Shown here: positions 1 to 64,000 of the stretch, piece after piece
Position numbering within the stretch: position 1 is the stretch's first letter
How the letters are laid out: every line of letters starts with the position of its first letter
Assembly (NCBI GenBank): GCA_035390125.1
Contig: DAOOTD010000001.1
Coordinates: 116,003 to 180,002, forward strand
Direction of reading: 5' to 3'
Length of the DNA stretch: 64,000 nt
DNA from: Candidatus Moraniibacteriota bacterium
Lineage (GTDB): Bacteria; Patescibacteriota; Minisyncoccia; Moranbacterales; GWC2-37-73
The notes under the pieces: model-generated
What the model saw: only the letters and a program-made list of their open reading frames with translations
Told to the model about the DNA's origin: nothing
Databases searched by the model: none
Made by a program: the position numbers and the translations under genes

Positions 1-912
1 CCAAAAAAAGCTGCAGAAGACGGATGCAATGTCTTCCTGAGCTTATATCAATGCGCTACAATTATGCCTAAAAACATAAGGCATATTATGGTTGTGCATG
101 ACATATTGTTAGAATTTTTTCCCCAATATATTAATAATTTACGTAAAAAATATTTTTGGTATCTTAGCAAACAAGCAATCAAGAAAGCTGACAAAATAAT
201 TTCCGTTTCTCATCGTACAGAAAAAGATCTCATCCAACACCTTGAAATCAATCCGAAAAAAATATCTGTTTCCCATGTTGATGTTGATGAGATTTATAAA
301 AGAAACGTTTCGCAATTCGAAAGTCAGCACATTCTCAATAAATACAATCTAGAGGCAGGATATATATATAATGGTGGAGGAATGGAAATCCGTAAAAACA
401 CCGAGAATGTTTTAAAAGCCTATAAATTACTTTGGGATAAATACGGACAAAATGGTTGGCTGCCAAAACTTGTTATATCTGGAAAATTAATGCCTGAATT
501 GGCTCCGCTTGTGACAGACGCAAAGAAACTTGTCAAAGAATTGAATTTAGAAAATCGCGTGATACTTCTGGATTATGTTCCTCAGGAGGATTTGCCTGCT
601 ATTTATAATAATGCTGTCTTGTTTGTCTACCCGTCTCTCTATGAAGGTTTCGGACTTCCTATACTTGAAGCTATGAATCAGGGAATCCCTGTTATTACTT
701 CAAAAGTTTCCTCGTTGCCTGAAATTGGAAGCGATTCTGTTTTGTATTGTGATCCCAAGAAAGCCGAAGATATAGCGATGGTAATAAAAAACGTCTTGAA
801 TAATAATCATCTAAAAGCGGCACTTTCAATGAAAGGCAGGGAACGTGCAAATCACTTTTCTTTCGAAAATTTTTTAGAGAAATTTTTTAACATAATAAAA
901 AATTTGAAGTGA
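1..912 (+). CDS. Glycosyltransferase family 4 (GT1/GT4 fold), 5'-truncated at window edge
   Basis: Frame is open from nt 1 with no stop before 64. C-terminal EGFGLPILEAM motif typical of GT4 retaining glycosyltransferases. Confidence 0.8.
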   Translation, partial: PKKAAEDGCNVFLSLYQCATIMPKNIRHIMVVHDILLEFFPQYINNLRKKYFWYLSKQAIKKADKIISVSHRTEKDLIQHLEINPKKISVSHVDVDEIYKRNVSQFESQHILNKYNLEAGYIYNGGGMEIRKNTENVLKAYKLLWDKYGQNGWLPKLVISGKLMPELAPLVTDAKKLVKELNLENRVILLDYVPQEDLPAIYNNAVLFVYPSLYEGFGLPILEAMNQGIPVITSKVSSLPEIGSDSVLYCDPKKAEDIAMVIKNVLNNNHLKAALSMKGRERANHFSFENFLEKFFNIIKNLK

Positions 913-2492
913 TAAATTTTATAGAAAATTTTGCCAGTAAATTTCAAGACAAAATGACAAAAAAATATCTTTTTTTTGCTTGTTTAGTAATAATAATTTT
1001 TTTAATCTGGTTTTCTAATATTGGTCTTTTGCCTTTTTCAAATACAATTGACTTCCTGTTTTTTGCCTTTTTGGGTCTTCTTTTTGCCGTCTATCGCCCT
1101 GGTTGGGCATTTGTTTTCCTTATTGGATCAATAGGAATGGAAAATGTGAATGTTGCTTCGCAGAATTTCGGTTTATTTGTCAGGCCATATCAGATACTCG
1201 GAGGATTGATAGCTGTTGCTTTGGGTGTCAGATTTGTAATGAAAAAAATAAATTTTTATTTTCCGAAATTTGGATGGCATGATGCGTTGCCAATCATTTT
1301 TGTTTCTGGAGGTTTTTTGAGTATTCTTTTGGCGCAAAATAAATTAGTGGGGTTTAAACAGTCAGTTGTTGCATTATCTTTTGTAGTTCTTTACTTCTTG
1401 GCAAGAATTTACATTCAATCTCTTGATGATCTTAAACGCATAGCCCCTTTTTTTATTGGCGGAGGATTGCTTGTTGCTCTTTATGCGATTTTGCAGAATA
1501 TTATTTTCATTCAGGGAGGAGATTCTCATGAAATAATGCCTGGCAGGCCGAATGGTACTTTCGCAGAACCTGACTGGCTGGGAATATTTTTGGTATTTTT
1601 GACAGCAGCCATTTTTTCTTTAATTTATTATTTTGAAAAAAATAAAAATAAGTTGCTAATTGTAATTTGCTGGATAATTATCACTTTTACTTTCATAGCT
1701 TTAATGCTAACCGTTTCCCGCAGTTCCTGGCTGGGTACTTTACTGGTTACGATATTTTTCCTGAAAATAATGCTTACAGGAGGGTTATTGAAAGTGTCCG
1801 AATGGGATTGGAAAAAATTTACGCGTGCATTAATAAATGTTATAGCGGTATTAATTATAAGTATTGGTGTTATTTATATTTTCAATCTCTCACGTTTCCA
1901 AATTTGGAATCGTGCGGCGAGTACAGGAGGTTTGCAAAAAATAACTGTTGCTTGCATAGCACAAAATTCAAGTGTCCCTGAAAAAATTGCCAATATTAAT
2001 GAATTAGAAAAATATGGATGCAGGCACATAAATTTGGAAGATATTAGAAAAGAAAAGGATTTAGGAAAAGAAATAAGAGAAATTTACAGGCCGGATCCGA
2101 ATGTAAATATCCGTGCCGGAATTTACAGAAAATCAATTGAACAAATCAAACAGCATCCGATTTTGGGAATCGGGTGGGGGAATATCAGTGAAGTCTTAGG
2201 CACGGATGAACGCGGTGCAGGCCTCAACGCCAGCAATATATTCCTGGAAATTTGGCTGGGGGCAGGATTGATCGGAATAGTTTCATTTTTGTTTTTATTG
2301 GGGTATATTTTTATCAAAGGTGCGATAATATTCTTGGATAAAAAAAACGAAGACAAAACTATTGCAGTTTTCCTTCTTCTCGGTTGGGCGGCAGTTGTAG
2401 TTCCGAATATTTTCAACTCAGGAATATTCCTCGGATTTTTATGGGTATATCTAGCGATAGCTGTTTCCTTAACTGAAAATAAACAGGAATAA
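909..2492 (+). CDS. Polytopic membrane protein, O-antigen ligase/polymerase (Wzy/WaaL)-like
   Basis: About 12 predicted TM helices plus a large extracytoplasmic loop. Sits between glycosyltransferases. 4-nt overlap with the upstream GT suggests an operon. Confidence 0.55.
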   Translation: MINFIENFASKFQDKMTKKYLFFACLVIIIFLIWFSNIGLLPFSNTIDFLFFAFLGLLFAVYRPGWAFVFLIGSIGMENVNVASQNFGLFVRPYQILGGLIAVALGVRFVMKKINFYFPKFGWHDALPIIFVSGGFLSILLAQNKLVGFKQSVVALSFVVLYFLARIYIQSLDDLKRIAPFFIGGGLLVALYAILQNIIFIQGGDSHEIMPGRPNGTFAEPDWLGIFLVFLTAAIFSLIYYFEKNKNKLLIVICWIIITFTFIALMLTVSRSSWLGTLLVTIFFLKIMLTGGLLKVSEWDWKKFTRALINVIAVLIISIGVIYIFNLSRFQIWNRAASTGGLQKITVACIAQNSSVPEKIANINELEKYGCRHINLEDIRKEKDLGKEIREIYRPDPNVNIRAGIYRKSIEQIKQHPILGIGWGNISEVLGTDERGAGLNASNIFLEIWLGAGLIGIVSFLFLLGYIFIKGAIIFLDKKNEDKTIAVFLLLGWAAVVVPNIFNSGIFLGFLWVYLAIAVSLTENKQE

Positions 2493-2493
2493 T

Positions 2494-3633
2494 ATGCGAA
2501 TAGGCATCGATATAAGGCTGATAGGCAAAAAAAGGACCGGTGATGAAACGGTAATTTTTAATTTGGTGAAAAATCTGGCTTTGATTGATGAAAGTAATGA
2601 ATATTTTTTATTTACAGATACGAAAGAAGAAAAAAATATATCGGAAATAAAAAAAGATTTAGGAATTGCAAATAAAAATAATTTTAAAACTGTTTCATTA
2701 TCAGCAGGGAACAAATTTATTTGGAATGCCTGGGTTTTGCCAAGATATTTAAAAAATAATCCGGTGGACGTCTATCATACGCAATATATTACTCCTTGGT
2801 TCGTTCCCAGGGAAATAAAAATTATAACTACAATCCATGATATTTCTTTTAATTTTTTCCCGCAATTCATAAAATTTTCCGATCTGTTTTTTTTAAAAAC
2901 GCTTATTCCTATAAGTCTAAAAAGAGCCGACAAAATTATTGCCGTGTCGCAATTTACCAGAGAAGAAATAATAAAATTTTACAAAATAGCTCCAGGTAAA
3001 GTTGATTATGTCTATAATTCCATCAGTGATGAATTTTTAGATGGCGATATTCCTGAAGAAAAACTAAGAGAGGTCAAGAATAAATATGCTTTGCCTGAAA
3101 AATTCATTTTATACATCGGGACATTACAACCTAGAAAAAACATTCCGCAACTAATCGAAGCTTTTGCGCGTATTAAGGATAGGCTGGGAGAGTTTAAGTT
3201 AGTAATATGCGGCAATAAACAAGGCCATAATTATGACAGGAGAATAGAAAATTCAATAGAAACAAATGGCCTGAAAAATGAAGTTATTTTTCCTGGATTT
3301 ATTGAGGAAAAAGACAAAAAATCCGTTTATAAATTGGCTCATCTTTTTGTCTTTCCGTCACTTTATGAAGGATTTGGAATCCCAGTTCTCGAGTCTATGA
3401 GCCAAAAAGTACCAGTGGCTGCTTCAGATATACCTAGCTTAAGGGAAATTGCCGGAGATGGCGCTGAATATTTTAATGCAAGCTCCCTTGATAATTTTTC
3501 TCAGGTAATGTATAGTATTTGTGTTAATGAAAGACTCAGAAAAGAGGTGATGCAGTCGGGCGCTGAAAGGATCAACTTTTTTTCTTGGAAAAAGTCTGCT
3601 GAAAAATTACTTGCAATATATAAGAATTTATAG
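2494..3633 (+). CDS. Glycosyltransferase family 4
   Basis: EGFGIPVLESM motif and GT4 C-terminal domain architecture. Confidence 0.8.
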   Translation: MRIGIDIRLIGKKRTGDETVIFNLVKNLALIDESNEYFLFTDTKEEKNISEIKKDLGIANKNNFKTVSLSAGNKFIWNAWVLPRYLKNNPVDVYHTQYITPWFVPREIKIITTIHDISFNFFPQFIKFSDLFFLKTLIPISLKRADKIIAVSQFTREEIIKFYKIAPGKVDYVYNSISDEFLDGDIPEEKLREVKNKYALPEKFILYIGTLQPRKNIPQLIEAFARIKDRLGEFKLVICGNKQGHNYDRRIENSIETNGLKNEVIFPGFIEEKDKKSVYKLAHLFVFPSLYEGFGIPVLESMSQKVPVAASDIPSLREIAGDGAEYFNASSLDNFSQVMYSICVNERLRKEVMQSGAERINFFSWKKSAEKLLAIYKNL

Positions 3634-3674
3634 CATAATTGAGCAGAAATTAATAAGTTAAATAAATCATAATT

Positions 3675-4898
3675 ATGATAGACGAAAATGCAGATTATAA
3701 AGAGAATTCGGATAATTCTCTAAAGAAAAAAAAGAAGAGGTGGCTAGCGCCGCTTTTAATTGTTATTGCAGTGTTTGTTTTTGTAGGTGGCTTTTTTGCT
3801 TGGAAAACAGGATTTACTTTCAGCAAAATTTCGACTAAGGGCAGTGGAGGATTTTTTGACAGCCTAGCACATGCTATTCCTGGGGTTAAAGATACATTGA
3901 AGGGCGAAGAAGAAGATCGCATAAACATTGCTCTCTTGGGCATGCGTGGTGAAAACGATTCTTCTGGTGGTACTCTAGCTGATACGATCATAGTTGCCAG
4001 TATTGAGCCAAAGGCAAATAGAATTGCGCTAGTATCGGTCCCAAGAGATTTGTGGGTAAAAAATCCCGGAACACAGAGTTACAGCAAAATAAATGCTGTG
4101 CATGCTTATGGGGAAGAAGATGGAAAAGGGCAGGGACTTTCTCAAATGGAAAAGGTTTTGGAAGAGGTTTTGGGTTCGCAGATACACTATGCTGTAAAAA
4201 TTGATTTCAAAGGTTTTGTTGATTTGGTTGATGCTATCGGTGGGGTAGAAATTACATTAGATAAGCCTTTTGAGGAAGGCGTACAGTTTAACAAGCCACA
4301 TGTATGTGATTCTTATTTTACTGTTCCAACGGGAGAATATGAAAATAAAACAGTAACATATTTCAGTGAATCATCGCGTACTTACAAAAAGAGAATAGTT
4401 GCAAGCTATCCTTTATGTACGGCGCCATCCAGCACATTGGAATGCGGAGGAAATTTTAAATTACCTGCTGGCACTCAAACTTTGAATGCTAAACAAACCT
4501 TATGTTTTGTACGTTCACGTGAAACATCAAGTGATTTCGAAAGAGCCAAACGGCAGCAGATAATTATTAAAGAAATTCAGAAAAAAGTGACAAGCATTGG
4601 CACGCTAAGTGATTTTAGCAAAGTAAATGCCATTCTTGATGCGCTTGGAAATAATGTAAAAACAGACATGCAGGCCTGGGAAATGAAAAGGTTATATGAT
4701 TTGTATAAAACGATGCAGAGCCCTCAAATAGCTCAGCGGGTTCTTGAGAATTCCCAAGAAGGGTTGCTATATGTTCCAGCTGAAACACCTGAGAGAGGTT
4801 ATACTTTGCAACCGATAGGGGATAATTATGATCGTATTCATGAAATGTTTAAAAATATCTTCACTCTTCCTGAGCAGTCGGATATAAAACCAAAATAA
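3675..4898 (+). CDS. LytR-CpsA-Psr (LCP) family cell-envelope phosphotransferase
   Basis: N-terminal TM anchor. INIALLGMRGEND...GTLADTIIV...IALVSVPRDLWV matches LCP core motifs. Confidence 0.8.
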   Translation: MIDENADYKENSDNSLKKKKKRWLAPLLIVIAVFVFVGGFFAWKTGFTFSKISTKGSGGFFDSLAHAIPGVKDTLKGEEEDRINIALLGMRGENDSSGGTLADTIIVASIEPKANRIALVSVPRDLWVKNPGTQSYSKINAVHAYGEEDGKGQGLSQMEKVLEEVLGSQIHYAVKIDFKGFVDLVDAIGGVEITLDKPFEEGVQFNKPHVCDSYFTVPTGEYENKTVTYFSESSRTYKKRIVASYPLCTAPSSTLECGGNFKLPAGTQTLNAKQTLCFVRSRETSSDFERAKRQQIIIKEIQKKVTSIGTLSDFSKVNAILDALGNNVKTDMQAWEMKRLYDLYKTMQSPQIAQRVLENSQEGLLYVPAETPERGYTLQPIGDNYDRIHEMFKNIFTLPEQSDIKPK

Positions 4899-4937
4899 GT
4901 CTAAAAAACCTAAAATTTCCTGTTAATTCTTTCCTGC

Positions 4938-5747
4938 ATGGAGCTTTCTATTATAGTTACTAACTATGGCAATCCAGAGCTTTTGAGATTATGTCTGGAT
5001 TCAATTAAGAAATGCGTAACTGGCGTTACGTATGAATTGATTGTTGCTGAAAGTGAAACGAAAGAAAACACAGAAATGATGATGCGTGAGGACTTTCCAG
5101 ATGTTAAGTTTTTTCCCGACAAAAAAAATATAGGTTTTATGGCTTGCGTCAAAAAGGGAATTGAATACAGCAGTGGTGAATATATATTGATCCTGAATGG
5201 TGACATCGTGGTCGGATCAGATGCCGTCCAAAAAATGCTAGATTTTTTAAAAAGTGATTCCTTAATCGGAATGGTCGGACCAAAACTGCTGAACTTCAAT
5301 GGTACGCTTCAGATTTCTTGTTCACGTTTTTACAAGCCTATCACGATAATATACAGGAGAAGTTTTTTGGGGCGTTTTTCCTTTGCAAAAAAACATCTGG
5401 ACTGGTTTCAAATGAAAGATTATGACCATAAATCTCCTAAAGAAGTTGATTGGCTAATGGGCAGTGCCATTATGATTTCCCGCGAGGCAATTGAAAAAGT
5501 AGGCCTGATGGATCCGCGTTATTTCATGTATTTTGAAGATGTTGATTGGTGCCGCAGATTTTGGGAGAATGGTTATAAAGTTATTTATTATCCATTAGCA
5601 TTAATGCATCACTATCATGGCAGAAGCAGCGCAAAAGGCGGAATCATAAAGGCTCTTCTGATCAATAAATATGCCTGGATTCATATTTTCAGTGCCATAA
5701 AATATTTTAAAAAATTTTGGGGGAAGCCTCTGCCTAAACATAATTGA
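4938..5747 (+). CDS. Glycosyltransferase family 2
   Basis: GT-A fold N-terminus (IVTNYGNPELL) and the DVDWCRRF motif typical of GT2. Confidence 0.75.
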   Translation: MELSIIVTNYGNPELLRLCLDSIKKCVTGVTYELIVAESETKENTEMMMREDFPDVKFFPDKKNIGFMACVKKGIEYSSGEYILILNGDIVVGSDAVQKMLDFLKSDSLIGMVGPKLLNFNGTLQISCSRFYKPITIIYRRSFLGRFSFAKKHLDWFQMKDYDHKSPKEVDWLMGSAIMISREAIEKVGLMDPRYFMYFEDVDWCRRFWENGYKVIYYPLALMHHYHGRSSAKGGIIKALLINKYAWIHIFSAIKYFKKFWGKPLPKHN

Positions 5748-5754
5748 ATTTTTT

Positions 5755-7053
5755 ATGCAGGAAATTGATAACAATAAAATAAAGGAAAATTTTCCGGAAG
5801 AATATCAGCAGCACAGAAAAAAAATGATGCGAAGTTATTTACAACTGGGCATTTTGGTTTTGTTTTGCACTGTTTTTTTCTGGATAGGATTCAATAGGGG
5901 AAAAATAAGCCAAAACGAAGATATTCCACTGCAGCTTCAGAAAACGGTTTTTACCAATAAGGAAAAAAGTAACAACAATACCATTGATTTCTCTCTTTTT
6001 TGGAAAGTATGGGATTTGTTGAAAGATAAATATGTTGACGTGAAAAGCTTGGATGCAAATAATTTATATTACGGAGCCATTAAGGGAATGATGGAAGCTA
6101 CTAATGATCCGTATACGACATTTTTTACTGCTGAGGAAAACAAAAGGTTCAATGAAGATATTACCGGAAATTTTGAAGGCATAGGTGCGGAACTTGGAAT
6201 TAAAAATGGCATACTTACAATCATTGCACCACTCCAGGGAACTCCGTCAGAAAAGGCTGGGCTTCGCAGCGGAGACAAAATAATAAAAATTGACGACAAA
6301 AATTCTGCGGACATGATGATTGAGGAAGCAGTGAATAGCATACGTGGTCCGAAAGGCTCATCAGTAAAGCTTACAATTTTTCGTGAAGGAGAAAATGATA
6401 CCCGGGATGTAACAGTGGAGAGAGATGTTATAAACGTAAAAAGCGTATCGATTGACTGGAAGGAAAACAATATTGCTTACATAGAAATAACACGTTTCGG
6501 AGATGATACGCTAAGCGGCTTTGCTTCTGCTATTCTGCAAGTCAGGACCAGGAAAGCTAGCGGGCTTATCATAGACCTCAGAAACAATCCTGGCGGATAT
6601 TTGGATACTTCCATAGATCTGGCCAGTATGCTTTTGCCAAAAGGCAAGATTGTAGTTATAGAGGAAACCAGGGATAAAAATCAGAAAAATATGTATACAA
6701 GCGGGGGAGATATGGCCAGCGGAATTGAAACAGTGGTGCTGATAAATGAAGGTAGTGCCAGCGCTTCCGAAATTCTAGCTGGGGCACTAAGAGACAATCG
6801 TGACAATGTTACAATATTGGGCAAAAAATCATTCGGCAAGGGATCAGTGCAAGAATTTATTGAATTGCCTCAAAATAATGCGGTAAAAATAACTGTTGGA
6901 CGCTGGCTGACTCCAAAAGGAGTGCAGATCAACGAGCATGGGATAATGCCTGATAAAGAAGTTAATCTCACTAATGATGATTACAACAATAACAGAGACC
7001 CTCAACTAGAGGCAGCGATAACAACATTAAAAGAAAAATTAAACCTTAAATAA
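5755..7053 (+). CDS. ctpA: Carboxyl-terminal processing protease (S41 peptidase with PDZ)
   Basis: N-terminal TM. PDZ segment GLRSGDKIIKIDD. S41 catalytic region GASASASEILAGAL...KSFGKGSVQ. Confidence 0.85.
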   Translation: MQEIDNNKIKENFPEEYQQHRKKMMRSYLQLGILVLFCTVFFWIGFNRGKISQNEDIPLQLQKTVFTNKEKSNNNTIDFSLFWKVWDLLKDKYVDVKSLDANNLYYGAIKGMMEATNDPYTTFFTAEENKRFNEDITGNFEGIGAELGIKNGILTIIAPLQGTPSEKAGLRSGDKIIKIDDKNSADMMIEEAVNSIRGPKGSSVKLTIFREGENDTRDVTVERDVINVKSVSIDWKENNIAYIEITRFGDDTLSGFASAILQVRTRKASGLIIDLRNNPGGYLDTSIDLASMLLPKGKIVVIEETRDKNQKNMYTSGGDMASGIETVVLINEGSASASEILAGALRDNRDNVTILGKKSFGKGSVQEFIELPQNNAVKITVGRWLTPKGVQINEHGIMPDKEVNLTNDDYNNNRDPQLEAAITTLKEKLNLK

Positions 7054-7098
7054 AATAACCATCATTTAAATAGACAGTGATTTTTAAAAAAGTGCTGC

Positions 7099-7125
7099 TT
7101 CATAGGCAGCACTTTCTTTGTTCTA
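7099..7125. terminator. Bidirectional hairpin terminator between convergent ctpA and rhodanese-like genes
   Basis: Perfect inverted repeat GTGCTGC-TTCATAG-GCAGCAC flanked by A/T runs. Confidence 0.6.
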
Positions 7126-7138
7126 AATTTAAAAAGAT

Positions 7139-7960
7139 TTATTTAGTTATAGGGTATCCTTTTTCTTCCCATTTCGGCATTGCACCTTTCAGGACAAAAG
7201 GAGAAACCAAAAGCATGTCATACATCTTTACGGATGATTGAAATTCATGAAGTTCGCTTATTCCGACAACCACAACCCTTTTCTCTTTAATTTCCCGGCG
7301 TCTTTTTTCCAGATCATCAGAGGGGATGTTTATTGCTCCGGGAATATGCCCTTTAGAATATTCCTCAGCCGTCCTTACATCGATAATGAACATAGGAACA
7401 TTCTGCTTGAGAGCCTCATTTAATTTTTCTGGCTCAACATAATAAACCTTAGATTGATCTACGAATGAGGTCGGGTCGCCGTAGGTTACTGTTGTTCCTC
7501 CGGTCTGTTTCCATAAAAGCATACCTCCAAGTAAAACCAAATAATCTTTGAAATTTTCTTTTTTCAGTTCGTCAACCGTCTTTTTGATGTTTTCGTCATT
7601 TTCTTCGGCACCGATGACAATAACCTGCTTGTGCAAATCAATTTTTGAATTCAAAGGAAACTCATCGGGAGTGATGTTTATGGAATCTACGATATGCTCC
7701 CTGGCATAAGAATCAAAAGATCTTACGTCGAGCAATACAAGGGGAGTATCTTCTTTAGAGAGAAGCATTTTTTTGTTCAAGTCTTTGACATTAATTGTCG
7801 GATAGTCAGGTTTGGAATAGCTTTGTCCGCTTAAATTCAAATCATTTGAAGAGTCTTTGTTTTCAAATAAATTGCTGCGGAACAAAGTAATAAGTATGAC
7901 AATAAGAATCAGAAAGAAACCTAAAGTTATGACAATTTTTTCTTTTTTTTCGTTGATCAT
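7139..7960 (-). CDS. Membrane-anchored tandem rhodanese-like domain protein (both domains lack the catalytic Cys)
   Basis: Two rhodanese-like segments (LLDVRSFDSYAREHI and IIDVRTAEEYSKGHIPGAINIP). The active-site loop positions read VIVIGAEEND and VVVVGISELH with no Cys. Confidence 0.65.
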   Translation of the reverse strand: MINEKKEKIVITLGFFLILIVILITLFRSNLFENKDSSNDLNLSGQSYSKPDYPTINVKDLNKKMLLSKEDTPLVLLDVRSFDSYAREHIVDSINITPDEFPLNSKIDLHKQVIVIGAEENDENIKKTVDELKKENFKDYLVLLGGMLLWKQTGGTTVTYGDPTSFVDQSKVYYVEPEKLNEALKQNVPMFIIDVRTAEEYSKGHIPGAINIPSDDLEKRRREIKEKRVVVVGISELHEFQSSVKMYDMLLVSPFVLKGAMPKWEEKGYPITK

Positions 7961-8007
7961 AGAAAAACATTAAAAATCACTGTGTATATTATAGCACATA
8001 AATTTTA

Positions 8008-8133
8008 CCCCCACACCAATTCGGCACAGTGCCATAAGCACAAAAAATATCCCTATCAGTTATTTATTTAAAAAAATTAACGCAATACATTTTAATAAAA
8101 TTCATCTGCTAAAGTACCAGATTGGTGTGGGGG
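8008..8133. repeat. 13-bp perfect inverted repeat (CCCCCACACCAAT / ATTGGTGTGGGGG) enclosing ~100 nt
   Basis: Read directly from the sequence at 8008-8020 and 8121-8133. An internal GGCAC-A-GTGCC mini-hairpin is also present. Lies between the fmt stop and the rhodanese promoter. Confidence 0.6.
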
Positions 8134-8135
8134 TT

Positions 8136-9125
8136 TTATTGAAGTATGCTTCCTATAAAACCGGGTTTTCCATTTGCAAATTCCTGGGTCTTCATCTTTT
8201 TCTTTCCTTCCTGCTGGATTTCTTTGATAAGAATAATTCCGCTGGCAGCCTGTACAGCGATATCGTTGCCAATTCTGAAAACTTCTCCCTCCCTGTATTT
8301 TTCCAAAGCATTCTTTTCCTGAAGAGAAATGGAGATTAGTTTTATGCGGACAGTTTTTGAATCAGTTTTCCAATAAGAAAAAATTCCTGGCCAGGGAGTA
8401 AGCGCGCGATAACGGTTATAAATAGATTTGGCATTCCCATTCCAATTTACATGTCCATCTTCGCGTTCAATGAGTTGACAGGAAGTTGCATTTTTGTTGT
8501 CCTGAGGCTGCTGTTTGATTTTTCCTTTTGTCCACTGAGGAATTGTTTTCAGAAGCAAATCCGATCCTAAAAGCGAAAATTTTTCCATTAAAGTTTTTGT
8601 GTTGTCGTCAGGAGATATGGCTATTTTTTCCTGTGCCAGGATGTCTCCGGTATCAACTCCCTTATCCATCAGCATGATAGTAACGCCCGTTTCTGTTTCT
8701 CCGTTAATGAGGGAGTTCTGAACAGGCGAAGGTCCACGATATTTTGGAAGCAGAGAAGCATGCACATTTATAAAACCAAACTTGGGTATGTCCAAAGCTG
8801 ACTCAGGAATAATTTTTCCATAAGCGGCAACAACCGTCATTTCCGGATTCAATTCTCTAAGTTTCCTTATTGCTTCATCATTAAATTTATCTGGCTGAAA
8901 AACAGGAATCTTATGGATTTCTGCCAATTTTTTTACAAGAGGAGAAGCTTCTTCATGCTGGCGTCCGACTTTAGTGTCAGGTTTAGTGAAGACGCCAATA
9001 ACATGATATTTTTTTATCAGAGATTCAAGTATGGCAGCCGATAATTCAGAAGTTCCCATAAAAACCACTGAAAGATTTGCTTCTTTTGAATGTGGTTTTA
9101 CTTTGTCTCCTTTTTTATTGGGCAT
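8136..9125 (-). CDS. fmt: Methionyl-tRNA formyltransferase
   Basis: FMGTSELSAAILESL N-terminus and the HASLLPKYRGPSPVQNSLINGETETGVTIM formyltransferase core. Overlaps def as in def-fmt operons. Confidence 0.9.
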   Translation of the reverse strand: MPNKKGDKVKPHSKEANLSVVFMGTSELSAAILESLIKKYHVIGVFTKPDTKVGRQHEEASPLVKKLAEIHKIPVFQPDKFNDEAIRKLRELNPEMTVVAAYGKIIPESALDIPKFGFINVHASLLPKYRGPSPVQNSLINGETETGVTIMLMDKGVDTGDILAQEKIAISPDDNTKTLMEKFSLLGSDLLLKTIPQWTKGKIKQQPQDNKNATSCQLIEREDGHVNWNGNAKSIYNRYRALTPWPGIFSYWKTDSKTVRIKLISISLQEKNALEKYREGEVFRIGNDIAVQAASGIILIKEIQQEGKKKMKTQEFANGKPGFIGSILQ

Positions 9126-9580
9126 TTTTTTGAAGATTTTTTAATCCTGTTTATAAAAACTATTCCGTCAAGATGATCTATTTCGTGCTGGAAAGCTCTC
9201 GCCAGCAAGCCGCGGGCTTTTATTTTTTTAGACTTTCCGCTCTCATCATCATATCTGACCTGAACTTCATGAAATCGCGCAACGGGATAAAACTCTCCCG
9301 GAAAGCTCAAGCATCCTTCCTCGCAAGTTTCCTTATTTTTTGATTTAGCTGTGATTTTTGGATTGATAAGCACATAGCGCGTGCCTTCCAGTTCGATTAT
9401 GCACAAACGCAAACCTATTCCAACCTGCGGAGCTGCCAGTCCGATCCCGTTATTGTTGGAATGCAATGTTTCCGTCATGTCAAAAATGAGCCTTTGGATT
9501 TTTTCGTCCATAGGGTCCTTTATTTTTTCCGCTTTTTTCAGCAAAATAGGATCCGGATATTTTTTGATTTCTAAATTCAT
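9098..9580 (-). CDS. def: Peptide deformylase
   Basis: GLAAPQVG, EGCLSFPG and HEIDHLDG motifs (the three PDF signature motifs). Confidence 0.9.
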   Translation of the reverse strand: MNLEIKKYPDPILLKKAEKIKDPMDEKIQRLIFDMTETLHSNNNGIGLAAPQVGIGLRLCIIELEGTRYVLINPKITAKSKNKETCEEGCLSFPGEFYPVARFHEVQVRYDDESGKSKKIKARGLLARAFQHEIDHLDGIVFINRIKKSSKKCPIKKETK

Positions 9581-9644
9581 AATTGTTTTAATATTATCAT
9601 AAATAAACGATTTTTGTACATAGTTATGCCTATTTTGAGATAAA

Positions 9645-9685
9645 AAATCCTCATGCGATATGATTTACCGCATGAGGATTGAAAA
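9645..9685 (-). terminator. Rho-independent terminator for the 9695..10096 gene
   Basis: Inverted repeat AATCCTCATGCG...CGCATGAGGATT followed by a T-run on the minus strand. Confidence 0.6.
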
Positions 9686-9694
9686 ACAACAACA

Positions 9695-10096
9695 CTACTT
9701 TTTTTTGGGCAGAAAAAGTGACTCCGGCGCTTTGGTGATCATGCAATTTGAACTGCCATCGCCAGTTTTGATGCCTGAATACTTTCCGACCCATAAATTA
9801 CCTTTGCGCTTGAAAGAATAATCAATCAGATCATCCCGGTGTTCGTATTTCTTTGTAAAAGATAATTTATCTTTGGAGAGGACTACTTTATCAAGAGTAG
9901 ATTCTCCATAATGATCTGACATTCCTCCGATTAAATTTCCTTTAGGGCCAGGAAAAAACATACCAGCGAACATAAATGGGAATATGCCTTCCCGGACAAC
10001 GATACACATTTGATCTGAAAAATCATTTTTAAATGAAAAACTGCAATCAAATGAAAAAAATAAACCCTGAATAAGATATAACTTTATCTTTTCCAT
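9695..10096 (-). CDS. Hypothetical protein
   Basis: Clean 133-aa ORF of non-low-complexity sequence with its own downstream terminator. No recognisable family. Confidence 0.4.
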   Translation of the reverse strand: MEKIKLYLIQGLFFSFDCSFSFKNDFSDQMCIVVREGIFPFMFAGMFFPGPKGNLIGGMSDHYGESTLDKVVLSKDKLSFTKKYEHRDDLIDYSFKRKGNLWVGKYSGIKTGDGSSNCMITKAPESLFLPKKK

Positions 10097-10196
10097 ATTT
10101 ACCTCCCGTTTGTTGTATTATTTAAGAACATTTAATGCTCAAATTAGCATTGGATCAGCATAACAAAAACAATAAAATAGTCAATTTTTATCTAAG

Positions 10197-10469
10197 CTAT
10201 TTTTTTAATTTCTCATTTATAACCTTGAAGAAATAGCGCCATTTTTCACCTGTCTTGCAGAGTTCTTTGGTGTCACTCATGGCTTTTTCTACAATTGTTT
10301 TTTTGTATTTTTTGCATATCTGAAAAACAGAACTCCGCTTGTTGCCGGGGATGCCTAGTTCCTTGATAACTCTTAGAGCCAGGTCCTGCCACTCAAAAGC
10401 TGGCGGCTTTTTGGCTGCTCTCTTGTTCATTAATTCGGAAAAAGATTGAAAACTGTTTTTTGATGGCAT
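10197..10469 (-). CDS. Hypothetical small basic protein (possible HTH)
   Basis: 90-aa ORF. The LALRVIKELGIPGNKRSSVFQI segment resembles a helix-turn-helix; no family recognised. Confidence 0.4.
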   Translation of the reverse strand: MPSKNSFQSFSELMNKRAAKKPPAFEWQDLALRVIKELGIPGNKRSSVFQICKKYKKTIVEKAMSDTKELCKTGEKWRYFFKVINEKLKK

Positions 10470-10568
10470 GCTTTAATTGTACCAGCATTCGCTTCTTTTT
10501 CAAAAGAGGATTGGCATTGACATTTTCTCAAAAATATGCCATCTTAAGGTGTTGTTTAAAGATGCCGC

Positions 10569-10853
10569 TTGGGGAAAGGAGGCGATGGAACAGTGGCAAA
10601 AGGATTTGCAATAAAAAATTCTGAAGGAAAATTCCTGAAGAAAAACGGGGAGTGGGAGGAAGTCACTGTTTATGACGCCTACGTATTTCCCGGAAGCCTG
10701 GGAGACATCGGCGGCTTTATAGCAGTGAACGGGCTGGATATAGATTGCGAGATTTATTTCATAATGAAAGGAAAAGAAACTATTATCCAGCGGATGAAAA
10801 AAATAGGTCCCGAAACATACAAATTTCTTCCCTTGGAAGAAAAACAAACCTAA
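10569..10853 (+). CDS. Hypothetical protein (TTG start as given in the ORF track)
   Basis: 94-aa ORF followed by a strong intrinsic terminator, which supports that it is expressed. No obvious SD for the TTG start. Confidence 0.35.
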   Translation: MGKGGDGTVAKGFAIKNSEGKFLKKNGEWEEVTVYDAYVFPGSLGDIGGFIAVNGLDIDCEIYFIMKGKETIIQRMKKIGPETYKFLPLEEKQT

Positions 10854-10859
10854 AAACTG

Positions 10860-10896
10860 CCGGTCGGAAAAAATTTTTAACGGCAGTTTTTTTATT
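10860..10896 (+). terminator. Rho-independent terminator
   Basis: CTGCCGGTCGG-loop-CGGCAG hairpin followed by T7. Confidence 0.65.
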
Positions 10897-10925
10897 GACA
10901 AATCCGGGGCGACGTGCTATCATTG
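10897..10925 (+). promoter_or_regulatory. Sigma70-like promoter for the isochorismatase-family gene
   Basis: TTGACA-17 nt-TATCAT. Followed by SD AGGAGG 8 nt before ATG 11003. Confidence 0.55.
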
Positions 10926-11002
10926 ACCGTTGTTCTTTGATGAAAATCAGGGAGAAAATATTGGACAAAAACAAACAGGCATTGTTTTCTAGGAGGTAGA
11001 AA

Positions 11003-11551
11003 ATGGAAGTTGTTGGCAGTCCCAGACGGAAGGGCAGAGAAAAGGCGTTTAATCTTTTGGAAGAAAATATCGCTGTCATGTTGGTTGATATGCAGGAGGA
11101 TTTTGTTAAGCATTTGAGAAGAGGAGAAGCTGACCGTATAATTCCCAACCAGCTGGCAATCCTCAAGCGGTGCCGCGAACTCAGCATCCCGGTAGTTGTC
11201 CTGGAATTGAGAGTCAAGGAATTCGGGAAGACCATCAAAATCCTCATGGATGAAATTTCCAAAAATCCATCCAAATGGGTAATCGAAAAGGATTTCGACG
11301 ATGGCTTTTACCTGACAAACCTTGATTCATCCCTGAAATATTTAAATATTAAAAAAATATTTATAATGGGGATAAACGCGGATTTTTGCGTAAGGGATAC
11401 TGCCAGGACTGCGATCAAGCTGGGGTACAAAATAGTAACCAGTGGGCATGTCATTGCGGGCCAACCAGATCACAGCAAAAACAACAGCATCATCTGGTTC
11501 GCGAACAATGGCAGTTGCGTCAGCAACATCGCCAGGTTTGTGGGAAAATAA
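11003..11551 (+). CDS. Isochorismatase-family cysteine hydrolase
   Basis: GINADFCVRDTARTA catalytic-Cys motif and overall isochorismatase fold length. Confidence 0.75.
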   Translation: MEVVGSPRRKGREKAFNLLEENIAVMLVDMQEDFVKHLRRGEADRIIPNQLAILKRCRELSIPVVVLELRVKEFGKTIKILMDEISKNPSKWVIEKDFDDGFYLTNLDSSLKYLNIKKIFIMGINADFCVRDTARTAIKLGYKIVTSGHVIAGQPDHSKNNSIIWFANNGSCVSNIARFVGK

Positions 11552-11582
11552 CCTAATATTTTTTATCCGCCTCGTAACTCAT

Positions 11583-11627
11583 AGCCGGCCCGTAAAACAT
11601 AAGCCGGCTTTTTTTGTGGCTTGAATG
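11583..11627 (+). terminator. Hairpin terminator plus conserved TTTTTTTGTGGCTTGAAT motif (copy C of a 3-copy module)
   Basis: AGCCGGC-loop-GCCGGCT hairpin, T7, then GTGGCTTGAAT. The same tail motif occurs at 13991-14002 and 14954-14967. Confidence 0.55.
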
Positions 11628-11710
11628 ATTTAAAATTTTTAAAAATAAAATATTTATAATAAAAAAACACCCGGACGCGGTATAATGTTATACCGGCCGG
11701 GCGTTGTCCT

Positions 11711-12964
11711 TTACGGATAAGCAATGACCGTTAATCGCTTATCTGGTGCCAGAAATGAAAGAACTTCTTCGACATCATTCGTGCTGATTTTTTTCCTTTC
11801 CCTGATCGTTTCACTCATCGGAATAATCCGTGAAAAATGGCCGATGTCACTCATTGAGTTTTGGCAAATTTTCGAATATGAACTATCAATGAGCAGCGGA
11901 TCATTGATAGCTAATTCCTTCACCTGTTTGAACAATTTTTTGTTGCCGGGAGTCTTTTTGATGCATGAGTCAACCAATTTTTCTATATGGGGCAGAAAGT
12001 CTGTTTTCAAGGGAATCTCTATTTCAAACTTGTACAAATCCTGAAAACTATCATAACCAGTGCCTATTTCATACGACCACCCTCTTTTCTCACGAATTTC
12101 CTGAAAAAGCATTTTTCCAAGAAGATTTTTGAAAAAGTGCATCTTTTCCAAGCTTATTCCTCCGGGCAAAGCCACATAGGATTTGTAGGTTCCGTGCTGC
12201 ATAGCGTTTTCCTTGCCGAACAACATCGACATTTTGATATCAAACCTTGTCATGGCTGAGTAATCAGGAACGCACGGTTCCGGTGAAAAATTTCTTCGGC
12301 CCGGCTTTGACTGACCAAAGGGGCTCTTCATTAAAAAATCGGCAATAACTTGCGGAGGCATTTTTCCAATAGCCACAAGGCTCATATTGGCCGGAACATA
12401 GAAACGATCGAAAAATCTTTGCAGATTTTTTTTAGTTATGTTCCTGATTCCATCAAGATCTCCGAGCGGTCTCAGGAAATTGGCCAGGCGATGATTGGGG
12501 AAAACACATTTTTGCACAAAAAGATCAATGTCGCGCAGAGCCTCATAAGGATGGCAGAGATAATATTCTTGAATAATAATATCTCTTTCCAACTCAATGT
12601 TTTTCGAAAGCTTCGCGTTAAGCAGCATTTCTCCGAAAATTTGCAAAGTCTCGCGTATTCTTTTGGGAACAGCCTGGCATTTGCATGTATAATATGTTTT
12701 CAGATAATCAGTACTGCCTAGATCGGCAAAACCTCCTTGTTTTTGAAAATGTAATTCAATTTCTTCTTTTTTCCAACCGGAAACATTTTCACTGACGCAG
12801 TGCTCGACAAAATGAGCAATACCGCTTTTTTCGAAAATGTCCTCACGGGCGCCGGCATGGATTATGAAGCCAAAAATTTCGAAATCCCTGTCTACCTGTG
12901 AAGCAAACAGACTTAATCCATTCGGCAAAATTATTTTCTCGAAATTGCTATATGGATCCCACAT
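11711..12964 (-). CDS. M16 (pitrilysin/insulinase) family zinc peptidase
   Basis: Inverted zinc motif HxxEH (HFVEH) near the N-terminus. 417 aa. Confidence 0.75.
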   Translation of the reverse strand: MWDPYSNFEKIILPNGLSLFASQVDRDFEIFGFIIHAGAREDIFEKSGIAHFVEHCVSENVSGWKKEEIELHFQKQGGFADLGSTDYLKTYYTCKCQAVPKRIRETLQIFGEMLLNAKLSKNIELERDIIIQEYYLCHPYEALRDIDLFVQKCVFPNHRLANFLRPLGDLDGIRNITKKNLQRFFDRFYVPANMSLVAIGKMPPQVIADFLMKSPFGQSKPGRRNFSPEPCVPDYSAMTRFDIKMSMLFGKENAMQHGTYKSYVALPGGISLEKMHFFKNLLGKMLFQEIREKRGWSYEIGTGYDSFQDLYKFEIEIPLKTDFLPHIEKLVDSCIKKTPGNKKLFKQVKELAINDPLLIDSSYSKICQNSMSDIGHFSRIIPMSETIRERKKISTNDVEEVLSFLAPDKRLTVIAYP

Positions 12965-13069
12965 TGCTTTTTATCTCCCTCCTTTAATTTTATAAGAACT
13001 TCTTATTTTTGTTTTAACAAAGCACTATAGCACAAAATTGAGTTGTAGTCAATACTGCCCAATTGGTTA

Positions 13070-13098
13070 TTGACACGGGATTAATTCCATGCTATCCT
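13070..13098 (+). promoter_or_regulatory. Sigma70-like promoter for the amidase gene
   Basis: TTGACA-17-TATCCT. The SD AAAGGAGGTGA sits ~40 nt downstream, before TTG 13137. Confidence 0.5.
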
Positions 13099-13136
13099 GT
13101 AAGGCTGTATTTTATAAATTTAAAGGAGGTGAAAAA

Positions 13137-13931
13137 TTGAGAAAAATTACGTGTAGTTTGTTGCTTTCCCTTATGGTTCTTTTTGCGTATGCCAATCCAG
13201 TTTTAGCCAGCAATGAACTGGCCGGAATGGTAGTCGTGATTGATCCGGGACATGGGGGGCAAGATCCGGGTGCGCTTGGTTTTTTTAACAAAGATGGAAA
13301 AAAACATCGAATAACCGAAAGCGCTTATTGCTACGATGTAGCTTTACGTCTGGAAAAGATCCTGAAGAAGAAAGGGGCCTTAGTAATCAAAACAACCAGG
13401 AATGGTTCTTGGTCTAGTCCGATTGCTAATAAGCCGAACGAGGTTATACGCGAAAATGGGAGGGCAGTTTTTACTTGGGACAATACACTAGTCAAAGCTG
13501 GTCCTAATGGTCTTTACCACAGAGTCGCAGTTGCCAATAATGCGCTCAGAAAATTTGGTATGCGCCGGGTAGTATTTATTTCTGTGCATTTTGATGTTTT
13601 AGGGCAAAAAACGTTGGAATCGGCGCGGATAATAACTGGAAAGAGTGCCAATGATCTAAGTAGTTTGTTGGAGGATGAACTGGAAAATGAGCGCCGGGTT
13701 AGCAATATCGGAAAACCCGTCGTGAAAAATGGCGATAAGGCACATGGAATAAAGCGTATTTATGTTCTTGGAGATACTAATCGCATAAAACAGAAAGTTT
13801 TAATTGAATTAGGAAATTTCAAGAATGAAAAGGATCTTTGGCGGATCCGCGACTACAAAGTTCGTGAGAACTATGCCCAAATTGTGGTTCGGGCGTTGAT
13901 CCGGCTCAATGCTCAACCTATAAGGCGTTAG
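13137..13931 (+). CDS. N-acetylmuramoyl-L-alanine amidase (Amidase_3) with signal peptide
   Basis: SD GGAGGTG 7 nt before TTG 13137 (the track ORF starts upstream at 13089). Signal peptide present. VVIDPGHGGQDPGA Zn-binding motif of Amidase_3. Confidence 0.8.
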   Translation: MRKITCSLLLSLMVLFAYANPVLASNELAGMVVVIDPGHGGQDPGALGFFNKDGKKHRITESAYCYDVALRLEKILKKKGALVIKTTRNGSWSSPIANKPNEVIRENGRAVFTWDNTLVKAGPNGLYHRVAVANNALRKFGMRRVVFISVHFDVLGQKTLESARIITGKSANDLSSLLEDELENERRVSNIGKPVVKNGDKAHGIKRIYVLGDTNRIKQKVLIELGNFKNEKDLWRIRDYKVRENYAQIVVRALIRLNAQPIRR

Positions 13932-13952
13932 TCATAGCGCCTTTGCAATTAA

Positions 13953-14025
13953 GGCTTAGGGGGTTTCTTGAATAAGAGGCTCCCTTTTTTTGTGGCTTGA
14001 ATATAAATAAAGATAGGGATAAAAT
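13953..14025 (+). promoter_or_regulatory. Terminator-promoter module copy A (hairpin, T-run, GTGGCTTGAAT -35, 17 nt, TAAAAT -10)
   Basis: Read from the sequence. About 45 nt nearly identical to copy B at 14929-14967 (ttcttgaataag..ggctccctttttttgtggcttgaa). Confidence 0.5.
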
Positions 14026-14110
14026 AAAAGCAAGAAAGAGGAGCAAGGGAAGTTCTTTCAATAGTTGTTTCAAATCATAAGGGAGGAACTTTATTTTTCA
14101 GGAGGCATGA

Positions 14111-14419
14111 ATGAAAAAGAAAAAAGATTATTATGATTATGATAATAATGAAAATGCAAACGGAAGAAGAACAACCAAGCATCATATTATCCCACGTTCC
14201 AGAGGAGGAGGAGAAAGGAGGAATAATACAGTAAAACTTCCCGAAAGATACCACATAGCTTGGCATACGTTTTTTGGAAATCTTACTCCCAAGGAAGCTA
14301 TTCATTACATGCGAATCATTTTTTCAAAAAATGGTAAAAAGCATGGAAAATGGACGATGGAAGATCTTTATGAACTTCAGCTCAGTATCCAAAAGAAGAA
14401 TGACAAATTCAGGAGATGA
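14111..14419 (+). CDS. Small HNH-motif endonuclease-like protein
   Basis: HHIIPRSRGGGERRNNTVKLPERYHIAWH matches the HNH (His-Asn-His) core. SD GGAGG precedes the start. Confidence 0.55.
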   Translation: MKKKKDYYDYDNNENANGRRTTKHHIIPRSRGGGERRNNTVKLPERYHIAWHTFFGNLTPKEAIHYMRIIFSKNGKKHGKWTMEDLYELQLSIQKKNDKFRR

Positions 14420-14427
14420 TCTCCAAA

Positions 14428-14461
14428 AGAGGCTATCACAAAAGTGATAGCCTCGTCTTTT
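14428..14461 (+). terminator. Rho-independent terminator
   Basis: GAGGCTATCAC-AAAAG-TGATAGCCTC hairpin followed by a T-run. Confidence 0.65.
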
Positions 14462-14490
14462 TAATGCGCACAGAAGTCAGGTTTTTAGAA

Positions 14491-14519
14491 TTGACAATCT
14501 GTCTCTGATGCAATATATT
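14491..14519 (+). promoter_or_regulatory. Sigma70-like promoter for 14563 ORF
   Basis: TTGACA-17-TATATT, with SD AAGGAGGAAG before ATG 14563. Confidence 0.5.
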
Positions 14520-14562
14520 GTATTTTGAAACAAAAAGCATTTGATTATAAGGAGGAAGAAAA

Positions 14563-14901
14563 ATGAAGCGATATAGAATGCCAAGAGTTACAAGAAGGTT
14601 TGAGGTGACGTCAACGGAATTAATAACAATTCCGAACACAAGAAAAGAAGAGCTGATAGTTAATGTCATGATTGATGGGGGAGAAGTGCCGATATCAGCT
14701 GATAAGCAGTTCCGGAAAAAGTTTCAAAGACCAGGCAAAAAATATGCCACGCTCAATACGACGCGGTTGCAGACAATCGGGGAAACCAGGCCGAGGGAAA
14801 TTGAGGTGGAATATACCGGACACATGGATTGCCCTTTCCGCTTTTTGGGCAGAGAAATAGATGCCTGGTTTGAAAGAGTAAAACAGGCGATGAAAAAGTG
14901 A
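14563..14901 (+). CDS. Hypothetical protein (partner of the HNH gene in the cassette)
   Basis: 112-aa ORF with strong SD, own promoter and downstream hairpin. No recognisable family. Confidence 0.45.
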   Translation: MKRYRMPRVTRRFEVTSTELITIPNTRKEELIVNVMIDGGEVPISADKQFRKKFQRPGKKYATLNTTRLQTIGETRPREIEVEYTGHMDCPFRFLGREIDAWFERVKQAMKK

Positions 14902-14928
14902 ATGAAAAACGCAACTGCGTGTGGGGAC

Positions 14929-14990
14929 TTCTTGAATAAGGAGTCCCTGTTTTTTTGTGGCTTGAAGAAGAGGGGGAAGGGGAGTAAAAT
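14929..14990 (+). promoter_or_regulatory. Terminator-promoter module copy B (GGGGACT..AGTCCC hairpin, T7, GTGGCTTGAAG -35, 17 nt, TAAAAT -10)
   Basis: Read from the sequence. A direct repeat of copy A. Confidence 0.5.
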
Positions 14991-15017
14991 AAAAACATAA
15001 ATCTAAAAATCAAAAAT

Positions 15018-16223
15018 ATGAAAATGGAAGACCAAATCAACAGGTGGCTTGAATCTGGAATCATAACACAGGAGCAAGCCCAGCAGATGTTCTATGATGT
15101 AAGTCAGGACAATAAAGAGGAGCGCTCCAATAAATTTATCGTTGCTGTTTCCACAATCGGATCAGTGTTGCTTGGCATCGGGGCAATTCTTTTTGTTGCT
15201 TCAAATTGGAGTGTCATCAATGATTTTTTTAAAATTTTAATTTTAGTGGGCAGTACCTTGGGGACATATTACTTGGGATATTTGTTTAAATATGATAAAC
15301 AAAATTTGCCAAAAGTTGGAGCAGCCTTATTTTTTCTCGGGGCACTTCTTTTTGGAGCAAGCATATTTTTGATTGCACAGATGTATAATATTAATGCAAA
15401 CAACCATGTTTTACTTTTGATATGGCTAATAGGCGTGCTTCCGCTAGTGTATGCTTTTAACTCGGAATCAATTGCCGCACTATCAGCAATGCTCCTCCTG
15501 ACTTGGATCGGATTTTTTATTTTTAGAAATGGCGATCCAAGCACATTCATGTTTCATTCACTGCCTGTCATTTATTTAACATCAGGCGCATTGCTCCTCA
15601 GTCTTGGGGGATTGCACTATTTCAAGCCAGACTTGCAGAAAGTGGCAAGAGTCTTTAGGTTGGCAGGTCTCGAGGTGGCCATGATTTCGCTTTTTCTTCT
15701 AACTTTTGAATTTTTTTCCAAAGAATATAAAGAACATATTCATGCATATTCAGCGGGAGCCGGAGATATGTCCACTCAATTGGCTATAGGCGTTGTCCTA
15801 TTTTCAGTGTTGGCAATCATAGGCCTTGTGGTGAATTTATTTTTTAATCCTTCTGAATCAGAAACCAACGAGCTTGAAAGCTATGTGTCACTAGGGCTGG
15901 TCGGGTTTACATTGTTTTTCTTTTTCTTTCCATCCGAGTCAATCATATATACCTTGATATATAATTTAATTTTTGGCTTACTGGCATTGTTCTTCATTTT
16001 CATCGGTTACAATAAATCAGATATTAAAATTGTTAATGTCGGAATTTTTTGGATGTCTGTTTTTATCTTCGCGAAATATTTTGATTTTTTCTGGGATTTA
16101 TTGGACAGATCGATATTCTTTATAATCGGAGGACTAATTTTAGTGTTGGGCGGAATAGCGCTTGAAAAAAAGAGGAAACAGCTCAAAGAAAGTTTTGTCC
16201 AAATTAACCAGGAAAGCTTATGA
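15018..16223 (+). CDS. DUF2157-type polytopic membrane protein
   Basis: About 10 TM helices after a cytoplasmic N-terminus. Translationally coupled to a GDYXXLXY protein, the known partner of DUF2157. Confidence 0.6.
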   Translation: MKMEDQINRWLESGIITQEQAQQMFYDVSQDNKEERSNKFIVAVSTIGSVLLGIGAILFVASNWSVINDFFKILILVGSTLGTYYLGYLFKYDKQNLPKVGAALFFLGALLFGASIFLIAQMYNINANNHVLLLIWLIGVLPLVYAFNSESIAALSAMLLLTWIGFFIFRNGDPSTFMFHSLPVIYLTSGALLLSLGGLHYFKPDLQKVARVFRLAGLEVAMISLFLLTFEFFSKEYKEHIHAYSAGAGDMSTQLAIGVVLFSVLAIIGLVVNLFFNPSESETNELESYVSLGLVGFTLFFFFFPSESIIYTLIYNLIFGLLALFFIFIGYNKSDIKIVNVGIFWMSVFIFAKYFDFFWDLLDRSIFFIIGGLILVLGGIALEKKRKQLKESFVQINQESL

Positions 16224-16741
16224 ATAAAAAAAACATTTTTTTGATAATCGGTGTTTTCTGGATAGTGCTGATTGCCGGATTCATAGGCATTAAGGAGTTT
16301 ACCTTAAGAACAGGAACTGAAGTGTTGCTGAAAACGCTGCCTGTTGACCCAAGAGATTTATTCAGGGGTGATTATGTCGTTTTACGATATGAAGTCAGCA
16401 CAATAAATGAAAATACGTTTTTGCCTAATGCTTCAGCTTTTAAAGTTGGTGACAGTGTCTATGTGCTGCTGGATATTGGTAGCGATAAGATTGCAAAAGC
16501 TAAGAGCATAAGCAAACAAATCCCAGAAGACAGCTATTTTATGAAAGGTACGGTCAAGAACGTTTTTGGAAACAAACTGAACATAGAATATGGTATTGAA
16601 AGCTATTTCGTGCCAGAGGGTAAGGGCAGAGAAATAGAAAAGAATATAGGCAATATTTACGCTAAAATAGCAATTGATAAATTTGGAAACGCTGTAATAA
16701 AATCGTTGGTTTTAGACGGAAAAGAAATAGACTTAAATTAG
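16220..16741 (+). CDS. GDYXXLXY-domain protein
   Basis: N-terminal TM, then FRGDYVVLRY, which matches the GDYXXLXY signature. 4-nt overlap with the upstream gene. Confidence 0.7.
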   Translation: MNKKNIFLIIGVFWIVLIAGFIGIKEFTLRTGTEVLLKTLPVDPRDLFRGDYVVLRYEVSTINENTFLPNASAFKVGDSVYVLLDIGSDKIAKAKSISKQIPEDSYFMKGTVKNVFGNKLNIEYGIESYFVPEGKGREIEKNIGNIYAKIAIDKFGNAVIKSLVLDGKEIDLN

Positions 16742-16795
16742 TGCCTTGTTTAAAGTAGAATAAAAGTATTAAGTAACATCTTCAGTAACAAAATT

Positions 16796-17260
16796 ATGAA
16801 GATAAGAAAAGCTAATAAAAAGGATATCGAAAAGCTGGTGGAAATGAATGCACGCTTGTTTGATTATCATGCCAAACTTGATAAATATTACCGCTTGGGC
16901 AAAGAAACTAAAAAAGACTACAAAAAACATCTAAAAAATGTCATCTCAACAAGAAAATACCGGATACTTATTGCTGAAGAAAATGAAAAGCCAGTCGGTT
17001 TTCTGGCAGGCCGGATCGACAAGCCTCGCTCTTACGCTAAACCGAAAAAGATAGGAATGATAAGTTCGGCTTTTATTCTTCCGAAATATCGCCGGATGGG
17101 GATTGGCAAATTGATGTTTGAGGATTTTTTAAAGTGGTGTCAGGATAAAAAAATTAAAAACATCGAGCTTTCGGTAGACTATCGAAATCAAATTGGCGGA
17201 AGCGCGTGGAAAAAGTTTGGTTTTAAGGATTTTATGAAAAGAATGAGACTGGATTTATAG
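16796..17260 (+). CDS. GNAT family N-acetyltransferase
   Basis: Acetyl-CoA binding motif RRMGIGKLM (R/Q-x-x-G-x-G/A). Confidence 0.8.
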   Translation: MKIRKANKKDIEKLVEMNARLFDYHAKLDKYYRLGKETKKDYKKHLKNVISTRKYRILIAEENEKPVGFLAGRIDKPRSYAKPKKIGMISSAFILPKYRRMGIGKLMFEDFLKWCQDKKIKNIELSVDYRNQIGGSAWKKFGFKDFMKRMRLDL

Positions 17261-17392
17261 AAAAATAACACCTAGCCCCGGCATTTGTCGGGGTTTTTCT
17301 TTACAAAAAGTTCATAGTTTGTTATATAGAAGTAACGTTCAGTCGAACGTGTTTTTTAAAAAAAATAGCAATAGCAATGAGGAGGAATTCGT

Positions 17393-18016
17393 ATGCTTGT
17401 AATTTTTGATTGTGACGGAGTATTGCGGTCAGTGTCATGGGGAGCTCTTTATGAGGCTTATCTGGAAATTTGTAAATTTATCAACAAAAATCCGAGTGAT
17501 TTTTTTCAGGACTTTGAGGATTTCAGGAAATGGCTCAATTCTGACTGGCAGGAAAACCTGGAGCGCATGGGCATTTGTCGGGGAAGTGATACTTCGGAAA
17601 TAAACAAACTTTTTCACAGAGTCTATGATTCTCAAATACACCTGTTTCCCTGGGTGGGAAATGTGCTGGGAACTCTTTCTGCCAAACATCAGTTGGCCGT
17701 TCTTTCCGGCAGTTCTGCAAACAGTGTGTCTAAATCTCTAAACGGCAATGCCCATTTTTTTAAGATGATCATAGGTCATGAACACGTAAAGAATGTCAAA
17801 CCGCACCCCGAAGGAGTTCATCTGATCACAGAAGCTTTTCAGGCTGATCCTTCCAAAACGATTATTATAGGTGATTCAGATGCGGACATCTTGGCTGGCA
17901 AAAATGCCGGTATCAGGACTGCTGGAGTAACCTGGGGCATAACTCCTCCTGAAAAAATGAAATCTTGTGATCCGGATTTTCTATTCGAGCACCACAAGGA
18001 ATTGCTGTTAATTTAA
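17393..18016 (+). CDS. HAD-superfamily hydrolase (subfamily IA)
   Basis: Motif I VIFDCDGVL and a C-terminal GDSDADILAGKNAG motif IV. Confidence 0.8.
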   Translation: MLVIFDCDGVLRSVSWGALYEAYLEICKFINKNPSDFFQDFEDFRKWLNSDWQENLERMGICRGSDTSEINKLFHRVYDSQIHLFPWVGNVLGTLSAKHQLAVLSGSSANSVSKSLNGNAHFFKMIIGHEHVKNVKPHPEGVHLITEAFQADPSKTIIIGDSDADILAGKNAGIRTAGVTWGITPPEKMKSCDPDFLFEHHKELLLI

Positions 18017-18040
18017 GTTTTTAAAAAATGTTTTCCAAAC

Positions 18041-18075
18041 CCTTGGATCTCCGCAGATTTCCAAGGGTTTTTTCT
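18041..18075 (+). terminator. Rho-independent terminator
   Basis: AACCCTTGGA-loop-TCCAAGGGTT followed by T6. Confidence 0.65.
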
Positions 18076-18128
18076 TTTTGCCAAAGGTAATTTTTGGGAG
18101 TAAAATTAAATTGTTAAGTAACAAAATT

Positions 18129-18689
18129 ATGGATTTTGAAAAATTAAAAGAAAGTAAGCGACCAATAGAAAACCTACTTAATGTTGAAGTTGAAACCGAA
18201 CGGCTTAAATTAAAACCAGTGTCTTTGGAATATAAAGATATGATTTTTTCAGCATTTACTGATGAAGTAACAAAATTCATGTTTCCTTCAACGCCGAAGC
18301 AAATAGAAGATACTGAAAAATTTATCAAAGATTCAATAGATGAAATGGAAAAGGGTATAAATTTCTTAATAAGCATTTTCAATAAAGAGACAAATGAATT
18401 TTTAGGCGGGGGAGGAATTCATGATTTGAATACAAAAACTCCTGGATTGGGGATTTGGATAAAAAAATCAGCTCATGGAAACAAATATGGAAGAGAGGCG
18501 ATTACGGGACTTAAGGAGTGGGCTGATAAAAATTTAGACTACGAATATCTGTTGTATCCTGTTGTGAAAGAAAACATTGCCAGCAGAAAAATCCCAGAAT
18601 CACTGGGCGGAAAAGTAGTAAGAGAATTTATAAAGAAAAAACAAAATGGAGAAGATATGGAATTGGTAGAATATAGAATTTATAAGTAA
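18129..18689 (+). CDS. GNAT family N-acetyltransferase (RimL/RimJ-like)
   Basis: The ATG at 18129 follows the terminator; the track ORF starts inside the terminator. GNAT fold with GIWIKKSAHGNKYGREA. Confidence 0.7.
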   Translation: MDFEKLKESKRPIENLLNVEVETERLKLKPVSLEYKDMIFSAFTDEVTKFMFPSTPKQIEDTEKFIKDSIDEMEKGINFLISIFNKETNEFLGGGGIHDLNTKTPGLGIWIKKSAHGNKYGREAITGLKEWADKNLDYEYLLYPVVKENIASRKIPESLGGKVVREFIKKKQNGEDMELVEYRIYK

Positions 18690-18748
18690 CATTAAAAAAC
18701 GGGTGATTATAAAAGTAAAAAATAAATTATTTAATTTGATATAAATTT

Positions 18749-19453
18749 ATGGCCAAGAAGCAACTGTTACCATTTATAAAAAACGAAGACTTATATAAAC
18801 ATGTAAAAATGGTTTTAAATGTTGCAAAAAACGCAACAAATAATGCTGAAAAAAAAATTTATAGTAATGTCATAGATCCATTCTCTGCATTATTTGATGC
18901 ATCAAATCAAAACATATCATTATCTGAATGGATAAAACAAGAAAAATCGAGACAAACACAGAAAACACTCCAAAATGCTATAGGTGAATTTCATCAAAAT
19001 ATATTGGGGTCAATGTCTGGATGGGAAAATTTAAAAACTGGTTCAGTTTCAGATCTTTCTAATAAAAATAAAAAAATAATTGCCGAAGTAAAAAATAAAT
19101 ATAATACAACGAAAGGTAATCACAAGACGGCAATTTATGATGACTTCAAAAAATTACTTAAAAAAGATTACAAAGGATACGAAGCGTATTACGTAGAGAT
19201 TATACCTAAAGGACGAAATGTTTATAATAAGCCTTTTACACCTCCAGATAATCGAACGGGGAAAAGAAGACCAAAAAATATAAAAATCAAAATAATTGAT
19301 GGTAAAACTTTCTATGATTTAGCTAGCGGCTATCCTGAATCTCTAAAGCAATTATATTTAGCTCTTCCAACTGCAATTAGTAATGTATTGGGAAAAAAGG
19401 TAAATAAAGTAAAATCTAATGAATTCGTAGCTCTTTTCAAAAAAGCTTACTAA
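18749..19453 (+). CDS. Putative type II restriction endonuclease (partner of the adjacent m5C MTase)
   Basis: Sits immediately upstream of and co-directional with a C5 MTase. Candidate PD-(D/E)XK-like spacing SD...(12)...EVK. No family recognised by eye. Confidence 0.35.
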   Translation: MAKKQLLPFIKNEDLYKHVKMVLNVAKNATNNAEKKIYSNVIDPFSALFDASNQNISLSEWIKQEKSRQTQKTLQNAIGEFHQNILGSMSGWENLKTGSVSDLSNKNKKIIAEVKNKYNTTKGNHKTAIYDDFKKLLKKDYKGYEAYYVEIIPKGRNVYNKPFTPPDNRTGKRRPKNIKIKIIDGKTFYDLASGYPESLKQLYLALPTAISNVLGKKVNKVKSNEFVALFKKAY

Positions 19454-19469
19454 GAAACTATAAATTAAT

Positions 19470-19515
19470 AACCCTTGCATAATGCAAGGGTTATTTGTTA
19501 TAATAGAACTATAAC
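19470..19515 (+). promoter_or_regulatory. Hairpin (AACCCTTGCA-TAA-TGCAAGGGTT) plus palindrome GTTATAATAGAACTATAAC upstream of the MTase gene
   Basis: Read from the sequence. The palindrome is a candidate operator for the MTase N-terminal HTH domain. Confidence 0.45.
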
Positions 19516-19533
19516 AAATAATGAAAACAAAAA

Positions 19534-20775
19534 ATGGATCAAACAATGACAATTTCTGATGCAGCTATTCAATTGGGTGTTTCAGCAGACACAATAAGAC
19601 GATGGGACAAAAAAGGTCTCATTAAGGCTGATCGTTCAGACTTAAATTATCGCCTATTTAATATCGAAGAAATAAAGCGCATTTACAATAAGGTTTCAGG
19701 GACTTTTACTGCGAATAATTATAAAATACTTAAAGATAATAAAAAAACTAAATATACAACGATAGAACTTTTTGCAGGAACTGGTGGTACTGCTATTGGT
19801 TTTGAAAATGCAGGATTAAATCATGTATTGCTTAATGAATGGGATAAAGATGCAGTCGAAACTCTTAAAATCAATAAACCAAAATGGAATGTAATTGGTG
19901 GTGATATTGCGAACGTAGATTTTAAAGGAATTAAAGCGGACATAGTTCAGGGAGGGTTCCCTTGTCAAACATTTAGTTATGCTGGGAAAAAAATGGGTTT
20001 TGAAGACACAAGAGGAACGATGTTTTTTGAGTTTGCGCGATGCGTGAAAGAAGTTAAACCAAAAATTGCAGTTGGTGAAAATGTAAGAGGATTGCTCAGG
20101 CATGATAATGGTAAGACACTTAGTACGATGGTAAAAATAATGAAGGATCTTGGATATAAAGTGCAATACAGAGTTGTTCGATCACAATATTTAGATGTTC
20201 CTCAAAAAAGAGAGCGACTTATTATTATTGCCATTAGAAATGATTTGAAAATTCCGTTTATTTTTCCAAAAGAAAAAGATTACACAATTTCAATAAAAGA
20301 AGCCTTAAAAAATTGTCCGAAATCAGCAGGGCAAGAATATCCAGAAAAAAAGAAAAAAATACTGTCTCTTATTCCGCCCGGAGGATATTGGAGAGATTTA
20401 CCCGTAAAATTACAGAAGGAATATATGGGAGCAAGTTTTTATATGGGAGGTGGAAAAACTGGTATGGCGAGAAGATTATCATGGGATGAACCAAGTCTAA
20501 CACTTACTTGTAGCCCAGCACAAAAACAAACAGAAAGATGCCATCCTAAAGAAACACGTCCATTGACTGTTAGAGAATATGCGCGCATACAAACTTTTCC
20601 AGATAGCTGGAAATTTCAAGGATCAACTTCCTCACAATATAAACAAATAGGAAATGCGGTTCCATGCAATCTCGGTTATCATATAGGAAAATGTTTAATT
20701 GCGATGCTTGAAAATAAACCAGATTTAAAAACAATGGAAATTGTTTATCCAAGTAGTCAGAAGAGTTTATTTTAA
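19534..20775 (+). CDS. DNA (cytosine-5)-methyltransferase with N-terminal MerR-like HTH domain
   Basis: N-terminus ISDAAIQLGVSADTIRRWDKKGLI is a MerR-type HTH. Catalytic FPCQTFSYAGK (PCQ, motif IV), ENV (motif VI) and C-terminal QIGNAVP. Confidence 0.85.
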   Translation: MDQTMTISDAAIQLGVSADTIRRWDKKGLIKADRSDLNYRLFNIEEIKRIYNKVSGTFTANNYKILKDNKKTKYTTIELFAGTGGTAIGFENAGLNHVLLNEWDKDAVETLKINKPKWNVIGGDIANVDFKGIKADIVQGGFPCQTFSYAGKKMGFEDTRGTMFFEFARCVKEVKPKIAVGENVRGLLRHDNGKTLSTMVKIMKDLGYKVQYRVVRSQYLDVPQKRERLIIIAIRNDLKIPFIFPKEKDYTISIKEALKNCPKSAGQEYPEKKKKILSLIPPGGYWRDLPVKLQKEYMGASFYMGGGKTGMARRLSWDEPSLTLTCSPAQKQTERCHPKETRPLTVREYARIQTFPDSWKFQGSTSSQYKQIGNAVPCNLGYHIGKCLIAMLENKPDLKTMEIVYPSSQKSLF

Positions 20776-20839
20776 TACCCAATTGAAGCAAAAAGAGGCT
20801 GATTTGTGCTGTGGATAAATAGTGATGTATCAACACTTT

Positions 20840-20875
20840 ACAAATTTTACAGATGTGATATAATAGAAAAAAGGA
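20840..20875 (+). promoter_or_regulatory. Sigma70-like promoter with extended -10 (TTTACA-16-TGaTATAAT)
   Basis: Read from the sequence upstream of the ImmA-like gene. Confidence 0.45.
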
Positions 20876-20993
20876 AAGTGGAAAAATTGCCGCAATTCCA
20901 AACACAAAAACGAAAGAATTTTATTAATTAGTCCGGCATTCTGACAAATACCAAATCGAAACCAAAAAGAACTTAATATTTTTAAAGTCCAGT

Positions 20994-21596
20994 TTGATTT
21001 TAAAGAGGAAGTTGAAAAGTATGTTTGTGACAGCACATATTTTTCAATTTCCTTTTTTTTGTTTAAAAATATATTCCATGAACAATTATGAGATAATTAA
21101 TATCAAGGCAGAACATATCGCTTTAGATATTTATAAAATTACAAAAGAAATTCCATCATCTATAATCTCACTGGTTAAATGGGTAGAGGAAGCTTTTGAT
21201 GTAAAAATAGGTAGCATATCTTATACTGCAAATCTTAGTAATGGTCATTCCGGACTTGTTTATTTTGATCCAGCAACACAAACTTATAAGATTTGGTTAA
21301 ATGCAAAAGAACCAGAATTTAGGCAAAGATTTACTTTATGTCATGAAATTGCTCATATTATAAGAAATAAAGATTTAAAGTATGGATTATCTGATGGGGA
21401 TATATATTCCAAATGGGGAGAAGAAAGATTTTGTAATCGATTTGCAGCTGCATATTTAATGCCAGCGGAATTATTTATTCAGAAATGGAGGACAGTAAAG
21501 GAACCTATTTTTTTAAAGAAAGCAAGGCTGTCTAGTTTGTTTAAAGTATCTGGCGAGGCAGTATATATTAGGGCACAAGAATTAAAATTGGTTTAA
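20994..21596 (+). CDS. ImmA/IrrE-family (DUF955) zinc metallopeptidase-like protein
   Basis: HEIAHIIRN HExxH motif in the context typical of ImmA/IrrE. SD AGAGGAAG before the ATG. Confidence 0.55.
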   Translation: MILKRKLKSMFVTAHIFQFPFFCLKIYSMNNYEIINIKAEHIALDIYKITKEIPSSIISLVKWVEEAFDVKIGSISYTANLSNGHSGLVYFDPATQTYKIWLNAKEPEFRQRFTLCHEIAHIIRNKDLKYGLSDGDIYSKWGEERFCNRFAAAYLMPAELFIQKWRTVKEPIFLKKARLSSLFKVSGEAVYIRAQELKLV

Positions 21597-21628
21597 TTTT
21601 TTTATTCTAAAAAGGAGGTGAAAATAAA

Positions 21629-21784
21629 ATGACGAAGAAAAAAGCAAAAAAGAAAGTTGCAAAAAGTTCAGGCAGTTTTTTATTAAGGTCTTCAAGAAGA
21701 ATTAAAAGATATGTTTGCCCAAACTGTAATTCTGACAAGCCAACGGTACGAGGAAAATGTCCAATATGTGGATATAGGGGATAA
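21629..21784 (+). pseudogene. bL32-like zinc-ribbon small protein, apparently disrupted by a 1-nt frameshift
   Basis: Strong SD AAAGGAGGTGA. Frame 1 gives MTKKKAKKKVAKSSGSFLLRSSRRIKRYVC. A +1 shift at 21718-21722 (CCCAA) continues as PNCNSDKPTVRGKCPICGYRG and ends at TAA 21782. The combined sequence is a CxxC...CxxC protein resembling zinc-binding bL32. Confidence 0.35.
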
Positions 21785-21814
21785 TTTTTTAATTATAGAA
21801 AGGTAGGTGATAAA

Positions 21815-21931
21815 AATGGAAAAAAGATATAGAAGTGCTAAAACAGGGCTCTATGTTTCTGAGGAATATGCGAAAAAACATAAAGACACAACAGTTGCAG
21901 AAACGGATAAAAAGCCAAAAAAGAAAAAATA
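21815..21931 (+). CDS. Small Lys-rich ORF (38 aa) with strong SD
   Basis: SD AAAGGTAGGTGA before ATG, similar to the leader of the preceding small gene. MEKRYRSAKTGLYVSEEYAKKHKDTTVAETDKKPKKKK. Confidence 0.3.
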
Positions 21932-22091
21932 AAGGTCTCCTTGGAAAATGCGACTGAGTCGGACGCGTTTGATCGGCATAATTATTTGCTGAGATGACGG
22001 CCTAAAAGCGCAACCTTCTACAAAAACACCGCTATCGCGGTTGTTTTTGTTTGGTGATATAATCAAGGCAGGCAAAAATTAAAGTAATTTT

Positions 22092-22832
22092 ATGCAGAAT
22101 GATGAAGTAAAAAAAATTGTAAAAGAGAGTTATACAAAAATCGCCAAGGGCAGCGGGTATTCTTGCTGCGGGGCGAAAAAGGAACAGGAAAGAATTGCCG
22201 AAGAAATCGGCTATGCCAAAGAAGATATCGCCAAATTTTCCGAAGCGAATTTGGGACTGGGTTGCGGCAATCCGGTGGCTATGGCGGAAATGAAAGAAGG
22301 GGATGTTGTTTTGGATTTGGGATCAGGCGCGGGATTCGATTGTTTTCTGGCAGCCAGAAGAGTGAAAGAAACAGGCAAAGTGATTGGGGTGGATATGGTT
22401 CCGGAAATGGTGGACAAAGCCAAAGCGAACAGCGAAAAATATGGATACGAAAATGTTGAATTTAAACTAGGCGAGATTGAAAGCTTGCCGGTGGAAGATA
22501 ATTCGGTGGATATAATTATCAGCAACTGCGTGATTAATTTATCACCTGACAAAGATAAAGTTTTTGCCGAAGCTTATCGAGTTTTAAAAAGCGGAGGAAA
22601 AATGTTTGTTTCCGATATTGTTCTGCTTCAGGAATTGCCGGAAGAAATTAAAAATAATAAAGAACTTTTATCCGGCTGTGTAGCAGGAGCGCTTCTCAAA
22701 GATGACTATGTTTCAAAAATTAAAAATGCCGGTTTTGCAGTCGAAATACTTTCGGAAGATTTGGATATCAGCAAAAAACAATATTCCGGCATGCCGCTGG
22801 AAAGTTTGAAAATAAAAGCGATTAAAAATTAA
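22092..22832 (+). CDS. ArsM-like SAM-dependent methyltransferase
   Basis: Class I MTase motif [11 protein letters not shown]. Conserved Cys pairs YSCCGA and LGCGNP resemble the As(III)-binding cysteines of arsenite methyltransferases. Confidence 0.65.
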
Positions 22833-22835
22833 TAT

Positions 22836-23864
22836 ATGAGTAAAAAAATTTTTATTATTGTTTTGCCTTTACTGATACTGGCAATTTTTGCCGTTGGTTT
22901 TTTTTGGGGGCGCACTGAAATAATAAAAAAAGAAAATATTACGAAGCAGGAAAATGTTGTCCAAAAAGCAGCCGAAGAAGAGGTGCCGGTCAATGTGGTT
23001 CAGGAAACAGTCGTGCCGGAAATCCCTGTTATTATTCCGGAAGAAGAAAAAAGTGAAAATTCAGAAAATAAATTTACGTTTGCAAAACTCGGAGACACGC
23101 AAAGATTCAACGTGAACGATAAAAACGGAGCATTGCAGAAAGCTGTTGCAGAAATAAAAAAGCAAAACGTTGATTTTGTGGTTTCAACAGGAGACATCAT
23201 TTCCGGTTGCGGATCTGAATGCGCGGAAAAATTAAAAAACTGGAAAAATGTTATGGGTCCTTTGGCGGGGAAAATATATGTGGCTATGGGTAATCATGAC
23301 AGATCTGATGAAAATAAATCCGACAAAGTTTTTCAGGATTCTTTCAATTTTCCAACCAATGGTCCAAGCGGTTATTCTGAATTAGTCTATTCTTTCGACT
23401 ATAAAAATTCCCACTTCGTTTTTCTCAATAGTGAAAAACCGGAAGAAAATTTGATTGATTCCAAGCAGCGCAATTGGCTGGAAAGTGATTTGGCAGCGAC
23501 GCGGAAGGAGAATAAATTTATTTTTTTCCATGCCCCGGCCTATCCGCTCAGCAGCAAGATTGGTGAAAGTCTGGATGAGCATAAGAAAGACCGGGATGCG
23601 CTTTGGGCCATCTTCAAAAAATATAACGTGACGGCCGTTTTCAATGGCCATGAGCATATTCATAGTCGCAGAAATGTTGAGGGTATTTGGCAATTTGATT
23701 TTGGCAATACAGACTCTTTTGATCATGAATTGCCAAAATCAGGGGCGGATTTCTCTTATAGAGGACAAGCTTTCGGAATTGTGGAAGTTAATGGAAGAAA
23801 CATTAAGGTTAAAACCATTTCCGTGGATGGAAAAATCATCAATGAATTTTCTTTTTCCAAGTAA
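22836..23864 (+). CDS. Calcineurin-like metallophosphoesterase, membrane-anchored
   Basis: N-terminal TM. GDTQ...STGDII...MGNHD...GHEH metallophosphatase motifs. Confidence 0.75.
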   Translation: MSKKIFIIVLPLLILAIFAVGFFWGRTEIIKKENITKQENVVQKAAEEEVPVNVVQETVVPEIPVIIPEEEKSENSENKFTFAKLGDTQRFNVNDKNGALQKAVAEIKKQNVDFVVSTGDIISGCGSECAEKLKNWKNVMGPLAGKIYVAMGNHDRSDENKSDKVFQDSFNFPTNGPSGYSELVYSFDYKNSHFVFLNSEKPEENLIDSKQRNWLESDLAATRKENKFIFFHAPAYPLSSKIGESLDEHKKDRDALWAIFKKYNVTAVFNGHEHIHSRRNVEGIWQFDFGNTDSFDHELPKSGADFSYRGQAFGIVEVNGRNIKVKTISVDGKIINEFSFSK

Positions 23865-23984
23865 TTCCAAATTTTTTTGTTCATATATTTTGACAAGCAG
23901 GCAATACGGTGCTATTTTAATTGGTTCCTTTATAATTTATAAAAATAAAACAATTATCAATGGATAATGAAAGGGGGTTCCAGA

Positions 23985-24238
23985 TGCGATTAAAGGGGCT
24001 GTTTAAAAAAGAAACAAGCATGAATTCGAGGGCAATAGGCATGATGCACGAGGAATTCAATGGACTATTGGACAATGAGCGATTCATCCATTACGTGGGA
24101 ATGACAAAACCTTTTACACCTGGCGTCAGAGAATGCATGTTTACCGTGCAGTACAGGCATTTTAATCCGCAAAGCCAGCAGAGCGCGCTTTTTTTTATGC
24201 ACACGATCCGTTGGGCTGGTAAGTTAATTTTCCAATGA
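23985..24238 (+). CDS. Hypothetical protein
   Basis: SD AAGGGGG before ATG 23985 (the track ORF starts at 23960). Followed by a terminator. Confidence 0.4.
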
Positions 24239-24245
24239 AACGCCA

Positions 24246-24282
24246 AAAAGGCCGCATGACAAATTCAAAGCGGCCTTTTTCA
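24246..24282 (+). terminator. Rho-independent terminator
   Basis: GGCCGC-loop-GCGGCC hairpin followed by T5. Confidence 0.6.
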
Positions 24283-24340
24283 TTTGGTGCTATAATAAAA
24301 GCAGTGCAGAAATGATTAAATAATTAAATCGGGAAAAAAT

Positions 24341-24919
24341 ATGAAGCATAAAGATAAGTTTAACGAGATTTCTTTTATGACTGGCAAAAACAAAACTGCA
24401 CTTAGCCATTTAGGTGAGTGGTCCGTAGTTGATTTTGATAAGATGAAAGATAATAAAGGTAAGGTATATTATGCGAAAAAATTAAAAGACCTTCTATGTT
24501 ATCGGGAAAAAATTAAACGGCCGCTTTTTACTAGAATTGGAAACTTCGATGTCTGCTATTATTTACCGGTTATTTTATATAATCCAAAAACCATGCAGTC
24601 CATAATGACTTTAGCTGTGGCCGATACCGGTGCTGATTCCTCTTCTTTCAGCAGTGAAATAGCTGAAGCAATCGGAATTGATTGGAAAAAAGGGAAAAAG
24701 GTCAAAGGTTTCGAAAGCGAAAGGCTCATTCCATTTTACGCTTATCGAGTCAAGATTCTCATGAGTATTTTAAATGATAAAAATATTTATGAAGAAAAAA
24801 TTGATTTTACAGAAAAAAAGCATGCGGTTAATATAGTAGGTTATATTGGTTTTTTTAATCATTATGAGGTTGTTTTTCATCCCAAGTACAGAATGAAATA
24901 TAAGTTTATAAATAAATAA
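24341..24919 (+). CDS. Retropepsin-like (clan AA) aspartic peptidase-like protein
   Basis: LAVADTGADSSSF matches the hydrophobic-hydrophobic-D-T/S-G-A motif of retropepsin-like aspartyl proteases. Confidence 0.45.
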   Translation: MKHKDKFNEISFMTGKNKTALSHLGEWSVVDFDKMKDNKGKVYYAKKLKDLLCYREKIKRPLFTRIGNFDVCYYLPVILYNPKTMQSIMTLAVADTGADSSSFSSEIAEAIGIDWKKGKKVKGFESERLIPFYAYRVKILMSILNDKNIYEEKIDFTEKKHAVNIVGYIGFFNHYEVVFHPKYRMKYKFINK

Positions 24920-24946
24920 TTAATTATTTACTCATTTTTAAGGTAT

Positions 24947-25696
24947 ATGTCTGAATATTATAATCCAAACAGGGATGCTTCCTGGAACTACGGAGGAAAA
25001 AATTGGAAATTGAGCCGATCAAAAATCGATTTGTTTCTGGAATGTCCGAGATGTTTTTATCTGGACAACAAACTGGGTGTGAAACGAGTGCCAGGATTTC
25101 CGTTTTCCATAAACAGTGCAGTGGACTATCTTTTGAAGCAGGAATTCGATTCCTATCGGGTAAAAAATGAGCAGCATCCTCTGCAGAAAGAATATGGCAT
25201 TGATGCCCGGCCGATGTCGCATGCCGAACTTGATGAGTGGCGGAGAAATTTCGGCGGCGTGAAATATCTGCATGAACCGACCGAACTTCTGGTTACAGGC
25301 GCGATTGACGATTTGTGGATCAATGGTAAAGAAGAATACATTGTCGTTGACTACAAGGCGACAGCCAAGGATGAAGCAGTCAAAGCTCTGGACAAGGAAT
25401 GGCAAAATGGCTACAAGCGCCAAATGGAAATCTATCAGTGGCTCTTGCGTCAGAATGGCCTGAAAGTTTCCGATACCGGCTATTTTGTTTATTGCACAGG
25501 TAAAATGGACCGACAGGCTTTTGATAAAAAAATAGAGTTTGATATTAATTTGATTGAACATAAGGGCGATGATTCCTGGGTGGAAAAAACGCTTTTTGAA
25601 ATCAAAAAATGCCTGGACAGCGATCGGATTCCAAAATCAGGAGCGGATTGCGACCATTGTGCCTATTGGAACGCCAGAAATAAAATAGAAAAATAA
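24947..25696 (+). CDS. Cas4-like PD-(D/E)XK nuclease with Cys cluster
   Basis: N-terminal CPRCFY, D...EYIVVDYK (D/ExK), a QxxxY motif (RQMEIYQW) and C-terminal CDHCAYW. Same architecture as Cas4/RecB-family Fe-S nucleases. No CRISPR array nearby. Confidence 0.6.
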   Translation: MSEYYNPNRDASWNYGGKNWKLSRSKIDLFLECPRCFYLDNKLGVKRVPGFPFSINSAVDYLLKQEFDSYRVKNEQHPLQKEYGIDARPMSHAELDEWRRNFGGVKYLHEPTELLVTGAIDDLWINGKEEYIVVDYKATAKDEAVKALDKEWQNGYKRQMEIYQWLLRQNGLKVSDTGYFVYCTGKMDRQAFDKKIEFDINLIEHKGDDSWVEKTLFEIKKCLDSDRIPKSGADCDHCAYWNARNKIEK

Positions 25697-25711
25697 TTAA
25701 TAAATAAAAAT

Positions 25712-26140
25712 ATGAAATATAAAAATTTCAAAGTTTTCTTTCTAATTTTTTCAGTGGCAGGATTTTTATTTTCAGGATATATGAGTTGGATTAAAATGTT
25801 TTCTTCTGTCTGTGCTTTCGGAGAAACATGCCCGCTGTTTCTGGGATTCCCAGCTTGTTATTTCGGATTTATAATGTTCTGCTTATTGCTTATTTTTTCT
25901 TTGCTTCTGTTTTTCAATAAATGGAATGTCGAATCTTTGTCAAAATCACTATTCTTTTCTTCATTTGCCGGTGTAATTTTTTCTGGATATTTTTCGATAG
26001 GGGAATTGCCTTTATTTTTGCAGAATGGACCAAGCGCATACTTTTTCGGCCTTCCAACTTGTGTCATGGGTTTTTTATTTTTTATTGCTATTTTTATCGT
26101 TTCCATAATTTTTAGAAAAGCTCTTTTAGTTTCTGCTTAA
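25712..26140 (+). CDS. Small polytopic membrane protein with conserved Cys pairs
   Basis: 4 TM helices. CAFGETC within a TM loop region. No family assigned. Confidence 0.45.
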   Translation: MKYKNFKVFFLIFSVAGFLFSGYMSWIKMFSSVCAFGETCPLFLGFPACYFGFIMFCLLLIFSLLLFFNKWNVESLSKSLFFSSFAGVIFSGYFSIGELPLFLQNGPSAYFFGLPTCVMGFLFFIAIFIVSIIFRKALLVSA

Positions 26141-26159
26141 TAAATTAATAAATAAAAAT

Positions 26160-26564
26160 ATGAACAACGCATACAATTGGTATTCAACTTTAATAAAGCC
26201 ATCCTGGTCTCCGCCCAGCTGGATTTTCGGTCCCGTCTGGACAGTTTTATATATCATCATAGCGTTCACATTCGGGACGGTTTTTTTGAAAACTTTCACC
26301 GGCAAATTGCCTTGGATGGTGGCTTTGCCCTTTGCGCTCAATCTGGTTTTCAATTTTGCTTTCACTCCTTTACAGTTCGGACTCAAAAATAACTATCTGG
26401 CTGCGGGCGACATTCTGCTGGTTTTGGGAACTCTTATTTGGGCGCTGATCGCTATCTGGCCGCATTATCGCTGGATTGTCTATGCTAATGTTCCTTATTT
26501 TCTCTGGGTTTCTTTTGCTACAGTCTTGCAGCTGACAATAACTTATCTGAATTTAGGCAAATAA
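26160..26564 (+). CDS. tspO: TspO/MBR (tryptophan-rich sensory protein) family
   Basis: WYSTLIKPSWSPPSWIFGPVWTVLY is the N-terminal TspO signature. 5 TM helices. Confidence 0.8.
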   Translation: MNNAYNWYSTLIKPSWSPPSWIFGPVWTVLYIIIAFTFGTVFLKTFTGKLPWMVALPFALNLVFNFAFTPLQFGLKNNYLAAGDILLVLGTLIWALIAIWPHYRWIVYANVPYFLWVSFATVLQLTITYLNLGK

Positions 26565-26576
26565 TTCTATCTAATT

Positions 26577-26921
26577 ATGCGGGTTTGGGACATACATCCA
26601 AAACATCTTTGCCGGAAACACCTTTTGGCGGAACACAGGGAACTTCATGGTCTTTGGAATATTCTGACCAAGCACGGCGGAAAAGGCGGATATTCCCGCC
26701 ATCCGGAAACGCTCCGATGGGTCGGCAAACAGAAGGCGCTTTTTGAAAGGCACGAGACCCTGATCCGGGAATTTTTGCGGCGCGGCTATCATCATCATTC
26801 TCCCTTGGACAAAAAACTGGCTGTCGGACAAGGCGGACAAAAAGTTTTCATCAACACCATTGCGGAGCAGAAAATAATTCTCCGCAAGAAACCCTGTGAC
26901 TGCTTCCTGCATCTCAAATAA
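26577..26921 (+). CDS. Pyrimidine-dimer DNA glycosylase (T4 endonuclease V/DenV-like)
   Basis: MRVWDIHPKHLCRKHLLAEHRELHGLW parallels the T4 endoV N-terminal catalytic region (HLMAEYREL). Confidence 0.7.
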   Translation: MRVWDIHPKHLCRKHLLAEHRELHGLWNILTKHGGKGGYSRHPETLRWVGKQKALFERHETLIREFLRRGYHHHSPLDKKLAVGQGGQKVFINTIAEQKIILRKKPCDCFLHLK

Positions 26922-26993
26922 ATCATTGGATGACTCCTTTTCAAAAAAACTAAAAAATCATATAATTTAAACATAATTTTAAAAAACAAAAAT

Positions 26994-28052
26994 ATGCTTA
27001 ACAAAAAAATCGCCAGCGAAATTGCAATCGGAATTATTTTGCTCGTGGCTATTATTATCGGTGCAATTTTCTGGTGGCAGGGAAAAAGCATCAGCCAACA
27101 GCCGATAGTAAACAATAATAAATCAGTAAAACCAGTTGCAAATCAGATAGTGGTTGATGAAATTGCAGGTTGGCAGACATATGCAAATGCAGAATATGGA
27201 TTCGAGTTTAAATATCCAAAAGATTGGAAAGCAAACATTGCATCTGATGGCGTTGCAGAAAATTGTAACAATGGAAAAACTTCTTGCAGTAATTTGGAGC
27301 CTGAAAAACAGAAGGCTTGTGGCAATATTGAGGGAGGGGATTACAGCTGCACGGATAGCATAAATTTTGGAATTATAAAAAATGAGAAAAAATTGCAGGT
27401 GAGAGATTTTTTAAGCGAAGAATATGGCTGGGATAAGGAAAGCGGAATAATAAAGAATAATGATATTCAAGAGACAAAATTCGGAAATGGGTTTGCATAC
27501 AGATTTATAGAAATAAGCGGTTTTGACGGATCAGAGTACTCTAATTTTTGGGTAACGCTTGACGATGGAAATTTTTTCAATATGGTAGGCATCCATCTGG
27601 ATGCAGATGAAAATAAAATATTTAACCAGATTATTTCTACATTTAAATTTACGGATACAATAAATGCACAAGCTGATTGGCGTATATATAAAAATAAAGA
27701 ATACGGGTTTGAAATTACTTTTACTGATGCGTGGAAGGGTTATAAAACTGAAAAAGAAGACGTTATTGGTGGAATTGCAGAAACAATAGCTATTCAGTTG
27801 CCGACTAAGGATCCAAAATGGTCAAATTCTGGATATATGGCAATACCTCTAAGAATTCTTATATATACTCCGCAGAATTGGCCAATGGCGTCATCAGATA
27901 ATTTTTCTCCCAAATATATTACAAAAAATGATAAATATGTTTTTGCTTACTCTTCATGGCAGAATGTCCCCAGCGATTTAGGGAGCAGCAATGCAGAAGC
28001 CAGCAAAGCATTTCAATTTAACGAGGTCATTTCAAGCTTCAAACTGGACTAG
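26994..28052 (+). CDS. Hypothetical secreted/membrane-anchored protein
   Basis: N-terminal TM/signal followed by a 320-aa extracytoplasmic region. No family recognised. Confidence 0.5.
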   Translation: MLNKKIASEIAIGIILLVAIIIGAIFWWQGKSISQQPIVNNNKSVKPVANQIVVDEIAGWQTYANAEYGFEFKYPKDWKANIASDGVAENCNNGKTSCSNLEPEKQKACGNIEGGDYSCTDSINFGIIKNEKKLQVRDFLSEEYGWDKESGIIKNNDIQETKFGNGFAYRFIEISGFDGSEYSNFWVTLDDGNFFNMVGIHLDADENKIFNQIISTFKFTDTINAQADWRIYKNKEYGFEITFTDAWKGYKTEKEDVIGGIAETIAIQLPTKDPKWSNSGYMAIPLRILIYTPQNWPMASSDNFSPKYITKNDKYVFAYSSWQNVPSDLGSSNAEASKAFQFNEVISSFKLD

Positions 28053-28080
28053 CTAGCTAATAATTAAATAAGTAAAAAAT

Positions 28081-28659
28081 ATGAAAAAAAATCTTATTTT
28101 ACCAGTATTAATTTTAGTAGCAGTTTTTGTTCTTTCGGGTTGCGGGCAAAAAAGCGAAACTTCTTCCGGTTCAAAAACGAACAGCGGTGAAACTAGCGCC
28201 AAAGAAGATGCAAAAGCGGGTGGCATTGCGGATATTTGCAATTATTTTCCGAAAGAGATAGTGGAAAGCGCCTTGGGAAAATCAATCGCTAAAGTCGAAA
28301 AATCAGATCTTGTTGATCCAACTTGCTATTATTACACTAAGTATGAAGATGGCTATGAAAAGAGTTATTCCGGAGCCAAGAAACCGGGCGGACCAAAAAT
28401 CGTAGTTGTATATGACACTAAAGATTTTGCCAAAGACAGAATTTCAAATGAAAAGGGCGGCAGTAAATACACGAATGATTCTTCCATTGGCATGGATAAT
28501 TTCGTGGTCCGCAATAATGTGAACAAAATCTGGCTGGTTGCTCTGTCATTGGGCGATGACAAATATATCAGAATGAAAGCTATTGATGATGCGGTGACTG
28601 GAGAAGAACTAGTCAAAATTGCCAAAAAATTTGCAGAAAAAATCCAAAGTGCAAAATAA
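28081..28659 (+). CDS. Lipoprotein
   Basis: Signal peptide with lipobox LSGC. Confidence 0.55.
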   Translation: MKKNLILPVLILVAVFVLSGCGQKSETSSGSKTNSGETSAKEDAKAGGIADICNYFPKEIVESALGKSIAKVEKSDLVDPTCYYYTKYEDGYEKSYSGAKKPGGPKIVVVYDTKDFAKDRISNEKGGSKYTNDSSIGMDNFVVRNNVNKIWLVALSLGDDKYIRMKAIDDAVTGEELVKIAKKFAEKIQSAK

Positions 28660-28679
28660 TATTACAAACCTATATTCAT

Positions 28680-29195
28680 ATGAAAAAAACATCCCTGATA
28701 ATTATTGGTGCAGTTGCCTTATTGTTTTTGATCATTCTGGCCGTCAGATTTTTTAGCGGTCCAGAAGATGGATGGGTTTGCAATGAGAATAAATGGGTTA
28801 AACATGGCAATCCTTCTGCTCCAATGCCCAAAGAACCTTGTGGGAAAATCTCTTCCAGTCAGCCGGAACAAAAACAGCCAGAAACCTTGCGGGTTTATTT
28901 TCCCAAATCAAATGATAAAATTACAAGTCCAGTCATAGTTTCTGGCCAGGCCAGTGGCTGGTATTTTGAAGGAACTTTTCCTGTAAAAATCGTGGATGAA
29001 AAAGGAAAAGAATTAGGGAAGGGAAATGTGGTTTCCCTGGATGGAAACTGGATGACAACTGAATTCGTGCCTTTTAAAGGAAGCATTAACTTTAGTGCCG
29101 AAGGTGCGAAGAGCGGAAAAATTATCTTTGAAAAAGATAATCCATCCGGCCTTCCACAGAACGCCGAATCATATTCTTTGCCTGTAAATTTCTAA
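28680..29195 (+). CDS. Hypothetical membrane-anchored secreted protein
   Basis: N-terminal TM, then a hydrophilic domain. Confidence 0.5.
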   Translation: MKKTSLIIIGAVALLFLIILAVRFFSGPEDGWVCNENKWVKHGNPSAPMPKEPCGKISSSQPEQKQPETLRVYFPKSNDKITSPVIVSGQASGWYFEGTFPVKIVDEKGKELGKGNVVSLDGNWMTTEFVPFKGSINFSAEGAKSGKIIFEKDNPSGLPQNAESYSLPVNF

Positions 29196-29694
29196 AGATT
29201 TTTACTGTTTACAATAAATAATATTTAGCCTATAATATTGGGATGTTCTTTTAATAATAAATCCAAAAGGAGAATCTAATGGAAAAAATCAAACAGTGGA
29301 AAACAAGCATCATAATTCAGGTGCTGGAAAAGATAATAAGAGTTTTTGAAATAAAGTTAAAAATTTACGCAATATTCTTTTAAGTCAGAAACAGGAGGTG
29401 CCAATGTTGTATGTTGTAAAATTAAAACTCGGATACGAAGTAATAACTGATGTGCCATATCTCCGATTTTTTCCTTCGATGATATCGTACAGACCCTTGG
29501 AGGATTGAAACAGAAAAACAAACGGGAGGAGAGAAAATAGGGCTTTAAGCTGAATAGCTTTAGCCCTATTTTTATTTGCTAAAAAATTTGAAACAAGTAA
29601 ATTTTACGAGAAATGCCGGGTTTTTTGTTGTAATTATGACTAAAAGATGCTATTCTGACTCCATAAAAAGGCTTTTTAAGCAATAATAAAGGTT

Positions 29695-30234
29695 ATGCAT
29701 AAGAAAAAGATATTTGTAGAAATAGCTATTCCGCAACAAATGAGGAAAAGACTTATAGAAAAGACCACCCAGTGGCCTGCTTTGCCGGTCAAATGGGTTA
29801 AGGAAAATAATTTGCACATAACCGTTTCTTTTATCGGTTATGTCGATGAAAGCATTATTCCCGAAATTTGTCAGAAAATTAGGGAAGTCACTGATAATTT
29901 TGAATCTTTTGAAATAAATTTTAACAGTATTGAACTGGGCCCTAGTACAGAAGATCCTAAAATGATTTGGCTGAGTGGAGAACCAAATCCAGAACTCGGA
30001 AGACTGAACGAGGCAATCGAAGATGCTCTTGGGATGCATCCTCAAAAACACAAAAATTTCAGGCCGCACATAACTCTGGGTAGGATAAGAAAATTAAAAT
30101 GGGATGAACTTCCAAAAAAACCGGTTATTGATGAAAAAATAAATTTGGCTATGACGGCAGATTCAGTTTTTGTTATGGAAAGCAAAGGCGGAGAGTCGGA
30201 ATATAATAAACTAGAAGAGTGCATTCTTTTGTGA
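29695..30234 (+). CDS. thpR: RNA 2',3'-cyclic phosphodiesterase (2H family, ThpR/LigT)
   Basis: Two H-x-T/S-x motifs (HITVSF and HITLGR), appropriately spaced. Confidence 0.75.
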   Translation: MHKKKIFVEIAIPQQMRKRLIEKTTQWPALPVKWVKENNLHITVSFIGYVDESIIPEICQKIREVTDNFESFEINFNSIELGPSTEDPKMIWLSGEPNPELGRLNEAIEDALGMHPQKHKNFRPHITLGRIRKLKWDELPKKPVIDEKINLAMTADSVFVMESKGGESEYNKLEECILL

Positions 30235-30241
30235 TAAGGAT

Positions 30242-32437
30242 ATGGATATTTTAGGAATCAGGATTGATAATTTTTCCAAAAAAGAAATTCTTGAAAAAAT
30301 AGAATTATTTTTGAGTGACGGAAAATTCCATCAGATTGCAACTGTAAATCCAGAATTCATACTGGAAACACAAAAAGATGAAGAATTTAAAAATATTTTA
30401 AATTCTTGTGATCTTAATATTGGAGATGGGATAGGAATCAAGTTTGCTTTTTTAAGATTCGGAAAATGGCTGAAAGAAAGAATGCCAGGAGCTGACTTGA
30501 TGCATGAAATTTTGAAAATTGCGGATGAAAAAAATTTTTCGGTATTTTTGGCCGTAAACAAGAACGGACTAAGTTCCTATAAAGAAGTAAAAAGTGCTTT
30601 AAGTTTGAAATACCCTAATGTACAATTTTTCGGAGATGATATTGATCCACGAAGTGTTGGTTATAAACTTCTAAATTCGGATAGTAATTTATTTTTTTGC
30701 AATTTCGGGGCTCCAGAGCAGGAAAAGTTTATTAATTCTCTGAAAAATGATATAATCGGATTGGCCATAGGAATAGGTGGCAGTTTTGATTTTATCACCG
30801 GAAAAGTGAAGCGTGCCCCAAAAATAATGCAAAATCTTGGCTTAGAATGGCTTTGGAGGCTCATTTTACAGCCAAAAAGAATAAAAAGAATAATCAATGC
30901 CGTTGTAATTTTTCCGGTAAAAATATTATTTTCCAAACAAATGAAAAGTTCAGAAAAAAAAGTAAGAGTACGTTTCGCACCGTCGCCGACCGGCTATATG
31001 CATGTCGGCAATTTCCGTACTGCGCTTTATGCCTATCTTTTTGCTAAAAAAAATAAAGGCGATTTTATTCTGAGGATTGAAGATACGGACCAAAAAAGAT
31101 ATGTCCAGGATGCTTTAGAAAAACTTATTGATATTATAAATTGGGCAGGCTTTGAATATTCTGAAGGAGTTTTTATTGAAAATGGAAAAGTTTTGCAGAA
31201 AGGGGATTTCGGGCCATATGTGCAATCGGAACGTCTGGATATATATAAAAAATATGCCGACGAACTTGTTGAAAGTGGCAAGGCTTATCATTGTTTCTGC
31301 ACGCCGGAAAAACTTGAACAGATGAGGAATGAACAGATAGCCAGCAAACAAGCCCCGATGTATAACAAGTGTTGCCTGAAATTAAGCGTTGAAGAAACTG
31401 CCAAAAGAATCGAACAAGGAGAAAAATATGTCATCCGCCAAAAAATAAACACGGAGGGATTTACGGAATATGAAGATTTAATCCGCGGAAAAGTAAAAAT
31501 AAAAAATGATTTATTGGATGACCAAGTGCTTCTTAAATCGGACGGTTATCCGACTTATAATTTTGCCAATGTCATCGATGATCATCTGATGGGGATTACT
31601 CATGTTATCCGTGGCGAGGAATATGTCTCCAGTACTCCAAAATATGTTCAATTGTACCAAAATTTTGGCTGGGAAATTCCTGAATTTGCACATTTACCGT
31701 TGCTTTTGAATTCTGACAAATCCAAACTTTCCAAACGGCAGGGGGATGTGTCGGTGGAAGATTATATCAGCAAAGGATATCTTAAAGAAGCAATCATTAA
31801 TTTCGTAGCACTCTTGGGATGGAATCCAGGGGAGGGAAGTGTGCAGGAAATTTTTTCAATACAAGAATTGATTGATAAATTCGAGCTTGGAAAAGTCCAT
31901 AAAGCCGGAGCGATTTTTGACCTGAAAAAATTAGACTGGATCAATGCGCAATATATTAAAAAAATGAGTGATGAAGATCTATATAAAAATGCACTGCGAT
32001 TTTTTGAGAAGAAGGATTTTTATACTAATGCTCAGCAAGAAAAAAAATCAGCAGAGTATTTGAAAAAAGTTCTGACAGTAGAAAAAGACAGACTCATAAA
32101 ATTTTCAGATGTCGGAGAGGAGAATAAATTTTTCTTTCAGGATATTTCGTGCAATAAAGAGATGCTGCGCTGGAAATCAATTACCGATGAGGAGATTAAA
32201 AATTCACTGGAAACTTCGGAAAAAGTCCTGGCTGGAATTTCCGGCGAGAACTGGAATTTGAAAAATTTAGAAGAGAAGCTGCTGGAAGCTGCAGGAGAAA
32301 AACGAGGGGATTTATTGTGGCCCCTTAGAGTAGCTCTAACGGGAGAAAAAAAATCACCCTCACCATTTGAAGTTGCTTGGGTGATTGGCAAAAAAGAAAC
32401 ATTAAAACGCATCAATCAGGCCTTGGGATTAATATAA
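30242..32437 (+). CDS. gltX: In-frame fusion of WecB/TagA/CpsF-family glycosyltransferase (GT26) and glutamyl-tRNA synthetase
   Basis: Residues 1-235 are GT26 (ends ...GLEWLWRLILQPKRIKRI). From MKSSEKKVRVRFAPSPTGYMHVGN (HIGH-type motif) onward it is a full GluRS, with KLSKR (KMSKS). No stop separates the two in this sequence. Confidence 0.7.
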   Translation: MDILGIRIDNFSKKEILEKIELFLSDGKFHQIATVNPEFILETQKDEEFKNILNSCDLNIGDGIGIKFAFLRFGKWLKERMPGADLMHEILKIADEKNFSVFLAVNKNGLSSYKEVKSALSLKYPNVQFFGDDIDPRSVGYKLLNSDSNLFFCNFGAPEQEKFINSLKNDIIGLAIGIGGSFDFITGKVKRAPKIMQNLGLEWLWRLILQPKRIKRIINAVVIFPVKILFSKQMKSSEKKVRVRFAPSPTGYMHVGNFRTALYAYLFAKKNKGDFILRIEDTDQKRYVQDALEKLIDIINWAGFEYSEGVFIENGKVLQKGDFGPYVQSERLDIYKKYADELVESGKAYHCFCTPEKLEQMRNEQIASKQAPMYNKCCLKLSVEETAKRIEQGEKYVIRQKINTEGFTEYEDLIRGKVKIKNDLLDDQVLLKSDGYPTYNFANVIDDHLMGITHVIRGEEYVSSTPKYVQLYQNFGWEIPEFAHLPLLLNSDKSKLSKRQGDVSVEDYISKGYLKEAIINFVALLGWNPGEGSVQEIFSIQELIDKFELGKVHKAGAIFDLKKLDWINAQYIKKMSDEDLYKNALRFFEKKDFYTNAQQEKKSAEYLKKVLTVEKDRLIKFSDVGEENKFFFQDISCNKEMLRWKSITDEEIKNSLETSEKVLAGISGENWNLKNLEEKLLEAAGEKRGDLLWPLRVALTGEKKSPSPFEVAWVIGKKETLKRINQALGLI

Positions 32438-32454
32438 GTTTAAAAGTGCAGATG

Positions 32455-33771
32455 AATATAAAAATAAAAAACAGCTTTACGGATAAAATTAAATTTCTCA
32501 TGGGAGCAATGTTGTTTTTTGCTGCCTTTTTAATTTTTTGCGGGGTCAAAGCTGAGAGCATAAACAATATTTCAGGTACAGGCTCTCTTTCTGCAGATGA
32601 CAAAGAAGAACTAAAAGAACTAGATGAAAAAGCCGAGACCTACAGAAAGATTATTGAGATCAAGCAAAAACAAGGAGAGACATTAAGCAACCAGATATCT
32701 ATAACAGATGCCAGTATAGGGCAGATAGAAAATCAGATGAAAATGATTTCAAAACAAATCGAAGATTTAAACGACCAAATAATAAGAATACAGAAAGAGA
32801 TAAAAGAAAATGAAGCTATGATTGAAGGGAATAAAGAATTGCTCGGTCAGATCATGCAGGTTTATTATGAATCAAGCAACACAAGTCCTTTTTTCACGTA
32901 CCTTTCCGGCGGAAATCTGAAATCTTTTATGGTAAAAGAAGACAGGATTTCACAGACAGGAGATAAAATAAAGGAGCTGATTGATATAATCAAAAAAATC
33001 AAGGAGGATCTGAATGAAGAAAACAATCAGCTTGATCAGAAAAAAAGTGAATTTTTGAGCAAGAATCAAGAATTGCAGGAAAAAAATGATGATTTGAATT
33101 CGATAAAAGATCAAAAACAGAGTCTTCTGAGTGAAACTCAAGGCGAAGAACAGCGTTATCAGAAGCTTTTGGCTAAGATTGAAGCACAAAAGAATGAATT
33201 GTTAAACATAGATGATTATTTTTCCGCCAGCGGACTTAGTGCAGATTCATATCCCAAACCTGATTCAAAATACTTTGCTTCAACCAGCTGGTATTATTCA
33301 CAATGGGACAGTAGATGGGGCAATAAAAACATAGGAAATACAAGAACTAAGATGAAAAATTACGGATGTGCAGTGACTTCTGTAGCCATGGTTTTCACTG
33401 AACATGGAGGTTCCATAACACCTGGATATCTTGCCAGTAAGCCCATATTTTATGGCGATCTTATAAACTGGCCAAGTTCATGGTCAAGTCCTAAAGTATC
33501 CTTAATTTCCAGCAAGTCTCATGGAAATGTAAGTTGGTCAACTATTGATAGCCAGATCAAAAAGGGTAATCCTGTCATTGTATATATTAAAAAAAGCAAC
33601 GGCAGTCAGGGACATTATGTTGTGATTCACCATAAGGACGCAGCAGGGAAGTATGTGGTTCATGATCCATACTTTGGAGCCAATATATTCTTGGATACTT
33701 CAAGAGCTTTGGTGGGTGCCTTAGGTTCTTCCAGTAAAACTTCAATAGATCAGATGATAATATATAATTAA
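32455..33771 (+). CDS. Secreted coiled-coil protein with C-terminal C39-like (papain-fold) peptidase domain
   Basis: The ATG at 32455 gives a signal peptide (the track ORF at 32377 overlaps gltX). Long coiled coil. YGCAVTSVAMV and GHYVVIH resemble the Cys/His of Peptidase_C39-like domains. Confidence 0.55.
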   Translation, partial: NIKIKNSFTDKIKFLMGAMLFFAAFLIFCGVKAESINNISGTGSLSADDKEELKELDEKAETYRKIIEIKQKQGETLSNQISITDASIGQIENQMKMISKQIEDLNDQIIRIQKEIKENEAMIEGNKELLGQIMQVYYESSNTSPFFTYLSGGNLKSFMVKEDRISQTGDKIKELIDIIKKIKEDLNEENNQLDQKKSEFLSKNQELQEKNDDLNSIKDQKQSLLSETQGEEQRYQKLLAKIEAQKNELLNIDDYFSASGLSADSYPKPDSKYFASTSWYYSQWDSRWGNKNIGNTRTKMKNYGCAVTSVAMVFTEHGGSITPGYLASKPIFYGDLINWPSSWSSPKVSLISSKSHGNVSWSTIDSQIKKGNPVIVYIKKSNGSQGHYVVIHHKDAAGKYVVHDPYFGANIFLDTSRALVGALGSSSKTSIDQMIIYN

Positions 33772-34446
33772 TTTTACTTGAATCACCTATTAAAGGTTGT
33801 GCGACATAATATAATAGGTTATAAAAAAGGGAAGAATATATAGTTCTATAGCTATAAGGCAATATAAAATAAATATCTTATAAATTATTTTTAAAAGCAG
33901 CTCTTCCCTACTGATTCAGATTTTTTTAAGGTCTGATTTTTTTATTTTTTATTTCTGAAAATATTTTTTTATTTTTTTTATTTTTTTAAAAATATTTTTA
34001 AAATAATGGAAATCGGGAATACATAGACATATCTCCTGTTAGCCATTTTTGCTTCTGCCTGGTTTGAGTAGTTTTTTGGATAGGTAGATGTATGCCTCAG
34101 TGTATTCAAAATAGGTAAAGTTTTTAGAAAGAGGCAATTTCTGAAAGAAATGGGTACAAAGGAGTATACATATATGTATCTAAGAGTTGCTTGAAATTAA
34201 AAATTAAAAAATAAAAAGGTTTGGACATATGTAGATATATAGGAAACAGAGAGAAATAAGAAAAAATATTTTTATAATTTTAATTTCTGGAAAATGTAAA
34301 AAGGCTATTTAGTAAAGAGTAAAGCGGTTAAAAGGATTACTAGAGGGGTTTATATTTAGATATAATGTCGCAAAAGATATATTGTGCGACGTAGTATACA
34401 TACAAAGAAAGGCCATTTTTCTGCCAAATGACCATTGTTCCCTAAT
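33772..34446. other. 675-bp ORF-free AT-rich convergent intergenic region with homopolymer tracts and repeated TTGTGCGAC / ACATA motifs
   Basis: No ORF of 60 aa or more on either strand. T/A tracts at 33930-34010. TTGTGCGAC at 33799 and 34385. Palindromes ATACATATATGTAT and GTCGCA-n10-TGCGAC. Confidence 0.5.
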
Positions 34447-34860
34447 TTATAGATCCATTTTAAAAACTCCGGTATTATAAATTTCAAATCCCATATTTTT
34501 GTATAAATTTCTGGCTGTTATCCTTTTGGGATTGCTGGTTAAATTTATTTTTTTTACTTTTTTATTTTTTGCTATGGCTATAAGTTCTTTTGTAAGCCTT
34601 TTCCCATGCCCCTTCCCCCTCCAGGCAGAGTCTATGACAACATCTTCTATTCTTGCCACATAACCCTCACAAGGAACTTGATGGACTATCAATGATCCGA
34701 AACCTATTACCTGTTTATTTTCTTCAATAACAATACAATTACAGCCCTTGTCTTTTATAAGGGATTTTATGTTTATCTTCGTCTCTTTTCCTGTCAGCTG
34801 GCAGAGAAGTCTTTCAACTCTCTTCTTGTCTTGATGTTTAAGTTTTCTTAATTTTGCCAT
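34447..34860 (-). CDS. GNAT family N-acetyltransferase
   Basis: An internal Met start avoids a 140-nt overlap with iscU. Acetyl-CoA motif AWRGKGHGKRL. Confidence 0.65.
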   Translation of the reverse strand: MAKLRKLKHQDKKRVERLLCQLTGKETKINIKSLIKDKGCNCIVIEENKQVIGFGSLIVHQVPCEGYVARIEDVVIDSAWRGKGHGKRLTKELIAIAKNKKVKKINLTSNPKRITARNLYKNMGFEIYNTGVFKMDL

Positions 34861-35269
34861 AGTTTTTGTTTGATGTTTTTTTATTACGGTACTTATAATT
34901 TTCAATCGCTTTATGAAGTGCGTCAGCGGCCAGATTGCTGCAATGCAGTTTTGCTGCTGGTAAACCGCCAAGTTCATCAGCGACTTGCTTGTTTGTGATA
35001 GTCATAACTTCGTCCAGGCTTTTGCCTTTGGACATTTCGGTGGCAATGGAAGATGTGGAAATAGCTGCACCGCAACCTAAAGTTTCAAATTTAACATCTT
35101 TAATTATTTCCCCACCTTTCTTATTTTTGTAAACTTTTATATACATGCGCATAATGTCTCCGCATTTGGGATTTCCAACGATGCCAACTCCGTCAGGATT
35201 TTTTATTACTCCCTGATTATGCGGATGGGTAAAATGCTCTATGACTTTTTTAGAATATCTTAAATTCAT
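34838..35269 (-). CDS. iscU: Fe-S cluster assembly scaffold IscU/NifU-like
   Basis: NPKCGDIMRMYIKV and LGCGAAISTSS motifs (the three conserved Cys). Confidence 0.85.
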   Translation of the reverse strand: MNLRYSKKVIEHFTHPHNQGVIKNPDGVGIVGNPKCGDIMRMYIKVYKNKKGGEIIKDVKFETLGCGAAISTSSIATEMSKGKSLDEVMTITNKQVADELGGLPAAKLHCSNLAADALHKAIENYKYRNKKTSNKNYGKIKKT

Positions 35270-35282
35270 AAAATTATTTTAA

Positions 35283-36512
35283 TTATTTAAATTCTTTCAT
35301 AACGTTGCCGGAAATTTTTCGCAGTCTTTTCACAATTTCCTTAAGCTTAGTTATAAAAATATCAATCTCTTTTTTAGTTGTATGCTTGCCAAATGTGACT
35401 CTAAGGCTTCCATGTGCCTGCTCATGCTTAAGTCCCAATGAGAGAAGCACATGCGATGGCTCTAGGGCTCCAGAAGAACAGGCAGAACCTGTTGAACCGG
35501 CAATTCCTTCTATGTCGAGTGAAAGAATCAAGCCCTCTCCCTCTACATCATCAAATCTGAAGTTGGCATTGTTAGGAGAACGTTTTTCAGCTGAGCCATT
35601 CAGATATGATTTTGGAATTTCTTTCAGCACTCTTTTTATTGTATAATCACGCAGACTTTTTATTTCTTTTATTTTTTTCTGCATTTCCGGAGTCTTTATC
35701 ATGCTGATAGCCATGCTAAGCCCCACGATTCCCGGAACATTATGGGTTCCGGCACGCATCTTATATTCCTGATCGCCACCATCCTGGATGCGTTTTATAG
35801 GAGTTCCTTTGCGCACATAAAGCAGGCCAACGCCCTTTGGTCCGTATATTTTATGTCCGGATATGGAAAGTAGGTCTACATTGAGATCATTAACATTACA
35901 ATTGAAATAATTAACTGCCTGCGTAGCGTCGGTATGAAATGATATGTGAGGCAATTTATTGCCGATTCTTTGACTATTTATTTTCTCCAGCATTTTTCCA
36001 ATTTCTGCTATAGGTTGCACAGTTCCAACTTCGTTGTTTACATACATAACAGAAATAAGAATAGTGTTTGGCTGAATAGCTTTTTCAATTTCTTTTAAAG
36101 ACACAATGCCATCGCGACCTGGCGAAATATATGAAATTTGGGCTAAGCCATCTTTCTCAACTATTTTGCAAGCATCTAAAATACAATGATGCTCGAATTT
36201 AGTGGTAATAATATGCGGTTTTTCTCCTGCTTTTCTGGGAATTGAATAAAAAGAGTGTATGCTTCCCTTTATGGCTAAATTATTGCTTTCTGTTGCGCCA
36301 GAAGTAAAAATAATTTCACTAGGCGAACAATTAAAAAAATTGGCGATTTCTGCGCGTGAATTATCAACAGCCTCCAAAGCTTCCTGTCCGAAACCGTGCA
36401 CAGACATAGCATTGCCGAATTTTTCTGAAAAATAAGGCAACATAGCCTTTAAAACTTTTTGATCGGCTGGTGTTGTAGCTGCATAGTCTAAATAAATCCG
36501 TTTCTTATTCAT
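35283..36512 (-). CDS. iscS: Cysteine desulfurase (IscS/NifS class V aminotransferase)
   Basis: PLP-Lys motif SISGHKIYGPKGVGLLYV and C-terminal active-site Cys loop GSACSS. Confidence 0.9.
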   Translation of the reverse strand: MNKKRIYLDYAATTPADQKVLKAMLPYFSEKFGNAMSVHGFGQEALEAVDNSRAEIANFFNCSPSEIIFTSGATESNNLAIKGSIHSFYSIPRKAGEKPHIITTKFEHHCILDACKIVEKDGLAQISYISPGRDGIVSLKEIEKAIQPNTILISVMYVNNEVGTVQPIAEIGKMLEKINSQRIGNKLPHISFHTDATQAVNYFNCNVNDLNVDLLSISGHKIYGPKGVGLLYVRKGTPIKRIQDGGDQEYKMRAGTHNVPGIVGLSMAISMIKTPEMQKKIKEIKSLRDYTIKRVLKEIPKSYLNGSAEKRSPNNANFRFDDVEGEGLILSLDIEGIAGSTGSACSSGALEPSHVLLSLGLKHEQAHGSLRVTFGKHTTKKEIDIFITKLKEIVKRLRKISGNVMKEFK

Positions 36513-36536
36513 AGGTTTTTTAGCATTAACTAAGAA

Positions 36537-36926
36537 TTATTTTATTAATTCACTTAATTTTATATTGTATAAAGTCTTTCTTATTTGTTTTCCTAGTTTA
36601 TCCCAGACTATGCTGGATGGACACCTTTTTTTAGCTGAACAAAACTGACCCACACATCTCATAGGAGCTATTGTTCCTTCTAATATTTCAATAATTTCCC
36701 CAACATTTATTTTTTTTGGATTTTTGGCCAGAATATATCCACCGCTCTTTCCTTTATGGCTAATCACTAAATTATTTTTATTTAGAATACCCAAAATACG
36801 TTCCAAGTATTTTTGGGAAATATTTTCTTCTTTGGCGATTTCTTTTATAGTTTTTTGTTCAGGAAAACATTTAGCCAAATTGGTTATAGCTCTCAGTCCA
36901 TACCCTGCTTTAGTTGAAAATTGCAT
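36537..36926 (-). CDS. Rrf2-family transcriptional regulator (IscR-like)
   Basis: MQFSTKAGYGLRAITNLAK Rrf2 HTH N-terminus. Three Cys (CVGQFCSAKKRC) for a possible Fe-S ligand set. Confidence 0.85.
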   Translation of the reverse strand: MQFSTKAGYGLRAITNLAKCFPEQKTIKEIAKEENISQKYLERILGILNKNNLVISHKGKSGGYILAKNPKKINVGEIIEILEGTIAPMRCVGQFCSAKKRCPSSIVWDKLGKQIRKTLYNIKLSELIK

Positions 36927-36937
36927 ATTTAATCCCT

Positions 36938-36950
36938 ACTAATTTAGTAT
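36938..36950. promoter_or_regulatory. Palindrome TACTAA-T-TTAGTA at the Rrf2 gene start (candidate autoregulatory operator)
   Basis: Read from the sequence 12 nt upstream of the Rrf2 start codon. Confidence 0.35.
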
Positions 36951-37042
36951 GCTTTAATAATAAGACGATATTAAATTGCTGTCAATTCCCTAGCCTGTTA
37001 TAATTACTATGGTTAAAAAGTACGAACTAAAAAAATAAACAA

Positions 37043-38170
37043 ATGCGTATTTCCTATTCAGCGCTGGATACATACCAAAATTGCTCGCTGAAATATAAAT
37101 TTCAGAATGTAGACAAGATAAAAGAGCCTAAGAGCAAAGAGGCTGTTTTCGGCACGCTGATGCACGCTACTCTGAAATTTATCCATTCTCCTTCCCTGCT
37201 TCAGCCAAAACTTGAAGAAGCTCTGGATTATTTTTCCAAAAATTGGAACAGTGATGTTTTTGAAAATGAGCTGGAGGAAAGATCGGCTTTTTCCCAAGGT
37301 GTAGCCATGATCCAGGATTATTACAAGAAAAATAATCCGGCGGATGCAAACATAGTTGATTTGGAAAGCCGGTTTGCAGTTGAAATTGATTCTCCTGACG
37401 GATCAAAACATATTACTTCCGGGATAATTGATCGCATAGACAAAACTGAAGATGGATATGAAATTATTGATTATAAAACAACCAAAAAAATGCCATCCCA
37501 GGAAAAAGTAGACAATGATCTGCAGTTGTCTATTTATCTGAATGCATTTTTGGCGCGCTATCCAAAAGAAATAAAAAATTTAGATAAAATTACAGTCAGT
37601 CTTTATTATCTCAAGCATGGAGTAAAACTGAGTTCTACACGAACAAAAGAGCAGCTGGAAAATGCCAATAAAATTTTCCTGGATGTCATTGCAGCTATTG
37701 AAGAAGGAAAATTTGAACCAAATGTAACGCCGCTCTGTGATTGGTGCGGCTATCAGAAAATTTGTCCGATGTGGAAGCATAAATTCAAAGAAGAAAGGAA
37801 AATTGATACAGCGGAAATCAATGCGGCTATTAGCGACTATATAAATTTAAAATCAGCTATTACTTCCACTAAAGAAAGACTGGCAGAACTCCAGGAAAAA
37901 ATAACCCAGTATATGCAGCAGGAAGGCGTTGAAAGGGTTTTTGGCGAAGAAGGAGTTATTGCACAGTCAATCAGGAAAACTTACAAATACGATGAAAAAA
38001 AGCTCCGGGATATCCTGGAACCTTTGGATAAATGGGATGTAATACTGAAAGTTGATGGCATTGCTCTAAAAAATATAATGGGCGTTCTTTCCCCTTCCGT
38101 GCAAAAAAAAGTTGAAAATGCAAAAGCTGTAGATAAAGAAACTAAAAGTCTGACTGTTAAGAAAAAATAA
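37043..38170 (+). CDS. PD-(D/E)XK (RecB/Cas4-like) nuclease with C-terminal coiled-coil extension
   Basis: YSALDTYQNCSLKYKF N-terminal motif, IIDRIDK...YEIIDYKT (D...ExK) and CDWCGYQKICP Cys cluster. Confidence 0.6.
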   Translation: MRISYSALDTYQNCSLKYKFQNVDKIKEPKSKEAVFGTLMHATLKFIHSPSLLQPKLEEALDYFSKNWNSDVFENELEERSAFSQGVAMIQDYYKKNNPADANIVDLESRFAVEIDSPDGSKHITSGIIDRIDKTEDGYEIIDYKTTKKMPSQEKVDNDLQLSIYLNAFLARYPKEIKNLDKITVSLYYLKHGVKLSSTRTKEQLENANKIFLDVIAAIEEGKFEPNVTPLCDWCGYQKICPMWKHKFKEERKIDTAEINAAISDYINLKSAITSTKERLAELQEKITQYMQQEGVERVFGEEGVIAQSIRKTYKYDEKKLRDILEPLDKWDVILKVDGIALKNIMGVLSPSVQKKVENAKAVDKETKSLTVKKK

Positions 38171-38878
38171 TCAGAATTTTATAAATTTTTCCCAATTCTC
38201 ATATAATTCCTTGGTCGCTATGAGATCGCCGGCATTGTATTTGGCAATTTCGAAAAACTTTTTTTCTTTAAATAGTTTTCCCACATCATCACCAGTTATG
38301 CCACTGGCTTTTGGGCTTTTTATGCCAAAAGCGCGTGACCAAAGATGTAGATTACCCTTTTTTCTCACGGCGCCATAGAAAGTAAATTGATCCAAGAGAT
38401 CAATATGCATGGCGTTTTTAGGTTGACTTGACAGGTAGCGGTTAGCTAGGAGATTTTTTGACGGTCTTATTTCATTTATAGAGCTGCGTATCATTAGAAA
38501 AGGCACGTCAAACATGCGTCCATTAAAACTTACGAACTCATTGTATTTTTCAGCTAGATTCCAGAATTGTTCCAGAATTTCTTTTTCTCCCAATACTCTG
38601 TATTTGATATTACCCATTTCTGAATTATCTACTTTTCCATCTGGAGCTTGAAAATATACAGCACCTTTATCTTTTTCAGTATCATAAACACCAATAGCCA
38701 CGATTTCTCCAGTCAGCGGAGAAAATCCAAGTCCGTTTTTAAGATCCTCCAGAGCTTTTTCATATTCTTCCTTAGTATCTGATTCTCTTTTTATCCAACG
38801 TGTAAGAACCTCCTGGGTCGTTTGGTCAAGAGCGTCAAAATTCTCTCCTATCGTTTCAATATCAAATACTAATGCCAT
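38171..38878 (-). CDS. RNase H-like DEDD-type 3'-5' exonuclease domain protein
   Basis: The N-terminus LVFDIETIG is the Exo I motif of DnaQ/PolB-exo-like proteins. Abuts the nuclease gene tail-to-tail with no spacer. Confidence 0.5.
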   Translation of the reverse strand: MALVFDIETIGENFDALDQTTQEVLTRWIKRESDTKEEYEKALEDLKNGLGFSPLTGEIVAIGVYDTEKDKGAVYFQAPDGKVDNSEMGNIKYRVLGEKEILEQFWNLAEKYNEFVSFNGRMFDVPFLMIRSSINEIRPSKNLLANRYLSSQPKNAMHIDLLDQFTFYGAVRKKGNLHLWSRAFGIKSPKASGITGDDVGKLFKEKKFFEIAKYNAGDLIATKELYENWEKFIKF

Positions 38879-38910
38879 AAATTTGCAGTTAATTCTTTGT
38901 TTTTATTATA

Positions 38911-39408
38911 GTGTTTCAAATTGCTCCTGTCTATTGTACAATAACATATATGATAAAAGATACTTACCAAAAAATCAGGGCTTTCTTTCTTAAGTTTTTT
39001 ACACTTAAAGATACGCCGCACAAAATTGCAGCCGGTTTTGCATTGGGAATTTTTTTAGGAATAATACCCGGCGAAGGAATTACGGCAGCTATTGTTCTGG
39101 CAACAATTTTTCGTTTTAACAGAGCTTCGGCAACATCAGGCGCTTTAGCAACAAACATGTGGGGTACTATTGCCACGCTTCCTCTGGCTGCGGCTGTTGG
39201 AGGATTTTTATTCAACGTGAAACCCAGTCAGCTTGTCAGTCAATTTGATCAAACTTATCATTTGGGATATAGATATTTCTTAAGTAAGGTTATATTTTTG
39301 GATTTAGCCTTGCCGGTTATTATTGGTTTTATTATAGTTGCTGGGGCTATCTCAATTTTATTTTATGCTGCTTTATATTTTCTTTTGAAATACAATAAGA
39401 TAAAATAG
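38911..39408 (+). CDS. DUF2062-like small membrane protein
   Basis: KIAAGFALGIFLGIIP motif and 3-4 TM helices. Confidence 0.5.
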   Translation: MFQIAPVYCTITYMIKDTYQKIRAFFLKFFTLKDTPHKIAAGFALGIFLGIIPGEGITAAIVLATIFRFNRASATSGALATNMWGTIATLPLAAAVGGFLFNVKPSQLVSQFDQTYHLGYRYFLSKVIFLDLALPVIIGFIIVAGAISILFYAALYFLLKYNKIK

Positions 39409-39417
39409 CTTTACCAA

Positions 39418-39445
39418 AAACAACCCATGAGGGTTGTTTTTCTAA
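39418..39445. terminator. Bidirectional hairpin terminator
   Basis: AAAAACAACCC-ATGA-GGGTTGTTTTT. Confidence 0.6.
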
Positions 39446-39477
39446 AAAGCTAATTCGTTAGTTTAAAGATTAGAAAA

Positions 39478-40170
39478 TTATTTTATCACTGTTCCTATGA
39501 ATCTTTTCCCATCAAGATAATTTTGCAAGTTTTTCAGTTTCTTTCCGTTAAAAATAGCAACTTCAATATTTTCTTTGGCTGCCAATTTGGAAGCGACAGG
39601 ATCAAAAGGCACATTGGAACCCGGATCCCATTTATTGCCGACAATTTTCTGGAAATCAATCCAACAAATTTCCTTTATTTTTTTGGCATCCTTGTATTTT
39701 TTTGGATCCTTATCATAGACATAATCAATATTGGAAAGATTGGCTACTTTTTTGATTTCAAAATGTTTAGCTAAAAGTATGGAAATATAGTCAGTGGAAT
39801 TTCCCGGGCGATATCCGGCAGCCACCAAAATATATTCTTTGGCTTTTAAAAATCCTTCCAAGTCATAGGGATTTGTGCAGATTGTCGGATGGGCATATTT
39901 CTTGAAAATTGTCCTTATGAAATGCGCATTCAGCCTGGTTGAATGTATGCCGACCCAATCTTTATCCTCAGCGTCAATATCTCCGACTTTAGCACTAGCC
40001 TCAATATATTTTCTGGCAGTCTTCCCTCCTCCCGTGACGATGATAAAACGGAATCCTTTTTTAATCTTTCCTTCAATTATTTTCTTGAATTGCTTCAAAA
40101 ATTTCCAGTCAATTTCCTCCGGCACGATCAGCGATCCCCCGAGAGAAATCACAATCATTTTCTTGTTCAT
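39478..40170 (-). CDS. pyrH: UMP kinase, archaeal/short type
   Basis: MIVISLGGSLIV and IIVTGGGKTARKYI amino-acid-kinase motifs. 230 aa. Confidence 0.8.
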   Translation of the reverse strand: MNKKMIVISLGGSLIVPEEIDWKFLKQFKKIIEGKIKKGFRFIIVTGGGKTARKYIEASAKVGDIDAEDKDWVGIHSTRLNAHFIRTIFKKYAHPTICTNPYDLEGFLKAKEYILVAAGYRPGNSTDYISILLAKHFEIKKVANLSNIDYVYDKDPKKYKDAKKIKEICWIDFQKIVGNKWDPGSNVPFDPVASKLAAKENIEVAIFNGKKLKNLQNYLDGKRFIGTVIK

Positions 40171-40194
40171 ATTATTAAAAAATTTATTTATTAA

Positions 40195-40752
40195 TTATTT
40201 TGCAATTCTTATTAATTCTTCCAATGCGACTGGCAATTCTGCGTTTTCAATATGTCCGGCATTGTTCAAAACAATAATTTTAGCACCTAACTTTTCTGAA
40301 AATATTTTCTTATTTTCTTTAAAACCGCCGAAAGGATCATTGTCGGAAATGATTTCAGCATAATTCTGTGAAATTTTTCTGAGTTTTTCAAAATCAATAT
40401 TATTTTGAGTCCATGGCGCAGCAATTTCTATTTCTTCCGGTTCCAGATTTTCCAGCACAAACCAGCCGGCAATAAAAACAGCTCCGCCAATTTTATGATC
40501 CATAGTCTGCAGATATCTCATGATTGCCTGGCAGCCGATGCTGTGTCCGACAAAATAAGTCTCTTCATCAGGCGTGCCAACAATTTCAGAAATATGATTT
40601 ATCCATTCTTCAACAGCGGGTTCATCGGTATTCGGCATTTGAGGTGCAACAACTTCATATCCGATTTTTTCTAATTCATTTTTAAGCCATGGCAAACATG
40701 CGCCTTCCGGTCCCCCGCCCCAACCATGAATTATAAATACTCTTTTTTTCAT
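40195..40752 (-). CDS. Alpha/beta hydrolase (RBBP9/YdeN-like serine hydrolase)
   Basis: VFIIHGWGGGPEG and nucleophile elbow GHSIGC. Confidence 0.7.
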   Translation of the reverse strand: MKKRVFIIHGWGGGPEGACLPWLKNELEKIGYEVVAPQMPNTDEPAVEEWINHISEIVGTPDEETYFVGHSIGCQAIMRYLQTMDHKIGGAVFIAGWFVLENLEPEEIEIAAPWTQNNIDFEKLRKISQNYAEIISDNDPFGGFKENKKIFSEKLGAKIIVLNNAGHIENAELPVALEELIRIAK

Positions 40753-40759
40753 AATTTAT

Positions 40760-41191
40760 TTAATTGCATTTGCTTTCCGTCCTTCCCTGTCCGATAGCTT
40801 CTTCGGCACTCTTAAAACATACCACATTTTCCGGTTTTATGCGCTTGGCATATGAACAGGTCGGCGGGTAAAATTTGTTGGAATTCTTACTGCCAACATA
40901 GGCACATTTTGCCATATTTGAAGGAGAGCCAGTGTTGTCAACTGTTGTTTGTGAGGTGGCACCTAAAACTGTCCCAGAAGGCTCATAATTGGCTGAATTT
41001 AGGGTTTTTTGCTCTTCAGATATGTTGACAGGTTTCTCAATAATAAGGGGCTTTTGTTGCCATTTTTGACCTTGTAAAATTCCAAATTCGTAAGAAATAG
41101 CTGAAACAAGGCAAAAAGCCACAATTAGCACTATTTTTTGCTCGTTTTTTAGAAAAAATTCCCTTATTTTGGCAAATACACTCGTTGACAT
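40760..41191 (-). CDS. Hypothetical membrane-anchored protein with C-terminal Cys-rich domain
   Basis: N-terminal TM. C-terminus CAYVGSKNSNKFYPPTCSYAK...CFKS...KC. Confidence 0.45.
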   Translation of the reverse strand: MSTSVFAKIREFFLKNEQKIVLIVAFCLVSAISYEFGILQGQKWQQKPLIIEKPVNISEEQKTLNSANYEPSGTVLGATSQTTVDNTGSPSNMAKCAYVGSKNSNKFYPPTCSYAKRIKPENVVCFKSAEEAIGQGRTESKCN

Positions 41192-41339
41192 ATTTGGTAA
41201 ATTTGTTAGAATAAATTCCGTATAAGTTGATAAGAATATTTAATACCCCGATCAGATTTGCGCTGATCATGCCATTGGTTATTTTATGTTTTTATATACG
41301 GCTTAGACTTTATTAATATTAACATATTTTTATAAAAAT

Positions 41340-41798
41340 ATGGCACATCGTAAAGCAGGAGGTTCTACTCAACTCGGACGCGATTCGCGTTCAAAAAGGC
41401 TAGGTGTTAAAATTTTTGGTAACCAAAAAGTTAAAACTGGTAACATTATTGTACGACAACGTGGAACAAAATTCCATGCAGGAAACAATGTTAAACGCTG
41501 CAATGATGACACATTGATGGCGCTTATTGATGGAACAGTGAAATTTGTAAATAAAAAAGTTCGTAACTATACAGGCCAATTGGTTTATCGCCAGTTTGTC
41601 AGTGTTGTTGCTTCAAAGAAACCTGTTGAAATTAAACCTAAGAAAACCGGAGCCAAGAAAGCCGGGCTTAAACTCCGCGTAAACCTCAAGACCAGAAAAC
41701 CAGGTAAGAAAAAAGGTCCACGCAAACCAGGCGGAAAAGTTATCATCAGCCGAAAGAATAGAAAACATTTGATGGCAGAAAAAGGAAGAATCAGATAA
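41340..41798 (+). CDS. rpmA: Ribosomal protein bL27 with ~65-aa Lys/Arg-rich C-terminal extension
   Basis: [27 protein letters not shown]...[16 protein letters not shown] is the canonical bL27. The extra C-terminal tail is [11 protein letters not shown]...[12 protein letters not shown]. Confidence 0.85.
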
Positions 41799-41871
41799 AC
41801 TATTTTTTAAGTTTATAGCTAATAACTTATAGAAAAATTATAAAAAAGAAATCTTTTATAAGGTTTCTTTT

Positions 41872-42416
41872 TTATAATCTGTTTTTTAAATATTTCATAA
41901 CTTCCATAAAATCATACTTTTTTGTGGACCATTTTTCAGGATTTTTATCGATAGATTTTATAATTTCATCTTGGCTCATCCATTTTACTTCCTGAACTTC
42001 TCCATCATTAAAATTAAATACCTCATCATTTTCTAAAAAGTTATAATAAAAAACATAGCAAAATTCCTTATTATTACCGCCGTCGTATTTTTTTATTTCT
42101 CCTTTTAATAAATATTTTGGATTTATATTAACCCCTACTTCTTCTTGTATTTCACTAACTACCGCTTCTTGTATTTCTTTTCCTGTATTAACATGTCCTC
42201 CAAAACGAGTATCCCATTTGTCAGGATCCTGATCTTTAAGTTTTGACCTTAGGTGTACAAGAATACTAATTTTTTATTTTTTATTTTGTAAAAATACACA
42301 TGAACAGTTCTATGCCATAATCCTTCGACATGTACAACGCTGCGCATTTCTTTTTCTCCAGTTAAGTTTCCATCCTCATTAACTATATCAAGATATTCTC
42401 CTGGTGTAATTGGCAT
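41872..42416 (-). pseudogene. NUDIX hydrolase disrupted by a 1-nt frameshift in a T6 homopolymer (42270-42275)
   Basis: Manual translation gives MPITPGEYLDIVNEDGNLTGEKEMRSVVHVEGLWHRTVHVYFYKIKNKK, then a stop. The +1 frame continues ISILVHLRSKLKDQDPDKWDTRFGGHVNTGKEIQEAVVSEIQEEVGV, which is a Nudix box, and runs to ...MEVMKYLKNRL*. Confidence 0.55.
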
Positions 42417-42430
42417 AATTTGTAAATAAG

Positions 42431-44071
42431 TTATTTCTTATTCCTTTCTTTAGCTACTTTTATAAATTCAAAGAATAGAGGATGTGATTCAAGAGGTGAA
42501 GATTTGAATTCAGGATGGAATTGAACTCCTAAGAAGAATGGATGCTCAGATTTTGGAAGTTCGGCGATTTCCATAAGTTTGCTGTCAGGAGATTCTCCGG
42601 AAAATACCAGGCCGGCTTTTTCCAATTTATCTATGTATTCAGGATTAACTTCCCATCTGTGCCTATGCCGTTCAGAAATTTTTTCTTTGCCGTAAGCTTC
42701 ATAGGCAATAGTTCCCTTCTTAAGAATTGCTGGATAAGCGCCCAGGCGCATTGTGGCTCCATAATTACTGTCTTCCAGATTCTTTTTCTGTTCCGGCATA
42801 ATATCTATGACAGGATTTTTTGTTTCACGGTCTATTTCGGTAGTGTTAGCATCTTTGAGACCCAAAACATTCCTGGCGAATTCTACAACTAAAAGTTGCA
42901 TACCATAACACAAGCCGAAATATGGAATTTTATTTTCGCGACAAAATTGAATGGCTTTTAATTTTCCTTCTATTCCTCTGGCGCCAAATCCTCCTGGAAC
43001 AACTATGCCGTCATATTCTTTTAATGTTGAAATTTTTTCCGGATCCTTTTCGAAAAGTTCGCTGTTTATCCAATCAATATTGGCTTTAACTCCAGCCTTG
43101 AAACAGGCGTGTTTTACGGCTTCTATGACGCTTATGTATGCATCGCTCAAAACAAAATCACCAGTGCCGAAGTATTTGCCGACTATGCCTATGTTTAGTT
43201 TCTTTTTGGCTGATTTTATGTTTCTGACCAAAGTGCCCCATTCCTTCAAATCAGAATTATTTAACTTGAGTCTTAATTTTTTCAGGATAATTTTACTCAA
43301 ATTATCGCGTTCAAAATTGATAGGCACTTCATAGAGACTTTCAATATCAGGCGCGCTTATAACGCATTCTTCAGGCACATTGCAGAACATGGAGATTTTT
43401 TCCTTGCGCCGCTGGTCCATCGGCACTTCGCTGCGGGCTATGATTATATCAGGCTGGACGCCGGCTGCATTGACAGTCCTGACAGCATGCTGAGTCGGCT
43501 TTGTTTTCATCTCCCCTATCTTATTAGGCACTGGCACATAACTGACGATTACAGAAATAACATCATCAGAGTTTTTTATTTTCATCATGCGGATCGCTTC
43601 CAAAAACAAGATATTTTGATATTCGCCGACTGTTCCGCCGATTTCAATAATAGTAACGTCTGCATCAGCTTTGTTGGCAGCGTGCTTAATACGGTCAATA
43701 ACCTCAAGGGGAATATGAGGTACAACCTCAACGCATTTCCCGTTATATTCTAAATTTCTTTCCTTTTGAATGACAGATTCATAGACACGTCCGGTAGTCA
43801 TATAATTATCCCGGGAAAGACTTATATTCATAAATCTTTCATAATTCCCCATGTCCTGGTCTGTTTCATCTCCATCATCAAGCACGAAAACCTCGCCGTG
43901 TTCCGTGGGGTTCATCGTGCCAGCATCTACATTTATGTAAGGGTCTATTTTTATGGCGGTAACATTATATCCGCGTGCCTTCAATATCATCCCTATGGAT
44001 GAAGTTGTGATTCCTTTTCCTACTCCGCTCATTACGCCCCCCATAACAAAAATGTATTTTCTGTTTTTCAT
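42431..44071 (-). CDS. pyrG: CTP synthase
   Basis: N-terminal VMGGVMSGVGKGI synthetase domain and C-terminal glutamine amidotransferase with GLCYGMQ. Confidence 0.9.
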   Translation of the reverse strand: MKNRKYIFVMGGVMSGVGKGITTSSIGMILKARGYNVTAIKIDPYINVDAGTMNPTEHGEVFVLDDGDETDQDMGNYERFMNISLSRDNYMTTGRVYESVIQKERNLEYNGKCVEVVPHIPLEVIDRIKHAANKADADVTIIEIGGTVGEYQNILFLEAIRMMKIKNSDDVISVIVSYVPVPNKIGEMKTKPTQHAVRTVNAAGVQPDIIIARSEVPMDQRRKEKISMFCNVPEECVISAPDIESLYEVPINFERDNLSKIILKKLRLKLNNSDLKEWGTLVRNIKSAKKKLNIGIVGKYFGTGDFVLSDAYISVIEAVKHACFKAGVKANIDWINSELFEKDPEKISTLKEYDGIVVPGGFGARGIEGKLKAIQFCRENKIPYFGLCYGMQLLVVEFARNVLGLKDANTTEIDRETKNPVIDIMPEQKKNLEDSNYGATMRLGAYPAILKKGTIAYEAYGKEKISERHRHRWEVNPEYIDKLEKAGLVFSGESPDSKLMEIAELPKSEHPFFLGVQFHPEFKSSPLESHPLFFEFIKVAKERNKK

Positions 44072-44158
44072 AGAATTAAATTAAGCAAAAAGCCGCTCCC
44101 CTGCGACTTTCAAGATATGTGCTTTTTAAACTTTACCTTCTTGATTATATATCCTTTC

Positions 44159-44596
44159 TTATTCTTCTTCAACCCCTAAAATTATTTCAGTTTTAATGCC
44201 AAAATCCAAGTCAATATCAACATGTTTTTCACCCAATTCTTTTATGTGGCTAATTTGTATGGATTTTTCAGAAAGATTGTAACCAGCCTTTTTTATTTCA
44301 AAAGCAATCTCCTTGGAAGTGATAGAACCAAAAAGCTTTCCTTTTTTTGCCTTGGCTTTGATTATAAATTTTTTTCCCTTTAGATCTTCAGCCAACCTTT
44401 GGACAACTTGTTTCTCAAGTGCTAATTGAAGATTTCTTTTCCCAGCTTCTATTTTTGTTTGAATTATGGCTGATTGTGTTGCAATTTTAGCAAATTTTTT
44501 TGGCAAGAGAAAATTATGTGCATAACCATCAGAAACATTCTTTATTTCTCCTTTTTTCCCTACGTTTTTTACATCTTGCAGAAGTATTATTTCCAT
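44159..44596 (-). CDS. rplI: Ribosomal protein bL9
   Basis: [36 protein letters not shown]. Confidence 0.85.
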
Positions 44597-44659
44597 TTTA
44601 ATTAATAAATAATTATGAGACTGTTCTGTATTATAAAATTTATATAAAAAATAATCAAA

Positions 44660-45376
44660 TTATTTTTTTAAAAGTTTCTTTTTTTCTGTTTCTTTGCGAA
44701 CAAACATGAAAAAGAATAATGCTTGAGCGACTAAAGTGCGTATCATCTCCAGATCCTCAAGTCTTTGGTTTGGGGTTTTCTTTTTTAATATTATGCAGGA
44801 AGAAACATCATCTATGCTTTTAGGGGAATTTACAACAACGAACTCATCTGACTCAAAAAAGTTATTTTCCAGATCATTATTTTTGAGAGAAAAGCTCATA
44901 GAAACATTTGGAAAACTTTTTATTTCTTTCAAAACTTCTTTGCTTGAAGTACATATAAAACGCAATATAAATTCATCGGATTTCCCAAAAAGCCTGACAG
45001 CCTCCATTATAGAATTGTATACTTCCTTTTGTTTCTTAGCCGTAATAACCAAGCTTTCCGGGTAGCTTAGGGCTATGCTTTCTAAGATATCTACCTTGCG
45101 ATTTATTTCACCTATGTAGGAATAAGAATTTGTCAGATCTTTTCGCATAGTATTAACTTTACGTTGAAAATCATTTTTTTCAGAAACATTCTTTTTAAGT
45201 CTTTTTTCCTGGATAGTGAAAACAAGAAAAGCGAAAGAGCCAAGAATAAGAACCGTAAATTCCTGAGTTTGGGTCACATTAAAGCCAAAAAATCCACGCT
45301 GAATAATGGTTGGTACGAAAACTATGAACGTAAAAATAATAAGATAGAGCCAATACATACTAAATATGTTTAGCAA
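44660..45376 (-). CDS. Hypothetical membrane protein
   Basis: Two N-terminal TM helices and a cytoplasmic domain. Confidence 0.45.
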   Translation of the reverse strand: MLNIFSMYWLYLIIFTFIVFVPTIIQRGFFGFNVTQTQEFTVLILGSFAFLVFTIQEKRLKKNVSEKNDFQRKVNTMRKDLTNSYSYIGEINRKVDILESIALSYPESLVITAKKQKEVYNSIMEAVRLFGKSDEFILRFICTSSKEVLKEIKSFPNVSMSFSLKNNDLENNFFESDEFVVVNSPKSIDDVSSCIILKKKTPNQRLEDLEMIRTLVAQALFFFMFVRKETEKKKLLKK

Positions 45377-45429
45377 TTTGGGCTGTCATTGTTTCACAAA
45401 ATTTTAAATTTGTCAATACTTATTATGAA

Positions 45430-45455
45430 AAAACCGCCTCCTAGGCGGTTTTTTG
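45430..45455. terminator. Bidirectional hairpin terminator
   Basis: AAAAACCGCCTCCTAGGCGGTTTTTT. Confidence 0.6.
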
Positions 45456-45460
45456 CTTTA

Positions 45461-46933
45461 TTACTTTTTTATTTTTTTTACAAAATCTTTAAAGCCTGGC
45501 TGTTTGTCTTGCTCATACATAGCCTTTACAGCCAAAGGTGTGGTAGAGGCCGATTTCCAATTGTAAATTGGTTTAAGATTTTTACGCATTACGTAAGCTG
45601 TTTTTACCATGAAATTTATATTGCCCTGTACCGGGTTAGCGTATAAATAGTCACAAGGATCACCATTTTGATTGAAAGTATTTTTTACTTCGAAAGTGAT
45701 TGGCAGGCCCTTTTCTTTCATAATGCGGTAAGATTTTGCCGGGTTAGGATAATGATTGAAATTTTTGTTTAAATGTTTTATATCTTCATTTTTTATATTC
45801 TTAAGCTGATTTGTCTCAATCATAATCACGCGCTTTAGCTTCTTGTCGAAAAAACAAGCTCCTCCTTTTTGTGGCTTAAGAGGATTCTGTCCTACAATTT
45901 CCATTACCATAGCGTAACCTTTTTTGCCTAAATTCAAAGCCATTGAAAGGCTTGGCAGGTCAATCGCGCATGTAAGATAACCTAGATCGTCAATATTATA
46001 TGAGAGCAAATCTTCATGTTGTGATAATATTTTTTCAAATTCAGTATTGGAAATGAATATTTTTTTGCCAGTGTTTCTTGGATTAACCCTGAAAATAACA
46101 TTGTTATGGATTTTTTGCATAAATAGTTGCCCATGATTGTGAAGCCTTTTATTTTTTTCAGTTGTAGAATCATAGTATAAGCAACCTTCTTTTACATAAA
46201 TGCCATGGAAACTTCGCTGGATCATGAAATAAATTTTTTTCGGGTTCAATCCAAAAAAATTAAAACTTTTAAATTCTTCTAAAATTTCTTCCGCTGTTTG
46301 TTCGTTAAGTATGATGAGAGCAGTTTGTCTGCCTAAAACTTTTATAGGATCCTGATTGTTTCTTTTTGCAATTTCATTTATATCAAAAGCCATTTGCAGC
46401 ATATGTCGGTTTCCTAAAGAAATATCCGCCACTTTTAAAGGATCTACGCTGCAAATTTTCAAAATTTTATCTCTGTTTATTTTTTTATTGATTTTTATTT
46501 TTTCTTTGGCTATTTTGGCTTTTGAAAAGCCTTTTTTTTCTAATTCTTTTATATTTTCTTGGCGTATATGCGAAACAATATCGTTTAAGGAAAATCTGGA
46601 AAGATTAAGCAGATATTTTGTACCCAAACCTAGACGAGTTGCTTCACCAGCGGCAGCATGCTCCCATAATAATTTTCCATCAAGGATGGCCTTTTCGGCT
46701 GGAGCAGTATTTATTTTATCATCATCTAGAACTGTTATTTTACTTTCATTAATTGGTGACAGATAATTGAAATTTTCATAGGCATTTATTTCTTTTTCAT
46801 GCTTCTTTATGTTTTCTATGGAAATATTCCGAGTATTCTTAAAATAAGAATGAAGCATCCATTCTATATAGCGTAGAATAGAAGTGCAGTATTCCTCGAA
46901 AGTTTCAAGATGAATTTTTGGTTTTTTGTTCAT
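45461..46933 (-). CDS. Putative UDPGP-family nucleotidyltransferase (UDP-sugar pyrophosphorylase-like)
   Basis: HAAAGEATRLGLGTKY resembles the G-G-x-G-T-R-L-G nucleotide-binding loop of UDPGP/UAP1-type enzymes. Low certainty. Confidence 0.4.
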   Translation of the reverse strand: MNKKPKIHLETFEEYCTSILRYIEWMLHSYFKNTRNISIENIKKHEKEINAYENFNYLSPINESKITVLDDDKINTAPAEKAILDGKLLWEHAAAGEATRLGLGTKYLLNLSRFSLNDIVSHIRQENIKELEKKGFSKAKIAKEKIKINKKINRDKILKICSVDPLKVADISLGNRHMLQMAFDINEIAKRNNQDPIKVLGRQTALIILNEQTAEEILEEFKSFNFFGLNPKKIYFMIQRSFHGIYVKEGCLYYDSTTEKNKRLHNHGQLFMQKIHNNVIFRVNPRNTGKKIFISNTEFEKILSQHEDLLSYNIDDLGYLTCAIDLPSLSMALNLGKKGYAMVMEIVGQNPLKPQKGGACFFDKKLKRVIMIETNQLKNIKNEDIKHLNKNFNHYPNPAKSYRIMKEKGLPITFEVKNTFNQNGDPCDYLYANPVQGNINFMVKTAYVMRKNLKPIYNWKSASTTPLAVKAMYEQDKQPGFKDFVKKIKK

Positions 46934-46956
46934 TTATTCTTTTTTAAGTTATTAAA

Positions 46957-47754
46957 TTATAATAATTTTTTCTTGGCTATAGTTCTCAGTTCTTCATTAA
47001 ACTCTTCGATCGCCTGATTTATTATCGGGTCGAATTTTTTATAAAGTTCTTTTTTCTTAACAATGTTGCCAGCTTCCAGGAGAGAATCAAAGGTTCCAGC
47101 ATCCAGCCATTCTCCCTCAATTTTTTCTACTGCAAGTTCTCCCATTTCCAGGTATTTCTTGTTGATATCAGTTATTTCGATTTCTCCCCTCTCGGAAGGA
47201 GACAAGTTTTTGGAAATATCAGAAACTCTTTTGTCATAAACATAGATGCCGGTAATGGCCCAATCACTTAAAAAATCTTTTGGTTTTTCCTTGACTTCTA
47301 CAGCTTTTCCTTTTTCATCGAACTTGACTACTCCGAATCTTTCCGGATCAGGTACTTTTTTAGCGAAAACCATTCCGCCATCTTTGAAATTTTTTATTTT
47401 TTCTCCCAAATCATCCTCAAAGATATTGTCTCCCAAAATCATGGCGATATTGTTATTGCCGATGAAATTTTCTCCTAAAATAAAAGCCTCCGCCAAACCG
47501 CGGGGCACTTTTTGAACCTCAAAAGACAAACTAATGCCAAATTTCTTAAAAATTGAACCTAAGAGATTTATGTATTGCCCACTGTGCTCCGGAGCTACAA
47601 TTATCAAAATATCTTTTATACCCGCTTTTATCAGAGTATTTAATGGATAAAAAATCATCTGCCTGTCATAAACAGGAAGCAATTGCTTTGATGTCGTTGA
47701 GGTTAAAGGAAAAAGTCTTGTGGCTGTTCCTCCTGATAAAATTATCCCCTTCAT
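46957..47754 (-). CDS. rfbA: Sugar-1-phosphate nucleotidyltransferase (glucose-1-phosphate thymidylyltransferase-like)
   Basis: MKGIILSGGTATRLFPLT signature (G-x-G-T-R-L). Confidence 0.75.
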   Translation of the reverse strand: MKGIILSGGTATRLFPLTSTTSKQLLPVYDRQMIFYPLNTLIKAGIKDILIIVAPEHSGQYINLLGSIFKKFGISLSFEVQKVPRGLAEAFILGENFIGNNNIAMILGDNIFEDDLGEKIKNFKDGGMVFAKKVPDPERFGVVKFDEKGKAVEVKEKPKDFLSDWAITGIYVYDKRVSDISKNLSPSERGEIEITDINKKYLEMGELAVEKIEGEWLDAGTFDSLLEAGNIVKKKELYKKFDPIINQAIEEFNEELRTIAKKKLL

Positions 47755-47796
47755 AATTTTTTTATCTTAAATTTTTATAAAAAACTACTAAGCAAT

Positions 47797-49047
47797 TTAT
47801 TTAGTGTTAGGATAAATTGGAAATTTTTTGCATAAAGCAATCACTTCTTTATGCAGTTGTTTCAGTTTCTTTTCATTTTTATGGTTTTCAACTGCTTCCT
47901 TGATCCAGAAACATATTTTTTTAATTTCTTTTTCTTTCATGCCGCGCGTCGTCACAGCTGGAACGCCAATTCTAACCCCGCTTGGATCAAAAGGACTGCG
48001 GGGATCATCCGGAATCATATTTTTATTCAAGGTGATACCGATTTTATCCAAAGCTTCCTCAGCTTCTTTTCCAGTTACGCCCTTGGAACCAAAAACATCA
48101 ACAAGAACCATGTGATTATCTGTGCCTCCGAACATCAATTTAAATCCATGCTTTTTTAGTTCAGTTTCTAAAACCTTAGCATTTTTAATTATCTGCTTAG
48201 CGTATGTTTTAAATGACGGTTTTAAAGCTTCGCCAAAAGCCACTGCTTTAGCGGCTGTATTATTCATATGTGGACCGCCTTGAAATCCCGGAAAAGCTGC
48301 TTTATCAATAGCTTTAGCAAATTCTTTCTTGCACATTATCATTCCGCCACGCGGACCGCGGAGTGTTTTGTGGGTTGTAGTTGTAACTATGTCAAAATAT
48401 GGAACCGGATTTGGGATGGCTTTGCCAGCAATAAGTCCGGCAATATGCGCGATATCGAACATAGAAATAGCTCCAACTTTTTTGGCAATGGCTTGGAATT
48501 TTTTGTAATCAAGTTGTCTGGTGTAAGCCGAGAAACCGGCTAAAATAAGTTTCGGCTTATGCTTGATTGCCATTTTTTCCAGCTCTTCATAATCAATTTT
48601 TCCTGATTTGTCTGTTTTGTATCTGATAAAATTATAAATTTGGGCGGAAAGTGTAACTGGATGCCCATGAGTCAAATGGCCGCCATGTGAAAGATCCATG
48701 CCCAAAACTATGTCTCCCGGTTTAAGAACTGCGCTGTAAGCGATCATATTGGCTGGCGCGCCCGAATGAGGCTGGACATTCACGTGTTCAGCTCCAAAAA
48801 GTTTTTTAGCTCTTTCAATCGCTAAGTTTTCTGCAACATCAGTATATTTTTGTCCGCCATAATACCGATGGCCTGGATATCCTTCTGAATATTTATTGGT
48901 AAAAACAGAACCAAGTGCTTCCAAAACAGCTTCTGAAACATAATTTTCCGAAGCAATAAGTTCCATGCCTTCCTGCTGGCGCTTTAATTCGCCTAACATG
49001 CATTTATAAATTTGCGGATCAGATTTTTTTAGATTTTTGTGAATCAT
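47797..49047 (-). CDS. glyA: Serine hydroxymethyltransferase
   Basis: PLP motif [16 protein letters not shown] and overall SHMT length. Confidence 0.9.
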
Positions 49048-49054
49048 AATTTTA

Positions 49055-49465
49055 TTAATTTTTTATTTTGTTTTCTTTTATTGTTTCTGTAAATTGATTT
49101 AAAAAATATTGAAGCTTTTGAGAATCATGCTCTTTTTTTATGAGTTCCAAATCAGCGTTAAACTCATCAACTAATGTGTCGTATTTTTTCATTTGTTCCT
49201 TATCACTCAATTCTATAATTTTATCAATTACTTCGGGAAAAATCTCTACATTCTTATATTCTTCCCTGTAATATTTTTCATAATGAAGCATGGGCTTAAG
49301 TTCCGAAACACTTTCCGGATCTATCAAGGCAAGTTGTATCTGATCCCAAACATCTGCGGCATGATAAAGCAATTTTTGTTTAAAATAATTATCAAGGTAT
49401 TCCATTTTAGAACGGACCTTGAGTGATTTTTCTGATTCTGGGTTTATATTAGATATATTTTCCAT
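49055..49465 (-). CDS. Hypothetical protein
   Basis: 136-aa ORF tightly packed between glyA and rfbD. Confidence 0.4.
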
Positions 49466-50395
49466 TTATTTATTCTTTAAATAATCTTTTAATGCCAGTT
49501 TATAGTTTCTTAGTGGGTTGAGTTTAGTGTTTATAAGAATGGAAACATATGGCCTTTGAGCTGGACGCGGGAATTCATTTGAATTTACGGGGATAATTTT
49601 GGCTTTAATTTTGGCTTGCCTATACAATTCTACAACCGCCTCATACCATGTGCAAGCACCTGTATTAGAGACATGATATATGCCAAAAGGTTTTTTTGAT
49701 TCAATAATTTCCTTAGTTTTTCTGGCCAAGTCGGGAGCATATGTGAAACAGCTGGTTTCTTCGTCAACAACTCTGACTTCTTTCTGTTTTTTGCCTATTT
49801 TTAACATTGTGTCAAAAAAACTCTTCTTGGCATCCCTGGCTTTTCCTGGTTTGCCGAATAATTTTGAAAGGCGGATAATATAATAATTTTCACCTTTTTC
49901 CTGAACGGCATCTTCTCCCATTAATTTTGTCTTTCCGTATTTTTGGAGCGGAGCAGGAATTGCATTTTCATCAAAGCCTATTTGCGGAATAAAATTTTGG
50001 TGTAATCCGCATGACCCGCAAGAGCCGGTACATCCTGCTGGTTCAGTTAATTCAGGCATGCCGTTGAAAACATAGTCTGTTGAATAATGTACAAATGTAG
50101 CACCAATTTTTTTGGCAATTTTTGCCAGATATCCAGGCGCCTTACCATTTATTTTTTTAGCTTTTTCAAATTCAGCCTTATCTTTTTCGCATCCATCAAC
50201 ATTATTATATGCTGCCGCATTTAGAATAATTGCGGGCTTTAATTTTACAATTTTTTCTTGAACCTGTTTTTGATTGGTAATATCAATTTTCTCTTTATCC
50301 CAAGCTGCCACTTTATAATCTTTATCTTTTCTGAAAACAGAGACTAATTCCTGCCCAAGCATTCCCTTAGCTCCGATTATTAAAATTTTTTGCAT
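49466..50395 (-). CDS. rfbD: dTDP-4-dehydrorhamnose reductase
   Basis: MQKILIIGAKGMLGQEL Rossmann N-terminus. Sits in the rml gene context. Confidence 0.75.
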   Translation of the reverse strand: MQKILIIGAKGMLGQELVSVFRKDKDYKVAAWDKEKIDITNQKQVQEKIVKLKPAIILNAAAYNNVDGCEKDKAEFEKAKKINGKAPGYLAKIAKKIGATFVHYSTDYVFNGMPELTEPAGCTGSCGSCGLHQNFIPQIGFDENAIPAPLQKYGKTKLMGEDAVQEKGENYYIIRLSKLFGKPGKARDAKKSFFDTMLKIGKKQKEVRVVDEETSCFTYAPDLARKTKEIIESKKPFGIYHVSNTGACTWYEAVVELYRQAKIKAKIIPVNSNEFPRPAQRPYVSILINTKLNPLRNYKLALKDYLKNK

Positions 50396-50399
50396 AAAT

Positions 50400-51107
50400 T
50401 TATTTTTTACTATTTATTATTTCTTCCAAATAAGCCTTTGCATCTAACTGTTCTTCAAAAGTGTTTTCAAGTTCCAAGCTGATAATTGGCGGCAGAAAAT
50501 CCAAATAGTTTTTCATATAATCCAAGTCTTTGAGTTCATGCATCATGTGACTATCATAGTTTAAAAAACCAAGGAAAGATCTTATTGCAGAAACATGTCC
50601 CACTCCCACTCCAAACTTTCTGATTTTTTCTTCAAAATTGCGATAAGATTTCTTTCGGGTAATGCTTCCTTTAATAAAATCAGAGGCCCAGTGGGTAAAA
50701 TCTATGCAATATCCGGCAAACATTTTTATTTCATTGTCGGTAGGGATGTGTTCCTGATTCTCTAAATAAATCATGTCTTTGTATCTGGAAAGTTTTTCAT
50801 AGTCAAAATTATATTTTGACTTAAGCGGATGAACATTAAAAACTTGCGTTCCATATTTTTCAATAAAAAGATCTAACTCCCATGTTTCCATGTCACTGCG
50901 CAAGTGAACGTGAGGGATGCTTTTAATCGTGCTTTTTTCTAATAATTCATAAAGTTCCTGGCGTTCCTGAAGTTTAAGAAATGTTGGAAAAAGAGCAACT
51001 TCGGTTATATTGAATTTCCTACATTCTTCAATTTTATCTTTCCAATCAGAACCGGGAGTGGTTGTTAGCCCTAGTAAAATTTTGCTATTTCCCATATTGC
51101 TTTGCAT
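50400..51107 (-). CDS. Hypothetical protein embedded in the dTDP-rhamnose cluster
   Basis: 235-aa ORF overlapping rfbB by 23 nt. No family recognised. Confidence 0.4.
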   Translation of the reverse strand: MQSNMGNSKILLGLTTTPGSDWKDKIEECRKFNITEVALFPTFLKLQERQELYELLEKSTIKSIPHVHLRSDMETWELDLFIEKYGTQVFNVHPLKSKYNFDYEKLSRYKDMIYLENQEHIPTDNEIKMFAGYCIDFTHWASDFIKGSITRKKSYRNFEEKIRKFGVGVGHVSAIRSFLGFLNYDSHMMHELKDLDYMKNYLDFLPPIISLELENTFEEQLDAKAYLEEIINSKK

Positions 51108-52089
51108 AGTATTCTTTATAAGATCCTGATTTTATATTTTTCCACCAATCTTCATTGTTTTTATACCATTCAATAGTTTTAACTATTCCCTCTTCAAAAG
51201 AAACTTTTGGTTTCCAACCCAGCTCATTTTTAATTTTTGAAAAATTAATGGCATATCTCCTATCGTGTCCTGGCCGATCTTTTACATATTCGATGAAATC
51301 TTCACTTTTATCCATAAGTCCAATTATTTTTTTTGTAATTTCAATGTTTGGTTTTTCAGAATTTCCTCCGACGCAATATGTTTCTCCTATTTCCCCTTTT
51401 TTAATAACAAGATCAATCGCCTCACAATGGTCTTCAACATAAAGCCAGTCGCGGACATTCATGCCGTCACCATAAACAGGCACATTCTTGTTTTCCATTA
51501 AATTAGTAATAAAAAGCGGAATCATTTTTTCCGGAAATTGAAAGGGGCCGTAATTATTGGAACAATTGGAGATTGTTATTGGCAAGCCATAGGTATGGAA
51601 ATAAGCCCTGACCAACTGGTCTGAAGCTGCCTTGGAAGCGCTATAAGGGCTTCTAGGTTCATAAGGCGTGTTTTCACTAAAAGCAGGATCAAATGGACCT
51701 AAATGGCCGAAAACCTCATCTGTAGAAATATGATGGAATCTTTTGTTGCCGTTGTTTTTGGCTGCTTCCAATAAATTATATGTTCCAAAGACATTGGTCC
51801 GGACAAAATTTTCTGCGTCTAAAATGGAACGGTCAACATGAGATTCAGCGGCAAAATGAACAACCAAGTCAGCGTCTTTGATTAAATCATTAACTAAATT
51901 TTTATCACATATATCACCTTTGATAAATTTGTAATTTTTGTTTTTTTCTATCTCACGTAAATTTTCCAAATTGCCTGCATAAGTCAAAGCATCCAAATTA
52001 ATGATTTGATCATCGGGATATTTTTTCAGCCAATAATGAATAAAATTACTTCCTATAAATCCACATCCCCCTGTAACTAAAATTTTCAT
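51085..52089 (-). CDS. rfbB: dTDP-glucose 4,6-dehydratase
   Basis: MKILVTGGCGFIGSNF, catalytic YSASKAASD (YxxxK). Confidence 0.9.
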   Translation of the reverse strand: MKILVTGGCGFIGSNFIHYWLKKYPDDQIINLDALTYAGNLENLREIEKNKNYKFIKGDICDKNLVNDLIKDADLVVHFAAESHVDRSILDAENFVRTNVFGTYNLLEAAKNNGNKRFHHISTDEVFGHLGPFDPAFSENTPYEPRSPYSASKAASDQLVRAYFHTYGLPITISNCSNNYGPFQFPEKMIPLFITNLMENKNVPVYGDGMNVRDWLYVEDHCEAIDLVIKKGEIGETYCVGGNSEKPNIEITKKIIGLMDKSEDFIEYVKDRPGHDRRYAINFSKIKNELGWKPKVSFEEGIVKTIEWYKNNEDWWKNIKSGSYKEYYAKQYGK

Positions 52090-52097
52090 ATTTTTAT

Positions 52098-52553
52098 TTA
52101 TAAAATTTTATATAGTGAATCAGGATCTTTTTCCCATCTTATTTCATCCACTTCTTCGCTTTTATTTTTCCCCTTATAAAGCTTGTTGGGCAGATTGATT
52201 GACCAGGCATCCTTGTCTCCTATGCATTTATATCCATGAACGACTCCCGGCGGAACAATCACAAGAACAGGATTTTTTTCTCCCACTTCTATTTTCAAAT
52301 GTTCCCCGTTGGTTTCTGAATCTTCCCGCCTGTCCCAAAGATAAAGTTCAAAAGTTCCCGGACCTATGAAAACAAAGCAATCACTTTGGAATTTGTGTTC
52401 ATGCGGTCCACGGACGACTCCGGGTTTCGTCGAACTCACATAGCTCATCACTGGCTGATATCCATTAAGTTCATCCTGGCGGAATATTTCGCTAAGCCAG
52501 CCTCTTTCATCTTCATTTTTACTGATGTTTTTTATGACTATTCCCTTGATCAT
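52098..52553 (-). CDS. rfbC: dTDP-4-dehydrorhamnose 3,5-epimerase (cupin)
   Basis: RGPHEHKFQSDCFVFIGPG cupin core. Confidence 0.75.
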   Translation of the reverse strand: MIKGIVIKNISKNEDERGWLSEIFRQDELNGYQPVMSYVSSTKPGVVRGPHEHKFQSDCFVFIGPGTFELYLWDRREDSETNGEHLKIEVGEKNPVLVIVPPGVVHGYKCIGDKDAWSINLPNKLYKGKNKSEEVDEIRWEKDPDSLYKIL

Positions 52554-52653
52554 ATCTTCTTTATTTTTCTTTATTAAAGCTTTTTAATGATACTATGAAC
52601 GGATATTTTTGGCAAAATAAAAAGGCTGTCTTCGCGACAACCTTTTGTCTTTT

Positions 52654-53706
52654 TTATAATTCACCTTTCAGTAAGGCATTTAGTCTTTTCTTTAGCTTCT
52701 CCATGTCGGGTTCAGGATATGTCTTATTTATCTTTTTTTCTTCAGTTTTTTCCTGATTAGGTTCTTCCATGGTCTTATTTAATGAAAAATCGTCAGCGAC
52801 AGGAAGATTGTCAGGTGCATCTCCTTTACCCCCATTATATTTAGGGACTTCTGCAAAATTAGGATATTTGGTATTTTTTTCAAGAATCTTTGTCAGCTTT
52901 TTCATCTCCTGGAATTTACGGGTAAATATATTTCCCAGCTCTTCTTTAGGAGCGAGCTTTATCTCGGCAGGAATATCAGACATGTATAAATTTTCAAGAG
53001 ATTTCAATTCATCTTTTTCAGATTTTTTTTCTCCGGACTTATTTTGTAAATCAAATAAAAACTTTTCCTTAGATTCCTTGTAGTTTTCTATCAATAAGTC
53101 CTTTCTTTTTATTAGTGTATATTGGAAAATAAAAGCTAACAGAAATCCGAGAATTAAGCTTAGCGGAATCACACTTAAAATTCCGGCAATGCGGGGATGC
53201 GTGATCGGTCCTTCAACTGTGAGCAAATCAACATCCTTCTTGATGTCATAATAGAAAGCGGTGAAATAGAAAAGAGTTTCAGTAGTTTTTTCTGCCAGTT
53301 TTTCAGCATCATTTTTTTGTTTGGTGTTGATTGAAATTTTTATTAAAGAAGAATCTCTGCCTATTTTTTTGGTTGAAACCAGTCCATTCCAATAGTCTTT
53401 TCTTTCTGCCGATGATTTTCCGGCGGCAAAATCTTTCACATCGGAATTGTATTTCAGCAAGCGGTCGTAGAGAGCCAAAGTTTTTGGAAATTCGGAAACA
53501 TTGCGGATAATCTGGTTTTTTTGCTGAGCTGCAGTTTCCGATTTTGCATTTACTAAAATTATAACACTGGAAGTGTAGGTTTTGGACAGGCTGATGAACA
53601 GCAATAAAAATGAAAATGAAAGCACTATGCCTGCAACAAAAAATCTCAGAGAAAAATATTCCGAATCCACGCTGATCTTTTGCCAATATTGATTGATTTT
53701 TTCCAT
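52654..53706 (-). CDS. Hypothetical bitopic membrane protein (Wzz-like topology)
   Basis: TM near the N-terminus and a second TM at ~aa 175-195. Adjacent to the rhamnose cluster. Speculative chain-length-determinant-like. Confidence 0.4.
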   Translation of the reverse strand: MEKINQYWQKISVDSEYFSLRFFVAGIVLSFSFLLLFISLSKTYTSSVIILVNAKSETAAQQKNQIIRNVSEFPKTLALYDRLLKYNSDVKDFAAGKSSAERKDYWNGLVSTKKIGRDSSLIKISINTKQKNDAEKLAEKTTETLFYFTAFYYDIKKDVDLLTVEGPITHPRIAGILSVIPLSLILGFLLAFIFQYTLIKRKDLLIENYKESKEKFLFDLQNKSGEKKSEKDELKSLENLYMSDIPAEIKLAPKEELGNIFTRKFQEMKKLTKILEKNTKYPNFAEVPKYNGGKGDAPDNLPVADDFSLNKTMEEPNQEKTEEKKINKTYPEPDMEKLKKRLNALLKGEL

Positions 53707-53708
53707 TT

Positions 53709-53840
53709 ACCCTGTTAAATAAGATTTGAGTCTACTTTATCGTAGAAACAACTTATTTCTAATATATTTGCAATTTAACTTGTAAATTTTCCCCCTCTTT
53801 TTAATCTTAATTTTGCAGAACAAGATTATTTAACAGGGTG
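53709..53840. repeat. 14-bp perfect inverted repeat (ACCCTGTTAAATAA / TTATTTAACAGGGT) enclosing 104 nt, abutting the start codon of the 52654..53706 gene
   Basis: Read from the sequence. The left arm starts 3 nt from the ATG (complement) at 53704-53706. Confidence 0.6.
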
Positions 53841-53926
53841 AAAATGATTTTTTAGATGACTTGGGAGTATAGCAAATATACGCTATCTGTCAATAGCGTG
53901 AGCTTTTTTCAAAAATTGGCATAGAA

Positions 53927-53962
53927 AAAGGGCGGTCAGTTCATTTGAACTTCCCGCCCTTT
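53927..53962 (-). terminator. Rho-independent terminator for the 53980..54471 gene
   Basis: AAAGGGCGG-loop-CCGCCCTTT with a T-run on the minus strand. Confidence 0.6.
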
Positions 53963-53979
53963 GTTAAATTGTTTCGGGG

Positions 53980-54471
53980 TTATTTCCGTCTTCCTATGAA
54001 GAACGCAATTATAATAAAAGCGCCAATCATAGCAAGGACGAAGTAGAATAAATCTACTAATTTCCCCGCTATCTTATTTATCGACCGGCCCTGCTTTATT
54101 ACAGTTCCGGCAGTCGTGTTGTACGCGCCAGTCAGGTTGGATAACCAACCCTCATGTCTGTCTATTTTAACCGACAGATCCTTTAGCTGGCCGTCGACTT
54201 TCGCCTCGATATCGTTGGAAACTTCTTTTTGCGCTTCCAACTCCCCATTTATTCTGGCGAATTGACTATTTGTCGACTTTTTAAGATTAGTGACTTCAGT
54301 TTTCAGCTTTCTGAAGTCAGCAGGCGAAACCTCGGCCTCTGGAGGCGGAGGAGCTTCATATTGCGGACCTGCTATCACCTGGCGCTCTCCGTTAATCGTT
54401 ACGGCTTGTCCCATAGGAACAAACCCCACTACAACTGCAATGGCCACTAAGGCCAGAAAAGTCTTTTTCAT
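53980..54471 (-). CDS. Secreted coiled-coil protein with C-terminal TM anchor
   Basis: N-terminal signal/TM. PPPPEAE linker. C-terminal hydrophobic helix plus RRK. Confidence 0.5.
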   Translation of the reverse strand: MKKTFLALVAIAVVVGFVPMGQAVTINGERQVIAGPQYEAPPPPEAEVSPADFRKLKTEVTNLKKSTNSQFARINGELEAQKEVSNDIEAKVDGQLKDLSVKIDRHEGWLSNLTGAYNTTAGTVIKQGRSINKIAGKLVDLFYFVLAMIGAFIIIAFFIGRRK

Positions 54472-54533
54472 TTTTTCCTCCTCTTTATGTATTGAGTTCG
54501 GGCGAGCTTCCGAAGAAGCTCACCCGGTTAGTG

Positions 54534-55907
54534 TTACAGTTGCGGGACTTTCTCAACCCGCTTCTCCTTCGCAAACCGGTCGGCCGCATCCGGTCCATAA
54601 AGAACATCAATGCAACCTGCCCATAAGAAATAATCTTGGGCAATCAGCCGATCCGCTTCCGCTTGATTGGCACGAATATCATGCCCACGGAAGTAATTGC
54701 GTTCCGCGATCTTAAACTGTTCGATCGCCGAGTTGAGATATCGTTTATCTCCTGTACACTGGTACAGGTCAACATACGCTTCTGCCAACTTGGAGCGCAA
54801 CTGGAGGTTATTTAAGCACCATCTGGTGCACTCTTTGATACGCTGTTTCAACTCTTCAATCCGAGTAAAAATACTGCTCGGATCGCAAGCTTTCACTTGC
54901 GGTGCCGGAGCTGCCGGAGGAGGAACGACCTTAGGCTCAGGTTTCGGCGCCGGAGGCGGAGGGGGCGTACAAACATCAGGTTGGTACCCGACATTCGCAT
55001 ACGCTACCACCTTAACTTGGTATGCCACTTCTGTAAGGGAAAAGGCATTGCCGGTAACGGCTCCTAAAGAGCCTGACCCAGCACCTTTTCCGTCCACGCC
55101 GGAGCCAGTGAAACCGATTCCTAAACTGGAACCGGAATTATGCCTGTCAACCACAGAGTCCCAGTAAATTGCTACGTTAGTGGAACCGGTTTCTTCGACG
55201 GCCTGTAAAACCGTCTTAGCCAATACTTCATCTACTGGCCAGTTCCAGTCGCCAACGCCTTGGTAAACACCCAGTCTCCTAACTGAAGCGTTAGGGGCTA
55301 CATTTATAACTTTAATGATAGTGTTATCATCAATGCGATTATTGATTCGGCTACGTACCGAACCTTTAACTTTTTGAGAAGTCATCGCATTCCATATACT
55401 CCCGCGACCATCCATTAGCCGACCTGAATCGGCCATGGTTTTCAGCTCACCGTAGGTGAATTGGCTATAGTCTGGATCACAGACAACGCCTTTCCAACCC
55501 TTGGGCACTTCGGACGTCGGAGCGCCCACGAAGGCACTCAGTAACGGGGCAACTATGTGATTCGGCGCCTCGTTATTAATCAACATAGAGCTACTGTTAG
55601 CTCTGCTGTCGTTCCTGTTCATGTTCAGGTTGTCGTTCCTGTTCATGTTCAGGTTGTCGTTCCTGTTCATGTTCAGGTTGTCGTTCCTGTTGTTGATATT
55701 ATTTTGGTTATTGAGGTTATTAGCGTTGTTATTGCTAATATCCCCCACATTCGCACTGGCGTCGCCGCCAGTAGCACTGGCATCACCGCCGGTAGCGGTG
55801 GCGCGATTGTCATTCTCGAGTTCAATTTCGATGTCATCTGCGAACGCGAAGTTCGCAGACAGTACCATAATCACCGCGGCCAAAATGGCCAGAGCTTTTT
55901 TCTTCAT
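54534..55907 (-). CDS. Secreted repeat protein, paralog family A (N-terminal ATGGxASATGGxASA module, NRNDNLNM tandem repeats, Pro-rich linkers)
   Basis: Signal peptide. FADDIEIELENDNRATATGGDASATGGDASANVGDI shared with 56251 and 58643. SD AAGGAGGA. Confidence 0.55.
   Translation of the reverse strand: MKKKALAILAAVIMVLSANFAFADDIEIELENDNRATATGGDASATGGDASANVGDISNNNANNLNNQNNINNRNDNLNMNRNDNLNMNRNDNLNMNRNDSRANSSSMLINNEAPNHIVAPLLSAFVGAPTSEVPKGWKGVVCDPDYSQFTYGELKTMADSGRLMDGRGSIWNAMTSQKVKGSVRSRINNRIDDNTIIKVINVAPNASVRRLGVYQGVGDWNWPVDEVLAKTVLQAVEETGSTNVAIYWDSVVDRHNSGSSLGIGFTGSGVDGKGAGSGSLGAVTGNAFSLTEVAYQVKVVAYANVGYQPDVCTPPPPPAPKPEPKVVPPPAAPAPQVKACDPSSIFTRIEELKQRIKECTRWCLNNLQLRSKLAEAYVDLYQCTGDKRYLNSAIEQFKIAERNYFRGHDIRANQAEADRLIAQDYFLWAGCIDVLYGPDAADRFAKEKRVEKVPQL
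55608..55697. repeat. 24-bp tandem repeat x ~3.5 (gtcgttcctgttcatgttcaggtt) encoding (NRNDNLNM)n on the minus strand
   Basis: Read directly from the sequence. Confidence 0.8.
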
Positions 55908-56108
55908 GATTCCTCCTTGGCCTTTCGGGCCTTTAAATATGCTATTAAGTTGTGAAAGATCTTATGTAATTTATGCCGGAGCATATCTTACATATACCAT
56001 TATTTATATTTTTACAAGACTCCAAATCTTTATTATTACTTTTTTATGATTTGTGAAGTCCTGATTTAAATATAAACTTGTTTTCTAGGTACTAATTTAG
56101 AACATTAT

Positions 56109-56137
56109 AGTCTATCATATAATTAGGCTTTTGTCAA
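56109..56137 (-). promoter_or_regulatory. Promoter (minus strand) CTTGACAAAA-17-TAGACT for the 54534..55907 gene
   Basis: One of four near-identical promoter modules in this locus. Confidence 0.5.
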
Positions 56138-56250
56138 GGGGGTGGCTATAAATGGCTTATATTTGGCTATTATGGCTAAATCCCTATAAAGGAGGAGACT
56201 CAATGCTCTTTCAATGAGATTGAGCCTCCATTAACTTTCAAATATCTTAA

Positions 56251-57177
56251 TTAAATGAAATTAATTAAATATTTTTTTACACCAAATGAAGTGGCTGCTA
56301 GAGATATAACTGCAAGTCCGGCTAAAACATTGGTACCAGTTCCCGTGTTAGGTGCTTTTTTTTCACCAACGATAACCCTTGTTTTTCCGATTACATTGTG
56401 ATTCTCATCATATATATATTTGTATTTATATACATATGTTATTTTTCCATCATGACCATCGCGGCCATCTGTTCCATCATGTCCGTCATGACCGTCTGTT
56501 CCATCATGTCCGTCGTGACCATCTTCGCCGTCCTCCCCATCATGGCCATCATGACCCGGATCATCTATGTCTACATCAATCTCAGTATCAGTTCCAGTGG
56601 TTGAAGTTCCACCTGTTGTGGTTGAAGTTCCACCTGTGGCAGTGCTTGTAACTCCGGAAACACTGGTTGTGCTTGTGCTTGAAATCGTAGAAGCAGAATT
56701 TACAGTTGAAGTTGAAGAATTCATGCTGAAATTGTCGCTGTATGAAGTGCTGTCACTATAGCTAGAGTTTCCACTATTGTCATAGCTATGATCGGATCCA
56801 TGGTTGTCATAATTATCATGATCATGGCAACCCTCGCCTGAACGGTGGCAATAAGCTGAGGAATCACTATCATTGTTGTTCGTGTTTGAATTACTGTTCG
56901 TGTTTGAATTGTAATTCGTGTTTGAACTTATGTTAGTGTTTCTATTACTGATTGAATTGGAATTGTTTACAGTGTTGCTATTGCTGTTAGTGATATCACC
57001 AACAGATGCAGTGGCACTTCCGCCAGTGGCAGTGGCACTTCCGCCAGTTGATTCCGATTCATTTTCGTTATCTATGTTTATTTTAATGTCTGCAAACGCC
57101 ATATTGTTGGCAGCATAGAAAACGACTGCAGATATAACCGCTGATACTACGATAAAAATTATATTCTTCTTTGTCAT
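56251..57177 (-). CDS. Secreted surface protein, paralog family A, with (Gly-X-Asp)12 collagen-like His-rich repeat and C-terminal APNTG sorting-signal-like motif + TM + KKY
   Basis: Signal peptide. ADIKINIDNENESESTGGSATATGGSATASVGDI. Asn/Ser/Thr-rich. DPGHDGHDGEDGEDGHDGHDGTDGHDGHDGTDGRDGHDG. C-terminus KAPNTGTGTNVLAGLAVISLAATSFGVKKY. Confidence 0.6.
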   Translation of the reverse strand: MTKKNIIFIVVSAVISAVVFYAANNMAFADIKINIDNENESESTGGSATATGGSATASVGDITNSNSNTVNNSNSISNRNTNISSNTNYNSNTNSNSNTNNNDSDSSAYCHRSGEGCHDHDNYDNHGSDHSYDNSGNSSYSDSTSYSDNFSMNSSTSTVNSASTISSTSTTSVSGVTSTATGGTSTTTGGTSTTGTDTEIDVDIDDPGHDGHDGEDGEDGHDGHDGTDGHDGHDGTDGRDGHDGKITYVYKYKYIYDENHNVIGKTRVIVGEKKAPNTGTGTNVLAGLAVISLAATSFGVKKYLINFI

Positions 57178-57271
57178 ATATTTGGCCTTTTAGAGCCACG
57201 CAAGGCAAGGATTATTCCTATTTTGCGCCTTAAATTAAAAATAAATTAATTATTAAATTCTAAAACATTAG

Positions 57272-57300
57272 ATATTATCATAATATATTAATTTTGTCAA
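57272..57300 (-). promoter_or_regulatory. Promoter (minus strand) TTTGACAAAA-17-TAATAT for the 56251..57177 gene
   Basis: Conserved module. Confidence 0.5.
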
Positions 57301-57305
57301 ATCTA

Positions 57306-58157
57306 TTATTTCACCAATTCTGTCTTGATAATCAGCCTATTATAGGTTGTTCCAATCGGCCAGCAGGTCGACAAGGTTAGGACCGGACCATTTGCCGGAG
57401 CAAATATTCTTTCATCATCTGGAGAAGTGATAAATTTATCAGACACTCTGTATTGGTAGATAATAACTCTTCCATTTGCCTGGATGGTTTTAGCAACTAT
57501 AATATCCCCTATTTCCAAATCATTTAAATTTTTAAAGATATGATTGTAGTCGCCTTTTGCCCATAAATAATTACTTGAATGGCCGGAGACAACTGAATTT
57601 CCATTTTGTCCGAAAGAAGCAGTTTTCGGATAATGGTTTATTCCGTTTTCAAGGTCTTTCAACATGTCATCTTCCTTATCGCTTTTTGACCAGACTACTG
57701 GAGCAGCAATATTTATCTTAGAAATTTTTATTTCAACAAATGGTTTTGCTTCTCCCGGCGCATCCGGATCATATCCGTTTATTATTTCCTGCTTATCAGA
57801 ATATGCATCTCCATCAGTATCAGAGTTAAGAGGATTTGTACCGTGGACGTATTCCAAGTAGTTTGGAAGTTTGTCTTTGTCAGGATCATCATCCAGTCCG
57901 CTATTAGAATCGTTTAGTCCATTGCGGTTTTTCCATTCACTGTATGTTTCAATCGAAAAAGTTGTACTGCCCAAGCGGGTGCTTATGTCATTATTTTTGG
58001 CCACACTGGTAGCTTCTTTTTCACCATCAGTTACGATTGAATTTTTATTCGGGCTAAAATCAAGGTTTAGGATATAAAACAGAACAATAAAAATAACCAG
58101 AAAAAGAATCACTGACAATAGAAACTTTTTTAAATATTTTTTAATTTTTTCAGACAT
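57306..58157 (-). CDS. Sortase (transpeptidase) with N-terminal TM and Asp-rich putative Ca-binding repeats
   Basis: Catalytic TLSTCWP (TLxTC), His in VVSGHSSN, Arg in TTYNRLI. DTDGDAYSD / DDDPDKD Asp-rich segments. Confidence 0.8.
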   Translation of the reverse strand: MSEKIKKYLKKFLLSVILFLVIFIVLFYILNLDFSPNKNSIVTDGEKEATSVAKNNDISTRLGSTTFSIETYSEWKNRNGLNDSNSGLDDDPDKDKLPNYLEYVHGTNPLNSDTDGDAYSDKQEIINGYDPDAPGEAKPFVEIKISKINIAAPVVWSKSDKEDDMLKDLENGINHYPKTASFGQNGNSVVSGHSSNYLWAKGDYNHIFKNLNDLEIGDIIVAKTIQANGRVIIYQYRVSDKFITSPDDERIFAPANGPVLTLSTCWPIGTTYNRLIIKTELVK

Positions 58158-58194
58158 TGTTTTTAGATTATTGGATATTAAATGATAACTGCAT

Positions 58195-58223
58195 AGTCTA
58201 GCAGAAAATCAATATTTTGTCAA
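58195..58223 (-). promoter_or_regulatory. Promoter (minus strand) CTTGACAAAA-17-TAGACT for the sortase gene
   Basis: Conserved module. Confidence 0.5.
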
Positions 58224-58334
58224 GTATTTAGCCATTTTGGCTTTATTTAAAGCCAAAATAAAAGAATACGGTTTTTATTAGAAGCAAAAAGACCCAATAT
58301 CCTTATGGAAATTGGGTCTTCGCTGAATTTTATT

Positions 58335-58619
58335 TTAGTTTAGTATTTTCTTGCTTGCATTGGTTGCGGAATATAACTTTTCCATTGTTCGGTCTGCCAA
58401 ATACCTTTTAATTTTTTCTATTTTCCTTTCAGAAACCCCTGCATTTTTTTGAGCCTCCTCCATAACCTCCAAAAGATTATTTACTGCCAAAATTGCCCTT
58501 TCATGCTCATCTCTTATTCCCTTTTCTTTTCCACTCACATAAATAGAGTGGATTATAGGAAATACCGTCAAGATGAGTGCAATGAACAACATTATTATGA
58601 CATTATTTTGAGTTTCCAT
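58335..58619 (-). CDS. Small membrane-anchored hypothetical protein
   Basis: N-terminal TM. 94 aa. A hairpin AGACCCAAT...ATTGGGTCT lies downstream. Confidence 0.4.
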   Translation of the reverse strand: METQNNVIIMLFIALILTVFPIIHSIYVSGKEKGIRDEHERAILAVNNLLEVMEEAQKNAGVSERKIEKIKRYLADRTMEKLYSATNASKKILN

Positions 58620-58642
58620 ATCACCATGGGCTTAAAAAATAT

Positions 58643-59380
58643 TTAGCAACTAATGGGTAAATATTTTTTTATTCCGGTTATAATAGTCAACAGAGACATG
58701 ATTGAAATTACTGATAAAGCAAAAGCATTGCTTCCAGTTGCAGGCACTTTCCAATAGTGTCTGTGCCCGTCCCTATCAAATGTGAAATAGTGTCTGTGCC
58801 CGTCCCTGTCAATAGTATAATGATGCTCACGTCCATCACTATCTATGTCTATGTGGACATCTGAATCTTGATCAGTATAGGAAGTTCCGCCTGTTGTAGT
58901 TGAGGTTCCGCCTGTAGAAGTGCTTGAAACACCGGAAACCTGGCTTGTGCTTGAGCTCGAAGTTGAAGAACTAGAATTTACACTTGAACTTGAAGAATTT
59001 ATGCTAGTACTATTGCTATATGAGGTGCTTCTGCTGCAATTAGAACATGTGCTGTTGCTGTTATCTGAGTCATCATTGGAATTATTATTGGAGTTATAAT
59101 TTGTATTGGAATTATAATTAGTGTTGGAATTGATATTAACATTCCTGTTTGTGATTGAACTGGAGTTACTTACACTGTTACTATTGCTGTTGGTAATATT
59201 GCCAATAGAAGCACTGGCGCTTCCCCCTGTTGCACTGGCGCTTCCCCCTGTTGATTCTGATTCATTTTCATTGTCTATATGTATATGCGTATCTGCAAAT
59301 ACAATATCTGCAGTGCAAAACAAGGCAACGGCTAAAAAAGCTATACATGCGATATAAATTACATTTTTCTTATTTTTCAT
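58643..59380 (-). CDS. Secreted surface protein, paralog family A, with His-rich DRDGHRHY repeats and C-terminal VPATG sorting-signal-like motif + TM + KKY
   Basis: Signal peptide. ADTHIHIDNENESESTGGSASATGGSASASIGNI. HHYTIDRDGHRHYFTFDRDGHRHYWKVPATGSNAFALSVISIMSLLTIITGIKKY. Confidence 0.6.
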   Translation of the reverse strand: MKNKKNVIYIACIAFLAVALFCTADIVFADTHIHIDNENESESTGGSASATGGSASASIGNITNSNSNSVSNSSSITNRNVNINSNTNYNSNTNYNSNNNSNDDSDNSNSTCSNCSRSTSYSNSTSINSSSSSVNSSSSTSSSSTSQVSGVSSTSTGGTSTTTGGTSYTDQDSDVHIDIDSDGREHHYTIDRDGHRHYFTFDRDGHRHYWKVPATGSNAFALSVISIMSLLTIITGIKKYLPISC

Positions 59381-59421
59381 ATGTTTAATAAATGAATTTA
59401 GTTACCTTATTAGGATTGAAT

Positions 59422-59450
59422 AGGCTATCATAAAGGCCTGTTTTTGTCAA
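59422..59450 (-). promoter_or_regulatory. Promoter (minus strand) CTTGACAAAA-17-TAGCCT for the 58643..59380 gene
   Basis: Conserved module with a weaker -10. Confidence 0.45.
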
Positions 59451-59545
59451 GCATTCTTAGTTTAAAAGGTTCTTAATATAACAAAAACCTTTGCGTCATA
59501 CTATTAATACAACACAGAATTTTTTTTGTTTTTAGTATGCCTAAA

Positions 59546-60715
59546 TTATAATTGAGCAGTTATATTGATCTCTTGTCCGTTTCTATCAATAACAAATTCA
59601 ACCCGGCTGCCCTTTTTGTTTTTATTGATTAAATTTGAAAGAGGATTATCCAGATTAACTTCTTCTCCATTGACTGAAATAATGATGTCATTTATTTTAA
59701 TTCCCGCCAATTCAGCCGGTGATCCTGAAATTATTGCCAATCCTTGTTTGCCAGAGGGTGAATAAATCAAAGCCCCTCGATCACGATTTAATTTGTTTGT
59801 TATGGAAAATTCTTTGGTTATGGATATATAATATGCCCCAAAAAATGGACGATAATTCAATTCATTATTTACAGCCAGGCTTATTGAATTTCTGACAGCA
59901 TTGGAAGGGATTTGAAAATATTTATCCTGGCCATTTATATTAATCATGCCGATAATTCCTATCATATCTCTGCTGTATCCAACAACTGGCCCTCCTATAT
60001 ATTCTTTTTGATTTTTCAAATCATCTTCAAATACGCCTTCTAATTTTTCAGAAACTGCAACTGCCTTGCCTCCTAAATTAAAGTTTTTATTAATATGGCT
60101 TAAAAGTCCTGCCTCATATCGGTTTTGGTATTCACCGAATGAATTTCCTATAGCTATCAATTTTTTACCTGGACGTAAGCTGGATGAATCGGCCAATGAA
60201 ACTGTGGTTAAATTATTGGCATCAATTTTAAGGAAGGCTAAGTCTGTAAACTCATCGATGCCTATAAATTTTGCATCATAATGGCTGCCATTAAAAAGAA
60301 AAACTTTGTAATTTGCATCTTTTTCAATTATTGATGTGCGATAAGTGACGATTAATCCGTCGCTTGTTACTATTACACCTGTTCCGCTCCGATTCTCTAT
60401 CTTATTCTCTCTTGTGATAATATCCTTCTGATTTACTATTGAAACAATATTTACAACTGCGTTTGATGCTAAAGATGCCACCTCATTAATAGAATCATCC
60501 TCCTTTATGGTAACTTGTTGAGTATTGTTTATAATCGTCACATTTTCAGCTGCTCGATTCAAAAAATTTATACGGGAAAGATACTTATTTGTCCTGATAA
60601 AAGGAAGAATATGCTGGTCAAAATATACCCCGCCAATTCCGCCAATAAAAAAAACCAGGAATAGTATAGATATTCCCTTAGCAATTTTTCTTGGATTTTT
60701 CAAATAATTGATCAT
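59546..60715 (-). CDS. HtrA/DegP-like trypsin-fold protein with C-terminal PDZ, predicted catalytically inactive
   Basis: Trypsin-like region aligns to DegP, but TNNHVV reads TYRTSI (no His) and GNSGGPLV reads EYIGGPVV (Ser to Ile). The Asp (TDLAFLKI) is retained. PDZ: GSPAELAGIKINDIIISVNGEEV. Confidence 0.6.
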   Translation of the reverse strand: MINYLKNPRKIAKGISILFLVFFIGGIGGVYFDQHILPFIRTNKYLSRINFLNRAAENVTIINNTQQVTIKEDDSINEVASLASNAVVNIVSIVNQKDIITRENKIENRSGTGVIVTSDGLIVTYRTSIIEKDANYKVFLFNGSHYDAKFIGIDEFTDLAFLKIDANNLTTVSLADSSSLRPGKKLIAIGNSFGEYQNRYEAGLLSHINKNFNLGGKAVAVSEKLEGVFEDDLKNQKEYIGGPVVGYSRDMIGIIGMININGQDKYFQIPSNAVRNSISLAVNNELNYRPFFGAYYISITKEFSITNKLNRDRGALIYSPSGKQGLAIISGSPAELAGIKINDIIISVNGEEVNLDNPLSNLINKNKKGSRVEFVIDRNGQEINITAQL

Positions 60716-60742
60716 ATTATATTTATTTCAAATTATATTAGA

Positions 60743-61519
60743 TTATACTACGGGTAGCCATTTTGTGCTTAGGAGTATTAAGGTAACTAAAAATCCGAAA
60801 AAAATCATATTAGCAACAACGCGTCTTTTTGACAATTCATTAAGAAAATGAGATTTTATTAGGTCCCAAAAGACATAGTAGAAAATAAGACTAATAACGC
60901 TGGTTGTCAAGTATCCGAATGGCCAAAAGTTTAAGGTCCATGCAATCTCCGACATTATGAGCCCCAGAATAAGGCTATACTTCATGGCATCCTTCTTGTT
61001 TTCATTTATAAGCCAAAAGTATTGAAAACTTATAAATATGGTAGCTATTGTTAATAAAAGTATGAATATCCAGAGTGGAATATCAAAATTTAAATATATG
61101 CCATACGACATTGAGTAGAAAGTAAAAAAGGTTGCAATACTTCCTGCTGCAATAATGCCACGGGCAGTTTCATCTTTATAATAAACATGCAATCTATAGA
61201 GTGAAATATGAACAAGGTAGTACACGATTGATGAAAGAATAATAAGTGCATATTGCTGGTTTCTTGATTGGACAAAATACAAAAGGCCCCAAGTTGAAAG
61301 AGTGAATAATAAGGGCATTGGAGTCATACTGCGTCTTTGTGATACGCGTCTGACAATTTGATAGAAGTATGTGAGAAGGATGATAATTAATAAAATTAAA
61401 GCCCATATCCCAGTTTTTGAAAAAGACAAAATGGTACTACTAAAATAATCGGAAGATATAAATTGAGCTAAAAGAAAAAAGATAATACTGTATAGAAATA
61501 TTTTTATATGGAAAAACAT
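60743..61519 (-). CDS. Hypothetical polytopic membrane protein
   Basis: About 8 TM helices. No family recognised. Confidence 0.45.
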   Translation of the reverse strand: MFFHIKIFLYSIIFFLLAQFISSDYFSSTILSFSKTGIWALILLIIILLTYFYQIVRRVSQRRSMTPMPLLFTLSTWGLLYFVQSRNQQYALIILSSIVYYLVHISLYRLHVYYKDETARGIIAAGSIATFFTFYSMSYGIYLNFDIPLWIFILLLTIATIFISFQYFWLINENKKDAMKYSLILGLIMSEIAWTLNFWPFGYLTTSVISLIFYYVFWDLIKSHFLNELSKRRVVANMIFFGFLVTLILLSTKWLPVV

Positions 61520-61633
61520 GTGTTTTTAGACAAATTAAAAAAACCTTACTAAGTGTAATTTTCCCATGTTATAAGAGAGATGTCAAAAAATAAAAGAATA
61601 ATCTTGTTTGTTGAAAAAACAGATAGAATGAAA

Positions 61634-64000
61634 TTATTTAAAAGCAATTTTTCCATTTTCCAGCTTTACATTTACTGTATCTCCTTCTGCTATCTTCTTT
61701 TCAATTATTTGCAAAGCTAATTCGTCCAGGATCTCATTTTGAATTATTCTTTTAAGTGGACGTGCGCCATAAATAGGGTCATATCCTTTTTGTGTCAAGT
61801 ACATTTTAGCTTCGTTGGATATTTTTAATTTTATATTTTTTTCACCAAGACGCTTTTGGACTATATTTATCTGCAAATCAACAATCTGTTGCAATATTTT
61901 TTTATTAAGTGGGTGAAAAATAATTATTTCATCAATCCTGTTCAGAAATTCTGGTTTAAATTGTTCTTTTAGACTGGCTTGAATTTTGTTTCGCATCTCA
62001 TCTTCCCCATCAATACACTCCTTGCGTTCACTTTGAAAACCAAAGGATTGCATTTTATAAATAATATCGCTACCAACATTGGAAGTCATTACGATGACTG
62101 AATTTTTAAAGTTAACTACTCTGCCTTTAGCATCAGTAAGCCGTCCATCCTCAAGTATCTGCAATAGAATATTAAATACTTGCGGATGAGCCTTTTCAAT
62201 TTCATCAAATAAAATTACACTATATGGTCTGCGACGGATAATTTCAGTAAGTTGGCCACCCTCTTCATAGCCAACATATCCGGGAGGCGAACCTATCATT
62301 TTTGCTGTCGAATGTGCTTCCATATATTCACTCATATCCAATCTTACTAATGACTTTGGATCGTTGAATAAAAATTCAGTCAATGTTTTAGCGAGTTCTG
62401 TTTTTCCAACCCCCGTAGGTCCCAAGAAAATAAATGAGCCTATCGGACGATTTTCTTCAGAAATTCCTGCACGAGATCTGCGTATAGCATTTGAAATAGA
62501 TTTAATAGCTTCATCTTGTCCTATGACTTTTTTAGCCAATTCTTTTTCCATATAGGCAAGTTTTTCTATCTCACTTTGTAACATTTTTGAAATAGGTATG
62601 CCTGTCCAGCGAGAAACTACTCTTGCAATGTCTTCTTCAGTTATTTCTTCTTTTAATATAGAGCCTTCTTTTTGTATTTTGTTAAGCTTTTTTTCTTCTT
62701 CTTTTATCTTTTTTTCCAAAATAGGAATTTTTCCATAGCGGATTTCAGCTACCTTGTCTAGTTCTCCTTTACGCTCAGCAAACTCAGCCTCTGACTTCAA
62801 TTTGTCGATATCTTTTTTGTGTTGTCTGCTTGCAACAATAAGATCTTTTTCTGTTTTCCACTGTAATGTTAAGCTGTTGGATTTTTCTTTAAGTTCAGCA
62901 AGATTCTTGTTTATCTGTAATATTTTTTTGCGGGAATCTCTGGCCTTATCTTTCTGAATAGCTTTTTTTTCAATTTCAAGCTGCCGTATTTTTCTCTCCA
63001 TCTGATCTATTTCGATCGGCATCGAATCTATCTGGATGCGCAGTGCTGAAGCGGCTTCATCAATAAGATCAACTGCCTTGTCCGGAAGAAATCTATCGGT
63101 TATATATCGTGAAGATAAATTTACTGCAGATTGAAGAGCGTCATCAGTGATTTTTACGCCATGATGCAATTCATATTTTTCCTTTATGCCGCGCAGAATT
63201 GCTATCGAATCCTGAATAGAAGGTTCAGTTACTATTATTGGCTGAAATCTTCTTTCTAGTGCAGCATCTTTTTCTATATACTTCTGATATTCTTTTGTGG
63301 TTGTTGCTCCGATTGTTCTTAGATTTCCTCGTGCTAAAGCCGGCTTTAGCATATTTGATGCATCTAGAGATCCTTCTGTGGCCCCGGCTCCTACCAAGGT
63401 GTGCAATTCATCTATAAATAAAATATATTTTCCAGAAGATTTCTCTGTCTCTTTTAAAATGGCTTTTAATCTATCTTCAAATTCCCCCCTAAATTTAGCT
63501 CCTGCAAGCAGTGATCCAAGGTCAAGAGAAATTAATTCCTTATCCTTTAATGTTTCCGGAATATCTCCGGACGCAATCCTTTGCGCTAAGCCTTCAACGA
63601 TAGCCGTTTTTCCTGTTCCAGCCTCGCCTATCAAAACCGGATTATTTTTTGTGCGTCGGCTTAAAACCTGCATAACACGACGTATTTCCTCGTCGCGACC
63701 TATAACAGGATCAAGTTTGTCCTGGCGAGCTAGACCGGTTAGGTTAATTGTATATTTTTCAATGACCTGAAATTTACCTTCTGGTTCAGGTGAATCTACC
63801 TTCTGCGATCCTCTGATTTCAGAAAGTATTTGCAACACTAAGTCATAGGTTATGTTTTTAGATTCGAAATTTTTTTTCACTGGAGAATTAACAGAAAGCA
63901 AAGAAAGAAGCAGATGTTCCGTGGATACAAAGTCATCTCCTAAATGTTCCATTTCTCTCTCGGCTTGATCAAGAATCTGCAATAATGTCGGGGTTATAAA
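61634..64000 (-). CDS. clpB: AAA+ chaperone ClpB (5'-truncated; N-terminus lies beyond the window end)
   Basis: Two AAA+ modules (GEAGTGKT Walker A; [12 protein letters not shown]), a long middle coiled-coil (ClpB M-domain) and C-terminal GARPLKR. The frame is open to position 64000. Confidence 0.85.

What the first reader, a model, noticed from the sequence alone, without database searches (positions are those of the whole stretch)
11583..14990. Three copies of a terminator / TTTTTTTGTGGCTTGAAK promoter module; two copies bracket a 2-gene HNH cassette as ~45-nt direct repeats
Copies at 13965-14002 and 14929-14967 share ttcttgaataag[a/g]g..tccc..tttttttgtggcttgaa. Each is a hairpin, a T-run, a -35-like TTGAAT/G, a 17-nt spacer and TAAAAT. 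Between them lie a small HNH-motif protein (14111..14419) and an unknown 112-aa protein. A third copy of the tail motif follows the terminator at 11583-11627. Direct repeats flanking an HNH gene pair resemble a small inserted or duplicated cassette. HNH genes are often mobile. Alternatively the motif is a lineage-specific promoter element, GTGGCTTGAA being an extended -35.
Basis: seen in the sequence. Interest (0 to 1): 0.5.

Follow-up and report, generated by a model that had tools for sequence, protein, structure and literature searches.

The report
Repeated terminator–promoter module in Moranbacteria
Three neighbouring gene junctions in this Candidatus Moranbacteria genome carry the same short "stop transcription, then start again" signal, which looks like a lineage-specific promoter type reused in front of unrelated accessory genes, and not like the borders of a mobile HNH gene cassette.

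Summary
TTTTTTGTGGCTTGAA occurs exactly three times, at 11610, 13986 and 14951, each directly after a hairpin. No copy lies elsewhere in about 77 kb of this genome.

Copies 2 and 3 are paralogous modules of about 70 nt. They share a homologous hairpin, T7, GTGGC, TTGAAK, a 17-nt spacer and TAAAATAAAA. Copy 1 shares only 19 nt and sits between convergent genes.

The two-gene cassette reading is not supported. One strain variant lacks only the HNH unit (14004-14460). Others lack only DUF2157+GDYXXLXY (14995-16789). No variant shows a single-repeat empty site for the HNH pair. HNH homologues elsewhere mostly lack the motif.

The promoter reading is supported. The same architecture, often with a G-rich run before the -10 element, precedes unrelated genes in other low-GC, Moranbacteria-like contigs. 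Those genes include AbrB/HsdM, a 1103-aa protein, a secreted protein and rpsA after 5S rRNA. It also flanks an HNH homologue in a relative.

Most other promoters in the window are canonical TTGACA-N14-TGnTAnnnT.

Best reading: this is a locally propagated terminator-promoter junction of a second promoter class, inside a strain-variable accessory region. Promoter activity is inferred, not shown. The finding is modestly interesting.

The parts
11583..11626 (+). Copy 1. Hairpin arms AGCCGGC (11583-11589) and GCCGGCT (11603-11609), T7 (11609-11615), GTGGC (11616-11620), TTGAAT (11621-11626). It terminates the isochorismatase-family gene. No + strand gene follows it, and the nearest TAAAAT is 19 nt away (11646-11651).
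   Evidence: convergent gene layout
13958..14029 (+). Copy 2. Amidase_3 terminator hairpin (13958-13985, GAAT loop, G-U pairs so specific to the + strand), T7 (13985-13991), GTGGC (13992-13996), -35-like TTGAAT (13997-14002), 17-nt spacer, -10-like TAAAAT (14020-14025), then AAAA.
14921..14994 (+). Copy 3. Terminator hairpin of the 112-aa gene (14921-14950, homologous to the copy 2 hairpin), T7 (14950-14956), GTGGC (14957-14961), -35-like TTGAAG (14962-14967), G-rich 17-nt spacer, -10-like TAAAAT (14985-14990), then AAAA. DUF2157 starts at 15018.
14004..14460 (+). Strain-variable HNH unit: 5'UTR, HNH-like ORF (14111-14419) and its own terminator (hairpin 14429-14454 plus T-run). In contig L011 it is replaced by about 29 nt of unrelated filler. 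The terminator hairpin travels with HNH homologues in other genomes, with compensatory changes.
   Evidence: HNH-like status
14491..14901 (+). The 112-aa orphan gene (14563-14901) with its own canonical promoter, TTGACA-17-TATATT (14491-14519). This promoter is conserved in front of the 58%-identical homologue in L257. The gene is retained when HNH is absent.
14995..16789 (+). Strain-variable DUF2157 (15018-16223) + GDYXXLXY (16220-16741) segment. It is absent in L009, L010 and L012, where the copy 3 module sits directly in front of the GNAT gene.
16742..16766 (+). Degenerate module-like remnant, GTGCCTTG...AGTAGAATAAAAG, at the right edge of the variable DUF2157 segment and upstream of the GNAT gene (16796).
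   Evidence: resemblance only
18070..18106 (+). Related junction: terminator T-run, TTGCCA, 17 nt, GGGAGTAAAAT in front of the Acetyltransf_3 gene. It is orthologous to the CTGCCTTGAAG-17-TAAAAT promoter in L134 and resembles the L257 junction.
15044..15054 (+). Fourth GTGGCTTGAAT, inside the DUF2157 ORF (codons for RWLES), with no -10 at a suitable distance. Probably chance or coding-driven. It is not part of the module.

Best explanation
Each copy is a composite gene junction. An intrinsic terminator hairpin ends the upstream gene. Its U/T7 tract runs straight into a sigma-70-type promoter whose -35 hexamer (TTGAAK) carries an invariant upstream extension (T7-GTGGC). In copies 2 and 3, a TAAAAT -10 element follows 17 nt later.

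The T-run probably does double duty. It serves as the terminator U-tract and as an A/T-rich UP-like element.

This is a second, minority promoter class of Candidatus Moranbacteria, distinct from the genome's usual TTGACA-N14-TGnTAnnnT promoters. It is found in front of unrelated, mostly accessory genes in several related genomes.

Copies 2 and 3 are paralogues. One terminator-promoter module of about 70 nt was duplicated locally. It then diverged in the spacer while the hairpin, -35 block and -10 block were kept. Copy 1 is an orphan or relic that shares only the 19-nt core.

The modules lie in a strain-variable accessory region. There, self-contained gene units (own 5' region, ORF and terminator) are gained and lost at terminator|promoter junctions. 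The HNH gene is one such unit. The repeats are not its borders.

Shown: the repeat, the hairpins, the block conservation, the strain indels, and recurrence of the architecture elsewhere.

Inferred: promoter activity, the UP-like role of the T-run, duplication as the origin, and which sigma factor reads it.
For: Statistics and anatomy:
- Three exact copies, with 0/100 shuffles reaching that count.
- The hairpin plus T-run scores as a terminator. It folds better on the + strand for copies 2 and 3.
- TTGAAK-17-TAAAAT is present in copies 2 and 3.
- Conservation between copies 2 and 3 falls in blocks: hairpin to TTGAA 37/44, -10+AAAA 10/10, spacer about 5/18.

Not the generic promoter:
- About 20 upstream regions in the window have TTGACW, mostly with a TG-extended -10 and none with GTGGC.
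- No further GTGGCTTGAA occurs in the window or in about 13 kb beyond its ends.

Same architecture at non-homologous loci:
- L134: TGCCTTGAA-17-TAGAAT upstream and CTGCCTTGAAG-17-TAAAAT downstream of a 78% HNH homologue.
- L009 13460: TTTTGTGTCTTGAA-17-TAGAAT.
- L257: orthologue of copy 3 after the 112-aa homologue's terminator, with the G-rich spacer conserved.
- L027 (Candidatus Moranbacteria RIFOXYA12_FULL_35_19), L197, L149, L250 and L236: hairpin or T7, then GTGGCTTGAAT, 17 nt, then TAGAAT/TAGTAT/TAATAT/TATAAT. These precede AbrB+HsdM, a 1103-aa protein, a secreted protein, and rpsA directly after 5S rRNA.

Spacing signal: among 250 distinct public contexts of the exact 16-mer, a -10-like hexamer peaks at spacer 17, with 13 cases against about 3.4 at other offsets.

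Strain indels with a left edge inside the module.

Promoter reuse also occurs for another promoter in this lineage.

The source organism is named Candidatus Moranbacteria.
Against: - There are no transcript data, so neither termination nor initiation is demonstrated.
- Copy 1 has no downstream + strand gene and a poor -10 spacing of 19 nt. Yet it keeps the 19-mer perfectly, which a pure promoter model does not explain.
- Three copies within 3.4 kb and none in the other ~74 kb fits local duplication better than a widely used promoter class.
- The cross-genome examples L027, L149, L197, L250 and L236 were found by searching for the exact motif. Conservation of the motif itself in them is therefore by construction. 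Only the -10 position, the G-run and the hairpin are independent observations.
The true frequency in Moranbacteria genomes is unknown.
- The hairpin folding z-scores are modest, at -0.7 to -2.2.
- The HNH-less variant rests on one short contig, L011.
Confidence: 0.6

Rival explanations
1. First reader's main reading. HNH plus the 112-aa gene form one inserted or duplicated cassette. Its insertion duplicated an approximately 45-nt target, which became copies 2 and 3. The HNH nuclease may mobilise the cassette or cut the motif.
For: - Copies 2 and 3 are direct repeats flanking exactly these two genes.
- The HNH gene is variably present (L011).
- Its homologues sit in different contexts in relatives.
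- The left edge of the HNH indel lies right after GTGGCTTG.
Against: - The unit that varies is HNH alone, 14004-14460. It is bounded on the right by its own terminator, not by copy 3.
- The 112-aa gene stays, with its own conserved promoter. It neighbours an amidase gene even in a distant relative without HNH.
- No contig shows a single-repeat empty site.
- The other observed indel removes the next gene pair instead.
- HNH homologues in L133, L135, L137 and L261 lack the motif.
- The motif occurs at loci without any HNH gene.
- The protein is only weakly HNH-like and has no phage relatives.
Confidence: 0.06
2. The conserved 19-21-nt core (CCTG-T7-GTGGCTTGAA) is primarily a recombination anchor, meaning a stretch of portable homology or a recognition site. 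Self-contained gene units are swapped into terminator|promoter junctions at this anchor. Any promoter activity is secondary.
For: - Both strain indels next to the modules have their left edge inside or just after the module: after GTGGCTTG, and after TAAAATAAAA or the shared 5'UTR.
- A Band_7 unit is inserted exactly between a terminator T-run and a -35 element in L009.
- The region is rich in variable defence and accessory genes: an R-M system, GNATs, and an AcrVA2-like gene in L009.
- An identical 21-mer is found in different Moranbacteria-like genomes at non-homologous loci.
- Copy 1 keeps the core without any gene to express.
Against: - No integrase, transposase or recombinase gene lies within 10 kb on either side (Pfam lists).
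- Whole-gene indels must end in intergenic DNA, and the modules fill much of these 120-180-nt spacers. The coincidence of junctions is therefore weak evidence.
- The junctions are not clean. There are 29-47 nt of unrelated filler and no precise repeat-to-repeat joins.
- The Band_7 insertion involves a TTGACA promoter without the motif.
- The rpsA instance after 5S rRNA is a core-gene junction.
Confidence: 0.12
3. The copies are neutral leftovers of a local segmental duplication, or of gene conversion between neighbouring terminators. They have no sequence-specific function beyond termination.
For: - All three copies lie within 3.4 kb, with none in the other ~74 kb sampled.
- Copy 1 has no gene to drive.
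- Strain divergence is only 3-7%, so conservation between strains says little.
Against: - Divergence between copies 2 and 3 is concentrated in the spacer, while the -35 and -10 blocks are identical.
- The same -35 extension, 17-nt spacing and G-run/-10 recur in other species at unrelated loci.
- The -10 element is enriched at spacer 17.
- Copy 1 and copy 2 share 19/19 nt next to completely different hairpins, which is not what a simple segmental duplication leaves.
Confidence: 0.12

Closest known systems
Putative mobile promoters / promoter propagation (Matus-Garcia, Nijveen & van Passel 2012, PMC3488235)
   Same: Homologous non-coding segments lie upstream of non-homologous genes. Copy 2 precedes HNH and copy 3 precedes DUF2157. 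A second example is the M16-peptidase upstream region against that of an AcrVA2-like gene.
   Different: Copies 2 and 3 reach only 76-77% identity over 50 nt or more, against the paper's cut-off of 80% or more over 50 nt or more. The shared segment includes the upstream gene's terminator. The core is also conserved across species at 19-21 nt only. That pattern looks more like a constrained recognition element than a recently copied 50-100-nt promoter.
Sigma-70-type promoters with an UP element or extended recognition upstream of -35 (e.g. E. coli rrnB P1; from general knowledge)
   Same: It has a -35-like TTGAAK, a 17-nt spacer, a -10-like TA(A/G)AAT, and an A/T tract at about -47 to -41, where alpha-CTD UP contacts occur.
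   Different: An invariant GTGGC lies between the T-tract and the -35 element. There is a frequent G-run immediately upstream of the -10 element, in place of the TG-extended -10 used by this genome's main promoter class. The T-tract is at the same time the U-tract of the preceding terminator. Nothing has been tested biochemically.
Free-standing HNH homing endonuclease genes of phages and bacteria (from general knowledge)
   Same: It is a small gene with an HH...N...H core. It is variably present between strains, lies in different contexts in relatives, and carries its own expression and termination signals.
   Different: HNH membership is only sub-threshold: Pfam 18.7 bits against a 21.4 cut-off, and fold and profile hits with E>0.1. 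There are no phage relatives. The repeated motif is not consistently linked to the gene. No cleavage site or HEG-minus target allele is defined.
Intrinsic (Rho-independent) terminators
   Same: Each copy has a G+C-rich hairpin followed by a T7 run, 27-31 nt after the stop codon of a co-oriented gene.
   Different: Ordinary terminators have no conserved sequence downstream of the U-tract. Here 10-11 nt after it are invariant.

Membership tests
Sigma-70-type promoter | -35-like and -10-like hexamers separated by 16-18 nt | tested here: met
   Copies 2 and 3 have TTGAAT/TTGAAG-17-TAAAAT, matching 9 of 12 positions. Copy 1 does not meet this: its nearest TAAAAT is at 19 nt.
Sigma-70-type promoter | Located upstream of, and co-oriented with, a gene at a plausible 5'UTR distance | tested here: met
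   In copy 2 the -10 element ends 85 nt before the HNH ATG. In copy 3 it ends 27 nt before the DUF2157 ATG. This is not met for copy 1, where the next gene is convergent.
Sigma-70-type promoter | Transcription initiates downstream of the -10 element | not testable with these tools
   No transcriptome or 5'-end data are available.
Intrinsic terminator | G+C-rich stem-loop immediately followed by a U/T-run, downstream of a co-oriented ORF | tested here: met
   Copies 2 and 3 are listed by the terminator scan. Fold energies are -12 to -18 kcal/mol, with z-scores of -0.7 to -2.2. The copy 1 stem has 7 bp and a 13-nt loop, so it is weaker.
Putative mobile promoters (PMC3488235) | At least 50 nt aligned at 80% identity or more between upstream regions | tested here: not met
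   Copy 2 against copy 3 gives 39/51 (76.5%) and 56/73 (76.7%). Only the 44-nt stretch from hairpin to TTGAA reaches 84%.
Putative mobile promoters (PMC3488235) | Flanking coding sequences are non-homologous | tested here: met
   The upstream genes are Amidase_3 and the orphan 112-aa gene. The downstream genes are HNH-like and DUF2157. These fall in different or no Pfam families.
HNH homing-endonuclease cassette bounded by a target duplication | The encoded protein is an HNH nuclease | tested here: inconclusive
   Pfam HNH scores 18.7 bits, below the 21.4 cut-off. PHROG 655 'homing endonuclease' gives E=1.2e-5. H24, H25, H48 and H52 are invariant and N39 is nearly invariant. The AF2 model shows a beta-beta-alpha fold at pLDDT 65. 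The top fold and profile hits are HNH domains, but with E of 0.1-3.
HNH homing-endonuclease cassette bounded by a target duplication | The direct repeats delimit the unit that is present or absent between genomes (an empty site keeps one repeat) | tested here: not met
   L011 lacks only 14004-14460. L009, L010 and L012 lack only 14995-16789. No empty site for the gene pair is seen.
HNH homing-endonuclease cassette bounded by a target duplication | The motif travels with the HNH gene in other genomes | tested here: not met
   Only L134 has a similar promoter next to its HNH homologue. L133, L135/L136, L137 and L261-L263 do not. The motif also occurs without HNH.
MITE / REP-like dispersed element | Many dispersed copies with terminal inverted repeats, in either orientation | tested here: not met
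   There are only three copies in about 77 kb. All are on the + strand and co-oriented with flanking genes. There are no terminal inverted repeats beyond the terminator stems.
Integron-type gene cassettes (attC) | An adjacent integrase and attC recombination sites | tested here: not met
   No integrase or recombinase Pfam hit appears among genes within 10 kb on either side. attC structure itself was not modelled.

The most novel reading that the evidence does not exclude
T7-GTGGC-TTGAAK-17-(G-run)TARAAT may be the signature of a dedicated expression system in Moranbacteria and related CPR bacteria, read by an alternative sigma factor or activator. Under this reading it marks exchangeable accessory-gene units, each with a promoter in front and a terminator behind. 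The invariant 19-21-nt core would double as portable homology. That would let such units be swapped into terminator|promoter junctions without an integrase.
Probability: 0.15. Interest if true: 0.6.

Novelty: new variant of a known kind. Interest (0 to 1): 0.35.

Why it matters
Almost nothing is known experimentally about transcription signals in Candidate Phyla Radiation bacteria. These organisms are uncultured, and their annotations rest on models from E. coli and Bacillus.

A conserved, easily searchable promoter-proximal element that differs from the genome's main promoter type would be useful in three ways:
- It would give a handle for defining regulons, possibly of accessory or defence genes.
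- It would improve transcription-unit prediction in very compact genomes where terminators abut promoters.
- It would help explain how newly acquired genes obtain expression signals.

The practical result for this finding is more modest. The repeats are junction signals, not mobile-element ends. The HNH gene is an independently variable unit.

Tried and rejected
Neither returned the source genome (BLAST checks). No genome-wide copy number could be obtained. The hits were reused only as a background set and as a source of a few Moranbacteria-like instances.

2. The viral contig scan gave 52 single hits, none with the full architecture. There is no phage link.

3. Rfam gave nothing at gathering thresholds for the window, and only two chance-level hits (E about 0.9) in 11400-15200. 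No tRNA is nearby.

4. The sigma-54 (-24/-12) reading, the ECF-type reading and the Bacillus sigma-B-type reading (GTTTAA-N14-GGGTAT) were compared by eye and set aside. Spacings and hexamers fit only loosely.

5. A link between the 112-aa gene and the small gene upstream of HNH homologues in L135 was checked. There is no real similarity.

6. A simple repeat-to-repeat or microhomology deletion model was tried for the L011 and L009 junctions. The junctions contain unrelated filler, so polarity and mechanism stay open.

7. The fourth GTGGCTTGAAT in the DUF2157 ORF was tested as an internal promoter. There is no -10 at a suitable distance.

Full report
**Observation**

TTTTTTGTGGCTTGAA occurs exactly three times in the 64-kb window, at 11610, 13986 and 14951 on the + strand. 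None of 100 dinucleotide-preserving shuffles gave three matches, even with two mismatches allowed.

The shorter GTGGCTTGAA occurs a fourth time at 15044, inside the DUF2157 ORF. It occurs nowhere else. One-mismatch variants occur at chance frequency.

Each copy follows a hairpin and a T7 run.

- Copies 2 and 3 have homologous 11-13-bp stems with a GAAT loop. The stems contain G-U pairs, so they fold well only as + strand RNA.
- From hairpin to TTGAA, copies 2 and 3 match 37/44. Over the whole ~73-nt module they match 56/73.
- Both carry TTGAAK, a 17-nt spacer and TAAAATAAAA.
- Divergence is concentrated in the spacer.
- Copy 1 shares only CTTTTTTTGTGGCTTGAAT (19/19 with copy 2). It sits next to an unrelated hairpin.

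**Gene context**

The genes, in order, are:

| Coordinates | Strand | Gene |
|---|---|---|
| 11003-11551 | + | isochorismatase family |
| 11711-12964 | - | M16 peptidase |
| 13137-13931 | + | Amidase_3 |
| 14111-14419 | + | 102-aa HNH-like protein |
| 14563-14901 | + | 112-aa orphan |
| 15018-16223 | + | DUF2157 |
| 16220-16741 | + | GDYXXLXY |

Two GNATs, a HAD hydrolase and an Eco47II/Dcm restriction-modification pair follow.

Copy 1 therefore lies between convergent genes and has no + strand gene to drive. The HNH gene has its own strong terminator (14429-14454, z = -5.8). The 112-aa gene has its own TTGACA-17-TATATT promoter.

A source database names the 112-aa protein as coming from a Candidatus Moranbacteria MAG. 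No integrase or transposase is called within 10 kb on either side of the locus.

**Test of the cassette idea with natural variants**

Looking up the exact HNH and 112-aa proteins returned about 15 contigs of the same species.

- Most contigs are identical to the window.
- L011 lacks window 14004-14460. That segment is the HNH 5'UTR, ORF and terminator. In its place are about 29 nt of unrelated sequence. Copy 2 is kept (as GTGGCTTGG), and so is the 112-aa gene with its promoter.
- L009, L010 and L012 are three independent assemblies, 93-97% identical to the window. They keep both small genes but lack 14995-16789 (DUF2157+GDYXXLXY). In them the copy 3 module sits directly before the GNAT gene.
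- L009 also has a Band_7 gene unit inserted exactly between a terminator T-run and a TTGACA promoter at window ~10894.
- No contig has amidase-single repeat-DUF2157.

In a distant relative (L257), the 112-aa homologue (58% identity) neighbours an amidase gene without any HNH gene.

So the unit of variation is the single self-contained gene or gene pair. It is not the pair bracketed by the repeats.

**The HNH-like gene**

The family is small, with nine homologues among 5.8 billion clusters. It lies in different contexts in relatives: next to TspO, GNAT, R-M genes and radical SAM genes. It carries its own terminator hairpin with compensatory changes. This behaviour fits an independently mobile gene.

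HNH identity is only suggestive:

- Pfam scores below the cut-off.
- PHROG 655 gives E = 1e-5.
- The HH...H...H histidines are invariant and the N is nearly invariant.
- The AF2 model shows a beta-beta-alpha fold at pLDDT 65.
- HNH domains top the fold and profile searches, but at E = 0.1-3.
- There are no phage relatives.

Only one of five other HNH contexts (L134) has a similar promoter nearby. The motif is therefore not an HNH target or border.

**What the motif is**

Reading all upstream regions in the window shows that the usual promoter here is TTGACA-N14-TGnTAnnnT. There are about 20 clear cases, and none has GTGGC.

The repeated motif belongs to a different, rarer architecture: T-rich tract, TG(N)C, TTGAA(K/A), 17 nt often ending in a G-run, then TA(A/G)AAT. 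Independent instances are:

- L134, upstream and downstream of the HNH homologue.
- L009 13460, in a divergent promoter region.
- L257, an orthologue of copy 3 with the G-rich spacer conserved.
- Window 18070-18106, before Acetyltransf_3.

The two big motif scans were saturated by chance hits. Among those hits, several low-GC contigs carry the full architecture with the identical 19-21-mer:

- L027 (Candidatus Moranbacteria RIFOXYA12_FULL_35_19; precedes AbrB-like and HsdM genes).
- L197 (precedes a 1103-aa protein).
- L149.
- L250 (precedes a small secreted protein).
- L236/L105 (precedes rpsA, immediately after 23S-5S rRNA).

Conservation of the searched motif in them is by construction. The hairpin before the T-run, the 17-nt spacing, the -10 element and the G-run are not.

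Over 250 distinct public contexts of the 16-mer, a -10-like hexamer peaks at spacer 17, with 13 cases against about 3.4 at other offsets.

**Interpretation**

The best-supported reading is a composite terminator-promoter junction. The T7 tract ends the upstream transcript and likely acts as an UP-like element. GTGGC-TTGAAK is an extended -35 of a second promoter class in Moranbacteria.

Copies 2 and 3 are local paralogues of one such module. Copy 1 is an orphan core.

The three copies cluster within 3.4 kb, and none lies in the other ~74 kb sampled. This argues for local propagation inside a strain-variable accessory region.

Reuse of promoter DNA in front of unrelated genes is seen again for the M16-peptidase upstream region. 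That region is ~80% identical over ~100 nt to the upstream region of an unrelated gene in L009.

The phenomenon resembles 'putative mobile promoters' (PMC3488235). However, copies 2 and 3 narrowly miss that paper's threshold of 80% identity over 50 nt.

**Limits**

- Promoter and terminator activity are inferred from sequence only.
- Copy 1 keeps the core perfectly without a gene to express, and this is not explained.
- Left edges of two indels fall inside the modules. That leaves room for a role as recombination homology, but intergenic spacers here are short and the junctions are not clean.
- A literature search found no description of this motif or of CPR promoter classes in the held library.

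**Verdict**

The feature is real and the cassette interpretation is not supported. The promoter-element alternative is supported by comparative evidence. I class it as a new variant of a known kind, of modest interest.

Noticed in passing
window 12965-13075 (- strand) vs L009 13363-13470 (- strand): The promoter plus 5'UTR of the M16 peptidase gene is ~80% identical over ~100 nt to the upstream region of an unrelated 319-aa AcrVA2-like gene in a strain variant. The proteins are unrelated (E=0.83). This is a second case of promoter reuse.
   Followed up: partly
window ~10894 vs L009 5034-6053: A Band_7 (SPFH) gene unit with its own terminator is present in L009 and absent in the window. It is inserted exactly between a terminator T-run and the TTGACA of the isochorismatase promoter.
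   Followed up: partly
window 15044-15054: A fourth exact GTGGCTTGAAT lies inside the DUF2157 ORF, 87 nt after copy 3. About 0.1 such 10-mers are expected by chance in the window. No -10 follows it. The match is unexplained and is probably coding-driven or chance.
   Followed up: partly
window 16779-16798 and 18112-18131: The two GNAT acetyltransferase genes share the 5'UTR end TT(C/A)AGTAACAAAATTATG.
   Followed up: partly
window 7996-8027 / 8114-8145: A 32-nt inverted repeat (75% complementary, 86 nt apart) lies in the fmt-rhodanese intergenic region. It overlaps a GGGGGTAAAAT element and a TGCTATAAT promoter.
   Followed up: no
window 55583-55726, 56445-56525, 56872-56961: Tandem repeats of 24, 27 and 18 nt (all multiples of three) lie within ORFs of unknown function next to a sortase gene. 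They coincide with a local GC rise to 0.48. The ORFs probably encode repetitive surface proteins.
   Followed up: no
window 18749-20775 vs L009 12403-13362: The Eco47II-type restriction enzyme and Dcm methylase pair (GC ~0.30) in the window is replaced in strain variant L009 by a different gene with a weak AcrVA2-like hit. The whole 14-21 kb stretch behaves as a variable defence/accessory island.
   Followed up: no
window 10880-10900, 18070-18095, ~52560-52640 (- strand); L257 3320-3360: Terminator T-runs abut -35 elements at several other junctions (T7-A-TTGACA; TTTTTGCCAA...). Overlapping terminator/promoter signals therefore seem common in this compact genome.
   Followed up: partly

What the first reader, a model, noticed from the sequence alone, without database searches (positions are those of the whole stretch)
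18749..21596. Accessory island: putative REase, HTH-fused m5C methyltransferase with palindromic operator, and a lone ImmA/IrrE-like metallopeptidase
The MTase carries an N-terminal MerR-like HTH. A perfect palindrome GTTATA-N7-TATAAC sits 20 nt upstream of its start, after an inter-gene hairpin. This is the arrangement used by SsoII-type MTases, whose N-terminal domain autoregulates the R-M operon. The upstream 234-aa ORF has a D...(12)...EVK spacing compatible with a PD-(D/E)XK REase. Immediately downstream, behind a strong promoter with an extended -10, is an HExxH ImmA/IrrE-family protein with no cognate Xre repressor. This suggests a defence island or mobile remnant where the peptidase may act on the MTase HTH or on another target.
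Basis: partly seen in the sequence, partly recalled or inferred. Interest (0 to 1): 0.6.

Follow-up and report, generated by a model that had tools for sequence, protein, structure and literature searches.

The report
Self-regulating restriction system plus orphan peptidase
This stretch of a Candidatus Moranbacteria genome holds an ordinary restriction-modification defence system whose methylase carries a built-in DNA-binding domain that probably switches off its own gene, followed by a separately transcribed regulatory protease that has lost its usual repressor partner.

Summary
ORF 18749-19453 is a full-length Eco47II-family (PD-(D/E)XK) restriction endonuclease. ORF 19534-20775 is an m5C methyltransferase with an N-terminal MerR-type winged helix, a ~20-aa linker and an HhaI-like catalytic domain.

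That palindrome occurs only in this genome. The likely operator is the "inter-gene hairpin" at 19467-19495. Its dyad, TAACCnTTGC-N4/5-GCAAnGGTTA, is sequence-conserved in front of the MerR-methylase in 45 genomes from several phyla. It sits next to an extended -10 whatever restriction-enzyme family or orientation accompanies the methylase. This works like SsoII/Ecl18kI, but the DNA-binding fold differs (MerR-type, not 434/Xre) and the genes here are tandem.

The peptidase (true start 21078, 172 aa) is ImmA/CapP-like and under purifying selection. Its more distant relatives overlap a 109-aa Xre repressor gene. This gene and its three closest relatives lack Xre and instead carry a conserved promoter and a ~200-nt leader with a terminator-like hairpin. 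Three of these four lie just downstream of m5C R-M cassettes of different types. None of 80 other MerR-methylase loci has the peptidase, so cleavage of the methylase HTH is unsupported.

Overall this is a modest variant of known systems.

The parts
18749..19453 (+). Restriction endonuclease, Eco47II family (PD-(D/E)XK); predicted catalytic D102, E113, K115
   Evidence: PF09553 E=3.2e-59 over profile positions 1-201 of 202. PADLOC REase_II E=6.8e-56. D102/E113/K115 invariant in 51/51 homologues. The family is assigned to PD-(D/E)XK in PMC3424549.
19467..19495 (.). Conserved dyad O1, AATAACCCTTGCAT-A-ATGCAAGGGTTATT (core TAACC 19469-19473 / GGTTA 19489-19493). Proposed operator of the methylase HTH. 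It contains the -35-like TTGCAT (19475-19480). Transcribed from the R gene, it also forms a terminator-like hairpin.
   Evidence: The pattern TAACCnTTGC-N4/5-GCAAnGGTTA (<=2 mismatches) occurs 45 times in 789 kb of related loci: 44 within 200 nt upstream of the methylase start, 1 at 272 nt, none elsewhere. 14 of the loci have no Eco47II-type R and 6 have R convergent downstream. Half-site positions 7 and 8 are non-complementary in 20/45 and 15/45 loci. RNA fold.
19496..19504 (+). Extended -10 (TGTTATAAT) of the methylase promoter, 18 nt after TTGCAT
   Evidence: Read from the sequence. A TANNNT hexamer, mostly TATAAT or TATACT, lies 0-4 nt after the dyad in 36/45 loci.
19491..19521 (.). It overlaps the -10 and the start of the M leader. 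It is specific to this genome and its role is unresolved.
   Evidence: Absent from L005-L084 and from L115.
19534..20775 (+). m5C DNA methyltransferase with N-terminal MerR-type winged helix (res 1-55), linker (56-74) and catalytic domain (75-413). Predicted target GGNCC.
   Evidence: Pfam/NCBIfam matches. PDB sequence matches to M.HhaI and M.HaeIII, and RacA for residues 8-50. AF2 models with a coil linker. The N-terminal domain model matches only MerR-family DNA-binding domains (NmlR, MtaN, RacA, BldC, GlnR, Xis). Specificity is inferred from the three partner REase families.
20837..20864 (+). Promoter of the peptidase unit, TTTACA-16-TATAAT with TG
   Evidence: 11/12 matches. Equivalent TTGACA-17-TATCAT promoters in L090 and L115.
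20865..21077 (+). ~210-nt non-coding leader ending in a 23-bp hairpin (21002-21057) followed by a U-run, 12 nt before the start codon. No Shine-Dalgarno sequence in front of ATG 21078.
   Evidence: Hairpin found (I1). Folding z-score -3.35. The hairpin is conserved in L090 and L115, with 6 of 30 pairs changed on both sides. The L090/L115 leaders are 76% identical although dS=0.84 in the adjacent gene. No Xre remnant and no conserved small ORF.
21078..21596 (+). ImmA/IrrE/CapP-like zinc metallopeptidase (M78 domain only, 172 aa) without an Xre partner
   Evidence: PF06114 E=5e-19. PADLOC CapP E=2.7e-20. IrrE match in PDB with HExxH and Glu aligned. dN/dS 0.13-0.18 against L089, L090 and L115. 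Partner Xre present in relatives only.
21629..21932 (+). Two small ORFs probably co-transcribed with the peptidase: a 51-aa Lys-rich zinc-ribbon protein (21629-21784) and a 38-aa ORF (21816-21932). A terminator-like site lies at 22028-22050.
   Evidence: Neither ORF is conserved next to peptidase relatives.

Best explanation
The region holds two independent units.

Unit 1 (18749-20775) is a complete Type II restriction-modification cassette. It has an Eco47II-family PD-(D/E)XK endonuclease followed, in tandem, by an m5C methyltransferase that most likely modifies GGNCC. The methyltransferase is a regulatory MTase: a MerR-type winged helix (res 1-55) is tethered by a flexible ~20-aa linker to an HhaI-like catalytic domain.

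The inferred mechanism is as follows. The methylase gene has its own promoter (TTGCAT, 18 nt, TGTTATAAT). Two methylase molecules bind, through their N-terminal domains, the dyad TAACCCTTGC-N5-GCAAGGGTTA (19467-19495). The dyad covers the -35 and spacer, so the enzyme represses its own synthesis once enough has accumulated. Read as RNA from the upstream R gene, the same sequence is a strong hairpin followed by a U-rich tract. It probably also ends the R transcript, keeping R and M as separate transcription units. It may be a weak auxiliary site, since it repeats the outer GTTAT/ATAAC of the dyad.

Unit 2 (20837-~22050) is transcribed on its own from a strong extended -10 promoter. It has a ~210-nt non-coding leader with a terminator-like hairpin, then a 172-aa ImmA/CapP-like metallopeptidase and two small ORFs. 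The peptidase belongs to a Moranbacteria family that normally works with an overlapping 109-aa Xre repressor (ImmR/ImmA or CapH/CapP logic: the protease cleaves the repressor on a stress signal). In this sub-lineage the Xre gene is gone, but the protease is still under purifying selection. It most likely acts in trans on a repressor encoded elsewhere. Its position next to R-M cassettes most likely reflects co-location in a variable defence region, not a shared mechanism.

Shown: gene identities, domain architecture, conservation and position of the dyad, absence of Xre, purifying selection, leader conservation. Inferred: HTH-dyad binding, repression, GGNCC specificity, peptidase substrate.
For: Identities.

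Architecture: AF2 of the full protein gives wHTH 1-55, coil 56-74, MTase from 75. The N-terminal model (pLDDT 76-87 over residues 1-58) matches only MerR-family DNA-binding domains, at rmsd 2.2-2.5 A over 55-61 columns.

Dyad:
- It is found in 45 loci from Patescibacteria, Desulfovibrionaceae, Bdellovibrionota, an alphaproteobacterium and Halothiobacillus. Half-site positions 3, 5, 6 and 11 are invariant.
- Positions 7 and 8 are freely non-complementary, so selection acts on sequence, not on base pairing.
- All 45 matches in 789 kb lie upstream of the methylase, 44 within 200 nt of its start.
- It stays with the methylase when the partner endonuclease is Eco47II-type (tandem or convergent), TdeIII-type or EcoO109I-type, including divergent arrangements.
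- A -10 hexamer follows at a fixed short offset.
- An HTH-less homologue lineage (L078/L079) has no dyad.
- A more distant gammaproteobacterial branch keeps a TAACC...GGTT dyad in another spacing next to the -10.
- There is no GGNCC site in 18000-22000, so control by promoter methylation is excluded.

Specificity: Eco47II, TdeIII and EcoO109I all have a GGNCC core (my knowledge of REBASE; Eco47II-GGNCC also in PMC10305163).

Peptidase:
- 0/80 co-occurrence with MerR-methylase loci.
- Xre partner with a 4-nt overlap in relatives of 48-62% identity.
- No Xre in the window or in the leader.
- dN/dS 0.13-0.18.
- Conserved promoter, leader and hairpin in L090 and L115, which carry different R-M cassettes upstream.

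Known precedent for regulatory MTases: PMC3874152, PMC12707154, PMC6100179.
Against: There is no experimental evidence of binding. The dyad-HTH link rests on co-occurrence and position alone.

The dyad also has every property of an intrinsic terminator for the R gene in the tandem loci, so part of its conservation could serve that role.

How R expression is timed relative to M in the tandem arrangement is not explained. The only other half-site-like sequence is a 1-mismatch copy at 18760-18769, inside the first codons of R, and that is at chance level.

GGNCC is not depleted in the window (59 observed, 63 expected), so the sequence gives no independent sign of the specificity or of an active endonuclease.

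Three of the four Xre-less peptidase genes lie directly behind m5C R-M cassettes. That is more than a pure-coincidence view would predict, although the sample is tiny and not phylogenetically independent.
Confidence: 0.7

Rival explanations
1. One reading: the palindrome GTTATA-N7-TATAAC (19497-19515) is the operator bound by the methylase HTH, and the upstream hairpin is only a terminator.
For: It is a perfect inverted repeat (12-nt arms) overlapping the -10 and transcription start, which is an ideal place for a repressor, and it is very unlikely by chance. Its arms repeat the GTTAT/ATAAC ends of the conserved dyad.
Against: It is absent from every other locus, including those with 83-88% identical methylases and nearly identical HTH sequences (L005-L008, L115). 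A conserved DNA-binding domain should have a conserved site, and the hairpin dyad fills that role in 45 loci.
Confidence: 0.12
2. The conserved dyad is purely an RNA element (the R-gene terminator or a 5' structure) and the HTH has another target or no regulatory role.
For: It folds into a 12-14-bp hairpin followed by UUAUUUGUU, and the terminator scan flags the site on the minus strand. In 25 of 45 loci it lies directly behind a co-directional R gene.
Against: It is present in 14 loci where the neighbour is a different REase family, sometimes divergent, and in 6 where R is convergent downstream, so no R transcript reaches it. Its primary sequence is conserved across phyla while two stem positions are mismatched in a third to nearly half of the loci. 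Terminators normally show the opposite pattern. It keeps a fixed offset to a -10 box.
Confidence: 0.1
3. Functional coupling: the Xre-less peptidase has adopted the R-M system. It would cleave the MerR HTH or linker off the methylase (or another R-M regulator) on a stress signal such as single-stranded DNA, changing the R/M balance.
For: The Xre partner is missing in the window and its three closest relatives (L089, L090, L115). In three of these four the peptidase lies behind an m5C R-M cassette; the region upstream of L089 is not known beyond 785 nt. The peptidase with its promoter and leader is conserved while the cassette upstream differs, which could mean selection for adjacency. A further relative (L116) has a Dam-type methylase upstream of Xre-M78. 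CapH/CapP-type pairs are known regulators of defence operons (10.1101/2022.04.27.489752, PMC13228613).
Against: 0 of 80 MerR-methylase loci in other genomes have the peptidase. The methylase linker in the window and L115 is the same as in loci without the peptidase. The L090 methylase has no HTH. The peptidase lacks the HTH and GAF domains with which CapP/IrrE sense single-stranded DNA: it is 172 aa and matches CapP profile positions 31-153 of 242. It has its own promoter, and a terminator-like hairpin separates it from the R-M.
Confidence: 0.1
4. The peptidase is a decaying remnant of an Xre-ImmA module disrupted when the R-M cassette inserted.
For: Xre is absent. The gap between the methylase and the peptidase (302 nt) is about the size of an Xre gene (330 nt). 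There is no Shine-Dalgarno sequence, and a terminator-like hairpin lies in front of the ORF.
Against: The ORF is intact with all catalytic residues in four diverged genomes. dN/dS is 0.13-0.18 with dS 0.8-2.2. The leader is itself conserved well above neutral expectation and shows no similarity to Xre genes.
Confidence: 0.08

Closest known systems
SsoII / Ecl18kI (also EcoRII, MspI, ScrFIA) regulatory m5C methyltransferases
   Same: An m5C MTase carries an N-terminal DNA-binding domain of ~55 aa joined by a ~15-20-aa flexible linker to an HhaI-like catalytic domain. A palindromic site in its own promoter region gives autorepression (PMC3978073, PMC6100179, PMC2760811, PMC12707154). The domain boundaries are almost identical: 1-55/56-71/72-379 in M.SsoII against 1-55/56-74/75-413 here.
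   Different: The SsoII domain is 434-repressor/Xre-like, whereas this one is a MerR-type winged helix. The SsoII site is a 15-bp palindrome (AGGACAAATTGTCCT) between divergent R and M genes and works by promoter competition. Here the dyad is 25-29 bp, R and M are tandem, and the dyad doubles as a hairpin after R. SsoII targets CCNGG; the predicted target here is GGNCC.
Eco47II / Sau96I-type GGNCC restriction-modification systems
   Same: The endonuclease is a full-length member of Pfam RE_Eco47II with the conserved D...ExK residues. It is paired with an m5C methylase.
   Different: Some Eco47II-type systems have a methylase without any HTH, for example M. hominis DCM4 at 337 aa (PMC10305163). 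The MerR-fused methylase also pairs with the unrelated TdeIII and EcoO109I endonuclease families.
Minimal MerR-like DNA-binding proteins (RacA N-terminal domain, BldC, GlnR/TnrA, Xis-type excisionases)
   Same: A winged-helix domain of ~50-60 aa without the long MerR coiled coil or an effector domain. These are the best structural and sequence matches.
   Different: Those are free-standing proteins or are fused to other modules. Here the domain is fused to an enzyme, and dimerisation would have to be DNA-mediated, as proposed for M.SsoII.
ImmR/ImmA (ICEBs1, phage phi105), DdrO/IrrE (Deinococcus) and CapH/CapP (CBASS and other defence operons)
   Same: An M78 zinc metallopeptidase with HExxH and a downstream Glu. 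Its size is about that of ImmA. Relatives in sister genomes have the canonical overlapping Xre gene, which hits the CapH and C-protein models.
   Different: There is no Xre partner here. The HTH and GAF domains of CapP/IrrE are absent. The gene lies downstream of and co-directional with the defence genes, not upstream and divergent as described for capH/capP. The Xre gene is replaced by a ~200-nt leader with a terminator-like hairpin.

Membership tests
Type II restriction endonuclease, Eco47II family (PF09553; PD-(D/E)XK superfamily) | Full-length match to the family profile above the curated cut-off | tested here: met
   200.3 bits against a cut-off of 25.9, profile positions 1-201 of 202.
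Type II restriction endonuclease, Eco47II family (PF09553; PD-(D/E)XK superfamily) | Conserved acidic/Lys catalytic triad D...(D/E)xK | tested here: met
   D102, E113 and K115 invariant in 51/51 homologues.
Type II restriction endonuclease, Eco47II family (PF09553; PD-(D/E)XK superfamily) | Cleavage at GGNCC, blocked by the cognate methylation | not testable with these tools
   Needs enzyme assays. GGNCC is not depleted in the window.
C5 cytosine DNA methyltransferase (PF00145 / TIGR00675) | Profile match including motif I (FxGxG) and the motif IV PC catalytic cysteine | tested here: met
   286.9 bits; ELFAGTGG at residues 78-85 and GFPCQ at 141-145, both invariant in 32 homologues.
SsoII-like regulatory methyltransferases | N-terminal DNA-binding domain plus flexible linker fused to a C5 MTase | tested here: met
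SsoII-like regulatory methyltransferases | Regulatory domain homologous to the 434 repressor / Xre (HTH_3) fold | tested here: not met
   The Pfam hits are MerR, MerR_1 and HTH_17, not HTH_3. The fold search returns only MerR-family domains. The SsoII domain is described as 434-repressor-like in PMC3978073.
SsoII-like regulatory methyltransferases | [quoted passage not shown] | tested here: not met
   R and M are tandem in the window. Some family members with EcoO109I-type R are divergent (L007, L010, L016).
SsoII-like regulatory methyltransferases | Sequence-specific binding of the MTase to the operator, with autorepression | not testable with these tools
   Only comparative evidence is available: 45 loci with the conserved dyad at the promoter.
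MerR family transcription regulators (canonical) | N-terminal winged helix-turn-helix | tested here: met
   PF00376 at 44 bits against a cut-off of 28.2. Structural matches to NmlR, MtaN, CueR, CadR and BmrR DNA-binding domains.
MerR family transcription regulators (canonical) | Long C-terminal coiled-coil dimerisation helix and an effector-binding region | tested here: not met
   MerR_1 matches only profile positions 1-46 of 69. The catalytic domain starts at residue ~75 after a coil linker.
MerR family transcription regulators (canonical) | Operator dyad inside an over-long (19-20 bp) -35/-10 spacer, with activation by DNA distortion | tested here: inconclusive
   The dyad does lie between and over the -35 and spacer, but the spacer is 18 nt and there is an extended -10. 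That fits simple repression better.
ImmA/IrrE/CapP metallopeptidases (Peptidase_M78, PF06114) | M78 profile match with HExxH and a third-ligand Glu | tested here: met
   68.7 bits against a cut-off of 22. HEIAH and GEERFCN align to IrrE H82/E83/H86/E113.
ImmA/IrrE/CapP metallopeptidases (Peptidase_M78, PF06114) | Adjacent cognate Xre-type repressor that is the substrate | tested here: not met
   None in the 64-kb window or in the leader. It is present in relatives.
CapH/CapP defence-operon regulators | CapP with peptidase, HTH and GAF domains, sensing single-stranded DNA | tested here: not met
   172 aa, matching CapP profile positions 31-153 of 242 only. The domain description is from 10.1101/2022.04.27.489752.
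CapH/CapP defence-operon regulators | Located upstream of, and divergent from, the regulated defence operon | tested here: not met
   Downstream and co-directional here and in L090, L115 and L116.

The most novel reading that the evidence does not exclude
A small clade of Xre-less ImmA-like peptidases in Moranbacteria has become a dedicated accessory of m5C restriction-modification cassettes. Each is kept with its own promoter and an attenuator-like leader directly behind interchangeable R-M modules. On a damage signal, the peptidase would cleave the R-M system's own regulator (here the MerR domain or linker of the methylase) and reset the methylase/endonuclease balance. That would be the first protease-controlled R-M system.
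Probability: 0.08. Interest if true: 0.7.

Novelty: new variant of a known kind. Interest (0 to 1): 0.35.

Why it matters
Regulatory methyltransferases have been studied almost only in the SsoII/Ecl18kI/EcoRII group.

This locus belongs to a very large, cross-phylum family: thousands of homologues, more than 70% identical across CPR phyla. In this family a different DNA-binding fold (MerR-type) has been fused to a GGNCC-type m5C methylase. The comparison made here gives the family a concrete, testable operator: TAACCnTTGC-N4/5-GCAAnGGTTA next to the -10. The methylase-plus-operator module is the stable unit, while three unrelated endonuclease families are swapped around it. That is a clean example of convergent evolution of R-M autoregulation and of modular exchange of restriction enzymes.

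The orphan peptidase matters less. It is a curiosity that could point to crosstalk between ImmA/CapP-type stress proteases and R-M systems, but the present evidence favours simple co-location.

Tried and rejected
- Rfam scan of 18600-22200: only sub-threshold noise (PyrG leader 35 bits against 65; miRNA models).
- A decayed Xre gene between the methylase and the peptidase: tblastn and low-stringency blastn of the family's Xre genes against the window and the leaders found nothing.
- A conserved small ORF in the leader: none is shared between the window, L090 and L115.
- Avoidance of GGNCC as a sign of specificity: not seen, O/E 0.94.
- Flanking direct repeats, tRNA genes or integrases as island borders: none.
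- An empty site in relatives: synteny is poor. One contig with an 87%-identical GNAT goes straight to MazE-like + TspO, and another relative has a different neighbourhood, so the borders are only suggestive.
- Extra operator half-sites near the R or peptidase promoters: only chance-level 1-mismatch hits.
- Viral contigs: no close peptidase relative (27% at best) and only a few methylase relatives.
- A peptidase-specific methylase linker: rejected.
- Literature search for MerR-fused m5C methylases: nothing found in the held library.
- Small ORFs downstream of the peptidase: not conserved and no informative Pfam hits.

Full report
Origin and layout. The window matches a 278-kb metagenome contig assigned by public records to Candidatus Moranbacteria (Patescibacteria/CPR). 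Genes between 15 and 26 kb all run on the + strand. In order they are: HAD hydrolase, GNAT acetyltransferase (ends 18689), the 234-aa ORF (18749-19453), the 413-aa methylase (19534-20775), a 302-nt gap, the peptidase (21078-21596), a 51-aa zinc-ribbon ORF, a 38-aa ORF, then an ArsM-like SAM methyltransferase. G+C falls to 0.29-0.34 between 18 and 22 kb, against 0.35-0.41 on either side. There are no tRNA genes and no flanking repeats.

The 234-aa protein matches Pfam RE_Eco47II end to end (E=3e-59) and a PADLOC Type II REase model. The family has no solved structure but was placed in the PD-(D/E)XK superfamily by Steczkiewicz et al. (PMC3424549). The methylase has MerR HTH matches at residues 5-50 and a C5 methylase domain at 74-388. 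Both inverted repeats in the R-M gap are perfect: 14-nt arms at 19467-19495 and 12-nt arms at 19491-19521. Repeats this long occur at five places in the window, against 0.1 per shuffle. The promoter in front of the peptidase (TTTACA-16-TGATATAAT, 20837-20864) is the best consensus match in the region. The peptidase is a Peptidase_M78 protein with HEIAH and the third-ligand Glu aligned to IrrE. Its conserved start is ATG 21078 (172 aa), as in all 54 homologues found.

The methylase family. The MerR + C5-methylase architecture is not peculiar to this genome. 119 of the 120 best protein clusters (72-100% identity) carry it. In one-genome-per-species contigs it extends to cultured Providencia, Pseudidiomarina, Thiothrix and Methylovulum at 52-57% identity, with the match starting at residues 1-6. 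An AlphaFold model of the whole protein (pTM 0.80) shows helices and a beta-hairpin wing at residues 7-55, a coil at 56-74 and the catalytic domain from residue 75. The N-terminal 77 residues modelled alone (pLDDT 76-87 up to residue ~58, below 50 for 60-75) match only MerR-family DNA-binding domains in the PDB: NmlR, MtaN, RacA, BldC, GlnR/TnrA, CueR/CadR and Xis, at rmsd 2.2-2.5 A. The long MerR coiled coil and effector domain are absent. The domain layout is almost identical to M.SsoII (1-55 / 56-71 / 72-379; PMC3978073, PMC6100179), but the SsoII regulatory domain is homologous to the 434 repressor. This is therefore an analogue of the SsoII solution, not a member of that family.

Which palindrome is the operator. 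I collected 80 loci from different species that encode a relative of the methylase and compared the DNA in front of the gene. It is missing even from L115, whose methylase is 88% identical, although the HTH is nearly unchanged there.

The hairpin, in contrast, is conserved as sequence. (A/G)TAACCnTTGC-N4/5-GCAAnGGTTA(T/C), with at most 2 mismatches in the 16 specified positions, precedes the methylase in 45 loci. These come from Patescibacteria of many classes, a Desulfovibrionaceae chromosome, a Bdellovibrionota MAG, an alphaproteobacterial MAG and Halothiobacillus. Searching all 789 kb of these loci for the pattern gives 45 hits. 44 end within 200 nt of the methylase start, one ends at 272 nt, and none lies elsewhere.

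- The dyad follows the methylase, not the endonuclease. In 25 loci an Eco47II-type R lies upstream in tandem. In 6 it is convergent downstream. In 14 there is no Eco47II homologue at all.
- In those 14 loci the neighbour is an endonuclease of another family, RE_TdeIII or RE_EcoO109I, on either strand.
- Half-site positions 3, 5, 6 and 11 never vary. Positions 7 and 8 vary and are non-complementary between the arms in 20 and 15 of 45 loci. That is the pattern of a protein-binding site, not of an RNA stem.
- A -10 hexamer (TATAAT or TATACT in 20 loci) follows 0-4 nt after the dyad in 36 of 45 loci.
- In the window the geometry is TTGCAT (19475-19480, inside the left half-site), an 18-nt spacer, then TGTTATAAT (19496-19504). 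A bound protein would therefore cover the -35 and the spacer.
- One HTH-less methylase lineage at similar distance (L078/L079) has an ordinary promoter and no dyad.
- The more distant gammaproteobacterial branch has TAACCATGTATAAGGTTG just after a TATAAT, so the outer TAACC/GGTT is kept in another spacing.

In the tandem loci the same sequence, transcribed from R, folds into a strong hairpin followed by UUAUUUGUU. It probably also terminates the R transcript, so the two roles are compatible. There is no GGNCC in 18000-22000, so control by methylation of the promoter (the CfrBI type) is excluded.

The second palindrome remains unexplained. It overlaps the -10 and the likely transcription start, and it repeats the GTTAT/ATAAC ends of the dyad, so it may be an auxiliary low-affinity site. 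Another sub-group (L021-L031, L049) has an unrelated 8-nt-arm palindrome, ATGATAGA-N7-TCTATCAT, between the -10 and the ATG, with compensatory changes in L026. Some lineage-specific second element in the leader may therefore be a recurrent feature.

Specificity. The three endonuclease families found with this methylase recognise GGNCC (Eco47II, TdeIII) or RGGNCCY (EcoO109I). This is my knowledge of REBASE; Eco47II-homologue-GGNCC is also stated in PMC10305163. The methylase therefore very probably modifies GGNCC. The window itself gives no support from site avoidance (O/E 0.94).

The peptidase. Its best defence-library match is CapP (E=2.7e-20), followed by RosmerTA RmrA models. It is only 172 aa, about the size of ImmA, and covers CapP profile positions 31-153 of 242. 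It therefore lacks the HTH and GAF parts that sense single-stranded DNA in CapP and IrrE.

Relatives of 48-62% identity in other Moranbacteria and Patescibacteria are all preceded by a 108-110-aa Xre gene, whose stop overlaps the peptidase start in several (L085-L088, L091). That Xre protein hits the CapH and C-protein models. Several of these pairs sit in a conserved recA-rodZ-ftsK...rpoC/rpoB neighbourhood.

The window gene and its three closest relatives (L089 74%, L090 65%, L115 63%) have no Xre. They are not pseudogenes: the catalytic residues are intact and dN/dS is 0.13-0.18 at dS 0.8-2.2. In place of Xre they have a promoter, a ~200-nt leader and a 23-bp hairpin with a U-run just before an ATG that has no Shine-Dalgarno sequence. 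The leader is 76% identical between L090 and L115 although synonymous sites in the adjacent gene have diverged by 0.84 substitutions per site. The hairpin keeps pairing through changes on both sides at 6 of 30 pairs. The leader shows no trace of an Xre gene and no shared small ORF. I read it as an attenuator-like leader that limits expression of a protease that no longer has an autorepressor. That reading is inference.

Is the peptidase tied to the R-M system? Three points favour a link.
- L115 has the same order (Eco47II-type R, MerR-methylase, ~310-nt gap, peptidase) but different downstream genes, and its R is only 31% identical to the window's R.
- L090 has an AbrB/MazE-like gene, an HhaI-like methylase, R.HinP1I and Vsr in front of the same promoter-leader-peptidase unit.
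- L116 has a Dam-type methylase in front of Xre-peptidase.

Four points argue against a link.
- None of the 80 other MerR-methylase loci has the peptidase, the zinc-ribbon ORF or the 38-aa ORF within 5 kb.
- The methylase linker is the same with or without the peptidase.
- The L090 methylase has no HTH.
- The unit has its own promoter.

The simplest reading is that the peptidase unit marks a variable spot where R-M cassettes come and go. The functional reading stays open at low probability.

Island status. The R-M module is clearly mobile on evolutionary time scales. Methylases are more than 70% identical across CPR phyla and in unrelated Proteobacteria, and they pair with interchangeable endonucleases. 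In a contig whose GNAT is 87% identical, GNAT is followed directly by a MazE-like gene and TspO. In the window TspO lies at 26160-26564. The ~7.5 kb from 18.7 to 26.1 kb may therefore be accessory, but another relative has a different neighbourhood again, so the borders are not defined. Close relatives of the peptidase are not found on viral contigs.

Verdict. It needs three corrections: the operator, the family assignment (it works like SsoII but is a MerR-type variant in a tandem layout), and the proposed peptidase-methylase link, which is unsupported. I found no description of MerR-fused regulatory methylases or of this dyad in the searchable literature. I therefore rate it a new variant of a known kind, of moderate-to-low interest.

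Noticed in passing
L085 291-6522; also L086, L088, L091, L095, L117: In several Moranbacteria the Xre + M78 peptidase pair lies in a conserved neighbourhood: recA, rodZ-like HTH gene, ftsK, Xre, M78, then rpoC/rpoB. It looks like a DdrO/IrrE- or ImmR/ImmA-type damage-response regulator next to recA in CPR bacteria.
   Followed up: partly
L006 4022-4915, L019 4034-4849, L038 3894-4724, L039 254-1042 (RE_TdeIII); L007 4132-4878, L012 1941-2804, L015 4181-4903, L018 4083-4934 (RE_EcoO109I): The same MerR-methylase-plus-dyad module is paired with three unrelated endonuclease families that share a GGNCC core, in tandem, divergent or convergent layouts. Within the Eco47II type, the window and L115 endonucleases are only 31% identical while their methylases are 88% identical.
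   Followed up: yes
L057-L083 (e.g. L060 4964-4980): The gammaproteobacterial branch of the methylase (51-59% identity) has a different conserved element, TATAAT-N2-3-TAACCATGTATAAGGTTG, roughly 5-30 nt before the mapped start of the methylase match. It keeps the outer TAACC/GGTT in a shorter spacing and lies downstream of the -10.
   Followed up: partly
L021-L031, L049 (between the -10 and the methylase ATG): A second, unrelated palindrome, ATGATAGA-N7-TCTATCAT, lies in the methylase 5' leader of one sub-group. L026 carries compensatory changes (ACGCTAGG/CTTAGCGT). It may be the counterpart of the window's own second palindrome.
   Followed up: no
L009, L012-L014, L016, L028, L033, L034, L037: In many family members the -10 box ends only about 7 nt before the methylase ATG, which implies leaderless methylase mRNAs.
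   Followed up: no
window 1-64000: GGCC is the most under-represented 4-bp palindrome in the window (100 observed, 155 expected, O/E 0.64), whereas GGNCC is not depleted. This may reflect a HaeIII-type system elsewhere in the genome or in its past.
   Followed up: no
window 18760-18769: A single one-mismatch copy of the operator half-site (GCAACTGTTA) lies 11 nt inside the R gene. Such hits are at chance frequency in the window, so its meaning is doubtful.
   Followed up: partly
L093 4293-4814, L117 5876-6328: The peptidase of this lineage has an in-frame stop (…LKKA*LASVF…), giving a 150-aa product that lacks the last ~23 residues. The sequence after the stop is still conserved.
   Followed up: no
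window 19493-19508 and 20853-20868: The -10 regions of the methylase promoter and the peptidase promoter are 14/16 identical (ATTTGTTATAATAGAA against ATGTGATATAATAGAA). This is not seen in L115 and is probably coincidence.
   Followed up: partly
window 22092-26140: Further genes that may belong to the same variable segment: an ArsM-like SAM methyltransferase, a metallophosphoesterase, a 192-aa protein with no Pfam match (24341-24919), and a PD-(D/E)XK/Cas4-like nuclease (24947-25696).
   Followed up: no
window 21629-21784: A 51-aa protein with a Lys-rich N-terminus and a CxxC...CxxC zinc ribbon, preceded by a strong Shine-Dalgarno sequence, lies directly after the peptidase. It is not found next to peptidase relatives. 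It could be a small nucleic-acid-binding partner, or unrelated.
   Followed up: partly

What the first reader, a model, noticed from the sequence alone, without database searches (positions are those of the whole stretch)
30242..32437. In-frame fusion of a TagA/WecB-family glycosyltransferase with a complete glutamyl-tRNA synthetase
The first ~235 aa form a GT26 domain (wall teichoic acid / ECA type). Without any stop or SD it continues into MKSSEKKVRVRFAPSPTGYMHVGN...KLSKR, a full-length GluRS. Such a fusion is unusual. It would tether a wall-polymer glycosyltransferase to an essential aaRS, or the two may be produced separately by internal initiation. Two single-base homopolymer frameshifts appear elsewhere in this window, so a base-call error (for example a lost stop) must be excluded.
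Basis: seen in the sequence. Interest (0 to 1): 0.6.

Follow-up and report, generated by a model that had tools for sequence, protein, structure and literature searches.

The report
Stop-loss fusion of glycosyltransferase and GluRS
A single T-to-C change erased the stop codon between two abutting genes in a Moranbacteria (candidate phyla radiation) lineage, welding a cell-envelope glycosyltransferase onto the glutamyl-tRNA synthetase; the fusion is real and inherited, and similar fusions have arisen at least nine times in related bacteria.

Summary
ORF 30242-32437 (+) encodes 731 aa: a complete GT26 (WecB/TagA/CpsF) glycosyltransferase joined in frame to a complete bacterial GluRS.

It is not a base-call error:
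- The identical DNA occurs in three independent assemblies.
- Two diverged alleles (about 95% aa identity) carry the same junction.

The origin is resolved to one nucleotide. The closest unfused relatives read TCT AAA TAA|ATG, with the GT26 stop abutting the gltX start in the same frame. The fused clade reads TCC AAA CAA ATG.

Both halves have been under purifying selection since the fusion (dN/dS 0.18 and 0.08). All conserved TagA and GluRS catalytic residues are intact.

The old gltX ATG (30941, not 30942) has the most start-like context of 227 internal in-frame ATGs in this Shine-Dalgarno-poor genome. Free GluRS from internal initiation is therefore plausible but unproven.

The fusion is not unique. 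Exhaustive searches found at least 15 further fused clusters in Patescibacteria. They fall into nine polyphyletic clades with different junctions. A MurG(GT28)-GluRS fusion also exists.

Best reading: a tolerated bifunctional fusion that recurs because gltX sits tightly packed behind envelope glycosyltransferase genes. A selected functional coupling is not excluded.

The parts
30242..32437 (+). Fused ORF, 731 aa plus TAA stop: GT26 glycosyltransferase joined to GluRS
   Evidence: ORF list and sequence. Pfam and NCBIfam domains. The identical protein is in NCBI as HOW60273.1 and HRZ33841.1, annotated only as glutamate--tRNA ligase [Candidatus Moranbacteria bacterium].
30242..30940 (+). GT26 (WecB/TagA/CpsF) half, aa 1-233, full length
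   Evidence: Aligns to full-length T. italicus TagA (7mpk), residues 4-239 of 244, E=4.5e-39. The conserved residues T34, N36, D62, R80 and Q160/E161 are present. dN/dS is 0.18 against the other fused allele.
30821..30937 (+). C-terminal appendage of the GT26 half (aa ~194-232). In TagA this segment binds the membrane and completes the active site. Here it carries R206, R213 and R216.
   Evidence: Alignment to 7mpk. Role of the appendage and of Arg214/221/224 from PMC6493773. AF2 predicts helices at 202-209 and 211-229, with pLDDT 50-66.
30938..30940 (+). CAA (Gln233): the former TAA stop codon of the GT26 gene
   Evidence: Junction alignment: the unfused relatives L005/6, L007/8 and L063/64 read TCT AAA TAA|ATG. 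The window, L003 and L004 read TCC AAA CAA ATG.
30941..30943 (+). ATG (Met234): the ancestral gltX start codon, now internal and a candidate internal initiation site
   Evidence: It is the gltX start in unfused relatives. Its start-context score ranks 1 of 227 internal in-frame ATGs and lies above the median of true starts. Upstream A+T is 0.80. Local MFE is -2.1 kcal/mol, against -4.5 for true starts and -8.5 for internal ATGs.
30941..32437 (+). GluRS half, aa 234-731 (498 aa): catalytic domain at 30959-31939 and anticodon-binding domain at 32018-32425
   Evidence: TIGR00464 scores 544 bits over the full-length model. It is 85% identical to standalone 497-498-aa GluRS of relatives. dN/dS is 0.079.
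31001..31012 (+). HIGH-type signature (H254-V-G-N257) of the class I synthetase
   Evidence: Read from the sequence. H254 and G256 are invariant across six fused proteins.
31724..31738 (+). KMSKS-type signature (K495-L-S-K-R499)
   Evidence: Read from the sequence. It is invariant across the fused proteins.
29695..30234 (+). Upstream LigT/2H-phosphoesterase gene, a conserved neighbour that is probably in the same operon
   Evidence: Pfam PF02834/PF13563 on the called gene. The synteny is conserved in L004-L010, L063-L066 and L070.
32452..33771 (+). Downstream coiled-coil plus Peptidase_C39_2 cell-wall hydrolase-like gene, a conserved neighbour. Its start is ambiguous: 32377 TTG, 32452 ATG or 32500 ATG.
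   Evidence: Gene callers disagree between 464, 439 and 423 aa. Distant fused loci carry a coiled-coil Peptidase_M23 gene at the equivalent position.

Best explanation
This is a real, recent evolutionary gene fusion.

**How it arose.** In the ancestor, a GT26 glycosyltransferase gene ended with TAA directly abutting the ATG of gltX, in the same reading frame. One T-to-C transition changed TAA to CAA, so ribosomes now read through and make a 731-aa two-enzyme polypeptide.

**What the protein probably does (inferred).**
- Each half keeps its ancestral job.
- The N-terminal half is a peripheral-membrane GT26 enzyme that probably transfers a sugar onto an undecaprenyl-PP-linked acceptor.
- The C-terminal half is the GluRS that charges tRNA-Glu, and perhaps tRNA-Gln.
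- About 10 flexible residues connect the two.
- The old gltX start site is untouched and looks like a normal start for this SD-poor genome, so some free GluRS is probably also made by internal initiation.

**Why it recurs.** In these Patescibacteria, gltX lies immediately downstream of an envelope glycosyltransferase gene, with zero, overlapping or tiny spacers. Fusions of this pair therefore arise repeatedly and are tolerated. The window's case is the youngest and most cleanly resolved example.

**Shown versus inferred.**
- Shown: the fusion is real, the one-nucleotide origin, purifying selection on both halves, intact catalytic residues, and recurrence.
- Inferred: both enzyme activities, membrane tethering of GluRS, internal initiation, and the fusion being selectively near-neutral.
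For: **Reality of the fusion**
- The DNA is identical in three independent assemblies.
- The fused alleles P0001 and P0404 differ by 37 and 42 aa but share the junction.

**Origin**
- Three unfused lineages read TCT AAA TAA|ATG, against TCC AAA CAA ATG in the fused clade.
- The synteny LigT, GT26, gltX, hydrolase is conserved.

**Function retained**
- dN/dS between fused alleles is 0.18 for GT26 (25 synonymous and 21 non-synonymous differences) and 0.079 for GluRS.
- The TagA residues T37, N39, D65, R83, Q167, E168, R214, R221 and R224 all have conserved equivalents.
- HIGH and KMSKS motifs are intact, and the gltX_bact model scores 544 bits.
- AF2 folds both domains and gives pLDDT below 50 only at residues 217-221 and 227-238 around the junction. 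pTM is 0.47, so there is no confident inter-domain packing.

**Internal start**
- Context rank is 1 of 227, A+T is 0.80 and MFE is -2.1 kcal/mol.
- Only 6 of 63 genes use a strong SD.
- All 17 fused proteins, in nine clades, keep a Met 2-12 aa before the RxRFAPSPTG motif.

**Recurrence**
- Further fused proteins: P0241, P0243, P0244, P0245 and P0405-P0413, P0415.
- A GluRS-domain NJ tree gives nine fused-only clades and 9 Fitch changes in 30 of 30 bootstraps.
- Junction lengths equal the standalone GT26 tail (34 aa) plus the GluRS N-terminus (5 aa) in six groups. The other groups carry translated spacers.
- GT26 is directly upstream of gltX in every relative with at least 60% GluRS identity, with gaps from -4 to about 600 nt.
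Against: - No expression data exist. Neither the 731-aa polypeptide, nor free GluRS, nor either activity has been observed.
- In TagA the C-terminal appendage must fold onto the membrane to complete the active site (PMC6493773). A 57-kDa enzyme attached about 2 residues after that appendage could impair it.
- The GT26 half shows a hint of acceleration in the fused lineage: 30 versus 14 unique changes against L065, p=0.016. The difference is not significant against L063 or L005.
- Nine independent origins, plus one old fused clade (P0243/P0411/P0412, GluRS 60-73% identical), may be more than neutral tolerance predicts. This leaves room for a selective advantage.
- I could not check whether the genome has a second gltX outside the 64-kb window.
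Confidence: 0.8

Rival explanations
1. Selected functional coupling. The fusion, and the conserved GT26-gltX adjacency behind it, exists because placing GluRS at the membrane next to an undecaprenyl-PP-sugar glycosyltransferase is advantageous. One version channels Glu-tRNA into an envelope-modification step. Another ties translation capacity stoichiometrically to envelope synthesis.
For: - There are nine polyphyletic GT26-GluRS fusion clades.
- One clade is old enough for its GluRS halves to have diverged to 60-73% identity while staying fused.
- An independent fusion joins GluRS to a different fold with the same substrate class: MurG/GT28, found at 935 aa in at least 8 cluster members.
- gltX is flanked on the other side by a cell-wall hydrolase gene (C39_2 or M23) in all these contexts.
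Against: - The nearest relatives of the window lineage function with separate genes, as do most Moranbacteria.
- Fused clusters number about 15 among tens of thousands of GluRS representatives.
- Linkers are either nil or look like arbitrary translated spacers.
- AF2 shows no inter-domain interface.
- No tRNA-dependent transferase (Fem or MprF type) is present in the neighbourhood.
- Tight adjacency alone predicts recurrent accidental fusions.
Confidence: 0.13
2. The fused polypeptide is a minor or non-functional by-product. The essential GluRS is supplied almost entirely by internal initiation at ATG 30941, or by a second gltX elsewhere in the genome. The GT26 enzyme works despite, or is impaired by, its appended tail.
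For: - The internal ATG has the best start-like context of 227 internal in-frame ATGs and minimal local structure.
- The genome initiates mostly without an SD.
- A Met is retained at the old start in all nine fusion clades, including the old one.
- The GT26 half shows a slight rate acceleration.
Against: - Ribosomes translating the GT26 half must read through into GluRS, because no stop exists in frame. The fusion polypeptide is therefore made whenever GT26 is made.
- GT26 dN/dS of 0.18 argues that this half is still needed.
- The MurG-GluRS fusion has no Met near its junction, which shows that a fused GluRS can suffice.
- No second gltX lies in the window.
Confidence: 0.05
3. Sequencing or assembly artefact: a miscalled base removed a real stop codon.
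For: The difference from the unfused relatives is a single base.
Against: - The sequence is identical over 11-14 kb in three independent assemblies, and the protein is called on 11 contigs.
- The same CAA is present in a strain with 110 nt differences across the ORF.
- A third allele, P0404, has the same junction.
- The site is not a homopolymer indel but a substitution in ...CCAAACAAATG....
Confidence: 0.01
4. The GT26 half is a decaying remnant, so the protein is simply a GluRS with a dead N-terminal extension.
For: The TarA equivalog score is below its cut-off (132 against 350). There is a mild rate acceleration.
Against: - dN/dS is 0.18 since the fusion.
- All nine conserved TagA active-site and appendage residues are intact.
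- D62, Q160, E161, R206, R213 and R216 are invariant across six independent fused proteins.
- The AF2 GT26 core has pLDDT of about 90.
- Unfused orthologs in Moranbacteria score similarly against the TarA model family, so the low score reflects lineage divergence, not decay.
Confidence: 0.01

Closest known systems
TagA/TarA (GT26) of Thermoanaerobacter italicus, PDB 7mpk / 5wb4 (PMC6493773, PMC8784642)
   Same: The fold family and length match: aa 1-232 align to residues 4-239 of 244. The catalytic Asp, the Thr/Asn/Arg/Gln-Glu pocket residues, and the C-terminal appendage with three Arg are all present.
   Different: It scores far below the TarA equivalog cut-off (132 against 350), so donor and acceptor specificity are unknown. 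Its C-terminus is not free but continues into a 498-aa enzyme. The organism is a CPR bacterium, for which no wall teichoic acid was looked for or found here.
Standalone bacterial GluRS (gltX, TIGR00464)
   Same: The match to the model is full length, with HIGH and KMSKS motifs, a Cys cluster and an anticodon-binding domain. It is 85% identical to the standalone GluRS of sister lineages.
   Different: It carries a 233-aa N-terminal enzyme domain. Its N-terminal Met is internal.
Eukaryotic multi-domain GluRS: the EPRS (GluRS-ProRS) fusion and GST-like N-terminal extensions (own knowledge; reviews PMC4394549 and PMC7373986 were listed but not read)
   Same: A GluRS is covalently joined to another functional module through a flexible linker. 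An N-terminal appendage on GluRS is tolerated.
   Different: Here the partner is an unrelated cell-envelope glycosyltransferase, not a translation factor or another aaRS. The lineage is bacterial, the fusion is recent, and it originates from one nucleotide change.
Other GT26-GluRS fusions in Patescibacteria found here (for example MBU0649443.1 = P0241, and P0405-P0412)
   Same: The domain order and composition are the same. A Met is retained at the old GluRS start. The neighbourhood is similar: LigT upstream and a coiled-coil hydrolase downstream.
   Different: They are only 42-57% identical to the window protein, have different junctions and linkers, and fall in separate clades on the GluRS tree. 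They are independent events, not orthologous fusions.
MurG(GT28)-GluRS fusion of Parcubacteria (KKR78987.1 = P0252)
   Same: A peripheral-membrane UDP-sugar:Und-PP-acceptor glycosyltransferase is fused N-terminally to a full GluRS, and an M23 peptidase gene follows.
   Different: The GT fold is different (GT-B GT28). The linker is about 65 aa, K/E/P-rich, with no Met at the junction. The context is the dcw cluster (MurD-FtsW).

Membership tests
GT26 glycosyltransferase (WecB/TagA/CpsF, PF03808 / TIGR00696) | Significant match to the family profile above its curated cut-off | tested here: met
   PF03808 scores 120 bits against GA 27.4. TIGR00696 scores 113 bits against 69.
GT26 glycosyltransferase (WecB/TagA/CpsF, PF03808 / TIGR00696) | Catalytic base Asp65 and pocket residues Thr37, Asn39, Arg83, Gln167, Glu168 (T. 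italicus numbering) | tested here: met
   D62, T34, N36, R80, Q160 and E161 are present.
GT26 glycosyltransferase (WecB/TagA/CpsF, PF03808 / TIGR00696) | C-terminal appendage supplying Arg214/Arg221/Arg224 and an amphipathic membrane-binding helix | tested here: met
   R206, R213 and R216 are present, with helices predicted at 202-209 and 211-229. Membrane binding itself was not tested.
TagA/TarA sensu stricto (UDP-ManNAc:lipid-alpha ManNAc transferase, NF041710 equivalog) | Score at or above the equivalog cut-off (350 bits) | tested here: not met
   It scores 132.5 bits. It should be called a GT26-family enzyme, not TagA.
TagA/TarA sensu stricto (UDP-ManNAc:lipid-alpha ManNAc transferase, NF041710 equivalog) | Transfers ManNAc to GlcNAc-PP-undecaprenol; a WTA pathway (TagO, TagB etc.) is present | not testable with these tools
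   No WTA genes lie in the immediate neighbourhood. The whole genome was not available.
Bacterial glutamate--tRNA ligase (TIGR00464 gltX_bact equivalog) | Full-length match above the equivalog cut-off | tested here: met
   It scores 543.9 bits against 289.95, covering model positions 1-467 of 470.
Bacterial glutamate--tRNA ligase (TIGR00464 gltX_bact equivalog) | Class I signature motifs HIGH and KMSKS, plus the anticodon-binding domain | tested here: met
   HVGN is at 254-257 and KLSKR at 495-499. PF19269 scores 86 bits.
Bacterial glutamate--tRNA ligase (TIGR00464 gltX_bact equivalog) | Charges tRNA-Glu (discriminating or non-discriminating) | not testable with these tools
   Some sources name close homologs 'nondiscriminating'. 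No tRNA genes lie in the window.
GluQRS / YadB (tRNA glutamyl-Q34 synthetase) | Truncated GluRS paralog lacking the anticodon-binding domain; score above the TIGR03838 cut-off | tested here: not met
   It scores 205.8 bits against 276.7, and the anticodon-binding domain is present.
Stop-loss fusion of adjacent operon genes ('Rosetta stone' protein) | Orthologs of the two halves are separate, adjacent, co-oriented genes in close relatives | tested here: met
   L005-L010, L063-L066 and L011-L017.
Stop-loss fusion of adjacent operon genes ('Rosetta stone' protein) | The junction differs from the unfused state by a mutation that removes the stop and keeps the frame | tested here: met
   TAA became CAA at 30938-30940. 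The genes were already in frame and abutting.
Stop-loss fusion of adjacent operon genes ('Rosetta stone' protein) | The fused state is inherited (more than one diverged allele) and under purifying selection | tested here: met
   There are three alleles. dN/dS is 0.18 and 0.079.

The most novel reading that the evidence does not exclude
GluRS in a subset of Patescibacteria is functionally coupled to synthesis of undecaprenyl-PP-linked envelope precursors. The conserved placement of gltX between an Und-PP-sugar glycosyltransferase (GT26 or MurG) and a cell-wall hydrolase would reflect a membrane-localised GluRS. So would its repeated covalent fusion to those glycosyltransferases: at least nine times to GT26 and once to GT28. 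Such a GluRS would either supply Glu-tRNA to an as yet unknown tRNA-dependent envelope modification or tie translation capacity to envelope growth in these minimal cells.
Probability: 0.1. Interest if true: 0.8.

Novelty: new variant of a known kind. Interest (0 to 1): 0.45.

Why it matters
- **A clean example of enzyme birth by fusion.** The window gives an unusually clear, one-nucleotide-resolved case of a two-enzyme protein forming. The ancestral state, the mutation, three descendant alleles and post-fusion selection are all visible.
- **An essential enzyme may be membrane-tethered.** The presumed sole GluRS is now covalently tied, at least in part, to a membrane-activated glycosyltransferase. 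This gives a natural test of how much appendage an aaRS and a TagA-type C-terminal switch can tolerate.
- **The pattern is unrecognised.** The same pair has fused at least nine times in Patescibacteria, and MurG has fused to GluRS once. Databases label these proteins simply 'glutamate--tRNA ligase'. The pattern either quantifies how operon compaction drives fusions in reduced genomes or points to an undescribed link between tRNA charging and envelope synthesis.
- **Practical consequence.** Annotation pipelines lose the GT26 function in these genomes, which would make envelope-pathway reconstructions for CPR bacteria look more incomplete than they are.

Tried and rejected
- **First fused alignment.** A 100-sequence MAFFT alignment (A2) misplaced the GT26-only sequences, giving about 20% identity. 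I discarded it and rebuilt it as A3 for structure prediction.
- **First tree script.** It timed out. I reran it with fewer sequences and vectorised distances.
- **Internal promoter.** A sigma-70-like site lies at 30865-30894, 47 nt upstream of the internal ATG. I rejected it as evidence because the region has fewer promoter-like hits than shuffled sequence (13 against 20 ± 3.9). By eye on alignment A1, its -10 hexamer is also not conserved in L005.
- **RNA elements.** The 64 kb has no tRNA genes and no Rfam hits at gathering threshold. Nothing RNA-based explains the junction.
- **Alternative genetic code.** Rejected. TAA (50), TAG (8) and TGA (5) all terminate ORFs in the window, and the junction codon is CAA, not a stop.
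- **Literature.** Three searches found no description of a GT26-GluRS or MurG-GluRS fusion. The library is incomplete, so this is absence of evidence only.
- **Fold search.** Not run on the AF2 model. Both domains are already identified by sequence with high confidence.
- **Not attempted.**
  - Searching the rest of the genome for a second gltX.
Full report
**1. The observation**

The window contains one uninterrupted ORF at 30242..32437 on the + strand. It encodes 731 aa and ends in TAA.
- Pfam places a Glyco_tran_WecG (GT26) domain at aa 57-217, the class I Glu/Gln synthetase catalytic domain at aa 240-566, and the GluRS anticodon-binding domain at aa 593-728.
- NCBIfam's bacterial gltX equivalog scores 544 bits against a cut-off of 290, over model positions 1-467 of 470. 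The GT26 superfamily model is above its cut-off. The TarA model aligns over positions 9-244 of 247 but reaches only 132 bits against a cut-off of 350.
- Against solved structures, aa 1-232 align to residues 4-239 of the 244-aa full-length TagA of T. italicus (7mpk, E=4.5e-39).

Both enzymes are therefore complete, and they are joined with essentially no linker: ...VKILFSKQ-MKSSEKKVRVRFAPSPTG....

**2. It is not an error**

- The exact 731-aa protein is called on 11 contigs. The three loci I retrieved come from two JGI metagenomes and one Logan assembly, and they are identical to the window over 11-14 kb.
- A different strain from an unrelated ENA assembly (L004) differs at 110 of 2196 nt and 37 aa, and it has the same open junction.
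- A third allele, P0404, differs at 42 aa and also has the same junction.
- The protein is already in NCBI (HOW60273.1, HRZ33841.1) as 'glutamate--tRNA ligase [Candidatus Moranbacteria bacterium]', with the GT26 half unmentioned.

**3. How it arose**

The next-closest GluRS proteins (78-85% identity) are standalone proteins of 494-498 aa.
- In their contigs the gene order is LigT, GT26, gltX, then a coiled-coil Peptidase_C39_2 gene, as in the window.
- Three unfused lineages (L005/6, L007/8, L063/64) read ...TTT TCT AAA TAA|ATG.... The GT26 stop directly abuts the gltX start, in the same frame.
- The fused clade reads ...TTT TCC AAA CAA ATG.... One T-to-C transition in the stop codon is sufficient and is the only change needed.
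- Other relatives show a 4-nt overlap (ATGA; L065/66), spacers of 17-39 nt, or an inserted small membrane-protein or NUDIX-like ORF giving gaps of about 470-600 nt.
- GT26 lies directly upstream of gltX in every sampled genome with at least 60% GluRS identity. In more distant genomes it is adjacent only in one Parcubacteria contig (L024); in L059 a weak GT26 match lies about 1.7 kb upstream.

**4. Is the fused gene functional?**

- Between the two fused alleles, dN/dS is 0.18 for the GT26 half (25 synonymous and 21 non-synonymous differences) and 0.079 for the GluRS half. Both halves have been under purifying selection since the fusion.
- Every residue highlighted for TagA catalysis has its equivalent here: Thr37, Asn39, Asp65, Arg83, Gln167, Glu168 and the appendage arginines 214, 221 and 224 (PMC6493773). 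The equivalents are T34, N36, D62, R80, Q160, E161, R206, R213 and R216.
- HIGH (HVGN) and KMSKS (KLSKR) are intact.
- A relative-rate test hints that GT26 is slightly faster in the fused lineage: 30 versus 14 unique changes against L065, p=0.016. The difference is not significant against two other relatives. GluRS shows no acceleration.
- AF2, run on a checked alignment (A3), gives a mean pLDDT of 76. The GT26 core is at about 90. The appendage forms helices at 202-209 and 211-229 with pLDDT 50-66. Residues 227-238 fall below 50. GluRS strand beta-1 lies at 242-245. pTM is 0.47, so there is no confident inter-domain packing: two beads on a short string.
- One caveat comes from the TagA literature. 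The C-terminal appendage must fold onto the membrane to complete the active site. Here it ends about 2 residues before a 57-kDa passenger.

**5. One product or two?**

- This genome barely uses Shine-Dalgarno sequences. Only 6 of 63 genes have a strong core. Typical leaders are about 80% A+T.
- I trained a start-context matrix on 56 ATG starts and scored it against 227 internal in-frame ATGs. It ranks ATG 30941 first among the internal ATGs and above the median of real starts.
- Upstream A+T at 30941 is 0.80. The local folding energy is -2.1 kcal/mol, against means of -4.5 for real starts and -8.5 for internal ATGs.
- The site was a genuine start until recently and has not changed. Internal initiation giving free GluRS is therefore plausible, but it is an inference.
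- Whenever the GT26 half is translated, the ribosome must continue into GluRS, so the fusion polypeptide is also made.
- The window holds no second gltX or GT26. The rest of the genome could not be checked.

**6. The fusion is not unique**

- An exhaustive HMMER scan of 1.84 billion cluster representatives, using the full protein as query, returned co-linear full-length hits at only 43-49% identity: P0241, P0243, P0244 and P0245. Pfam confirms GT26 plus GluRS in each.
- A profile search built from these found ten more fused 90%-identity clusters (P0405-P0413, P0415), several with multiple members or contigs.
- P0409 is found in two assemblies.
- Junctions differ between groups. Six groups are end-to-end joins. 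Their distance from the GLEW anchor to the RxRF motif is 35-44 aa. That matches the 34-aa standalone GT26 tail plus the 5-aa GluRS N-terminus.
- The remaining groups have anchor-to-motif distances of 58-71 aa and carry what look like translated intergenic spacers.
- All 17 proteins retain a Met 2-12 aa before the GluRS motif.
- On an NJ tree of GluRS domains (81 sequences, 475 columns) the fused proteins form nine separate clades. This requires nine state changes in 30 of 30 bootstraps.
- For most groups the nearest sampled unfused GluRS is closer than any other fused group.
- One clade (P0243/P0411/P0412) has stayed fused while its GluRS halves diverged to 60-73% identity. A fused GluRS can therefore be stable over long periods.
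- Distant fused loci keep a similar neighbourhood: ClpB, (LigT), GT26::GluRS, then a coiled-coil Peptidase_M23 gene.
- Separately, a MurG(GT28)-GluRS fusion of 935 aa occurs in at least 8 cluster members in Parcubacteria. Its context is MurD, FtsW, MurG::GluRS, HD, then M23. It has a K/E/P-rich linker of about 65 aa and no junction Met.

**7. Interpretation**

- The best-supported account is a tolerated stop-loss fusion of two tightly packed, co-transcribed genes. Each half keeps its own function, and a fraction of GluRS is probably still made on its own.
- Recurrence follows naturally from the conserved, near-zero-spacer arrangement of an envelope glycosyltransferase gene followed by gltX in these reduced genomes.
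- Three observations do not fully reduce to accident: the number of independent origins, one long-lived fused clade, and the parallel MurG fusion. Like TagA, MurG is a peripheral-membrane enzyme that uses UDP-sugars on undecaprenyl-PP-linked acceptors.
- I give about 0.1-0.13 to a selected functional coupling between GluRS and envelope synthesis.
- An assembly artefact and a dead-domain remnant are each about 0.01.

**8. Novelty and score**

- Gene fusion by stop loss and multi-domain aaRSs are both known kinds. An aaRS fused to a cell-envelope glycosyltransferase was not found in three literature searches, and it is invisible in current annotation.
- I rate it a new variant of a known kind, with interest 0.45. 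It is a real, cleanly explained and mildly surprising feature, with an unexpected wider pattern worth a systematic look. The default mechanism is ordinary.

Noticed in passing
L071/L072 4001-6808 (P0252 = KKR78987.1, Parcubacteria GW2011_GWA2_40_8): A 935-aa MurG(GT28 N+C domains)-GluRS fusion, in the context MurD-FtsW-MurG::GluRS-HD-Peptidase_M23. It is present at full length in at least 8 cluster members on many contigs. The linker is about 65 aa, K/E/P-rich, with no Met at the junction.
   Followed up: partly
window, all 63 long ORFs: The genome is Shine-Dalgarno-poor. Only 6 of 63 genes have a GGAG/GAGG-type core upstream, and most have leaders of about 80% A+T such as AAATAAAAAT-ATG. Stop usage is TAA 50, TAG 8, TGA 5.
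   Followed up: partly
L063 1480-3756 (ENA ERZ28614920 scaffold_18344): A mosaic relative. Its GT26 is the closest unfused one to the window (78%), and it shares the TAA|ATG junction and the first ~10 gltX codons. However, the rest of its GluRS (525 aa) is only 61% identical, against 81-85% for other relatives. This suggests gltX replacement or recombination just downstream of the junction.
   Followed up: no
window 32377-33771; L068 6243-7469; L070 6180-7439: The gene after gltX is always a coiled-coil (PcsB/CCDC-like) cell-wall hydrolase, but the catalytic domain differs. It is Peptidase_C39_2 in the Moranbacteria relatives and Peptidase_M23 in distant fused lineages. In the window its start is called three different ways: 32377 TTG, 32452 ATG and 32500 ATG.
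   Followed up: no
window 29196-29694: A gap of about 500 nt without ORFs lies between the Gmad2-domain gene and LigT. It contains the best sigma-70-like site of the region (TTTACA-17-TATAAT at 29208-29236). No Rfam or tRNA hit is present.
   Followed up: no
window 1-64000: No tRNA gene and no Rfam family at gathering threshold anywhere in the 64 kb.
   Followed up: yes
P0414 (684 aa, ENA, contig 4635 bp): A GluRS with an internal near-exact tandem duplication of about 190 aa of the catalytic domain (AEQLVAEGKAYYCFCTEERLEAL... occurs twice). It is either a real partial duplication or an assembly repeat artefact.
   Followed up: no
L011, L012, L014 (between GT26 and gltX): In some Moranbacteria a small predicted membrane protein of about 140-180 aa (conserved ...TIYLY...NTG(L/M)KY..FP.AEK... 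motif) is inserted between GT26 and gltX. In L015 the insert is a NUDIX-like ORF.
   Followed up: no
Gene calls for the VKOR/TspO/Pyr_excise region differ between L001 and L002 although the DNA is identical, so at least some apparent discrepancies are gene-caller differences.
   Followed up: no
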